64,000 nt of DNA. It comes from an uncultured Clostridia bacterium. GTDB lineage: Bacteria > Bacillota > Clostridia > TANB77 > CAG-508. The DNA lies in contig CAUWGE010000004.1 in NCBI GenBank assembly GCA_963558395.1, positions 3,446-67,445 on the forward strand, given 5' to 3'. The notes beneath the pieces are model-generated. The model was not told where the DNA came from. It saw nothing but the letters and a program-made list of their open reading frames with translations, and ran no database searches. The translations under genes were made by a program, and so were the position numbers. Position 1 is the stretch's first letter; the number at the start of each line of letters is the position of its first letter. Below are positions 1 to 64,000 of this stretch, piece by piece.

Positions 1-9716: not shown

Positions 9717-9839
9717 TTACTATTATTTTTCTATATTATTTACATTCTTTATATTTTTATGTATGAATTTTTAATTTTTTGAATAAGAATCAATTTTTAG
9801 GAAATACTTTAACTAAATTTAACTTTTATGGAGGTACAA

Positions 9840-10166
9840 ATGACGAAAAATAAATCTATTCAATTAATTGGAAGAATTATAACAGCTTCAGTTGTATTAG
9901 GAATTACCGCATTTTTTACACCGGACATTGGTAATCCGAATTTTCTCATAGTTATTATTGGTATCTTTTCTCTTTCACTTTTTGACTTTTTAATTAGTTC
10001 ATATACAAAAATTTTTTCTAACCAACTAGTAAAAGGAATTATTGCATTTGTTTTATGTTCAATAACTCTTTATATTATTCAATACATTATGATTGGATAT
10101 AGTTTATCTTGGATATCTGCAATTTTAGGTGCATTAGTATATTCAATTGCAATTTATATGCTTTAA
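9840..10166 (+). CDS. small multi-pass membrane protein (function unknown)
   Basis: Three or four hydrophobic helices. Start moved to ATG 9840, which follows the SD GGAGG. Confidence 0.5.
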   Translation: MTKNKSIQLIGRIITASVVLGITAFFTPDIGNPNFLIVIIGIFSLSLFDFLISSYTKIFSNQLVKGIIAFVLCSITLYIIQYIMIGYSLSWISAILGALVYSIAIYML

Positions 10167-10212
10167 AAAAACATCTACTTACTTAAAAGTATCTTTAAGT
10201 AAGTAGATATTT

Positions 10213-11703
10213 TTAAAATGCTAAAACAACTCTAAATCCTTCACTATTATTACTGCTTCCACTATATCCATTAAAGCTAAATAAGCCCATTCCACTCGCG
10301 CCTCTATAATCTCCTCCTCTAATGAAAAATGGTATATCATTTTGAGGAAAGAAAGAAGCATTTAAGTTCCACGCATCATTTCCATATCCCGAATTTGAAC
10401 TCTCATATATAGCATCCCCTCTTCTTTTTAATGTTAATGCATAATGTTTATTTGAATATTCTTGAGAGTAATTTTGTGCTTTATCTATATCATCATTTTC
10501 GTAAACAGTTTTATATTTTGAATTTCTGCTTCCATAAATATCTTTATCACTGCCACCACCATTTGTTTTTAACCCTTCATATCCATTATCTATATATGCT
10601 GCAATATATTCCCAAGCACCCCCGCTTAAGTCATATACACCTGTTGCATTTCCTGCCGAACTTTGAGAGGCATTTGACAAATACACACTCTTTTCTATAT
10701 TACTTCCACCTGTTCTATAATCCGAATTTTTATTAATCTCAAGTGGTATTGCACCTATTCCATACTTACTATATGCTAAATATGCAACAGCTCCCCACTC
10801 ACTATTTTTCATCAAATGGCTGTCTCTGTTCCTTGCATAATTAAAACTATTTAAATAACAATTATTTATATTTATGTTTCTCCAACTAGTTGCTCCAGGT
10901 TTGCTAACTGCTTTTATAGTATCTGATGTAGCGACATTTCCAATTTCACTAGATGAAGTAACTATATTTTCTTTGTCTTTTTCCATGCTCATTTCATATT
11001 TAGCTACCCAAATTCCTGCTAGCTCTTTGCTCCATCCACCATTTCTATATCCACTAGCTACATCTTTTACAAATGCTGGTGCTACAATATAATGATTATC
11101 TGTTTGTCTTATTCCTGCATTATTTGTGGCAATTCTTGTAAAGCTACCATCTACATTTAATTTTAGTATTCCTCTTGCATCTGTATATCCTATAACCTTT
11201 GAATATTGTGAATCTGAATAATATACTATTCTATATGCATATCTTGGTATCCACACAAAATAGCTACCATTCTCATCTATTGCATTTGCCCATTCTTGTT
11301 CTTTATAATTGTACCACTCGGTTTCTTCATCTTTTACTTCTTCAAAAGCTGTTTTTTTACTATTGTAACTTAATTTTGTCATTCCACCAAGACAAGGTAT
11401 TAATGGCTCATCAATAATATTGTTTTCTTCATCTACCCATACAATCTCAACTTTTCCATATTTTCTATTCAGAATTTCATTTTGGTCATCTTTTATTTTA
11501 ATATTTTCCTGCTCAAGAATCCTATCATTTTCTTCTTGAATAATATCTTCTTCTGAAACTTTATTTTCACTAATAGTTACGTTTGGCTTCTTTTTATTTT
11601 TATTAAGTCCTAAAAAAATTCCACATATTATTAAACTAAAAATAATAATTATTACAGATGTAACAATTATTATTTTTTTAACATTACTATTTTTATTTTC
11701 CAT
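10213..11703 (-). CDS. membrane-anchored FGE-sulfatase/C-type-lectin-like protein; paralog of the two DGR targets but without a VR matching the TR
   Basis: N-terminal TM. Shares blocks with the targets (FVWIPRYAY vs FVWIPVASE; GIWVAKYEMS vs GFYIGRFEAG; GGAWEYIAAY vs GNCWEWTMEA; C-terminal RGGDY...EGFRVVLAF). Confidence 0.6.
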   Translation of the reverse strand: MENKNSNVKKIIIVTSVIIIIFSLIICGIFLGLNKNKKKPNVTISENKVSEEDIIQEENDRILEQENIKIKDDQNEILNRKYGKVEIVWVDEENNIIDEPLIPCLGGMTKLSYNSKKTAFEEVKDEETEWYNYKEQEWANAIDENGSYFVWIPRYAYRIVYYSDSQYSKVIGYTDARGILKLNVDGSFTRIATNNAGIRQTDNHYIVAPAFVKDVASGYRNGGWSKELAGIWVAKYEMSMEKDKENIVTSSSEIGNVATSDTIKAVSKPGATSWRNININNCYLNSFNYARNRDSHLMKNSEWGAVAYLAYSKYGIGAIPLEINKNSDYRTGGSNIEKSVYLSNASQSSAGNATGVYDLSGGAWEYIAAYIDNGYEGLKTNGGGSDKDIYGSRNSKYKTVYENDDIDKAQNYSQEYSNKHYALTLKRRGDAIYESSNSGYGNDAWNLNASFFPQNDIPFFIRGGDYRGASGMGLFSFNGYSGSSNNSEGFRVVLAF

Positions 11704-11717
11704 AGTATCTCCTCATG

Positions 11718-12155
11718 TTATTTTAATTCTTTTCTGTCTTGTTCAATTTCTTTTAGTGTTCTTTCTAATGTTTTCTCTAATTCGGCTAAGATATTGTCTG
11801 CATATTCTTTAGCTCCTTGCGTAATTTGTCTTGAATTCTCATTTGCAGATTCCATAATTTCATTTTTTTGTTCATATGCTTTTTTAGTTATTTCATGTTC
11901 GTCAATCATTGCAATTATTCTGTTTTCAGCTTCTTTTACAACATCTTCAGCTTCTTTTCTTGCTTCTTCTAAAATTCTTTCTCTTTCTTCTCTTACCCAT
12001 TTAGCTTGCTTTAAGTCTTCTGGCATCTTTAGTCTTATTTCTTTTATTAATTCCATAACTTCTTCTTGCTCAATTATTGCTTTTCCTGTAAAAGGTACCT
12101 TTTTTGAATTTTCAAACAATTCTTCTAATCTTTCTAGTAAAGTAAATATTTCCAT
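11718..12155 (-). CDS. hypothetical coiled-coil, E/K-rich protein
   Basis: ORF with an SD (AGAGAGGAAA) ahead of ATG 12155. Function not recognised. Confidence 0.5.
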   Translation of the reverse strand: MEIFTLLERLEELFENSKKVPFTGKAIIEQEEVMELIKEIRLKMPEDLKQAKWVREERERILEEARKEAEDVVKEAENRIIAMIDEHEITKKAYEQKNEIMESANENSRQITQGAKEYADNILAELEKTLERTLKEIEQDRKELK

Positions 12156-12181
12156 ATTGTTTCCTCTCTTTTTTTGCATTA

Positions 12182-12733
12182 CTATTTTAAACTCGCAAAA
12201 ACCAAATGAGCCCTTCCATACTTTCTTTGGTCTATTATATTTATCCCTTCTATTTTCTTTATCTCCTGCACATCTCTATCTACTTCGTCTGTTTCTATTA
12301 CTATTATTACATCATTAGTTAAAATTTTCTTTTTTAACAAAAGTTCTATGCTTTTACCTACAACACCTAATTTATATGGTGGGTCTAAAAACACTATATC
12401 TATTTTTTCATCTAATGAACTAATTGCTTCTATATAGCTTTTTTTAAAGATTACTGCTTTTTCTTTTAAATGAGCCTTTTCTAGATTTTGTTTTATAATG
12501 TAAATAGCTTCCGAATTGATATCACAAAAATATGCTTTTTTGGCTCCTCTGCTTAAAGCTTCTATTCCAAGTGCTCCACTACCTGCAAAAAGATCTAGAA
12601 TAACTTTATCTTTAATATCATTTTGCAAAATATTAAACATAGATTCTTTTACTCTATCCAATGTTGGCCTTGTTGAACTACTCTCAATAGAATTAAGTTT
12701 TGTTCCTCTTGCTAATCCACTAATTACTCTCAT
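12182..12733 (-). CDS. rsmD: 16S rRNA (guanine966-N2)-methyltransferase
   Basis: SAM-binding DLFAGSGALGIEALSRGA and the DPPY motif. Confidence 0.85.
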   Translation of the reverse strand: MRVISGLARGTKLNSIESSSTRPTLDRVKESMFNILQNDIKDKVILDLFAGSGALGIEALSRGAKKAYFCDINSEAIYIIKQNLEKAHLKEKAVIFKKSYIEAISSLDEKIDIVFLDPPYKLGVVGKSIELLLKKKILTNDVIIVIETDEVDRDVQEIKKIEGINIIDQRKYGRAHLVFASLK

Positions 12734-12900
12734 ATTCCTATTTTAACTTTAAATCCTTTCTTGTCAATAGAAATAACGAAATTGTAATATTTCCTTAATA
12801 TCTATGTAACACACATATTTTACCATAAAATTTGCACGAAATAAAGGGATATACGCCATTTTATTGCATATATCCCTTTATTTTGTTACAAATTTGTAAT

Positions 12901-13353
12901 TTACCCATCTTTATTTATATCTTTTAATAATTCTAGTTGAGAAATAAGTAAAGATTCCATTTTTGCCTTATAAACATCAAATTGTTTTTGAATATCATCT
13001 AAGGCCCTTTGTTTTTCAACCACTTGAATATCAATAGCATTAGTAATTTCCTTTGACTTACTTTCTGCTTCTCTTATAATTTGGTCTGCTTGCTTTTGTG
13101 CTGCATTTCTTACTTCATCAGCTGCTGACTGTGCCATAAGTAAAGTATTTTGTAGTGTTGATTCTATTTTTACATAATTTTCAAGCTTTGAATTTAATTC
13201 ATCAACTTTTCTTTCACTTTCTGACACTTGTCTATATATATTTGAATAATCTTTTGTTAGTTCATCTAAAAAATCATCAACCTCTTCTGGATCATATCCA
13301 TTTAGAGTCTTTTTTGAAAATCTTTTATTTTCAATATCTAGTGGTGTAATCAT
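12901..13353 (-). CDS. divIVA: DivIVA-domain cell-division protein
   Basis: N-terminus MITPLDIENKRFSKKTLNGYDPEEVDDFLDEL, followed by coiled coil. Confidence 0.85.
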   Translation of the reverse strand: MITPLDIENKRFSKKTLNGYDPEEVDDFLDELTKDYSNIYRQVSESERKVDELNSKLENYVKIESTLQNTLLMAQSAADEVRNAAQKQADQIIREAESKSKEITNAIDIQVVEKQRALDDIQKQFDVYKAKMESLLISQLELLKDINKDG

Positions 13354-13372
13354 TTCTATTCCTCCAAATCAA

Positions 13373-13846
13373 TTAATTATTTGCATTACTTTTTAACCAA
13401 GATACAGGTGATTTACTCTTGCCTTCGTCTTTTGAATCTGAAGTAATATCATAATTATATGGTGCTACTAAAAATATTGAACTAGAAATTTTTTGCATAT
13501 GTCCATCTAGAGCATGCGCTGCTCCGCTAACAACATCTATAATTCTTCTAGCAACGTCTTTATTAACATATTCTAAATTAATTATTACTGATTTTTTTTC
13601 TTTTAATAAGTCGCAAATTTCTTCAGCTTGTTCAAAATTAGTTGGTTGCATAATTACCATTCTAACTTGTTGAGCCATACTTACAACTTTACTATTTTTT
13701 CTTCCAAATAATCCTCTTGGTTCTAATTCTTCCTCTTCTTCTTCTTGATATGTATCAAAATCCTCTTCATATCCTTCTTCTGGCTCTTCTTCTGCTGCTC
13801 CCATTCCAAACATATTCATAAATTTACTTACAACCGCATTTGCCAT
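13373..13846 (-). CDS. sepF: cell division protein SepF
   Basis: Acidic linker plus a conserved C-terminal domain (VIMQPTNFEQAEEICDLLKEKKSVIINL...IFLVAP). Confidence 0.8.
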   Translation of the reverse strand: MANAVVSKFMNMFGMGAAEEEPEEGYEEDFDTYQEEEEEELEPRGLFGRKNSKVVSMAQQVRMVIMQPTNFEQAEEICDLLKEKKSVIINLEYVNKDVARRIIDVVSGAAHALDGHMQKISSSIFLVAPYNYDITSDSKDEGKSKSPVSWLKSNANN

Positions 13847-13983
13847 TTTATAAACAACCTCCTAAATTTCTCCTTCGCATTTACGACTACATTTTAAGTA
13901 TCCAACTTTTTTGCTTCATTGTCAATACTTTTTGTGATATGTAATATTCTTTTCATTTTTCTGTAATATTAGTGTAATATTTC

Positions 13984-15324
13984 TTATTTTGCTGGATTTA
14001 TAAGCAGTTCATCATATAAAATAAGCGAAGTGTATACTTCTTTTGGTAAATCCAATTCTTCTATTTCTGATGTACTATAATTTGTTACAACAGAATAGTT
14101 TTCACCCTTTTTCTTCAATTTTACCAAAACTTTTTCTTGATATCCTGACTTTGTTCTTATTACATAATTTAAATCATTTTGACTAATTATGCTAGAATTT
14201 GGCACTTTATATCCTTCTGCATCCCACCATATTATGTCTATTGGAACTTTTCTATATGCCAAAAGTTCATTTATGCCCTCCGTAATTTCAAAAATGATTG
14301 TTGATTCATTATCTGATTCTTTTGTAATATATTTTATTTTTGCATCTACTTCTCTTGAACTTGGAAGTCCTAATTTTACATTATCACCAATTTTAGCATT
14401 ATTTGCTTCCTCAGTTTTACTTATACAAGCAATATATCCAATAAAATTATTTACTATTTTTCCTCTTTCACCACTAGTAGAAATAATTTGACCTGTTTTT
14501 AAATTTAGCTTATTTAAAAACTCTTTATTTATTTTAGAAAAATCATTTGAGTTTAATGTTTCCTCTAATCCATCAACTTTATATGAAACTATTCCGCTTC
14601 TTGTAGCATTTATATATTCTGCTCCTGAATTTAATTCTCTCTCATAAGAACTTCTTTCATCAATTAGTTTCTTCAAATATGAACCACTTGGACTTAGCTC
14701 CCCTGCTATTTTTGCTTTTTTAGTTATATATTCTGCTATATTTTTTTTATATTCGAATATTTTACTTACATCATTTGTTCCATCAATTTGCTCTAATTTT
14801 TCTTCTATTTGGCTATCTAAAAGTTTGGTATCTGTTGAAAATAAATCTTCATTATTTTCTTCCATTGCATGTTGAATTTTCACATCTAAATCTGCTATTT
14901 TTTGTTTTAAATTGTCCTCTCCTGCTGAATAATACCTAAAAATTGGATCTCCACTTGCAACTTTATCTCCTTCGCTTTTAATTTGAACCATTCCATTTTT
15001 GTAGTTCTCTCCTGTTATAACGGTTTCATCTCTTATAATATATCCTGGTACTGTTTCCTCTTTTGAAATTTTTCCGTTTTTCACAACAACAGTATCTGTT
15101 GGATTTTTTATAAGATTAAACACAGAGTTTCCTATATATAGCATAATTGCTACTATAACTAAAATAACAAGTATAAGTTTTATTTTATTAATTTTCTTAA
15201 AGCTAATACTCTTTTTTTCTTTTACTTTTGGTTCCTCAATTCCATTTAGTAAATTTTCTCTCTTTGCAACTTTACTTTTGTACATTGCTTTTTTACTCTT
15301 ACTGTTAGTATTATTATTTTTCAC
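13984..15324 (-). CDS. membrane-anchored HlyD/biotin-lipoyl-like (membrane-fusion-type) protein
   Basis: One TM, barrel-like motifs (GDKVASGDPIF) and long coiled-coil segments. The function call is weak. Confidence 0.45.
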   Translation of the reverse strand: MKNNNTNSKSKKAMYKSKVAKRENLLNGIEEPKVKEKKSISFKKINKIKLILVILVIVAIMLYIGNSVFNLIKNPTDTVVVKNGKISKEETVPGYIIRDETVITGENYKNGMVQIKSEGDKVASGDPIFRYYSAGEDNLKQKIADLDVKIQHAMEENNEDLFSTDTKLLDSQIEEKLEQIDGTNDVSKIFEYKKNIAEYITKKAKIAGELSPSGSYLKKLIDERSSYERELNSGAEYINATRSGIVSYKVDGLEETLNSNDFSKINKEFLNKLNLKTGQIISTSGERGKIVNNFIGYIACISKTEEANNAKIGDNVKLGLPSSREVDAKIKYITKESDNESTIIFEITEGINELLAYRKVPIDIIWWDAEGYKVPNSSIISQNDLNYVIRTKSGYQEKVLVKLKKKGENYSVVTNYSTSEIEELDLPKEVYTSLILYDELLINPAK

Positions 15325-16228
15325 TTAATTCCTCCACAATAATAGATGGATTATTTTTGTTTCTTGCATCTAAAACAATTGCATTTTTATATGATTTAAA
15401 CCAGGTTATTTGTCTTTTTGCATATCTTCTAGTTTCTTGTTTTATCTTTTCTATCATCTCATCTCTATTTAAGCTTCCATTTAAGTATTCTACAACTTCT
15501 TTATATCCTAAACCTTGCATAGCTGTTGGAAATTCGCTATATTTATCAAGAACATTTTTTACTTCATCTATTAAACCATTGTCTATCATAATGTCTACTC
15601 TTTTATTAATTCTTTCATATAAAATTTCTCTATCCATATTTAAGAAAAATATTTTATAATCATATTTAATCCCGTTCTTTCTTGATTCTTCTTCTAATTC
15701 TGTTTTGCTTTTTCCTGTTTGATGATAAATTTCAAGTATTCTCAAAATTCTTTTTGAATCATTTGAACTTATTTTTTCTAGTGCTTTAGCATCTATTTTT
15801 CTAGCTTCTTCGTATAACTTATCTAATCCTTCTTCTTTTACTCTGTTTTCTAAATATCTTCTATATTCTAAGTCTATTTCAATTTCTGGATAATCTATTC
15901 CATATATTAAAGAATTTAGATATAAACCTGTTCCTCCAACTATTATTGGAGTTTTTCCTTCTTTTAATATTTTTTCTATTGCCTCTTCTGCATCTTTTTT
16001 ATATTCTGCAACACTGTATCTTTTATCAGGACTCACAAAATCTATTAAATGATGTTTTGCTTCTATTTGCTCCTCTTTAGTAGGTTTAGCAGTTCCTATA
16101 TCCATGTCTTTGTAAATTTGCATTGAGTCACATGAAATAATTTCTCCATTTGTAAGTTTTGCTACCTCTATTCCTAAACTAGTTTTTCCTGATGCAGTTG
16201 GTCCACATATTACTATAACTTTTTCCAT
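15314..16228 (-). CDS. miaA: tRNA dimethylallyltransferase
   Basis: P-loop GPTASGKT and MiaA-like sequence throughout. Confidence 0.9.
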   Translation of the reverse strand: MEKVIVICGPTASGKTSLGIEVAKLTNGEIISCDSMQIYKDMDIGTAKPTKEEQIEAKHHLIDFVSPDKRYSVAEYKKDAEEAIEKILKEGKTPIIVGGTGLYLNSLIYGIDYPEIEIDLEYRRYLENRVKEEGLDKLYEEARKIDAKALEKISSNDSKRILRILEIYHQTGKSKTELEEESRKNGIKYDYKIFFLNMDREILYERINKRVDIMIDNGLIDEVKNVLDKYSEFPTAMQGLGYKEVVEYLNGSLNRDEMIEKIKQETRRYAKRQITWFKSYKNAIVLDARNKNNPSIIVEELSEK

Positions 16229-16237
16229 TAGCTCCTC

Positions 16238-16654
16238 CTAATTAGTTTTAAAATTTGCTATACCTATTTGAATATCTTTCATATATACATAATCTACAAT
16301 TAATAAAATTACTGCTAAAACAAGGCATATTATTAATCTTTTTTGAAATTTTTCTTTTTCTAATAGTTTATCTTTTAATTTCATTATCTGAATAATGCTA
16401 GGAACTATTCCTAAAATTACATTTACAGGTAGAAATGTAAAGAGTACAACTTGTCTTGATGTATTTGCAATATTGCCATCCATTCCTATTGTACTTAAAG
16501 AATATATTACAAACAAAATACTATACATTGCAATTAAACATATTCCAATGATCACCATCTTATTTTTTATTTCTATTCTTCCTAAAATCTTATATAAACA
16601 AGCAATTGCTGCTAAATTTAAAATAACTATAAAACTAATTGTAATTATTTCCAT
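16238..16654 (-). CDS. hypothetical 4-TM membrane protein
   Basis: Hydrophobic ORF between mutL and miaA. Confidence 0.45.
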   Translation of the reverse strand: MEIITISFIVILNLAAIACLYKILGRIEIKNKMVIIGICLIAMYSILFVIYSLSTIGMDGNIANTSRQVVLFTFLPVNVILGIVPSIIQIMKLKDKLLEKEKFQKRLIICLVLAVILLIVDYVYMKDIQIGIANFKTN

Positions 16655-16714
16655 GATACTTTATATATAGTAAATATAAACTATATATTTCTCCCTTCTT
16701 GATTTTATATTTGT

Positions 16715-19120
16715 TTATCTTCTTGAAAATTTCTTTTCTATATCGGCTTTTGTCATCTTTATTGCAATTTGCTTACCATTTATACCCACAAATGGTTCTG
16801 GATATCTTAGCAATTTACTCATTAATTTTTCTACAACTTCTTTATTTAGATACACTTCTGTTTGCTTTGCTGCTTCTTTTGCAATTGAAACTAAAAACTT
16901 TTCTACTATTTCATCCTTAGCAATTCTTGCAACTGTATTTATTTCTTCTAATACATTTAAAAACAATTCCTTTGTATCCATCTCTTGGCAAAACTCTGGA
17001 ACATTTGTCATTTTTACTGTACTATCTCCAAATTCTTCTGCTAAAAATCCTGCATTTGAAAAAAGTTCTTTATTATCTTTAAAAATTCCCATCTGCCTAT
17101 TATTTAAGTCTATTACATCTGGCAAAAGCATTAATACTGAATCTTTTTCTCCTGTCAAATAATAATTTCGTTTAATCTTTTCATACATCATTTTTTCTTC
17201 TGCTGCTTTTTCATCAATAATGTACATATCACTATTTATCGCCAAAATAATATATGTATTAAATGCAATTCCTATATATCTATAATTTAAGCTACTTACT
17301 TCACCATCTTTTTCAAACATAGAAATTTCTTTTCCAGTAATTGCGGTTGTTTGGTATTTTTCTTCTTCCTCTGCTACTTTTTCGTCATATTCTTTTTTTG
17401 CTTCTATAATATCTCTTCCAAATAATCTTCTATACATCTCTTCAAAAGACTCTTCTTTTGTAGTTTCATTTATCTCTTTTTCTGCTTTATCATCTATCTT
17501 TTCTTCTACTTTTGACTCATCAAAAGATTTATTCTCTGATATTCTTTCATCATTATAACTTGTTTTATTTACTTCTTCTAATAAATTTTTAACAGGTTCT
17601 AGTACATTTATTACTTCCATATTAGATGTATTTTCATTCTCTTCTTGTGATTCTTCTATTTTTTTATTATTGATGTCATTTTCTATTTCTATTACATCTT
17701 CTGGTATTTGCTCTTCTTCTTTAACGTTTATGTCTTCTTTTTCTATTTCAAAATCTTCTTTTGTATCTGGAACGATTTTACTTTTTTCGCTCTCCTCTAT
17801 TTTATCTTCAGATAGATTTTGGTCTTCCTCTTTATTTTCGTTATCAAAATCTTTTTCAATATATGCTCTAGTTATATCTGCTAATTTTTCTCCTATTTCT
17901 TCTGGTGTCTTTGTTTGTGTAAGTTCGTCTATAAATTTTCTTCTTGTCTCTTCATCCAATGTTGTTACTGTTGTTTTGAAAGTATTAAAATCTGGTATAT
18001 TTGTTTCCTTTACTTCTTCTTTCTTTTCTTCTTTATCTTCTTTATTTAATGCCCATGGGCTAAGTTTACCTTCTTGTTTAATATTTTTTAACATATCATT
18101 TGGAGTTTGCATTCCCAACTCTAAATTGTTATTTATTTGCTCTAACCCTTGTTTTATAGCATTATATATGGCTTTAAAAACTTTTCCTTCTTCTTCAAAT
18201 CTTACTTCTAGCTTTGCAGGATGTACATTTACATCAACTTTTCTTAAATCTATGTCTAAGTTTAAAACTAAAAATCCTTTTTTTCCAATACCTACAATTC
18301 CTTTAAACGCTTGGTCTGCTGCACTAGTTAACGTTTTATCCTTTATGTATCTTTTATTTACAAAAAATAATTGATTTGCCCTAGTTGAACGGGCTATTTC
18401 TGGCTTTCCTATAACTCCTGTAACTTGCATATCTTCATATTCATAATCAACATTTATTAAATTCTGAGCAATCTCTTTTCCAAATATATTATAAATTACA
18501 TCTTCTATTTTTCCTGTTCCAGTTGTTTGAATCACAGTTTTTCCTGTATTGATTAATTTAATTGCAACTTCCGGATTAGCTATTGCAATTCTAGTAATTG
18601 CATCTTCTACATATCCAGACTCTGTAAAATCTTTCTTTAAAAATTTATACCTTACAGGAGTATTAAAAAATAATTCTTTTACAGTTATGCTTGTTCCCTT
18701 TTTACATCCTTCTTCATGCTTTTCTATTATATTTCCGCCTTCTACTTCTATTTTATATCCAATTTCACTATTTTCTGTTTTAGAAACAAGTTCTACTTTT
18801 GCAATAGCAGCAATACTTGCTAACGCTTCTCCTCTAAACCCCATAGATTTTACAGTATCTAGGTCCTTTGCTTTTCTTATTTTACTGGTTGCATGTCTTT
18901 CAAATGCAATTTCCATATCATCTGGCATTATTCCACTGCCATCGTCTGTAATTCTTATATAGGAAATTCCTCCATTTTTTATTTCTACAACTATATTTTT
19001 TGCTCCTGCATCAATAGAGTTTTCAACAAGTTCTTTTACTGCTGAGGCCGGTCTTTCTATAACTTCTCCTGCTGCAATTTGATTTATGGTTAAATCGTCT
19101 AATAATACTATTTTTCCCAT
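16715..19120 (-). CDS. mutL: DNA mismatch repair protein MutL (long acidic linker)
   Basis: GHKL ATPase motifs (NQIAAGEVIERPASAVKELVENSIDAG, DDGSGI, GFRGEAL). The C-terminal dimerisation domain is present. Confidence 0.9.
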   Translation of the reverse strand: MGKIVLLDDLTINQIAAGEVIERPASAVKELVENSIDAGAKNIVVEIKNGGISYIRITDDGSGIMPDDMEIAFERHATSKIRKAKDLDTVKSMGFRGEALASIAAIAKVELVSKTENSEIGYKIEVEGGNIIEKHEEGCKKGTSITVKELFFNTPVRYKFLKKDFTESGYVEDAITRIAIANPEVAIKLINTGKTVIQTTGTGKIEDVIYNIFGKEIAQNLINVDYEYEDMQVTGVIGKPEIARSTRANQLFFVNKRYIKDKTLTSAADQAFKGIVGIGKKGFLVLNLDIDLRKVDVNVHPAKLEVRFEEEGKVFKAIYNAIKQGLEQINNNLELGMQTPNDMLKNIKQEGKLSPWALNKEDKEEKKEEVKETNIPDFNTFKTTVTTLDEETRRKFIDELTQTKTPEEIGEKLADITRAYIEKDFDNENKEEDQNLSEDKIEESEKSKIVPDTKEDFEIEKEDINVKEEEQIPEDVIEIENDINNKKIEESQEENENTSNMEVINVLEPVKNLLEEVNKTSYNDERISENKSFDESKVEEKIDDKAEKEINETTKEESFEEMYRRLFGRDIIEAKKEYDEKVAEEEEKYQTTAITGKEISMFEKDGEVSSLNYRYIGIAFNTYIILAINSDMYIIDEKAAEEKMMYEKIKRNYYLTGEKDSVLMLLPDVIDLNNRQMGIFKDNKELFSNAGFLAEEFGDSTVKMTNVPEFCQEMDTKELFLNVLEEINTVARIAKDEIVEKFLVSIAKEAAKQTEVYLNKEVVEKLMSKLLRYPEPFVGINGKQIAIKMTKADIEKKFSRR

Positions 19121-19261
19121 TTTTCTACTCCTTATATCACTTTGCTTTTTTGAATTATATCATTTTCAAATATTTTTGTACAGTATTCGTAACCAATTAA
19201 TTTAATTAAGAATAGTATATACTATACAAAAGAAATTAAATTATTTATAAGGAGGTAAGTC

Positions 19262-19375
19262 ATGAGAGGTTGTAACGGAGAAATGTTATGGTTCATAATA
19301 TTAATCTTATTGCTTTGTGGTAACTGTGGTGGAAATAACTGCGGATGCGGTAATGACAATGGATGCGGTTGCTAA
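19262..19375 (+). CDS. tiny Cys/Gly/Asn-rich transmembrane peptide (37 aa)
   Basis: Hand translation: MRGCNGEMLWFIILILLLCGNCGGNNCGCGNDNGCGC. The SD AAGGAGG lies 6 nt upstream. Below the ORF-track cutoff. Confidence 0.5.
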   Translation: MRGCNGEMLWFIILILLLCGNCGGNNCGCGNDNGCGC

Positions 19376-19417
19376 TTTATAATAAGCTAGTGATTATTAA
19401 ATGAAGGGAGGTTCTAT

Positions 19418-19537
19418 CATGCCAGATAAATGTGGATGCGGATTTGGATTTGGAAATAACAATGACTGCTGTTTCTTAATAATATTCTTAATATTAATAT
19501 TCTGCTGTTGTGGAAACAATAACAGAGGTTGTTGCTA
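19418..19537 (+). CDS. tiny Cys/Gly/Asn-rich transmembrane peptide (39 aa), paralog of the previous one
   Basis: Hand translation: MPDKCGCGFGFGNNNDCCFLIIFLILIFCCCGNNNRGCC. An SD GGGAGG lies upstream and a terminator follows. Confidence 0.5.
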
Positions 19538-19570
19538 ATCAAAATAATTCATAGAATTTTTTGAAACATA

Positions 19571-19608
19571 AAAAACCTTGAAACTAGTCATAAGTTCCAA
19601 GGTTTTTT
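19571..19608. terminator. bidirectional intrinsic terminator
   Basis: AAAAACCTTGAAAC-loop-GTTCCAAGGTTTTTT, between the convergent peptide genes and the DUF2207 gene. Confidence 0.7.
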
Positions 19609-19637
19609 ATATATTATTAAACGATTTGGCTTTTATA

Positions 19638-21561
19638 TTATCTACCGCCTCCGCCGTCCACCGGCCTCCGGCCTCCGCCGCCTCCGCCGGAGAATCCTCC
19701 ACCTCCGCCAGAACCTGACGAGAATGAAGAAGACATGGCATTACTTACCGAATTAAAACTTCTTGAGAAGTCCATATTCATTGCTATATATAAGTTTGGA
19801 TATATTGAATAATCCATCTCTCTATACTCTGGATATACTGTTTTTAATTGTTCTATAACTTTTTCTGAAATTCCAAAAACAGTAGCATATACTAAAAAGC
19901 TTTCCCATATTTTTAAATCCGGTACCTCTTTCTCTTTAAGAAGAGAAAAGTCTTTCATATATCTTTCTAAAGCTTCCCATTTATCTTGTTCGTCAATACC
20001 TTTTTGAGTATAAACATCTATTTTATTTGAAGCTATATTTGATAATATAAAATCAACTATAATAAGTATAATTAATATAAGTATTACATACCACGGTATT
20101 CCTATTGATTTAATACTAGATGTTATTAAATCACTGCTACCTAAAAATATCATTACAAAAGAAATTATAACTGCTCCGAAGTGAGCACCCTGCACTGTGC
20201 TTATTTTTAGCCTCTATCCCTACTATATCAAGTATATCGTTTTCTTTCAAAAATTGTTTTATATATATATCCAATTTTCTTTTTAAAGAAATTACTTTTG
20301 TACTATTATTGTTAATATATTTTTTAAGTTTGCTCATAGTTATTTGTTTTGATGCATTATCTTCACTTTTTTCACAAGCATCTTTTATAAAATTAAAAAT
20401 AAGAATTTCATCTTTTTTAGTTGTTATACTCTCTATATCCTCTACTAAAATTTCTATTTTCTGATCTTCTTTGCCTTTTTCGTTTGTTATCTTTTCTATT
20501 GAAACTGCCTTTTTTAAAACTAAATTTAATATTGTAGCAGAAAATATTTTTCCAAAAAAGTTAGGATGAATGTCTGAAAACATTTCATACCTTAAATATA
20601 ATGCTTCTAAAGGTGTTGCATCTTTTCTAGGTAACTCTCTAAAATAATCATAGTGAACTGTTGGTTTTAATGGTTTTCTTGTTCTTATTATCTTTATATT
20701 TCTTATAAAGAAATATATAAATACACCAAATACACCTATGCAGATTAGTGCTACTAATACGATTTTTCCGATTCTTTTTGAGTTTGCCTCATTTGCCCAT
20801 TTTGATTCTTCTTCTATTATTGAATTTAACTTATCTTTATTATATTCTCTGCCAGATAATAATATCATGTCTGTTGGCATTGCAATTCTTACTTCTACCA
20901 TTTTTCTTTTTTTGTTGTTATTTACTTCAAATCTAATGGTTTCATTATTTACAAAATTTATAGTTCCATTTAAGTCTGGAGTATGTCCCCATATTTTTAC
21001 TTCTTCTTTTGACTCTGCCGCTTCTGGTAACTTAATCTGTCCTGTTATTCTTTTAGCTTCAATTTCAAAGTCACTTCCAACAAACTGCCAGTATAGCTCT
21101 GCAATGTCATTATACTTTGTTATAGCATCTATTACATGATAACTTATTTTATATTTTACATTTCCTTTACTATATTCATAACCTGTTCCCCAGGCAACTT
21201 CATATTCATTTCCTCTGTTTAAAAAATAATATTCTCCTGTTGGAACATGGTAATAATACTGATTTGCGTCAATAAATGGTTCTTCTTTCCCTTCTTTACT
21301 TATAACACTTACTTTTAAATCTTTTATGCTATTGAATTTTGTTTTATCAATTTTAAATGTCTTAAAAAGTGTATTTGTATATTCTAAATTTAAATCCCAA
21401 GTTTCTATAACATCCATAGAACCATCTGAATTTATTTTTACATTAAAATCTAAATTATTTAAGTATTGATACTGGTCAGTATCTGCTTTTATTATAGAAA
21501 TTGTAGATAAAAAAATGAAAAATACTAAAATAGAAATTGTTATTCTTTTTAATTGTTTCAT
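19638..21561 (-). pseudogene. DUF2207-family membrane protein with Gly-rich tail, split by a frame break (window 20137..20210, probably at 20175..20179)
   Basis: ORFs 20137..21576 and 19638..20195 overlap in different frames. Together they give signal peptide, DUF2207-like ectodomain, TMs and a C-terminal GGGGGFSGGGGGG tail. The likely start is ATG 21561, after an SD. Confidence 0.7.
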
Positions 21562-21601
21562 AAAATATCCCCTCATAATATCTTTATAAAAAAATATTAT
21601 T

Positions 21602-22237
21602 TTAAAAATTTAAAATTTGGTTTCTTATTTTTGGCTTTTCTTTACTCGCCATTATTTGTTCTTCTTGTAATTCAGTTTGCACTAACTTATTTTCTTTTTT
21701 CATATCTAATTTATTATTTATGTATATTCCTTCTGTATAAAGATAAGTTTTAGGCATTGGTTCTTTTGAATAGTATCTAATAAAATTTTGATTACTCTTG
21801 CTTAAGCTTTCTATTGGTGTTTTTAAATATTTGTATTCCCAATATACATGCCTTTGTTCATCTGTATAAACAGAATGTAATATATCTTCAAAATTATATT
21901 CTATTGAAAACAAACAATTTTCTATACTTATTGTAACATTGGTCCATTTGTTTATAGCTAATTCATTTAATCTTCGTATTTTTTCATATAATTTACTTAA
22001 CTCAATACTATATTGTTCTTCATTTATTCCGAATTTTTGTGCTACTTCATAACAGTTTATTGGTTTTGGCTTTAATATAGTTTTTTTGGGGAAATAGTAA
22101 AAAAACATTTCTCCTCTTCCCCCAAGAACTGATGCATATAAATATAATTTTTCCCATTTTTCTGGTATTAGTCTAAATAGTGCTACTTGAATTTCTTTAT
22201 ATATTTTTTCAACTTCTTGCTTTGGCAAAATATTCAC
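21602..22237 (-). CDS. YezG/DUF600-like immunity-type domain protein with C-terminal extension
   Basis: IYKEIQVALFRLIPEKWEKLYLYASVLGGRGEMFFYYFPK...WTNVTISIENCLFSIEYNFEDI matches my recollection of the DUF600 pattern (WEK..Y..A......E..FYY). Confidence 0.45.
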   Translation of the reverse strand: MNILPKQEVEKIYKEIQVALFRLIPEKWEKLYLYASVLGGRGEMFFYYFPKKTILKPKPINCYEVAQKFGINEEQYSIELSKLYEKIRRLNELAINKWTNVTISIENCLFSIEYNFEDILHSVYTDEQRHVYWEYKYLKTPIESLSKSNQNFIRYYSKEPMPKTYLYTEGIYINNKLDMKKENKLVQTELQEEQIMASKEKPKIRNQILNF

Positions 22238-22242
22238 CTCGC

Positions 22243-23775
22243 TTATTTTACAATTAAACTTTCTCCTGTCATTTCTTCTGGTTTTGCTAAATTCATTATA
22301 TCTAGCATTGTTGGTGCTAAATCTGCTAATTTACCATCTTTCAATTTTACATCATCCATACCAACTAATACTAATGGTACTGGATTTGTTGTATGAGAAG
22401 TAAATGGTTCCCCTGTTTTGTAGTCTATCATTTGCTCACAGTTTCCATGATCTGCGGTAATTAAGGCTACTCCTTCTACTTCATTTATAGCTTCTATTAC
22501 TTTGCCCACACATTCATCTATTGTCTCTACTGCTTTTATTGCTGCATCTAAGTTTCCAGTATGTCCTACCATATCTGGATTTGCAAAGTTTAATATTATG
22601 CTATCATATTTTTTAGAATTAATTGCATCTACTACTTTAGTTGTTACTTCATGTGCACTCATCTCTGGTTTTAAATCATATGTTTCTACTTTAGGAGATG
22701 GAACTAATATTCTATCTTCTCCTTTGTACTGTTTTTCTTCTCCACCATTAAAGAAAAATGTAACATGTGCATATTTTTCAGTTTCTGCTATACGAAGTTG
22801 TGTTAAACCATTTTTGCTTATATATTCTCCAAAAGTATTTTTTAGTGGTTCTTTTTTGAATGCAATTTCTACATTTTCTAATGTATCATCATATGGAGTC
22901 ATACAAACTACACATAAGTCTAAATCTTTTCTAGTTTCAAATTCTTTAAATTCTTTATCCACAAAAGTTCTTGTAATTTCTCTTGCTCTATCTGGTCTAT
23001 AATTAAAGAAAATTACTGAATCATGTGGTTCTACTTTTGCAATTGGAGTTTCTCCATTACAAATTACTATTGGCTCTATAAATTCATCAAATGTCTCTGT
23101 TTGATATGAAGCTTCTATTGCCTGAACTGCTGAAGTTGCCTTTACTCCTTCACCATTTACGATGGCATTATATGCTTTCTCAATTCTTTGCCATCTCTTA
23201 TCTCTATCCATACTGTAAAATCTTCCAGATAAAGTTGCTATTTTTCCAACACCTTTTTCCTTCATCTTCTCTTCTAATTTTACAATGTACCCCTCTCCTG
23301 AGGCAGGTGCCGTATCTCTTCCATCCATAAAACAATGAACATAGACATTTTCAAAGTCTTTTCTTTTTGCAAGCTCTAATAATGCATATAGATGTCTTTC
23401 ATGGCTGTGTACTCCTCCATCAGAAACTAATCCCATTATATGCAATTTTGAATTATATTTCTTGCAATTTTCTATTGCTATGTTAAACTCTTTGTTTGAA
23501 AAAAAGTCCCCATCTTCTATTGACTTCGTTATTTTTGTTAACTCTTGATATACAATTCTTCCTGCACCAATATTTGTATGTCCTACTTCTGAATTTCCCA
23601 TTTGTCCTTCTGGAAGTCCAACTTTTAATCCACTTGTATATATAGTAGATGTTGGACATGTTTTCATTAGTTTATCTATATTAGGTGTTTTAGATAGTTT
23701 CACTGCATTTCCTTGTTCATTTTCGTTAATTCCAAATCCATCTAATATCATTAACATCATTAATTTTTTGTCCAT
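22243..23775 (-). CDS. gpmI: 2,3-bisphosphoglycerate-independent phosphoglycerate mutase
   Basis: MLMILDGFG and GNSEVGHTNIGAGR motifs. The start is probably M18 of the track ORF (23775); the track start is 23826. Confidence 0.9.
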   Translation of the reverse strand: MDKKLMMLMILDGFGINENEQGNAVKLSKTPNIDKLMKTCPTSTIYTSGLKVGLPEGQMGNSEVGHTNIGAGRIVYQELTKITKSIEDGDFFSNKEFNIAIENCKKYNSKLHIMGLVSDGGVHSHERHLYALLELAKRKDFENVYVHCFMDGRDTAPASGEGYIVKLEEKMKEKGVGKIATLSGRFYSMDRDKRWQRIEKAYNAIVNGEGVKATSAVQAIEASYQTETFDEFIEPIVICNGETPIAKVEPHDSVIFFNYRPDRAREITRTFVDKEFKEFETRKDLDLCVVCMTPYDDTLENVEIAFKKEPLKNTFGEYISKNGLTQLRIAETEKYAHVTFFFNGGEEKQYKGEDRILVPSPKVETYDLKPEMSAHEVTTKVVDAINSKKYDSIILNFANPDMVGHTGNLDAAIKAVETIDECVGKVIEAINEVEGVALITADHGNCEQMIDYKTGEPFTSHTTNPVPLVLVGMDDVKLKDGKLADLAPTMLDIMNLAKPEEMTGESLIVK

Positions 23776-23832
23776 TCCATAGTTTATGTTAAATAAATTA
23801 ACATATCCTCCTCTCTTTTTCATCATCTATTA

Positions 23833-24585
23833 TTATTTATCATAATTAACTATTTTTTCAAACACTTCTGGTTTTAAACTTGCTCCTCCAACTAATCCTC
23901 CATCTATATCTGACATTGAGAATAGTTCTTTTGCATTTTCTGGTTTTACACTTCCACCATAAAGTATAGGCATTTCATTTGAAATCTCTTTTCCATAAAG
24001 ACTTTCTATTTTTTCTCTTATTTCTTTTACACTTTTATTTGCATCTTCTGCTGTTGCAGTTTTTCCTGTACCAATTGCCCAAATAGGTTCATATGCAATA
24101 ATTGTATTTAATAATTCTTCTTTGTTTAGTCCTTTTAAAGCTTCTTCTACTTGTTTTGTAATTACTTCTTTAGCATTTCCTTCTTCTCGTTCTTCCAAAG
24201 TTTCGCCTACACAAACTATTGGTTTTAGCCCTTCTTTTAATGAAGCTTTTAATTTTAAATTTACTATTTCATCAGTTTCCCCAAAATATTGTCTTCTTTC
24301 TGAATGCCCTATTATAACATACTCAGCATTAATGCTTTTTAACATCTTTGGTGAAACTTCTCCTGTATAGGCACCGAAGTCTTTATAATATACATTTTGT
24401 GCACCTATGTGGATATTAGTTTCTTGTGAAGTTAGAATTGTATAAAACAAATCAATATATGGAACACATAAAACGACCTCATTTTTAGATTCCTTTACTA
24501 GTGGGCCTAATTTTGTAATAAATTCTATTGCTTCATTTGGAAGCATATTCATTTTCCAGTTTCCTGCAATTATTTTTTTTCTCAT
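23833..24585 (-). CDS. tpiA: triose-phosphate isomerase
   Basis: AGNWKMN, IGHSERR and AYEPIWAIGTG motifs. Confidence 0.95.
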   Translation of the reverse strand: MRKKIIAGNWKMNMLPNEAIEFITKLGPLVKESKNEVVLCVPYIDLFYTILTSQETNIHIGAQNVYYKDFGAYTGEVSPKMLKSINAEYVIIGHSERRQYFGETDEIVNLKLKASLKEGLKPIVCVGETLEEREEGNAKEVITKQVEEALKGLNKEELLNTIIAYEPIWAIGTGKTATAEDANKSVKEIREKIESLYGKEISNEMPILYGGSVKPENAKELFSMSDIDGGLVGGASLKPEVFEKIVNYDK

Positions 24586-24658
24586 AATTTACCTTTCTAA
24601 TTAATTCATTAATACTAATGCCAAAATATTCATATTTTAGCATTAGTATTTGATTAAC

Positions 24659-25846
24659 TTATTTATTTTCTATACATTCTATTCCTGGTAAAGTTTTTCC
24701 TTCGATAAATTCAAGTGAAGCTCCTCCACCTGTTGAAATATGCGACATTTTATCAGATAGTCCAAACTTAGTTACTGCTGCTGCTGAGTCTCCTCCTCCA
24801 ATTATTGTTGTACAATCTTTCAAAGAAGCTAAACAATTTGCAATAGCTTTTGTTCCATCTGCAAAAATATCAAATTCTGATACTCCAACTGGTCCATTCC
24901 AAAGAACTGTTTTTGCACTTTGTAACTCTTCTACATAAATTTTTATAGTTTCAGGACCTATATCAAAACCTTCCCAACCATCTGGCATTTCTGTATATTT
25001 AGAAAATCTTGTTTCTGTATCTGGAGCAAAGTCTTTACCTAATTTATTATCTACTGGTAATAAAAATTTTACACCCTTTTCTTTAGCTTTTTCCATTAAA
25101 CTTCTTGCTAAGTCTAATTTATCTAGCTCACAAATTGAGTTTCCAACATTATATCCTTGTGCTTTGAAGAATGTATATGCCATTCCTCCACCAATTAAAA
25201 TAGTGTCTGCTTTTTCTAATAAGTTGTCTATTACTCCAATTTTATCTGATACTTTTTTACCACCTAATATTGCTACAAATGGTCTTTCTGGATTATTTAA
25301 TGCATCACCTAAAACTTTTAATTCTTTTTCAATCAAGAAACCACAAGCAGATGGTAAATATTTAGCAACACCCGCTGTTGATGAATGTGCTCTATGACAA
25401 GTTCCAAAAGCATCATTTACATATATTTCAGCTAATGAAGCAAGTTCTTTGCTTAAGCTATCATCATTTTTTTCTTCTCTTGGGTCGAATCTAACATTTT
25501 CAAGAAGTACTATTTCTCCTTCTTTCATGTTTTCTGTTAGCTCTTTTGCAGAGTCTTTTGTAACATCTTCTGCAAGCTTAACTTCTTTTCCAAGTTCATT
25601 AGCAAGCTCTTCTGCTACTGGCTTTAATGAAAACTCTGGTTTTACTTCTCCTTTTGGTCTTCCCAAATGAGAACATAAAATTAGTTTTGCACCATTTTCT
25701 AATAAATAATTTATTGTTGGTAAAGCTGCTACGATTCTAGTTTTATCTGTTATATTTAAATTTTCATCTAATGGAACATTGAAATCACATCTTAGTAAAA
25801 CTTTTTTTCCAGCCACATCAATATCTTTTACTGTCTTTTTATTCAT
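24659..25846 (-). CDS. pgk: phosphoglycerate kinase
   Basis: [15 protein letters not shown] and [10 protein letters not shown] motifs. Confidence 0.95.
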
Positions 25847-25876
25847 GTTTTGTCTCCCTTCTAATTTTCTCTTTAA

Positions 25877-26952
<1,076 letters not shown>

Positions 26953-26994
26953 TGTTCTTAATGTATTATTTTCAATATTTACCCATTTATTCAA

Positions 26995-27246
26995 TTATAA
27001 AGAAACTTTAACATCTTGTTCTTGATTCTCGTTATCAAATCTTAAACTATATGGTCTTAAATGGAATCCATTATCAAAATAAATTTCTTGTGTCCAAAAA
27101 TCACGTACTTCTTTAAATACTCTTTGTTGTTTTGGAGTTATTTCAACAACTATGTCTTGAAATAAGAAATTTTTAAAACTTGTCCATGCACTTACTTTTG
27201 CAGGAACTTGTGTATAAACAGAAGACTTGTTTTCATTATTTTCCAT
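26995..27246 (-). CDS. hypothetical protein (83 aa)
   Basis: ORF with an SD (AAAGGAGGAGATAC) upstream of ATG 27246. No recognisable motif. Confidence 0.45.
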   Translation of the reverse strand: MENNENKSSVYTQVPAKVSAWTSFKNFLFQDIVVEITPKQQRVFKEVRDFWTQEIYFDNGFHLRPYSLRFDNENQEQDVKVSL

Positions 27247-27456
27247 TTGTATCTCCTCCTTTGTTACCCATTTTTATATATTCTTACTATACTACAACAA
27301 TTCTATTTTGGCAAGTATATTTTTAATCTTTTATATTACATTTGTGTTACAAGTAAATATTGCTTTATAAAAGTATATGACTTTCCAATTCCTTTCTGGT
27401 TTTGATAAATCCATGAAAAAAATTGCAGCAAATTTAAAATCACATTATTTTTTCAA

Positions 27457-27498
27457 AAAACCGTATAAGTATTAAAATTATAATACTTATACGGTTTT
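27457..27498 (-). terminator. intrinsic terminator downstream of tRNA-Trp
   Basis: An 18-bp stem AAAACCGTATAAGTATTA / TAATACTTATACGGTTTT followed by T-rich sequence on the - strand. Confidence 0.65.
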
Positions 27499-27504
27499 AT
27501 ATTT

Positions 27505-27579
27505 TGGCAGGGGTAGAAGGATTTGAACCCTCACGCACGGTTTTGGAGACCGGAATGCTACCATTAACATCATACCCCT
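27505..27579 (-). tRNA. trnW: tRNA-Trp (anticodon CCA), 3' CCA encoded
   Basis: Reverse complement: AGGGGTATGATGTTAATGGTAGCATTCCGGTCTCCAAAACCGTGCGTGAGGGTTCAAATCCTTCTACCCCTGCCA. Acceptor stem AGGGGTA/TACCCCT, anticodon loop CTCCAAA, T-arm GGTTCAAATCC. Confidence 0.85.
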
Positions 27580-27683
27580 ATCAGTAACATATATAATAAT
27601 AGCACAATTCTTTTTTTTTATCAAGTAGAATTTTAATATTTTTATATTATATTTTACTTTTCATTCCGGTTTTTATTTACTGG

Positions 27684-28500
27684 TGTTTTGTAGGAACCAA
27701 AACAGTTCCTACAAAACATCTATTCTTCTAATGTACATACTACATCAAATATTCTATTTTTTGATGTACACTTTTCTCTTTATCAGGGCTCAGATCTACT
27801 TTATATAAAGTGTGGGACGAAATGCACCGGAGTCGTTGCCGTTGTCCGGAGAGAGGACGTTACGATAAGAAACTGGATAACCGCGGTAATAGTAGCCTCC
27901 GCGCTCCACACGATCGCCACTGTTATTGGCTTCCATTGTCCATTCCCAACAGTTTCCTGCTAGGTCATAGATGTTTTTTGATACATCTTTTTCGACTGCT
28001 CCTGTTAATTCTGGTTTATCTTTTCTTGGTGTGGTTCTCTGGCTATCTCCTATATACCTACACATTGCATCCCATTGACTTCCATAGCATAATGTACTTG
28101 TTACACTTGTATATTTCTCTTGAACTGCAAAATTCTTTGCTAAATACACTGCTCCACTTTTCCCTTCTATTTCACTTGCATCATTCATTGCTTTTCCCCA
28201 TGGTACATAATTATATGGTGCTACTCCTCTTTTTACTACTACTTTTTGTGCTGGTGTAACTTTTGTTCTTGGAGTGGTACTATCTACTCCTGCTTCAAAA
28301 CGTCCTATATAAAATCCTCCATATTTTAATACCTGTGTTTTCATGGTATCATATTCTTCAGCCTCTTTTGGATATCCGTTAGCATATGGTTCTGTATAAT
28401 CTACTGATAAGCCAGTCGTTGGCTTTCCTGTACTTGTGTTAAACGCTGTTCTTTTTAAATCTGCTTCACTTGCAACTGGTATCCACACAAATTGATTTCC
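27684..28500. repeat. 817-bp direct repeat, copy 1 (3' two-thirds of DGR target gene, VR, and 125-nt downstream flank)
   Basis: Reads identical to 43561..44377 (offset 15877). The track gives identical 149-aa antisense ORFs (27810..28259 and 43687..44136) and identical C-terminal protein sequence from GNQFVWIPVASE to the stop. Confidence 0.85.
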
Positions 28501-28911
28501 CATATTGACTCCAGAACTTTCTAGTGTATCTCCTTCTTTATCTGATATAACGATTCCTGTATCGATATTTCCTCCTACATAATAAAATCCTTTTGGTAAT
28601 GGCACTGATTTTCCTTTTCCATTGTCAATTACGTCTACTTTATCTTTATCCCATCCAGCTGGCATTTTGGTTCCTTCATTTTCTCCTAATCCATCTATAA
28701 AATTTGCTACCTCCTGCATTTCTACTTGTTCATTTTTCTCTGCATTTTTCCATATATCTGTTGCATTTTGTGCTCTTTTAAATATTCCGTTATTCCCTAT
28801 ACTTAGGCTAATAGCTACTCCTGCTAGTATTAATAATACTATTATTGTTACTACTAATGCTACTAATGTTATTCCTGTTTCTCCTTTTTTCATTCTTCCT
28901 TTTACTTTCAT
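27796..28911 (-). CDS. DGR variable protein 1: pilin-like N-terminal hydrophobic segment plus FGE-sulfatase/C-type-lectin-like C-terminal domain carrying VR1
   Basis: N-terminus KKGETGITLVALVVTIIVLLILAGVAISL. C-terminus GNCWEWTMEANNSGDRVERGG...GAFRPTLYIK. The last ~124 nt match the TR with A-specific differences. Confidence 0.85.
   Translation of the reverse strand: MKVKGRMKKGETGITLVALVVTIIVLLILAGVAISLSIGNNGIFKRAQNATDIWKNAEKNEQVEMQEVANFIDGLGENEGTKMPAGWDKDKVDVIDNGKGKSVPLPKGFYYVGGNIDTGIVISDKEGDTLESSGVNMGNQFVWIPVASEADLKRTAFNTSTGKPTTGLSVDYTEPYANGYPKEAEEYDTMKTQVLKYGGFYIGRFEAGVDSTTPRTKVTPAQKVVVKRGVAPYNYVPWGKAMNDASEIEGKSGAVYLAKNFAVQEKYTSVTSTLCYGSQWDAMCRYIGDSQRTTPRKDKPELTGAVEKDVSKNIYDLAGNCWEWTMEANNSGDRVERGGYYYRGYPVSYRNVLSPDNGNDSGAFRPTLYIK
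27809..27932 (-). repeat. DGR variable repeat VR1
   Basis: Gap-free alignment to TR 40662..40785. By hand count, 21 of 22 mismatches are at TR coding-strand adenines. Confidence 0.85.
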
Positions 28912-29134
28912 TAGTCCTTTTTCCCTTTCTTTTGTATTTTGCTTCTTTTTATAGTTATGTTCATTTTTATATAACTATTTGTTCTATTTTTTATTTTAGC
29001 ATACTCATTTTAATTTTGCTTTTTATCTTCCTTAATTTCAAGTTTCTCATCAAAAAAACCATGCATTTTAGATACGTCTAAAATACATAGCTTCTTTGCT
29101 ATATTTACATAAATCTATTTTATTAAAACTTACG

Positions 29135-29155
29135 ATATATATATATATATATATA
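29135..29155. repeat. (AT)10 dinucleotide microsatellite
   Basis: A 21-nt perfect AT run read directly, about 225 nt upstream of the start of DGR target 1. Confidence 0.9.
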
Positions 29156-29299
29156 CAGCCTCAGGGCTTTCAGCGTTTTTTATCATGTTTTTCTCCTTTG
29201 TTTTACAGCTATATGTTATACATCTTCTTCAAATTTGTCAATTATTTTACAGTATTTGAATTTTAATATTTTTGTGCTAAATTTGCTAATTATAAAATA

Positions 29300-30019
29300 T
29301 TATTTCTTTATTGCTGTCTCTAGTGCAATTTCTATCATTGTATTTAATGAAGTTTCTCTTTCTTCTGCTGAAATTTCTTGCTTTTTGTAATGAGAATCAA
29401 CTACTGTAAGTAAGCATGCCGCTTTTTTATTTAAGTATTTAGCTGTATAAAATAACGCAAACGATTCCATTTCCGCACCAATTATATTTAATTCTTTAGG
29501 AAATCTTGAAATTAACTCATCTAAGTTTTTAACATAATAATCAAAAACTTCACTGCATAATACATTTCCTTTTATTAAATTAATGTTTTTTTCTTTAGCA
29601 GTAAGTTCTAGATTATTTGTAAGTAGACTATCACCTTCAACTAAGTGGCATTCTTTTCCTTCTAATGCATATGCAAAGTTTCCTTCAGTATAACTATTTT
29701 CTACTAATATAGTATCAAAAATATTTAAGCTTTCACTATAAGCTCCACAAGAACCTAATCTTATTATAGATTTTACATCGTAAAATTTATATAATTCATA
29801 TGCATAAATTCCCATACTTGGCATTCCCATACCAGAAGCAAAAACCGTTATTTTTCTTCCTTTATAAAATCCTGTATATCCATACATATTTCTTACTGTA
29901 TTTACTAATTTACTATTTTCCAAAAAGTTTTCAGCTATATATTTTGCCCTAAGAGGATCTCCCGGCATTAATACAATATCTGCAATATCCTCTTTTTTAG
30001 CTTCATTATGTGGTGTCAT
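29300..30019 (-). CDS. deoD: purine nucleoside phosphorylase, DeoD-type
   Basis: MTPHNEAKKEDIADIVLMPGDPLRAKYIAE...GMGMPSMGIY. The start is at M6 of the track ORF, after the SD GAGGAGGG. Confidence 0.85.
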   Translation of the reverse strand: MTPHNEAKKEDIADIVLMPGDPLRAKYIAENFLENSKLVNTVRNMYGYTGFYKGRKITVFASGMGMPSMGIYAYELYKFYDVKSIIRLGSCGAYSESLNIFDTILVENSYTEGNFAYALEGKECHLVEGDSLLTNNLELTAKEKNINLIKGNVLCSEVFDYYVKNLDELISRFPKELNIIGAEMESFALFYTAKYLNKKAACLLTVVDSHYKKQEISAEERETSLNTMIEIALETAIKK

Positions 30020-30099
30020 ATTATCCCTCCTCATCTTTTTTAGTATTATAATATAGCTAATTTAAAATAGCAAGTTTTAATTTTGCTATTTTATAAACG

Positions 30100-30300
30100 A
30101 GTAAGTCAAATTCAAAACACTTTCTCTTATTGCTCTTCTTGTACAATAATCTTTTCCGTATCTATTATATATGCTACAAATTGCAATCATATCATCTTTT
30201 AATCCACTTTGTTTCTAAAATGTATTGTTATGACATATTGGACAATATAACAACCCTGCCACTAGATGTTCTGTATTTTTTTGCTTCCCTAACCAATACA
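30100..30300 (-). pseudogene. relic of a large serine recombinase (zinc-ribbon region only, with an in-frame stop)
   Basis: Hand translation: VYWLGKQKNTEHLVAGLLYCPICHNNTF*KQSGLKDDMIAICSIYNRYGKDYCTRRAIRESVLNLTYSFIK*. This resembles the GLLxCxxCG...YxCxxYxxxGxxxCxxxxIxExxL recombinase zinc beta-ribbon. Confidence 0.35.
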
Positions 30301-30317
30301 CATTAAACAAAATATTG

Positions 30318-31436
30318 TTAATTATACAATGGAGATAATTTTCTCAAATTATTAACAATTTCAACTAGACATTTTATAGTATAATCAATTTCTTCTTTAT
30401 TATTATCTTTTCCTATACTAATTCTTATAGTACTATGTGCTATAGTGTCTGATAACCCTATTGCTTTTAATACATGAGAAGATTCTAAACTTCCTGTAGT
30501 ACATGCACTTCCTGTTGATACATATATACCTCTTTTATCTAATTCTTGTAATATATTATCCGCTTCTATAAAATCAAAAGAAACACTTATATTTCCTGGT
30601 ATTCTATTTATTAAATCTCCATTTATTTTTATTCCTTGTATATCTTTTTGGGTTTTATTTATAAAATAATTACTTAATTCAATTGTTTTTTTATTATTTT
30701 CTTCTAAATTTTCATAGACTAAAGACATTGCTTTAGCTAATCCAACTATACCAGCAACATTTTCTGTTCCAGCTCTTCTATTTCTTTCTTGATGTCCACC
30801 GTTTAAATATTTTCTAAATTTTATTCCATCCCTTAAATAAAGTACCCCTATCCCCTTTGGTCCATAAAATTTATGTGCTGATAAAGAAAGTGAATCTATA
30901 TTCATGTTTTTAACATCTATTTTTATATTACCTATTGCTTGTACACTGTCTGTATGAAATAAAATATTATTCTTCGTTGCAATTTTGCTTATTTCATTTA
31001 CTGGTTGAATCGTTCCTATTTCATTATTTGCAAATATTATTGATATTAAAATTGTATCTTTTCTTATTTTTTCTTCCAAATCTTTTAAATCCACAATTCC
31101 ATTTTTGTTTACTTTAACATATGAGACTTCGAACCCTTCTCTTTCCAATTCTTTACAAGTATCTAAAATTGCTGGATGTTCTATGGTGCTTGTAATAATA
31201 TGGTTTCCCTTTAAAGCATTTCCTAATGCGATTCCCTTTAAAGCCATATTATCAGATTCACTTCCTCCGCTTGTAAAATATATCTCATTTGGATTTGCAT
31301 TTAAATATAAAGCAACTTTTTTTCTTGCTTCCTCAATTGTTCTTTTATTATCCCTACCTATTTTATAAGCTGATGAAGGATTTCCATAATTTTCTTTTAA
31401 ATATGAAATCATTTCTTCAAAGACTCTATTATCCAT
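30318..31436 (-). CDS. cysteine desulfurase (NifS/IscS family); the first ~12 conserved codons lie in another frame upstream
   Basis: SAHKFYGPKGIG (PLP Lys) and GSACTTGS (active Cys). Upstream, ATG 31471 encodes MEVYLDNAATTK in the -1 frame. Confidence 0.8.
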   Translation of the reverse strand: MDNRVFEEMISYLKENYGNPSSAYKIGRDNKRTIEEARKKVALYLNANPNEIYFTSGGSESDNMALKGIALGNALKGNHIITSTIEHPAILDTCKELEREGFEVSYVKVNKNGIVDLKDLEEKIRKDTILISIIFANNEIGTIQPVNEISKIATKNNILFHTDSVQAIGNIKIDVKNMNIDSLSLSAHKFYGPKGIGVLYLRDGIKFRKYLNGGHQERNRRAGTENVAGIVGLAKAMSLVYENLEENNKKTIELSNYFINKTQKDIQGIKINGDLINRIPGNISVSFDFIEADNILQELDKRGIYVSTGSACTTGSLESSHVLKAIGLSDTIAHSTIRISIGKDNNKEEIDYTIKCLVEIVNNLRKLSPLYN

Positions 31437-31577
31437 TTTGTGGTTGCTGCATTATCTAAATATACTTCCATTATTATCACTTCTTTCTTCTTGTATTATA
31501 ACATACAAGATTTATATTTTAAATATATTGACAAAATTTAACTCTTATTATATTCTTTGTATATAGGAGGCGATATT

Positions 31578-31982
31578 TTGAATAATATAAGAGTAGGTTG
31601 TTCTGTTTTAATAAAATCAAATAATAAATTATTATTAGGAATTAGAAACAAAGAACCCAATAAAGGATTAGCCATTACTCCTGGTGGAGGAGTAGAATTA
31701 TTTGAAAATATGATAAATACAGTAAAAAGAGAAATTATGGAAGAAACCGGTTTAGAAATTACAAATATCAAACAATTAAAAACTTATGAAATTATTAATA
31801 AACCTGATGAACATCGAATCATAATATATTGGTCAGCAGATTATGATAAAAACTCTATTCATTCTGCAAGTGATTTAACAAATGCTAAATTTTATAGTAA
31901 AGAAGAAATTCAAGAATTGGATAAACTAGGAAAATTAAGTAGTATTACAAAGCAAGTTTTATCTGATAACAATTGGCTATAA
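31578..31982 (+). CDS. NUDIX hydrolase
   Basis: Nudix box GGGVELFENMINTVKREIMEETGLEI. Probable TTG start at 31578, 7 nt after the SD AGGAGG. Confidence 0.75.
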   Translation: MNNIRVGCSVLIKSNNKLLLGIRNKEPNKGLAITPGGGVELFENMINTVKREIMEETGLEITNIKQLKTYEIINKPDEHRIIIYWSADYDKNSIHSASDLTNAKFYSKEEIQELDKLGKLSSITKQVLSDNNWL

Positions 31983-31998
31983 AAATAGAACTAGGTAG

Positions 31999-32853
31999 TT
32001 ATCTATCTAGTTCTATCTCTTTACTTATTGACCTTTCTATATTCCATACTTCAAATACACAGAATTTTTCCTCATATATATTCATCATTATACCAAAGGG
32101 GGTTCTTGGCATTTGAATGTTCCCATAAATAACTTTATCTATACACTCATCATATAATTTTTTAAACAACTTATAATCTAAACGTGGTGTTTCTTCTGGT
32201 ATACTATTAACCATTTTCTGAACTCCTTGTTCTTTTAAATTGGAAACCAATTCATTTATTCTGTTATTTCTAGACACTCTATATTGTTCATCATTTATCT
32301 GAAATAATCCATTCCATACCATTTTTGCATCTTTATAATTATGTATAGGCTTTTCATAAATGGAATCCCAAGGTATTTGAATTGCTGTATGTACTGTTTT
32401 TCCTCGTGTAATATCTCCAACATCAAATCCAGGGCCGACATAATCAATTAAAATTCTATCTCCTTTTTCAAATACTACCATAATAGCACCATTAGTTCTA
32501 TATCTTGGAGTATAATGTCCTGTTAGCATAGTTGATGGATGTTTAGACATTAGGATTACACCATCTTCAGTACATTCTTTTATTTCTTTTAAGTAATTAT
32601 TTATATCATCTAGTTTAACATCTCTTCCTCGTATCATTTTATATCCCTGCCCAATTGGAGCATCCGTTCTACATAAAAGAGGTTCCTCTCCGAATATTTC
32701 TCTTATTTTTGGATTATTAGTATCTATATAATCTCTTAAAATATATACATCTCCAAAGGATTGTAATCCCAAACTATTGCAAATATCCCAACCTTTTAAT
32801 TTTCCGTATCTAGATATAATTTCTCTATCTTCCGCCTTTATCAAAGACCTCAT
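31999..32853 (-). CDS. hypothetical protein (284 aa), last gene of the uncharacterised operon
   Basis: An SD (GGAGAGAAGGA) precedes ATG 32853. Overlaps the upstream gene by 29 nt. No family recognised. Confidence 0.5.
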   Translation of the reverse strand: MRSLIKAEDREIISRYGKLKGWDICNSLGLQSFGDVYILRDYIDTNNPKIREIFGEEPLLCRTDAPIGQGYKMIRGRDVKLDDINNYLKEIKECTEDGVILMSKHPSTMLTGHYTPRYRTNGAIMVVFEKGDRILIDYVGPGFDVGDITRGKTVHTAIQIPWDSIYEKPIHNYKDAKMVWNGLFQINDEQYRVSRNNRINELVSNLKEQGVQKMVNSIPEETPRLDYKLFKKLYDECIDKVIYGNIQMPRTPFGIMMNIYEEKFCVFEVWNIERSISKEIELDR

Positions 32854-33685
32854 TATCCTTCTCTCCTATTTCTCTTTTTTTAAAATCAACCAACCAGCCT
32901 TCTAAACTTTTCATATTTACTACTGAATATCTGAGACCACTTTTTAGTAATATCAAACTTCCAACCGTTGCCTGTATTTCTCCTGAAATATATTCAGGTT
33001 TTGATATCCTTTCATATTCTTTATGAACAGGAGCATCCTTTCCTCCAAAAAGGTTTAATTGTCTGCTTTCTTCTAATAAATTTTGTCTAACTTTATTGGA
33101 AATATTTGTAAAATTATTATATTCTGGCTTTATAAAATATTTTTTACATCTCTCATCAATACTTCGTAAAATAGATTCGTATTTTTGCATAAGCATTCTA
33201 TCAATTTCTTCTTGTTCTCTATCTATTATAAAATTATTCATTTTATAGGAAGAATTTACTCTAGATGCTATCCCTAATTTAGATATTTGACTTTCTATTT
33301 GCCTTGCCATTCTACCATTTGGAGTCTGAGCCAAAAATATAGAATACAATGCTCCTTGTTCTAATATTCTCTCATATCTTCTATAACTTGCTGCTGTTCC
33401 AACCTTTAATTTATCATTTGCAAAATAAGCAAGATAAACATGATGTCCTTCATGACAAAACTCTCTTGCTTTACCACTATTAGTTTGGCATGTGCTACCA
33501 TTACACCCCAAGCACAAATCAAATCCGGATTTTTCTTGGCATTCCTTGCATTGACTATATCCACTATCTGTCAAATTACTAAAAGATTTACATGGTACAA
33601 TTTCTTTTTTTATTAAATCATAATATCCTTTACAATGTTTTTCCATTGTTTTTTTCACTTCTATAATTCCGTTCACAATCTTCAT
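32825..33685 (-). CDS. Cys-rich (putative zinc-ribbon) protein, possibly DUF2797-like
   Basis: N-terminal cysteines (CKECQEK...CLGCNGSTC...CHEGHHVYLAYF), then KLKVGTAASYRRYERILEQGA. The family call is from memory only. The start is uncertain because there is no SD at 33685. Confidence 0.45.
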   Translation of the reverse strand: MKIVNGIIEVKKTMEKHCKGYYDLIKKEIVPCKSFSNLTDSGYSQCKECQEKSGFDLCLGCNGSTCQTNSGKAREFCHEGHHVYLAYFANDKLKVGTAASYRRYERILEQGALYSIFLAQTPNGRMARQIESQISKLGIASRVNSSYKMNNFIIDREQEEIDRMLMQKYESILRSIDERCKKYFIKPEYNNFTNISNKVRQNLLEESRQLNLFGGKDAPVHKEYERISKPEYISGEIQATVGSLILLKSGLRYSVVNMKSLEGWLVDFKKREIGEKDNEVFDKGGR

Positions 33686-33763
33686 ATTGCATAGAATGTG
33701 TTACATTATCATACAATAATATTTTTGGTTTTTCATCCATCCATTTTATTCCTAAAAATTGTT

Positions 33764-34447
33764 TTATTCCCATATTGATGTTCCTTTCATCTTTTGGAAA
33801 TGTGGTCTTAATTTCTTAATTATTTCTATCATCCAGTCTTTTCTAATGTTTTCATTCCATAAAGCCCTATCTAATGCATTTATGTCTTTTGCAATTAATT
33901 TTCTAATAAATTGTGATTCCACTACTGGTGCATCTGCTAAAAACATTTCTCCATTTTGATTCTCATAATATAAATATGGTATATTTCGAGTTTTTTGATT
34001 TAATATTTCATTATAATCTTTTAAACTTCTTAATTCATATCCATATTTATGAAATTTATTTTTTACATCTGTATCAACAGCAACAATATGTAGATGTGCA
34101 TGATCAGAACAAGATCCACCTTTTGCTGAACAAGATAACGCTCCATGTTCATAAAATACGGATTTTCCGTAATTTTGTTCAAAAACTTTTTTTAACTCTT
34201 CTTTTATAATTTTCAATTCTTCAATTTGATTTTTCGGTAATTGTGATATTGATAAGCAATGCTCCTTTGGCACTATTAATAAATATCCTGGAACTAAAGG
34301 TCCTACCATAGGCATTATTACAAATTTATGTGTAGTTGCTACTATTCTGCTATTTAACCCTTCTTTTTCAAATTCGTCTTTTAAATATATATTAAAAAAA
34401 TTGTTTTCTTCTTTTCCATTTATTTCACTACAAAATGAACATTCCAT
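33764..34447 (-). CDS. HIT-superfamily nucleotide hydrolase/transferase-like protein
   Basis: Histidine triad DHAHLHIVAV, N-terminal CSFC, and a ~90-aa C-terminal extension. Confidence 0.65.
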   Translation of the reverse strand: MECSFCSEINGKEENNFFNIYLKDEFEKEGLNSRIVATTHKFVIMPMVGPLVPGYLLIVPKEHCLSISQLPKNQIEELKIIKEELKKVFEQNYGKSVFYEHGALSCSAKGGSCSDHAHLHIVAVDTDVKNKFHKYGYELRSLKDYNEILNQKTRNIPYLYYENQNGEMFLADAPVVESQFIRKLIAKDINALDRALWNENIRKDWMIEIIKKLRPHFQKMKGTSIWE

Positions 34448-34453
34448 ATATTA

Positions 34454-34867
34454 TTACCTCTCTTCTCCTAATTCTTTTTCATATTCTTTATTATTAATAG
34501 ATTTTACACATTTTTCTAACATTCTATATCCTACATTCATATTGTTGAAATCAGCTTTTGTTCCCCACCAATGATTGTTATTATCATATATAGTGTAATC
34601 TGTCCAATCTAATCTATTTAGTTTACCTTCATTAAACACTGGTGATCCAGGCAATGGTACAAATCTATACAAACTAATTCTATGTATATATTCTCTTAAC
34701 TCTTTTAAATATTGTATTGTTTCTAAACTTGATTCAATATTTTCCCCTGGATACCCATGCATTATATATAATTTAACAGGTATACCATTTTTATGCAACC
34801 TTTTTATTACTTCTTTAGCATTTTCCTTAATTTTAAAAGTAAATTCCATAGGAGGAATAATCGGAAT
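34454..34867 (-). pseudogene. C-terminal fragment of a radical SAM (B12-binding/elongator-type) enzyme, N-terminus removed at the IS30 junction
   Basis: The frame is open up to 34867 (..IPIIPPMEFTFK..). It contains the typical distal segment YIMHGYPGENIESSLETIQYLKEL...FVPLPGSPVF but no CxxxCxxC, and no N-terminal half is found beyond the IS. Confidence 0.55.
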
Positions 34868-36300
34868 TTAGTTTTAATAAAAAATATTGTATAATTAAAT
34901 TAATACTTTTCTTGGGGACAAGGAGGTATTTTATGTCAAATCAAAAACATTTATCTTTAGAGGATCGTAATTACATTGAACAAGCTCTTAGTCAAAATAT
35001 GTCTTTTAAGGAAATTGCTAAGTTTCTTTGTAAGGACCCTACTACTATCTCTAAAGAAATTAAAAAACATAAGATTAGAAAAGAACCTAATACTTTTAAT
35101 AATACATCCGGAAATATTTGTACTAAAAGATTTCTTTGCGAGAAGAAGAATGTTTGTGGGCTTAATTGTACTAAAAAATGTGCTCGTTGTAACAAGTGTA
35201 ATAAGTTTTGTAGTGACTTTGAAGAAGAGATTTGCCCTGCTTTAAAAACTGCTCCTTATGTTTGTAATCCTTGTAAAAATAAGTCCTCTTGTAGATTAGT
35301 TAAGTTTTACTATCATGCTATGCCTTCATATAAACAGTATAAAAATCTTTTATCTACTTCTAGGCAAGGTCCTAATATTTCTGATGAAGACTTAACTGAT
35401 TTAGATAATTTAGTATCCCCTGCTTTAAAGGATGGTCAAAGTCTTTCTCACATCTTCGATACTCAAGAAATTCCTTGTTGTAAAACTACTCTTTACAATT
35501 ATGTTTCTTCTAATTTACTTACTGCTAGAAACATTGACATTCCTAGAAAAGTTAGGATGTCATCTAGAAAATCTAAACGTTCTACTCCTAAAGATTCTGC
35601 TATTCGTAAAGGTAGAACTTATCTAGATTTTCAAAATTATTTACTAGATAATCCTGATTCTTCTGTTGTTGAAATGGATACTGTTGAAGGTAAAAAAGGT
35701 GGTAAAGTTTTACTTACTTTTCTTTTTAGAAATTCGAAGCTTATGTTAAGTTTCATCATGGACGACAAAACTTCTAATTCTGTTTTAAAAGTATTTAACT
35801 GGCTAGAAGCTATTTTAGGCAATGAACTTTTTGAAAAGACTTTCCCTGTTATTCTTACAGACAATGGTTCAGAATTTTCTAATCCTCTTAGTCTCGAATT
35901 TAACAATGAAGGTATTGGTAGAACTAGAATATTCTTTTGTGACCCTTCTGCTTCTTACCAAAAGGGAGCTATTGAGAAGAACCACGAATTTATTAGGTAT
36001 ATACTTCCTAAAGGAACCTCTTTTGACGAGCTTACCCAAAAAGATATTACTAAAATGATTAACCACATCAATAGTTATTCTAGGACCAGTTTAAACCATA
36101 CTACACCATTTGACCTAGCTTCACTTTTGTTAGACAAAAGAGTAATAAAAAAGTTAGATCTCACAAAGGTACCAGCCAATGAGATCCAACTCAAACCAAA
36201 ACTACTAAAGAAAAAATAAAATAATTTTTTAATAAATTTAACCCCAAGTAAAGTAGAGTGAATTTATTTTCCATAATTTAACGAGTGGAATTTAATTTTA
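34864..36300 (+). mobile_element. IS30-family insertion sequence (ends only approximate)
   Basis: A single transposase ORF abutting the truncated radical SAM gene. The inverted pair ACTTTTCTTGGGG (34904..34917) / CCCCAAGTAAAGT (36244..36256) flanks the ORF, but the true termini are unresolved. Confidence 0.6.
34933..36219 (+). CDS. IS30-family DDE transposase with Cys-rich insertion
   Basis: N-terminal HTH (LSLEDRNYIEQALSQNMSFKEIAKFL) and DDE region (VEMDTVEG, ILTDNGSEF, YQKGAIEKNHEFIR). Start at ATG 34933, after the SD AAGGAGG. Confidence 0.85.
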   Translation: MSNQKHLSLEDRNYIEQALSQNMSFKEIAKFLCKDPTTISKEIKKHKIRKEPNTFNNTSGNICTKRFLCEKKNVCGLNCTKKCARCNKCNKFCSDFEEEICPALKTAPYVCNPCKNKSSCRLVKFYYHAMPSYKQYKNLLSTSRQGPNISDEDLTDLDNLVSPALKDGQSLSHIFDTQEIPCCKTTLYNYVSSNLLTARNIDIPRKVRMSSRKSKRSTPKDSAIRKGRTYLDFQNYLLDNPDSSVVEMDTVEGKKGGKVLLTFLFRNSKLMLSFIMDDKTSNSVLKVFNWLEAILGNELFEKTFPVILTDNGSEFSNPLSLEFNNEGIGRTRIFFCDPSASYQKGAIEKNHEFIRYILPKGTSFDELTQKDITKMINHINSYSRTSLNHTTPFDLASLLLDKRVIKKLDLTKVPANEIQLKPKLLKKK

Positions 36301-36494
36301 AAAATTCTATTCCTGTCGTTTATTAACTATGCTCTCATTTTAAATTTTCTTCGTACTAATAATATTATACTATATTTTTTTGCAATTTCCAACTATATTT
36401 AATCAATCATTATATTTCTAATCATTGAAATACCTGAATTCTCTTTTGTTATAGTAAATTCAGCTAAAAGTGGAATTTACTTTTGAAACTAACC

Positions 36495-36543
36495 TTTACA
36501 TATTTTTTTATAATACATATTTTACATATTTTTTTATAATACA
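36495..36543. repeat. two perfect copies of the 23-nt unit TTTACATATTTTTTTATAATACA separated by 3 nt
   Basis: Read directly at 36495..36517 and 36521..36543, inside a ~560-bp non-coding stretch. Confidence 0.85.
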
Positions 36544-36737
36544 CTTAATTTAGAAAAGGGACAAAAATTATTTAAAGGATTTTTTTACACTACATATGGC
36601 GATTGGGTAAGTTAGAAGGAAAAAGAAAATCTTAATATTTTCTTTCAAAGAAGGCATATTCTAGAACACAATAATGGAATTGTTGACGAAAAATATAAAG
36701 AATTTTTATATAGTTTTATAGCTTTTCATAGAAAGTT

Positions 36738-36780
36738 AAAAATAAAGGAAATCTGCTAATCTTAGGTGACTAGCAGATTT
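36738..36780 (-). terminator. intrinsic terminator of the rplM-rpsI operon
   Basis: Stem AAATCTGCTA / TAGCAGATTT followed by CCTTTATTTTT on the - strand, about 30 nt after the rpsI stop. Confidence 0.65.
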
Positions 36781-36807
36781 ATATGTTTTATAAAATTAGT
36801 TCTGATT

Positions 36808-37212
36808 TTATCTCTTGCTGAATTGTGGTGCTTTACGAGCTTTTTTAAGACCATATTTCTTTCTTTCCTTCTTACGAGAATCTCTTGTTAAGAATCCGCT
36901 TGATTTTAATATTGGTCTAAATTCTTCTTGGTTAGCTTCGTTTAATGCTCTAGCAATTCCGTGACGTACTGCTCCTGCTTGACCGCTAAATCCACCACCT
37001 TGAACTTTTACAATTACATCATATTTAGCTAATGTATTTGTAGCTGTTAATGGTTGTTTAACTATTACTCTTAATGTTTCTTCTGGAAAATATTCATTAA
37101 TATCTTTTCCATTTACTGTTATGTTTCCTTTTCCTTCTACAAGTCTTACTCTAGCAATTGAGCTTTTTCTTCTACCTGTTCCTAAGAATACAACTTTTTC
37201 TGTTTTAGCCAT
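36808..37212 (-). CDS. rpsI: 30S ribosomal protein S9
   Basis: [19 protein letters not shown] and the C-terminal [17 protein letters not shown]. Confidence 0.95.
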
Positions 37213-37229
37213 TTATATATTCCTCCTAC

Positions 37230-37664
37230 TTAAAAATTCCATAATTCAGGTTTTTGTGCTGCATTTTCATGTTCAGCTCCTGTATATACTCTTAATTTTG
37301 TTAACATTTTTCTACCTAAGCTATTATGTGGTAACATTCCTTTTACTGCTATATACATAGCTTTGTCTGCTTTTTGCTCCATCATATCTTTTGCTAAAGT
37401 TTTTTTCATATTTCCAATATATCCTGTAAAATGAGTATATAATTTTTGATTAATTTTGTTTCCTGTAAGTACTGCCTTATCACAGTTTGTAATTATTACA
37501 AAATCACCATTATCTAAATTTGGTGAATATGTTGGTTTATGTTTTCCTCTTAATAATTTTGCTGCTTCTGCTGCAACTCTACCTAAAGATTTGCCTTCTG
37601 CATCTATTATATACCATTTTCTTTCGATATCATTTTTCTTAACACTATATGTAGTATTATTCAT
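37230..37664 (-). CDS. rplM: 50S ribosomal protein L13
   Basis: KWYIIDAEGKSLGRVAAEAAKLLRGKHKPTY. The start is at M7 of the track ORF. Confidence 0.95.
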   Translation of the reverse strand: MNNTTYSVKKNDIERKWYIIDAEGKSLGRVAAEAAKLLRGKHKPTYSPNLDNGDFVIITNCDKAVLTGNKINQKLYTHFTGYIGNMKKTLAKDMMEQKADKAMYIAVKGMLPHNSLGRKMLTKLRVYTGAEHENAAQKPELWNF

Positions 37665-37746
37665 GGTAAATCTATCCTCCATTTCATTGTTTATTGTTTA
37701 AGTCTAAAAGTTTTTTTTACTTTTATTAATTTAATATTATTTTTAA

Positions 37747-38100
37747 TTATTTTGCTTTTTTAGCTATTTTGCATATTTCTGCAAATGCTTTTTCGTCAGA
37801 AACTGCTAATTCTGCAAGCATTTTTCTATTTACTGTAACATTTGCTTTCTTTAATCCATTAATTAATGTGCTATATGTCATTCCATTCATTCTAGCTGCT
37901 GCATTAATTCTGATTATCCATAATTTTCTGAAATCACTTTTCTTATCTTTTCTTCCAACATATGCATATGCACCTGATTTCATAACTGCTTGTTTTGCTT
38001 GTCTAAATCTATAATGCTTTGCACCATAATATCCTTTTGCTCTTTTTAATATTTTTTTATGTTTTTTTCTTGTAATTATAGCTGTTTTAACTCTTGCCAT
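37747..38100 (-). CDS. rplT: 50S ribosomal protein L20
   Basis: [29 protein letters not shown]... Confidence 0.95.
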
Positions 38101-38121
38101 TTTTATTCACCTTCCTTATAA

Positions 38122-38325
38122 TTAATTTCCATATGGTAATAATTTTTTTACATGGTTTTTGCATGTACTATCAACATAAGCATTTTGAACACTTCCTGAA
38201 GATTTTTGTCTATTTGTTTTGTTTCCTAATAAGTGTCTTCTATTTGATTTTGTTCTCTTCACTTTTCCAGTAGCTGTATATTTATATCTTTTACTTGCAG
38301 CTTTATTTGTTTTTAACTTTGCCAT
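38122..38325 (-). CDS. rpmI: 50S ribosomal protein L35
   Basis: MAKLKTNKAASKRYKYTATGKVKR... Confidence 0.9.
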   Translation of the reverse strand: MAKLKTNKAASKRYKYTATGKVKRTKSNRRHLLGNKTNRQKSSGSVQNAYVDSTCKNHVKKLLPYGN

Positions 38326-38359
38326 GATAATTCCTCCTTGAATATTATATATATATAAA

Positions 38360-38869
38360 TTAGCTCTTTTTTGCTAATATTATAAACAAATTTTTTCCTT
38401 CTAATATAGGTCTTTTTTCTGCTACCGATACATCACTTAGAACTTCTATAAACTTATTTAAAACTTCTTCTCCTTGTTTTACATAGTTTAACTCTCTTCC
38501 TCTAAATCTAACGGTAATTTTAACTTTGTTTCCATCTTCTAAGAATTTTTTTGCATTCTTAGATTTAAAATCAAAATCATGTTTATCTATATTTGGTGTA
38601 ATCCTTATTTCTTTAATCTCAAATGTTTTTTGTTTTTTTCTAGCTTCTTTTTCTTTTTTAGATTGCTCAAATTTGTATTTTCCATAGTTCATGATTTTAC
38701 AAACCTTTGGATTATTATTTGGAGCTACTAAAACTAAATCCAATTTTTTCTCATAAGCTTTATTAAGAGCATCTTGTAATGGAAGAACTCCTAATTTTTC
38801 TCCATTTTCATCAATAACCTGAACTTCATTTGCTCTAATGTGTTCATTGATTGGTAATTCTTGTTTTAT
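38360..38869 (-). CDS. infC: translation initiation factor IF-3, probable non-AUG (ATA) start
   Basis: INEHIRANEVQVIDENGEKLGV... The SD AGGAGGTG lies inside the track ORF, 7 nt upstream of ATA 38869..38867. The track start at 38899 has no SD. Confidence 0.85.
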   Translation of the reverse strand: MKQELPINEHIRANEVQVIDENGEKLGVLPLQDALNKAYEKKLDLVLVAPNNNPKVCKIMNYGKYKFEQSKKEKEARKKQKTFEIKEIRITPNIDKHDFDFKSKNAKKFLEDGNKVKITVRFRGRELNYVKQGEEVLNKFIEVLSDVSVAEKRPILEGKNLFIILAKKS

Positions 38870-38904
38870 ATTAAAACACCTCCTAATTTTAGAATACACA
38901 TTTT

Positions 38905-39063
38905 TTCATAATAAAAAGATTGGTTTTTAAAGCCAATCTACCTCTCAAAATAACTATATTATTATATAAATTATTTTTTAACCTGTTGCTCATTTGCTAA
39001 GGTGAGAAGTATGCTTCTTCTTTAATACTTTTACAGTATAACATAGATATTCAAAAAAGTCAA
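38905..39063 (-). promoter_or_regulatory. infC-rpmI-rplT promoter plus leader with attenuator terminator (L20-leader-like)
   Basis: On the - strand, TTGACT-17-TATACT (39063..39035). A ~150-nt leader ends in the hairpin AGATTGG..CCAATCT + TTTTATTAT (38940..38905), just upstream of the infC SD. Confidence 0.5.
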
Positions 39064-39163
39064 TAGAAATTTCAATCGGTTTTACCAAATTTTTAAATTT
39101 TTTCCGTTAAATTCCTTGCCTCTCAAAACAATTTCTTTTTTCTCACCTTTTTAATATGTTTTT

Positions 39164-39634
39164 TTACATTGTTCTATAATTATTTTTATCTGCCCTTTCA
39201 TCTATCTTTCTGTCGTACTCTTTATTTCCATAATACCAGTCTGTTTTTTTATCAGTTGGCTCTCTTCCCTTTTCTACTGCTAAATCAATAAGTACTACAA
39301 AAGCTAGAATTATCGCAATAAAAGATGTTAATGCTGTCATATATGTATTTCCGCTAGCGGTACCACCTTGAAGCATTGGGAGTACTGAGTTAAATAAGTC
39401 CATTCCAAAGTATGCTAAGTATGAAAGAAAGTATATAATTCCTCCAATTATTTTTCTTTTAAATACTAATACTATACATATTAATGTTACAAATAAAAGT
39501 ATTATTTCGACTGTTAGATTAATTGGTGCTACTACAAAATCTGCATAAATAGCTGCTTCATATGCAACAAGTACTCTAAATGCCCAGTACATTATCATAA
39601 ACATTACAATCATCCAATTTGCAAAAGTTTTCAT
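39164..39634 (-). CDS. hypothetical 4-TM membrane protein
   Basis: Hydrophobic ORF with a charged C-terminal tail. Confidence 0.5.
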   Translation of the reverse strand: MKTFANWMIVMFMIMYWAFRVLVAYEAAIYADFVVAPINLTVEIILLFVTLICIVLVFKRKIIGGIIYFLSYLAYFGMDLFNSVLPMLQGGTASGNTYMTALTSFIAIILAFVVLIDLAVEKGREPTDKKTDWYYGNKEYDRKIDERADKNNYRTM

Positions 39635-39727
39635 GTTTTTTCCTCTTTCCTATATTTTTCTATTGTATAAAGTATTAAAGAGCTTCTTTTGCATTTTATA
39701 AGTGCTAGAAACTCTTTATTTTTTAAT

Positions 39728-40033
39728 TTAGTCTACAAAATTAAATTCATCTTTGAATTTTTCTTTAAATATTTCAAAAACTGCATTTAAAACATCTTCA
39801 TCTTCTACACTTACATAAGATTCTTCGTCACTGTTTTCATCTGCTACTTTTTCAGTTTTTAAAATAACTACTTCATCTGCCTCTGCATCTTCTGTTTCTG
39901 CTACTGGTAATAATATAACATATTCTTCACCTTCGTAATCTATTAAGTCTAAAAATTCAAATTGTACTTCATTTCCTTCCTCATCATTTAAAACTACAAT
40001 ATTGTCATCTAATTGTTCATTATTCTCGTCCAT
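39728..40033 (-). CDS. DUF1292-family acidic protein
   Basis: VVLNDEEGNEVQFEFLDLIDYEGEEYVILLP pattern. Confidence 0.65.
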   Translation of the reverse strand: MDENNEQLDDNIVVLNDEEGNEVQFEFLDLIDYEGEEYVILLPVAETEDAEADEVVILKTEKVADENSDEESYVSVEDEDVLNAVFEIFKEKFKDEFNFVD

Positions 40034-48819: not shown

Positions 48820-50232
48820 ATGTCAAAGAATTTCTATGCAGAAAGAATCTTTCGGCACCAAAATGTAACAGGTTCATTTTTCCTTTACAAGGTTCATTTT
48901 CCGTCTGGAAAAGAAGTAGAATTTTTCTTCGAAGCAGGTGCAAAACAAGGGGAAAAAGATATTGGTGATTATAATGGATTTATTCCAGTAGAGGCTAGTA
49001 ATTTATCCTTTGTGATTATCTCTCACACCCACTTTGACCACATAGGGCTTCTTCCAGTACTCATAAGACAAGGTTTTAAAGGCCCAATATTTACAAGCTA
49101 TCCGGCCTCAAAACTTCTTGAAATCGGGCTTCAAGATTCTGCAAAAATTGTAGACAAAAACCTAGAAAGAACAATCGCGGTCCAAGAAGAAGTCGAACAG
49201 ACTCTGAGTCAAGTAGTGGGGGCACCTTACAAAAAGAAAATAAAACCACATAAGAATATTACGGTTACATTTTTCATGAATGGACATTTAATAGGAGCTG
49301 TTTTAACTCTTATTACAATTACCTATTCAAATGAAGAACCAATTTATATTGTTCATTCAGGAGATTACAAAAGCTCTAATATGTTCTTTAATGTGGAACA
49401 GCCTCAAGAAGCCATTCGGAACTTACCAATTTCTAATTTCGTCATAGAATCAACTTATGGCGATGTGGATTCTTCAAACATTAAATTTAAAAAGTGTTTG
49501 AAAAACAATACCCTTGAAGCTTTAAATAATGGTTTTACTGTTGTCTACCCTACTTTTTCTTTAGGAAGACATCAAGAGGCTCTTTATCTTATTAAGCTTT
49601 GGCAAAAGCAAGAACTAATTCCTGCTGATACCAAAATTATAGTAGATGGCAAAAGTGCTCAAGCATATAACTATTTAATCAAATTTTCGGATTTAGGAGT
49701 AAAACCTGGTATGAATAATTTTATGCCTCAAAATACTATTTCTATTCCGAGAAACTTTGAGAGAAAAGCTATACGTGCAAAAGTATTAAAAAGCTCTGCC
49801 CCCAAGATAATATTATCACCTGGCGGAATGGGGTCATATGGACCAATTACCTATTACATTCAAAACTTAGCCTTTCGTGATGATGTTTTAATTCATTCTT
49901 TGGGTTACAGTTCACCGGATTCTACGATGTATAAACTTTTAAAAGCAAAATATGGTGAAACTATTAAATACAATGGTTTAGATGTAACTGTAAAATGCCA
50001 GACTGCCCAAACTTGTGAGCTTTCTGCACATGACCCACGAGATAAGCTTTTAAAGCTCATTGAAAGTTTTCCTGAAACTCATTCTGTTTCTATAAATCAT
50101 GGGGATTTAGAAATCCAGAAGAGCTTTTGGCACTATTTAAATGACCATTTGCTCATTCCTTCTTCGCAAATAACTACTTCTAAGCAAAGTTCTATTCGTA
50201 TATTTGCAAAAGGAATTGAAATTCTTAACTAG
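48820..50232 (+). CDS. MBL-fold metallo-hydrolase of the beta-CASP type (RNase J/CPSF-like); compositionally atypical
   Basis: SHTHFDHIG (HxHxDH) and a distal LSAHDPRD (beta-CASP motif-B-like). Visibly GC-richer than its neighbours, with several in-frame CGG codons (ttt CGG cac; att CGG aac). Confidence 0.7.
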   Translation: MSKNFYAERIFRHQNVTGSFFLYKVHFPSGKEVEFFFEAGAKQGEKDIGDYNGFIPVEASNLSFVIISHTHFDHIGLLPVLIRQGFKGPIFTSYPASKLLEIGLQDSAKIVDKNLERTIAVQEEVEQTLSQVVGAPYKKKIKPHKNITVTFFMNGHLIGAVLTLITITYSNEEPIYIVHSGDYKSSNMFFNVEQPQEAIRNLPISNFVIESTYGDVDSSNIKFKKCLKNNTLEALNNGFTVVYPTFSLGRHQEALYLIKLWQKQELIPADTKIIVDGKSAQAYNYLIKFSDLGVKPGMNNFMPQNTISIPRNFERKAIRAKVLKSSAPKIILSPGGMGSYGPITYYIQNLAFRDDVLIHSLGYSSPDSTMYKLLKAKYGETIKYNGLDVTVKCQTAQTCELSAHDPRDKLLKLIESFPETHSVSINHGDLEIQKSFWHYLNDHLLIPSSQITTSKQSSIRIFAKGIEILN

Positions 50233-50246
50233 TTTTTTCACTAAAG

Positions 50247-50284
50247 AGGTTGGATGGACCCCAATGGGTCCTCCAACCTTTTAC
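50247..50284 (+). terminator. GC-rich intrinsic terminator
   Basis: AGGTTGGATGGACCC-CAAT-GGGTCCTCCAACCT followed by TTTT. Confidence 0.7.
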
Positions 50285-50368
50285 TTTTATAGAAATCGTC
50301 GCACGCGAACAATTATATGTGGATTAAGCTTTATATTTTATTAATCAGCCCTCTAATCCTTCTTTATT

Positions 50369-52342
50369 TTAAAATTTCTTTTTTAAGAAAACCAATAGTT
50401 CTATAAAAATTGCATGTGACCACGCCAAACCAATTACCCATTTTTCATTTAAGTCACTATTGGACTGTTCTGCTAAAAATCCATGTTCATTTGCACTTTG
50501 CACGATAAAGTTCATACATTCATTTGCTCTTTTTGTATCTCCCACAGAATTAAAATATAATCCCATCCAGCCTGTTGCATTTATCCAAGGGTTATTTCCT
50601 CCAATATATCCATCATTTTGATATCTTAAATATCCTCCTGAGTATGTTCTAAGAGTCATATTTAATTGTTCTATTGTATTTTCCACAACTTTTTCTTTAT
50701 GGTCAAATACTCTAAATGGGAATACTGAACCTAGTACACTTATATCTGCAAGTCCATCTTCTGTATTTCTTAACAAAATATTTTTTCTATCATCTACTAA
50801 ATTTTCAAGTATATATTTTTTTGTTTCTCTCTTATATTCCTCTAATTTTTTCTTAGCTGAAATAATTGAATCTTGTTTTAATCTGTTTTTATCATAAGAG
50901 TCATTTACTTCTTCGTAAATTTTTATCATTGAATCAAATGCACAGTAAATTGCTGATAAAGAATATAAATGTATTCCCTCTGTATTTTCCCATAGGTCAT
51001 ATGACGGATGTTTATATATTGCATCTCTATTTTTGTAGTCATAATCTTTTTCAAGTTCCATACGAACTACATCCTCTTTTTCTTCTTTCCCTGTTATATA
51101 ATCAATATACTTTTGTAAAAATTTAATAGAGGCTTCTAGCATCTTTAAATTATCTTTTAAAAATTTAGTATCTTTTTTTCCTTCTTTTTTTGACATTACT
51201 TCATAATGTCTATATGCACCATATACTACTATTGCAGTTTCGTCTATTTGATATCCCCAGCAAGGAGCAAGCCTTCCATCTGTGTAGAATCTTTGTTCCC
51301 ACATTCCATTTTTGCTTTGAGTCTTTTTTAAGAAATTTTCATAAAACTTCTTTGTCATTCCATCAAATCCAATAAAGTCCAAAGCTTTATATACAAGTAC
51401 TGCATCCCTTGGCCAGCAATAAGCATATCTTCCACTTTTATCTCTTTCCTCATCAACTTCCAAAGATGCACTTATACCACCTGTTTTTTCGTTTATTAAT
51501 AATGGCATAAGTAATATAGTTCTTTTATAAATTTTTATTATTTTATCAATATAATCCGAGCCATCTGATTTTAACTTAAGTGTATCATGGTCTGTAACAA
51601 ATTTTCGCCAATATTTTTCTACCTTTTCTATTTCTTTTTGTATATCCAGCCTGCGTACCTTATCTATCTCTTCTTCTACTTGTGCAATAGGAACTTCTCC
51701 ACTTGCAATATAGATATACATACAAAAAGTTTTACTTTCTCCAGGTTTTAATACTCCCAAATCATAGCTTATAGCTGAATCTGCACTCATTCCTATATAG
51801 TCTTTATCATATATTACTCCTGAATTTATCGTACTATTTACATTATTTAGTTGATGACTAAGTAATTTTTCTCTTGAAAATGTTGCACAAGTATAATTAT
51901 GACTATATTGCACTAATGCATCATTTGTAATTATTCCACCAGCTGTATTATTGTATGATGAAAATACTTTTGAATGCACCAAAAAGTTTAAATTCAAGTC
52001 AATATTATTTTCATTTTTAAAGACATATTTTTTTAGCAAAATTGTTTGATTTATCATTGCACAATCTGTTTGTTTAATTTTTAGTTTAAAATATGTATTT
52101 TCTATTTCAGTATTTAATACATTTGTATCTTCCTCATAATATTGATTATATTTATTATTAATATCATTATGTAGATAAATGATATTTGAATCATTTATTT
52201 TTATCCCTACATGGTAATAATCACAATATTGCATATAGTCTGGTGATGGATAATATATTCTAAGTAATTCTCCACACTTGCTATAACTTGCTATAACATC
52301 TTTATTTCCTATAAAAGCATCATTATAATATTTCTTTTTCAT
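50369..52342 (-). CDS. glycoside hydrolase family 15 (glucoamylase/glucodextranase-like)
   Basis: YCWPRDA, DLWENTEG and an (alpha/alpha)6-type C-terminal region. Confidence 0.7.
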   Translation of the reverse strand: MKKKYYNDAFIGNKDVIASYSKCGELLRIYYPSPDYMQYCDYYHVGIKINDSNIIYLHNDINNKYNQYYEEDTNVLNTEIENTYFKLKIKQTDCAMINQTILLKKYVFKNENNIDLNLNFLVHSKVFSSYNNTAGGIITNDALVQYSHNYTCATFSREKLLSHQLNNVNSTINSGVIYDKDYIGMSADSAISYDLGVLKPGESKTFCMYIYIASGEVPIAQVEEEIDKVRRLDIQKEIEKVEKYWRKFVTDHDTLKLKSDGSDYIDKIIKIYKRTILLMPLLINEKTGGISASLEVDEERDKSGRYAYCWPRDAVLVYKALDFIGFDGMTKKFYENFLKKTQSKNGMWEQRFYTDGRLAPCWGYQIDETAIVVYGAYRHYEVMSKKEGKKDTKFLKDNLKMLEASIKFLQKYIDYITGKEEKEDVVRMELEKDYDYKNRDAIYKHPSYDLWENTEGIHLYSLSAIYCAFDSMIKIYEEVNDSYDKNRLKQDSIISAKKKLEEYKRETKKYILENLVDDRKNILLRNTEDGLADISVLGSVFPFRVFDHKEKVVENTIEQLNMTLRTYSGGYLRYQNDGYIGGNNPWINATGWMGLYFNSVGDTKRANECMNFIVQSANEHGFLAEQSNSDLNEKWVIGLAWSHAIFIELLVFLKKKF

Positions 52343-52357
52343 TGGCTTCTTCTCCCC

Positions 52358-54013
52358 TTATTTATTTTTCATTATATCTATAATTTGTTTTCTTAAGTCA
52401 TTAACTCTATTGTTCAATTTTATCATATCCTCATCTGATGCTGCTGACATTCTTATATTATCTTTTAAACTATGTTTCATTTCCTCTATTTCGTCTTCTA
52501 AGGCTTGCATCTTTTCTATTATGTCTATTCTAGGTTGTTGTCTGCTTACTGTACTTATACAAGCTTGAACTTTATCTAGATTTTCATTTAATTCATATTT
52601 TTCTCCATACTTTGGAATTGTGACATTTATAAGTGCATTAGCTTCTATTTTGTCTTTTAATTCTTTTTGTGAAGGTGGCTCTCCGTGAACTAAAAAAATA
52701 TGTTTTGGTCTTTTTACTCTAAATGAATATACGAAATCCAAAAGTCCTTCTTGGTCTGCATGTCCAGAATATCCTTCAATATATTCAATTCTTGCTTTTA
52801 CCGCGAATTCTTCTCCTAAGATTTTAACCTTTTCATCTCCATCAACAATTCTTCTTCCAAGAGTTCCAGGTGCTTGATATCCCACAAATAGAATTGTACT
52901 ATTAGGGTTCCAAATATTGTGTTTCAAATGATGTTTTATTCTTCCCACGTCACACATTCCGCTTGCTGAAATTATAATACATGGCTCATTAGATTCGTTT
53001 AAAGCTTTTGATTCCTCAACACTTTTAGTAAATGTTAATCCTGGAAACTCTAGCGGATTATCTCCTCTTTTTATAAATTCTTGCACTTCTGGTTTAAACA
53101 AATTCATGTTTTTCTTAAATACTTCTGTTGCTGAAATTGCTAGTGGGCTATCTACATATACTTTTGCTTTCATAAGTTTTTCATATTCTTTTACAAACTT
53201 TTCATCATTTCTTTTTAAGTCTTTAATTTTATCTAATTCATATAATATTTCTTGTGTTCTTCCAACTGCAAATGATGGAATTACAACGGTTCCTCCATTA
53301 TCCAATGTTTCTGATACAATGTCTAAAAACATTGATGCTTTTTCTTCATTTTTCATATGAAGCCTATTTCCATAAGTGGATTCCATTATTAAATAATCTG
53401 CACTATCTATCATTGTAGGACTAGAAAGAAGTGGAATATCATTATTTCCCAAGTCTCCACTAAATACTACCTTTTTAGTCTCTCCATTTTCCGTAACCCA
53501 TACCTCTATTATGCTAGACCCTAGCATATGTCCTGCATCATTGAACCTAACTGATATTTCTGGACATATCTCTACAATTTCGTCATACATAACTGGATGA
53601 AATATTTTCATACAATCTACTGCATCTTGATAGGTGTATAATGGCTCTAATAATTTTTTTCCATTTCTTTTACGCTTCTTGTTCTTATTTTCATTTTCTG
53701 TTTCTTGAATATGTCCACTATCTGGTAGCATTATATTACATAAATCACAAGTTGCTTTTGTTGCATAAACAGGAGCTCTATATCCTTCTTTATATAGCTT
53801 TGGAATTCTTCCTGAGTGATCAATATGTGCATGTGTAAGAAGCATAAAGTCTATGCTAGATATATCATATTCAAATGGCTCATCATTCATAAGTTCTTCT
53901 TCATATTTTCCTTGGTAAAGACCACAATCCACTAAAAACTTTTTTCCAGCCGCTTCTACCAAATAGTTTGAACCAGTTACCATCTCTGTGGCACCTAAAA
54001 ATGTTATTTTCAT
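52358..54013 (-). CDS. MBL-fold beta-CASP ribonuclease-like protein with C-terminal coiled coil
   Basis: THAHIDHSG, beta-CASP region, and YSGHADQEGL (motif B). Confidence 0.75.
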   Translation of the reverse strand: MKITFLGATEMVTGSNYLVEAAGKKFLVDCGLYQGKYEEELMNDEPFEYDISSIDFMLLTHAHIDHSGRIPKLYKEGYRAPVYATKATCDLCNIMLPDSGHIQETENENKNKKRKRNGKKLLEPLYTYQDAVDCMKIFHPVMYDEIVEICPEISVRFNDAGHMLGSSIIEVWVTENGETKKVVFSGDLGNNDIPLLSSPTMIDSADYLIMESTYGNRLHMKNEEKASMFLDIVSETLDNGGTVVIPSFAVGRTQEILYELDKIKDLKRNDEKFVKEYEKLMKAKVYVDSPLAISATEVFKKNMNLFKPEVQEFIKRGDNPLEFPGLTFTKSVEESKALNESNEPCIIISASGMCDVGRIKHHLKHNIWNPNSTILFVGYQAPGTLGRRIVDGDEKVKILGEEFAVKARIEYIEGYSGHADQEGLLDFVYSFRVKRPKHIFLVHGEPPSQKELKDKIEANALINVTIPKYGEKYELNENLDKVQACISTVSRQQPRIDIIEKMQALEDEIEEMKHSLKDNIRMSAASDEDMIKLNNRVNDLRKQIIDIMKNK

Positions 54014-54089
54014 TTACTTCTTCCTTTCTATTTTTTCTTAAGTATTTTCCAATATTCTAAAAGTTATTTTTTTATTTGTCTAATAGTTC

Positions 54090-55562
54090 TTAAAAAATTT
54101 TTACTTTTTTTGTTTTTCTTAACTTTACATTGCTTCCCTCTGGAAGTAATACAAAATTAGTTGAATCTAATACTGTGTTATCATATATTTCTGATTTTAG
54201 TTTTCCATCTTCTACTCTTAACTTTATATATAAATCTTCCAAGTTTATTGTTCTTGTTTTGAAAATACTTTTAAGTAATTCATAATCTGTGTCAATATTA
54301 TTTGAAATTGGTGTTATTAATTCTAATTCAATTCCTAAATTTATTGATCTCTTTTCTAAACTTTCAAAATCTAATATATCTCCCATTTTATCTTTTTTAG
54401 TTATTGGAAGCAATTTCAAATATCTAATCTCATAAATGTAATCCTTTGCTGCCTCCTTTGTTAATATAGTTTTGTTTTCAAAATCTTTCAAAAATATTTT
54501 TTGCATACTTTCTATATTTGTATTATCTACAATATTATAATATTCTATTTCATCTTTTAACATTTCTTTTGTTTTTACATATTCAATTGGATTTTGCAAT
54601 TTATTACATTCTTCTAATTTTTCTAAGCATTCCTTCCTTTTCGATTGTAATAAGTCCTCATAATGACTCATGCTAAAAATCTTTTTTTCATTTGGAAGAA
54701 GTGCATTCTCTTTCAAATATTCGTCGCGTAGTTTTTCAGGATTATTTATTGTTTCATCAATATTTTTTAATTGTTCCAACAATTTCTTTTTTTCAGAAAA
54801 CAATTCTTCAATAAACTCTTTTTGATTGTCCATTTTTTTAAGCTTTGTAATATTTTCTTTTGTTTTTTCTTTTATCTCTTCTTCCTTACTTTTATCATAT
54901 TTCATATAAAATTTCAGTGCTACTTTGCTAATTTCCTCATATAATTCTTCACTTAATTCTAATTTCAATTTTTTTATATTTTTAGAATTTAGGTTATCTA
55001 TATAAGTTCTTCCTAACAAATAAGTTAGGTCAGTATAGATAGCATTACACTCTATGCTTTCTATATCTTTTACAGTACCATCCCACGAAAATCCGTTAAA
55101 ATCTCTTATAACTTCTGAATAGGCTATACATTTTCCAATATGTACAGCCTTAAGAATTGCTTTTTCTTCCAAACTTAATGTTAAACTTAATTTTTCTATA
55201 CCAGCTTTTATAATACTATATAAAACTACCTTTTCATTTGGAAATACTATAATTTTTTGCTCTTTATTATCTGATTCTTCTAGAATTTTACATCTTGATT
55301 CTTCTAATTCTTTTTCAAGTTCTGAATTAGGTCTTGCAATTTCTATATCTTTACAATAATTCTTAATAATATCTATAATATTTTCTAGAAAATCTTCTTT
55401 TGAAGGTACTTCCCTTTTAACTAAAGCATAGTCATTATATGCCACTTCTGCTTTATATAGCATACTTAATAAAAGGTTTTGTACCTCCTTATTAAACTTT
55501 TTTTCTTCTAAAATATTTTCTAATTCTTCATTAAAATCTCTTTTTAAGAGTTTTGCTTTCAC
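54090..55562 (-). CDS. hypothetical E/K-rich protein (490 aa)
   Basis: Long ORF 4 nt downstream of ftsK. No family recognised. Confidence 0.5.
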   Translation of the reverse strand: MKAKLLKRDFNEELENILEEKKFNKEVQNLLLSMLYKAEVAYNDYALVKREVPSKEDFLENIIDIIKNYCKDIEIARPNSELEKELEESRCKILEESDNKEQKIIVFPNEKVVLYSIIKAGIEKLSLTLSLEEKAILKAVHIGKCIAYSEVIRDFNGFSWDGTVKDIESIECNAIYTDLTYLLGRTYIDNLNSKNIKKLKLELSEELYEEISKVALKFYMKYDKSKEEEIKEKTKENITKLKKMDNQKEFIEELFSEKKKLLEQLKNIDETINNPEKLRDEYLKENALLPNEKKIFSMSHYEDLLQSKRKECLEKLEECNKLQNPIEYVKTKEMLKDEIEYYNIVDNTNIESMQKIFLKDFENKTILTKEAAKDYIYEIRYLKLLPITKKDKMGDILDFESLEKRSINLGIELELITPISNNIDTDYELLKSIFKTRTINLEDLYIKLRVEDGKLKSEIYDNTVLDSTNFVLLPEGSNVKLRKTKKVKIF

Positions 55563-55566
55563 GCAA

Positions 55567-57981
55567 TTATTCTCCTTCTTTTATGTCTTCTGTATTTTTA
55601 CTATTACCTAAATCTTCAGGTGCCATTTTTAGTTCTTGCCATCTTTCTTTTGACATTAAAACTTCTCTTGGCTTAGTTCCCTGAAAACCAGATATAATTC
55701 CCCTTTGTTCCATTTGGTCCATAATTCTTCCTGCTCTTGAATATCCAACCTTAAATCTTCTCTGAATAAATGATGTTGAAGCTTGTCCTGTTTCTATAAC
55801 CATTTCTATTACATCTTCTAGTAATTCATCAGTATCATCTTTATCATCATTTTGAGCCTCTGCTTTTTCTGGCTCTCCACTGCTTTCAATTGACTCTAAA
55901 ATATCTTCATCATATTCCGTTTCTCCGTCTTTCTTTAAAAACTTTACTATATTTTCAACTTCTTTATCAGATATAAATGCTCCTTGAACTCTTATTGGCT
56001 TTGGTGCACCTGATGGATAAAATAGCATATCACCTTTTCCTAGAAGCTTTTCTGCTCCTGCACCATCTAAGATTGTCCTTGAGTCTACTTGTGATGAAAC
56101 TGCAAATGCTATTCTTGATGGAATATTTGCCTTAATTATTCCTGTAATAACGTCAACTGATGGTCTTTGAGTAGCTATTACTAAATGCATTCCTGCTGCT
56201 CTTGCCATTTGTGCAAGTCTACAAATAGCATCTTCTACATCTTTTGCTGCAACCATCATTAAATCTGCAAGCTCATCTATTATTATTACTATTTGAGGTA
56301 ATTTAGGGCCTCCTTCTTTTTCTGCAAGCTCATTATACCCTTTCATATCTCTAACCTTTTTCTCTGCGAAAAGACTATACCTTTTTACCATTTCCTGCAC
56401 TGCCCAAGAAAGTGCACCTGCTGCCTTTTTGGGATCTGTAACAACAGGAATTAATAAATGTGGTATTCCATTATATATTGATAGTTCTACTACCTTTGGG
56501 TCAACCATTAAAAGTTTTACTTCACTTGGCTTTGCTTTATATATTATGCTTGTAATTAATGTATTTATACATACAGATTTTCCAGAGCCAGTACTTCCTG
56601 CAATTAAAACATGAGGCATCTTGGCAATGTCTGTTACAACAGTATCTCCTGCAACATCTTTTCCAAGTGCAAAAGCTACTTTTGATTTATTATCTATGAA
56701 TTCATCTGACTCTACAATGTCTCTAAGTGGCACCATGTTCTTTTCTTTATTTGGAACTTCTATTCCGACAGTATGTTTTCCTGGAATAGGTGCTTCTATT
56801 CTTATTGTTTCAGCTTCTAAACTAAGGGCTATATCATCAGAAAGATTAGCTATTTTACTTACTCTTACTCCTTCTGCTGGTGCTAATTCATAACGTGTTA
56901 TAGCTGGTCCTACTGAAACATTTTCTACTTTGGCATTTACTCCAAAGCTATATAATGTTCTTCTCAATTTTTCTGCTGTTGCTCTAAGAGCCTTTTCCTT
57001 ATTTTGATCTGAATTTCCTTTTATTTGAGAAAGTAATGTAATAGGTGGAAATTCGTAATGCTCATCCATCGTTGTCATTGCATGATCAAGTTTTAAAACT
57101 TCTTTAGTTTTTGTCTCTTTTTGCTCTTCCTCTTTTGAAAATAATTCGTCTGCTGTATATTTTGTTTCTTCTATATTCAAATTAGATTTTAAGGCTTTTG
57201 AACCTTTTTTAGAAAAAATAGATGTATCTAAATTATCATTTGAATGATCATATTTTTTAGGTTCATTTAAATGAATTGTTATTTGTTCCTCTAATTCCTC
57301 TTTAGGTGCAGATGCCTTTGCTTCTAATTTTTCTCTTATTCTTCTTTCTTTTCTCGTTTCTGTTTTTACTTCTACTTTCTGCTGAGATTCTCTTGCTATT
57401 TCTCTTTCTTTTCTTTTTCTAGCTCTATTATCTGCAAGTTTATCTATTGAATTTGCAATAACTTCTTCTGGATGAAGACCAAATATAAATACTACCATAA
57501 TTAGACTTACACCTATCGAAGCAATAACAGTTCCAAGTAGTCCTATAAATTCCACAAGTGGAATTGCTAAAGCGGTTCCAACAACTCCTCCTCCCATATC
57601 TTTTGTTCCTAGTGTGTATGCCTGTTTTAATGCTAATTCATTTCCTCCATCAATTGTAATGTTTCCTTTAGAAATTTGAAAACAACTAAAAACCACATCA
57701 ATTAAAAGTAATATTGCTAATAACATTACTATTTTGGGAATATAATATTTTGTATCTTTATCATATGCTATATATATTGTAAAAGCAAACAATCCTATTG
57801 GAATCAAATATTTTATATATCCCAATACTCCACCTAATGCTGGGCTTAATGTTTGTCCTAAATATCCTGATTTTGTATATATTAGTACTGCTAGTAATAT
57901 ACTAAGTACTAGTAAAATTGCTACTATTATGCTTAATTTTTTTTGCTCTTGTTTCTTCTTACTTTTTCTTCCCCTTGGCAT
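55567..57981 (-). CDS. ftsK: DNA translocase FtsK/SpoIIIE
   Basis: N-terminal TMs, Walker A GSTGSGKS, Walker [12 protein letters not shown], and a C-terminal gamma wHTH domain. Confidence 0.9.
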
Positions 57982-58099
57982 TAAATTAAAACCTCCGCTA
58001 TTTTTACTATTTCTTTTGCTATTTTATCATTAAGAAAAAAAAATCTCAACTCTTTATTAAAAAAAGTTAAGATTTTTGTACCTTTATTCATATATTTAA

Positions 58100-59743
58100 T
58101 TATCTTTCTATTAAATAATAATTAGCTTCAAAACCAATAGCATCACAGTCTAATATTAGCTTTTTATTTTTATAACCAATCTCTTCTATTAAATTGCAAA
58201 CCTTTTCCTCTTCTACATAATCTTTTATACAAATAACAAAACTATCTTCTATGTTTATTGTATTTAATAACTCTACTTGCTCTTCATTTAATATAAGAGA
58301 CTCTTTATATATTGCAAATTCTGGCATATTCTTAATATGGTTATATGTATTTAATCCCACATATATAAACTGTTTATCACTATATTCTTTTGCAAGTTCA
58401 ATATTTTTACTATAACCTTCATACAAATAACTTGGCTCATTTGTACTTATAGAATACGCTTGAAATCCTATAACTAATACAATTATTATTGTAAAAGACA
58501 TCTTTCTAATTTTTGCTTTTTTCAAGTTATCTTCTAATCCATTCACTATCTTAGCAAGCAAAAAAATTGATGCTATGCAAATTAGTGGAATCATTGGAAG
58601 AATGTATCTTTGTTCTTCATATGGTGCTGTTTTTGCAATTATTAAATAGTAAAAAATAACCGGAAATCCTAATATTAAATATTCATATATTCTCTTATTT
58701 TTTCTATTTTTTATTACATAATATATAAAATAGATTATTGCACATATTAAAATAACATATCCTACTACTTTTCCTATACTTAAATTTTTAAAAGTCTCCT
58801 CTATAAAAAAAGTAAGTCTTGAAAAATAATTGTCCTTAAGTCTTCCTATTCCTCTATACGAAAAAAATATATGATATATTGAAGCAGGAAATAGCACTAC
58901 TCCAAGTATTCCTAGTTTAATGTTCTCCCAAAGCCATTTTTTCTTAAGCTTTACTAATAATATAATAAAAATACTAAGTGCTACTAAACAAAAATAGTAT
59001 TGTGTCAAAAAGCCACAAATTGTAACTATTCCTAGCATAGTTTTATTTTTTTTAGTAAGCCCCTGTCTTGCAATCTTTATTGTAACATATACATATGCTA
59101 CAATAAAAAAGCTTAGCATCATGTACATTCTTTGGAACATCACGCAAGATATTGCCCCAATTCCACCATATAAAATTAGAGCTACTATTCCCCACTTTTC
59201 CTTGTTATATAGCTTAAATATTTTACAAATAAATATACAAGTTAGTATAAAAAATATTAAATTGATACTAAAAATAATATATTTAGAAAAATGTCCTAGA
59301 TAAATACTTGATACAAAATGAACAAGTATATAAAAAAGTGGCGGATGTACATCTCTTGCTTGATTATAAATTGTTGAAAAATAGTTGAATACATCCTCTT
59401 TTTCTATTGTCAAATATTCTTTTGCCTTTTCCCTTGATTTCCAAACTGGAGTAATATCATATAAGCTTGTCCTTAATTTATTAAATTCAATAGGATTTTT
59501 TAAATAGTAAAAAATATTAGCTAACCAGTTATCTTTTAAAATAAATCCATATACTGCTTTATTGGTAACATTCATATCTCCATACGGCTCATAAACATAG
59601 TCTAAAGCATAATTTGCTGAGCCATATGAAAATATTTCGTCTTCATTAAATCCTTCTTTTTTAGTTTCAAAAAATAGCATAATTGCTACTAAGCATACAA
59701 TAGTTAATATTTTTGCTATATTTATTAATTTAAATTTCTTCAT
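58100..59743 (-). CDS. polytopic GT-C-type glycosyltransferase (family 39/ArnT-like)
   Basis: About 11 TMs with an early DVHPPLFY loop motif and a C-terminal soluble domain. Confidence 0.5.
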   Translation of the reverse strand: MKKFKLINIAKILTIVCLVAIMLFFETKKEGFNEDEIFSYGSANYALDYVYEPYGDMNVTNKAVYGFILKDNWLANIFYYLKNPIEFNKLRTSLYDITPVWKSREKAKEYLTIEKEDVFNYFSTIYNQARDVHPPLFYILVHFVSSIYLGHFSKYIIFSINLIFFILTCIFICKIFKLYNKEKWGIVALILYGGIGAISCVMFQRMYMMLSFFIVAYVYVTIKIARQGLTKKNKTMLGIVTICGFLTQYYFCLVALSIFIILLVKLKKKWLWENIKLGILGVVLFPASIYHIFFSYRGIGRLKDNYFSRLTFFIEETFKNLSIGKVVGYVILICAIIYFIYYVIKNRKNKRIYEYLILGFPVIFYYLIIAKTAPYEEQRYILPMIPLICIASIFLLAKIVNGLEDNLKKAKIRKMSFTIIIVLVIGFQAYSISTNEPSYLYEGYSKNIELAKEYSDKQFIYVGLNTYNHIKNMPEFAIYKESLILNEEQVELLNTINIEDSFVICIKDYVEEEKVCNLIEEIGYKNKKLILDCDAIGFEANYYLIER

Positions 59744-59746
59744 TTG

Positions 59747-60580
59747 TTACATAACACCTAATAAAATCAAAACAATTATACCTAATACAATTCTATACCA
59801 ACCAAACACTTTAAAATCATGTTTCTTAATATAGTTCATTAAGAATTTTATTACAAAAATCGATACTAAGAATGCGACTATCATACCTATCAATAAAACG
59901 GCAAGTTCCATTCCTGTAAAACTCAAACCGAATTTTAAAATTTTAAGTAAACTTGCTCCAAACATAACAGGTATTGCTAAATAAAAAGTATATTCTGCTG
60001 CAACTGTTCTAGATATTCCTATTAAAAGTGCCCCAATTATAGTTGCACCTGAGCGTGATGTTCCTGGTAAAATTGCTGCAATTAGTTGAAATAGACCTAT
60101 TATTAAAGCATCTTTATAAGTTAAATCAGAAATTTCATTAACTCTTGATTTATCTCCTTTTTTTCTATTTTCAATAAGGATAAATGCAATTCCTACTACT
60201 ATTAACATTGTTGCAACAACCCATGAATTGTATAAATATTTATCTAATAAATCATCAAATAATATTCCTACTATTGCTGCTGGTATACAAGCTACCAATA
60301 TTTTTCCCCATAAGTTCAAAATATTTTTGTCCACCCCAAAACCTTCACTATGTTTTGTTTTTTGCTTTTTTATAGGCCAAATATTTTTGAAATATAGTAC
60401 TACTACTGCAAGTATTGCACCTAACTGAATAACCACTTCAAACATGTCAAAAAAACCTTCTGAAAGACCTTCAAATTTCAAAAAGTTCTCTGCTAAAATC
60501 AAATGTCCTGTACTACTTATTGGAAGCCATTCAGTTATGCCTTCAATTAGTCCATAAATTATACTGTAAAAAATATTCAT
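59747..60580 (-). CDS. uppP: undecaprenyl-diphosphate phosphatase
   Basis: EWLPISSTGHL and PGTSRSGATI motifs. Confidence 0.9.
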   Translation of the reverse strand: MNIFYSIIYGLIEGITEWLPISSTGHLILAENFLKFEGLSEGFFDMFEVVIQLGAILAVVVLYFKNIWPIKKQKTKHSEGFGVDKNILNLWGKILVACIPAAIVGILFDDLLDKYLYNSWVVATMLIVVGIAFILIENRKKGDKSRVNEISDLTYKDALIIGLFQLIAAILPGTSRSGATIIGALLIGISRTVAAEYTFYLAIPVMFGASLLKILKFGLSFTGMELAVLLIGMIVAFLVSIFVIKFLMNYIKKHDFKVFGWYRIVLGIIVLILLGVM

Positions 60581-60715
60581 TTTTACTAATATCCTCCTTT
60601 ATTTTTTATATTTTCTTAGTTTTAGCATATTAAGTATTCTAACATTTTACTATATATATTGTAAATATATTTTTTTAATGTTATAATTAATTTATATAGT
60701 TTTATGGAGGAATTT

Positions 60716-64000: not shown

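What the first reader, a model, noticed from the sequence alone, without database searches (positions are those of the whole stretch)
27684..28500. Two DGR targets carry identical VRs inside an 817-bp perfect direct repeat 15.9 kb apart
27684..28500 reads identical to 43561..44377 (offset 15877). The repeat covers the 3' ~700 nt of each target gene, the VR with all 21 A-derived substitutions, and 125 nt of downstream flank. The 5' parts of the genes are clearly diverged and carry indels. Independent mutagenic homing would not give identical VRs. So this is either a recent duplication or gene conversion after the last diversification event, or an assembly collapse of a polymorphic repeat. Copy 1 lies about 105 nt from a tRNA-Trp gene. 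Essential genes (rpsI, rplM, infC-rpmI-rplT) lie between the two copies.
Basis: seen in the sequence. Interest (0 to 1): 0.7.

Follow-up and report, generated by a model that had tools for sequence, protein, structure and literature searches.

The report
Identical DGR targets: probable assembly collapse
The window does contain two identical 817-base copies covering the hypervariable ends of two retroelement target genes, but other assemblies of the same strain indicate the genome holds two different copies that the assembler merged and wrote out twice.

Summary
Window 27684-28500 equals 43561-44377 exactly (817 nt, 0 mismatches). It covers the last 705 nt of two paralogous DGR target genes, both VRs (21 A-to-N changes against the TR) and 112 nt of flank. 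The 5' parts are about 20% different.

The identity is probably not biological, for four reasons.
- Four SPAdes contigs of the same species that span both loci show the same 817-nt perfect block, each with a different VR.
- Assemblies of one strain from three samples disagree only inside this block. Its content flips between two versions, and both copies always match.
- The only Flye-style contig has different copies (50 differences).
- A MEGAHIT k=127 assembly carries the window's own strain (100% over 13.2 kb). Its two contigs start exactly 127 nt before the first site where the copies differ, and each should run into its own flank. That requires different VRs.

The window's block is therefore a chimera of locus-1 SNPs and the locus-2 VR. 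Best explanation: repeat collapse with bubble popping, about 0.75. Real gene conversion: about 0.2. Recent duplication is rejected.

Real findings: a two-target Avd/MSL DGR, past recombination between the targets, and a conserved +1 frameshift in the RT.

The parts
27684..28500 (-). Copy 1 of the 817-nt perfect block: 3' 705 nt of target gene 1, VR1 and 112 nt of flank
   Evidence: Exact identity to 43561-44377.
43561..44377 (-). Copy 2 of the 817-nt perfect block: 3' 705 nt of target gene 2, VR2 and 112 nt of flank
   Evidence: An independent MEGAHIT contig of the same strain (L077) differs from it at 43964, 43952, 43934, 43908 and 43866 but has the same VR.
27796..28911 (-). DGR target gene 1 (371 aa), the remote target between a PNP_UDP_1 gene and tRNA-Trp
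   Evidence: ORF. Same locus in L048, L050, L058, L063, L064 and L068. Absent in L032 and L038. Present in strains without the DGR cassette, L065, L066 and L069.
43673..44833 (-). DGR target gene 2 (386 aa), the cassette-proximal target
   Evidence: ORF. A weak pilin-like N-terminus and a weak FGE-like C-terminus appear in the profile search.
27806..27932 (-). VR1
   Evidence: 82% identical to the TR. 21 of 23 differences fall at TR adenines.
43683..43809 (-). VR2
   Evidence: Identical to VR1 in the window. The same VR sits at locus 2 in L077.
40659..40785 (-). Template repeat (TR), downstream of the RT
   Evidence: 100% identical or one mismatch in all same-species contigs.
40835..41873 (-). 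DGR reverse transcriptase, in two frames joined by a +1 shift at an extra C (window 41693)
   Evidence: RVT_1 match. The joined protein matches RT profiles across the junction. Intact homologues lack the C.
41851..42225 (-). Avd accessory gene
   Evidence: Pfam bAvd, 68.3 bits against a cut-off of 40. NCBIfam DivGenRetAVD E=1.8e-18.
42222..42692 (-). MutS-domain-I-like (MSL) accessory gene
   Evidence: Pfam MutS_I, 25.1 bits against a cut-off of 20.6. MSL is a described DGR accessory class (PMC5758913).
42739..43503 (-). IS200-family insertion (Y1 transposase 42853-43362), about 60 nt beyond the end of copy 2; not part of the repeat
   Evidence: Y1_Tnp. Absent from L029 at this site. Present at the same site in L077 and at many other sites in the species.
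27684..27718 (-). 15-bp stem-loop that ends the block (terminator-like), the last homologous bases of the two loci
   Evidence: DNA fold of 27684-27830, z = -5.2. Homology ends here in all strains.
40138..45174 (-). DGR cassette that is present or absent between strains (target 2, MSL, avd, RT, TR and an 82-aa ORF; 4.3 kb without the IS)
   Evidence: Strains L065, L066 and L069 join window 45175 to 40137.
27505..27579 (-). tRNA-Trp, 104 nt from copy 1
   Evidence: ARAGORN.

Best explanation
The genome carries a real DGR in the order target 2, MSL, avd, RT, TR, plus a second remote target 12.8 kb beyond the TR. The 3' halves of the two targets are very similar but not identical. They differ at about five SNPs, in the VR, and at one base after the stop codon. 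A short-read de Bruijn assembler merged these differences as if they were strain bubbles, leaving one 817-nt graph edge. The layout is left flank, repeat, 15-kb middle, repeat, right flank. A path through that layout must cross the single edge twice, so the contig holds two copies that are identical by construction. The window's block is a chimera: SNPs inferred to be locus 1's in 28087-27989, joined to the VR and 27795 base seen at locus 2 in L077. Shown: the identity, the anatomy, the behaviour of other assemblies, and the disagreement with another assembly of the same strain. Inferred: which assembler made the window, and the sequence of locus 1 in that other assembly.
For: (1) Four SPAdes-named contigs that span both loci (L063, L064, L068, L037+L082) each carry a perfect block of exactly 817 nt with the window's boundaries. 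They carry three different block sequences. The only Flye-style contig (contig_27273, L062) shares just 139 nt and has 24 mismatches plus 3 gaps before the VR and 23 mismatches in the VR. (2) One strain was assembled from three samples of one study. L082 and L064 differ at 33 sites in 12.1 kb, all inside the block at locus 1. L071 and L064 differ at 34 sites in 12.4 kb, all inside the block at locus 2. The block flips between two versions while everything else is identical, and within each contig both copies agree. Those two versions are closely related to the two different copies in L062: its locus-1 VR is identical to one of them, its locus-2 VR differs from the other at 16 sites, and the SNP-cluster types match. 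(3) The window's own strain is in sample ERZ926607. L096 equals window 1-13208 at 100.000%. L077 equals window 44091-36853 except for 5 sites, all in the block, and it has the same IS200 insertion and the same VR. By record coordinates, the two MEGAHIT k=127 contigs start at window positions 28214 and 44091. Both starts lie exactly 127 nt before 28087/43964, the first site where L077 and the window differ. L077 is seen to continue into its own flank. The other contig is inferred to do the same from its length and the absence of indels. With k=127 that is only possible if the two copies differ at spacings under 127 nt all the way to the end of the block, which means in the VR and at 27795. The rule that a contig starts at the first difference plus k also fits L053 (28172 = 28031+141) and L054 (27824 = 27683+141). 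(4) The block spans the largest stretch that can be merged. It runs from the 15-nt indel at 28500 to the end of homology at 27684. (5) Short-read contigs of this region usually end at about -3.4 to -4.6 kb and +64.7 to +65.1 kb in window coordinates, and the window sits just inside these limits. (6) In related species, paralogous targets have different VRs, including two on one 236-kb contig.
Against: The assembler and reads behind the window are unknown. A long-read or isolate assembly would make the identity real. The first 15 kb of contig k127_100080 could not be fetched, so locus 1 in sample ERZ926607 is inferred from coordinates and graph logic, not read. Genuine recombinant haplotypes exist inside the block: the two SNP-cluster types switch within 9-12 nt, which is shorter than any k used. 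So exchange between the copies, or between strains, does happen. One block sequence is found at locus 1 in a MEGAHIT contig (L055) and at locus 2 in others (L034, L057).
Confidence: 0.75

Rival explanations
1. Real gene conversion. RecA-type non-reciprocal recombination between the two directly repeated target paralogs copied the 3' half, VR included, from one locus to the other after the last homing event. A crossover would delete the essential ribosomal genes between the copies, so only conversions survive.
For: The perfect tract ends at a heterology (the 15-nt indel), which is typical of conversion tracts. Real recombinant haplotypes occur in the block. One full block sequence occurs at locus 1 in L055 and at locus 2 in L034 and L057. 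Target 1 in cassette-bearing strains shows only the same two non-A differences from the TR as target 2, whereas orphan copies in cassette-less strains have 6-17.
Against: Starting from the copies implied by the MEGAHIT assembly of the same strain, two separate conversions in opposite directions are needed to reach the window's state. In sister assemblies the identical state flips content without any other change, which points to the assembler. L077 runs unbroken through the end of the block, which it could not do if locus 1 carried the same 305 nt.
Confidence: 0.2
2. Recent duplication of the target gene, with the copy inserted next to tRNA-Trp.
For: There are two paralogs in direct orientation. 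The target-1 segment is flanked by a 16-17-nt direct repeat and is absent from some strains.
Against: The 5' 447 columns differ by 67 mismatches and 32 gap columns, next to 0 differences in 817 nt. Locus 1 is occupied in a sister clade that lacks the DGR cassette and target 2 altogether.
Confidence: 0.02
3. Both VRs were written by the DGR itself from the same or identical cDNA.
For: Both VRs match the same TR.
Against: The identity extends 568 nt upstream and 122 nt downstream of the VR, where there is no TR homology. Adenine mutagenesis is random for each cDNA. The window's TR has G at 40723 while both VRs keep T, so neither VR is a fresh full-length copy of the present TR.
Confidence: 0.01

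Closest known systems
DGRs with more than one target gene (survey of Wu et al., Nucleic Acids Res 2018, PMC5758913)
   Same: One RT/TR serves two targets whose VRs are homologous to the TR. [quoted passage not shown] That survey noted a Stenotrophomonas DGR with eight tandem targets but only five unique VRs, and suspected assembly error. This is the same kind of doubt.
   Different: Here the second target is remote. It lies 12.8 kb from the TR, beyond ribosomal protein genes, and is not inside the cassette.
MSL-containing DGR architecture (Architecture D of Wu et al.; the Legionella DGR has an MSL gene)
   Same: The order is target, MSL, avd, RT, with the TR nearby. MSL occurs together with avd and without HRDC.
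   Different: The TR lies downstream of the RT. The RT needs a +1 frameshift. The host is an uncultured AT-rich gut Clostridia lineage.
Repeat collapse and bubble popping in short-read de Bruijn assemblies (established knowledge of SPAdes/metaSPAdes and MEGAHIT behaviour, not tested here by running an assembler)
   Same: The perfect identity covers exactly the mergeable homology block. It appears in every loop-resolved contig, and its content disagrees between assemblies of one strain.
   Different: The merged variation is not strain variation. It is two paralogous hypervariable regions in one genome.
Concerted evolution of bacterial paralogs by gene conversion, such as tufA/tufB or rRNA operons (own knowledge)
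   Same: The repeats are in direct orientation with essential genes between them, and mosaic haplotypes show past exchange.
   Different: For this window, perfect present-day identity is not supported by the independent assembly of the same strain.

Membership tests
Diversity-generating retroelement (DGR) | TR/VR pair whose differences fall almost only at TR adenines | tested here: met
   21 of 23 differences are at adenines. Across 8 VR types the counts are 16-27 adenine-site differences against 2-5 others.
Diversity-generating retroelement (DGR) | Reverse transcriptase gene next to the TR | tested here: met
   RVT_1 E=2.9e-20. The joined protein aligns over 97% of its length with intact 334-343-aa homologues. 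It needs a +1 shift at 41693.
Diversity-generating retroelement (DGR) | Avd accessory protein | tested here: met
   Pfam bAvd above its cut-off. NCBIfam DivGenRetAVD scores 66.8 bits, below its cut-off of 80.
Diversity-generating retroelement (DGR) | VR at the 3' end of the target ORF, followed by an IMH-like segment that differs from the TR copy, and by inverted repeats | tested here: met
   The VR ends 10 nt before the stop codon. TR and VR diverge after GCATTTCGTCCCACACT. There are two hairpins in the 112-nt flank. These hairpins are AT-rich, not the GC-rich type of the Bordetella phage.
Diversity-generating retroelement (DGR) | Evidence of activity: VRs vary between strains while the TR stays fixed | tested here: met
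   VRs differ at 16-31 of 127 positions between samples, and the TR has at most one mismatch. L032 and L034 differ only in the 3' half of the VR.
Diversity-generating retroelement (DGR) | Target protein with a C-type-lectin/FGE-like variable domain | tested here: inconclusive
   No Pfam hit. The profile search against the PDB gives pFGE 1y4j at E=0.025 over residues 332-384. The AlphaFold model has mean pLDDT 43.5 and is unusable.
Gene conversion between paralogs (as the cause of the identity in this window) | Identity tract bounded by diverged paralogous sequence | tested here: met
   0 differences in 817 nt next to 67 mismatches and 32 gaps in 447 columns. Collapse gives the same pattern.
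Gene conversion between paralogs (as the cause of the identity in this window) | The identical state is reproduced by an assembly that cannot create it | tested here: not met
   MEGAHIT k=127 contigs of the same strain keep the two copies apart from 28087 onward. The Flye-style contig of another strain has different copies. The locus-1 copy in the MEGAHIT assembly was inferred, not read.
Assembly collapse of a repeat | The same perfect block appears in other loop-resolved short-read contigs, with content that contradicts other assemblies of the same strain | tested here: met
Assembly collapse of a repeat | Reads show two haplotypes and double coverage over the block | not testable with these tools
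   No reads or coverage are available for the window.

The most novel reading that the evidence does not exclude
The identity is real and recurrent. In this species a newly written VR would be copied quickly to the second target by conversion, perhaps triggered by DGR-induced damage at the target. The two receptors, which have different stalks, would then always share one binding specificity while strains differ.
Probability: 0.15. Interest if true: 0.6.

Novelty: not a real feature. Interest (0 to 1): 0.15.

Why it matters
If the identity were real, it would show concerted evolution of DGR targets: a selected binding site spread between paralogs by recombination. That process has not been described for DGRs. 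None of my four literature searches turned up a report of it (two asked about it directly).

As it stands, the result is mainly a warning. Multi-target DGRs in short-read metagenome assemblies can show falsely identical VRs, or VRs attached to the wrong locus, because assemblers treat paralogous VRs as strain bubbles. Surveys that count unique VRs or infer DGR activity from assembled contigs inherit this error.

The solid biology here is a two-target DGR in a gut Clostridia lineage, with a remote target, a cassette that is present in some strains and absent in others, and an RT that depends on recoding.

Tried and rejected
- **Source of the window.** I looked up the exact target proteins and the 234-aa C-terminal fragment in the contig index. 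None is on record. An exact 75-nt search for the window's VR in the JGI metagenomes gave no hit. The window's source was not found.
- **GTDB genomes.** The nearest target is only 62% identical, so no close genome was available for synteny.
- **IS200 as cause of the repeat boundary.** Rejected. The insertion lies about 60 nt beyond the block, and the homology ends at the same base in strains without the IS.
- **tRNA-Trp as an integration site for a duplicated copy.** No support. The target-1 segment is bounded by a 16-17-nt direct repeat, not by the tRNA.
- **Long contigs.** A search for contigs over 200 kb of this species carrying both loci found none; the longest is 52.8 kb.
- **Related species.** Their paralogous targets have distinct VRs, and identical ones would not be resolved by short reads anyway.
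- **Target structure.** The AlphaFold model was too poor (mean pLDDT 43.5) for a fold search, so none was run. A single-sequence PDB search found nothing.
- **Earlier reading, now withdrawn.** Midway through I read the identical VR types at both loci in different samples as recurrent conversion. I withdrew this once the comparisons of the same strain showed the flip.

Full report
**1. Observation**

Window 27684-28500 and 43561-44377 are identical over exactly 817 nt, and the match stops dead at both ends. Everything relevant lies on the minus strand. Target 1 is 27796-28911 (371 aa) and target 2 is 43673-44833 (386 aa).

The block holds the last 705 nt of each gene, the VRs (27806-27932 and 43683-43809), and 112 nt of flank that ends in a strong 15-bp stem-loop. 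The TR is at 40659-40785. It differs from the VR at 21 adenines, plus one G/T site and one C/T site near the 3' end.

Upstream of the block the two genes differ by 67 mismatches and 32 gap columns in 447 columns. tRNA-Trp is 104 nt from copy 1.

**2. Anatomy**

The locus is a DGR. On the minus strand the order is:
- target 2
- an IS200-family insertion (42739-43503)
- an MSL gene carrying MutS domain I (42222-42692)
- avd (41851-42225)
- the RT (41873-40835)
- the TR

These are followed by a DUF1292 gene, infC-rpmI-rplT, rplM, rpsI, a variable island that starts with an IS30-like gene, a PNP_UDP_1 gene, target 1, and tRNA-Trp. MSL together with Avd is a described architecture (PMC5758913).

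The window has 28% G+C. The nearest genomes are uncultured gut Clostridia MAGs whose targets are at most 62% identical. The targets have a weak pilin-like N-terminal helix and a weak FGE-like C-terminus. The fold could not be confirmed.

**3. What the block is not**

- It is not a DGR product, because the identity runs 568 nt upstream and 122 nt downstream of the TR-homologous segment.
- It is not a recent whole-gene duplication, because the 5' halves are strongly diverged.
- It is not bounded by the IS200. The homology ends at the same base in strains that lack the insertion.

**4. The species in other samples**

The window's exact Avd, MSL, GAPDH and RpsI proteins occur in 58 to about 200 blocks of the metagenome assembly collection. 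The TR is invariant apart from one G/T site. VRs differ at 16-31 of 127 positions, almost only at TR adenines. L032 and L034 differ only in the 3' half of the VR, as expected from a partial homing event. The DGR has therefore been active.

Gene content at the two loci also varies:
- Locus 1 is missing in L032 and L038.
- The whole cassette, window 40138-45174, is missing in L065, L066 and L069, which still carry target 1.
- VRs of those orphan copies have 6-17 non-adenine differences from this TR, against 2 in cassette-bearing strains.

Locus 1 is thus the older resident. Target 2 travels with the cassette.

**5. Contigs that hold both loci**

| Contig | Name style | Copies in the block |
|---|---|---|
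| contig_27273 (L062) | Flye-like | Different: 24 mismatches + 3 gaps before the VR, 23 mismatches in the VR; 139 nt shared at the end |
| L063 | SPAdes | Perfect 817-nt block, same boundaries as the window |
| L064 | SPAdes | Perfect 817-nt block, same boundaries as the window |
| L068 | SPAdes | Perfect 817-nt block, same boundaries as the window |
| L037+L082 | SPAdes | Perfect 817-nt block, same boundaries as the window |

The four SPAdes contigs carry three different block sequences. At first this looked like recurrent concerted evolution.

**6. Why I read it as an artefact**

L064, L071 and L082 come from three samples of one study. They are identical outside the block.
- L071 and L064 differ at 34 sites in 12.4 kb, all in the block at locus 2.
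- L082 and L064 differ at 33 sites in 12.1 kb, all in the block at locus 1.

So one strain appears with version X at both loci in one assembly, version Y at both loci in another, and X at locus 2 in a third. X and Y are closely related to the two different copies in the Flye-style contig of another strain. Its locus-1 VR is identical to Y's, its locus-2 VR differs from X's at 16 sites, and the SNP-cluster types match.

The layout is flank, repeat, 15-kb interval, repeat, flank, which is a simple loop in a de Bruijn graph. If the differences between the copies are popped as bubbles, the single remaining edge is traversed twice and both copies come out identical by construction. That assemblers behave this way is established knowledge, and I did not run one. 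The block also spans exactly the mergeable stretch, from a 15-nt indel to the end of homology.

**7. The window's own strain**

Sample ERZ926607 (run ERR318680, MEGAHIT, k=127) carries the window's own strain.
- Contig k127_100080 (locus L096) matches window 1-13208 at 100.000%.
- Contig k127_88038 (locus L077) matches window 44091-36853 with only 5 mismatches, and it includes the same IS200 insertion.
- All 5 mismatches are in the block, at the equivalents of 28087, 28075, 28057, 28031 and 27989.
- The VR and the private base at 27795 are the same as in the window.

By record coordinates, k127_100080 starts at window position 28214 (13208 + 15006) and k127_88038 starts at 44091 (28214 + 15877). 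Both starts are exactly 127 nt before 28087/43964. A unitig assembler begins two contigs at that point when two sequences diverge there.

The same rule (start = first differing base + k) holds for L053 (28172 = 28031 + 141) and L054 (27824 = 27683 + 141). L077 is seen to run unbroken into its own flank. The other contig is inferred to reach its own flank from its length. With k=127 this requires differences less than 127 nt apart all the way to the end of the block, which means in the VR and at 27795.

So in this strain locus 2 carries the window's VR and locus 1 carries another. The window's block is a chimera: SNPs inferred to belong to locus 1, joined to the VR and the 27795 base seen at locus 2. 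The switch must fall in the 61 nt between 27989 and the first variable VR site. That fits an assembler with k of 55 or so.

The coordinate argument also assumes there is no indel in that stretch.

**8. Supporting hint**

Short-read contigs of this region usually end about 3.4-4.6 kb before window position 1, and at about 64.7-65.1 kb, at a repeated PDDEXK_2 gene. The 64-kb window lies just inside these limits, as it would if it were cut from such a contig. This is circumstantial.

**9. What stays real**

Exchange within the block has happened in the past. Switches between the two SNP-cluster types occur within 9-12 nt in L051, L052 and L058, which is shorter than any k used, so those molecules exist. 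One block sequence sits at locus 1 in the MEGAHIT contig L055 and at locus 2 in L034 and L057. Target 1 in cassette-bearing strains also tracks the TR. Gene conversion is therefore part of this family's history, but the window's perfect identity is not good evidence for a recent event.

**10. Verdict**

| Explanation | Confidence |
|---|---|
| Assembly collapse | about 0.75 |
| Real conversion | about 0.2 |
| Recent duplication or DGR origin | negligible |

The earlier survey that met a similar case (eight targets, five unique VRs) also suspected assembly error (PMC5758913). Interest in the finding as stated is low.

**11. Seen in passing: the RT frameshift**

The RT is split by one extra C at 41693 (ACATATAAACAT-C-GGAGGATAT).
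- Intact homologues read TYKHGGY, encoded as CAT GGA GGA.
- The extra C is inferred in every same-species contig, where the RT is always called as 76-aa and 251-aa ORFs. It was read directly in a mouse-gut MAG of another species (L013).
- Between the two species dN/dS is 0.08 before the site and 0.04 after it, with dS of 1-1.9.
- The 0-frame codon at the site is CGG, at 0.35 per 1000 codons. The +1 codon GGA is a common codon (467 of 11,554).

This looks like a programmed +1 frameshift in a DGR RT. The one full-text search I ran listed no paper describing one (only one of the 22 hits was opened). It deserves its own follow-up.

Noticed in passing
window 41693 (minus strand), RT 40835-41873: The DGR reverse transcriptase needs a +1 frameshift at CAU-C-GGA-GG. 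One extra C is present relative to intact homologues. The RT is called as the same two ORFs in every same-species contig, and the extra C was read directly in a second species (L013). Both halves are under strong purifying selection (dN/dS 0.04-0.08). The 0-frame codon is the very rare CGG. This is probably programmed recoding, and the one literature search I ran did not turn up a report of it for a DGR.
   Followed up: partly
window 40138-45174: The whole DGR cassette (target 2, MSL, avd, RT, TR and an 82-aa ORF) is present in some strains and absent in others. L065, L066 and L069 lack it but keep target 1, and their VRs have drifted from this TR at non-adenine sites.
   Followed up: partly
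window about 27640-29256: The target-1 segment is absent in L032 and L038. In the window it is flanked by a 16-17-nt direct repeat (AAAAATATTAAAATTC). In the L032-type strains the gene at locus 2 is a chimera: a locus-2 start followed by locus-1-type sequence.
   Followed up: partly
window 40723 (TR): The TR is polymorphic: G in the window, L031, L035 and L037, and T elsewhere. Every VR has T. No full-length homing event has therefore copied the present TR in the G strains. VR types are shared across several samples, so diversification is slow.
   Followed up: partly
window 42739-43503: This IS200-family element (Y1 transposase) is specific to the window's strain at this site (also in L077). 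It is found at many other sites in the species, for example after ftsH, after secY, and near the transketolase genes.
   Followed up: partly
window 28219-28350 and loci L051, L052, L058: There are two haplotypes of a 12-SNP cluster inside the block. Genuine recombinants switch between them within 9-12 nt.
   Followed up: partly
window 30100-36800: A variable island of about 6.6 kb lies between rpsI and the PNP_UDP_1 gene. It holds an IS30-like HTH_38 gene, HIT, DUF2797, NUDIX and an aminotransferase. It is present in the window and L063, L064 and L068, and absent in L062, L065 and L032.
   Followed up: no
just beyond window 64000 (about 64.7-65.1 kb) and about 3.4-4.6 kb before position 1: Most short-read contigs of this species break at these two places. 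The upper break is at a repeated PDDEXK_2 (transposase-like) gene.
   Followed up: no
L059 9195-11745: A related DGR with 76% RT identity and an intact RT has the same order (target, MSL, avd, RT). It sits among an integrase, a Mob_Pre relaxase and phage-like regulators, so the cassette family is mobile.
   Followed up: no
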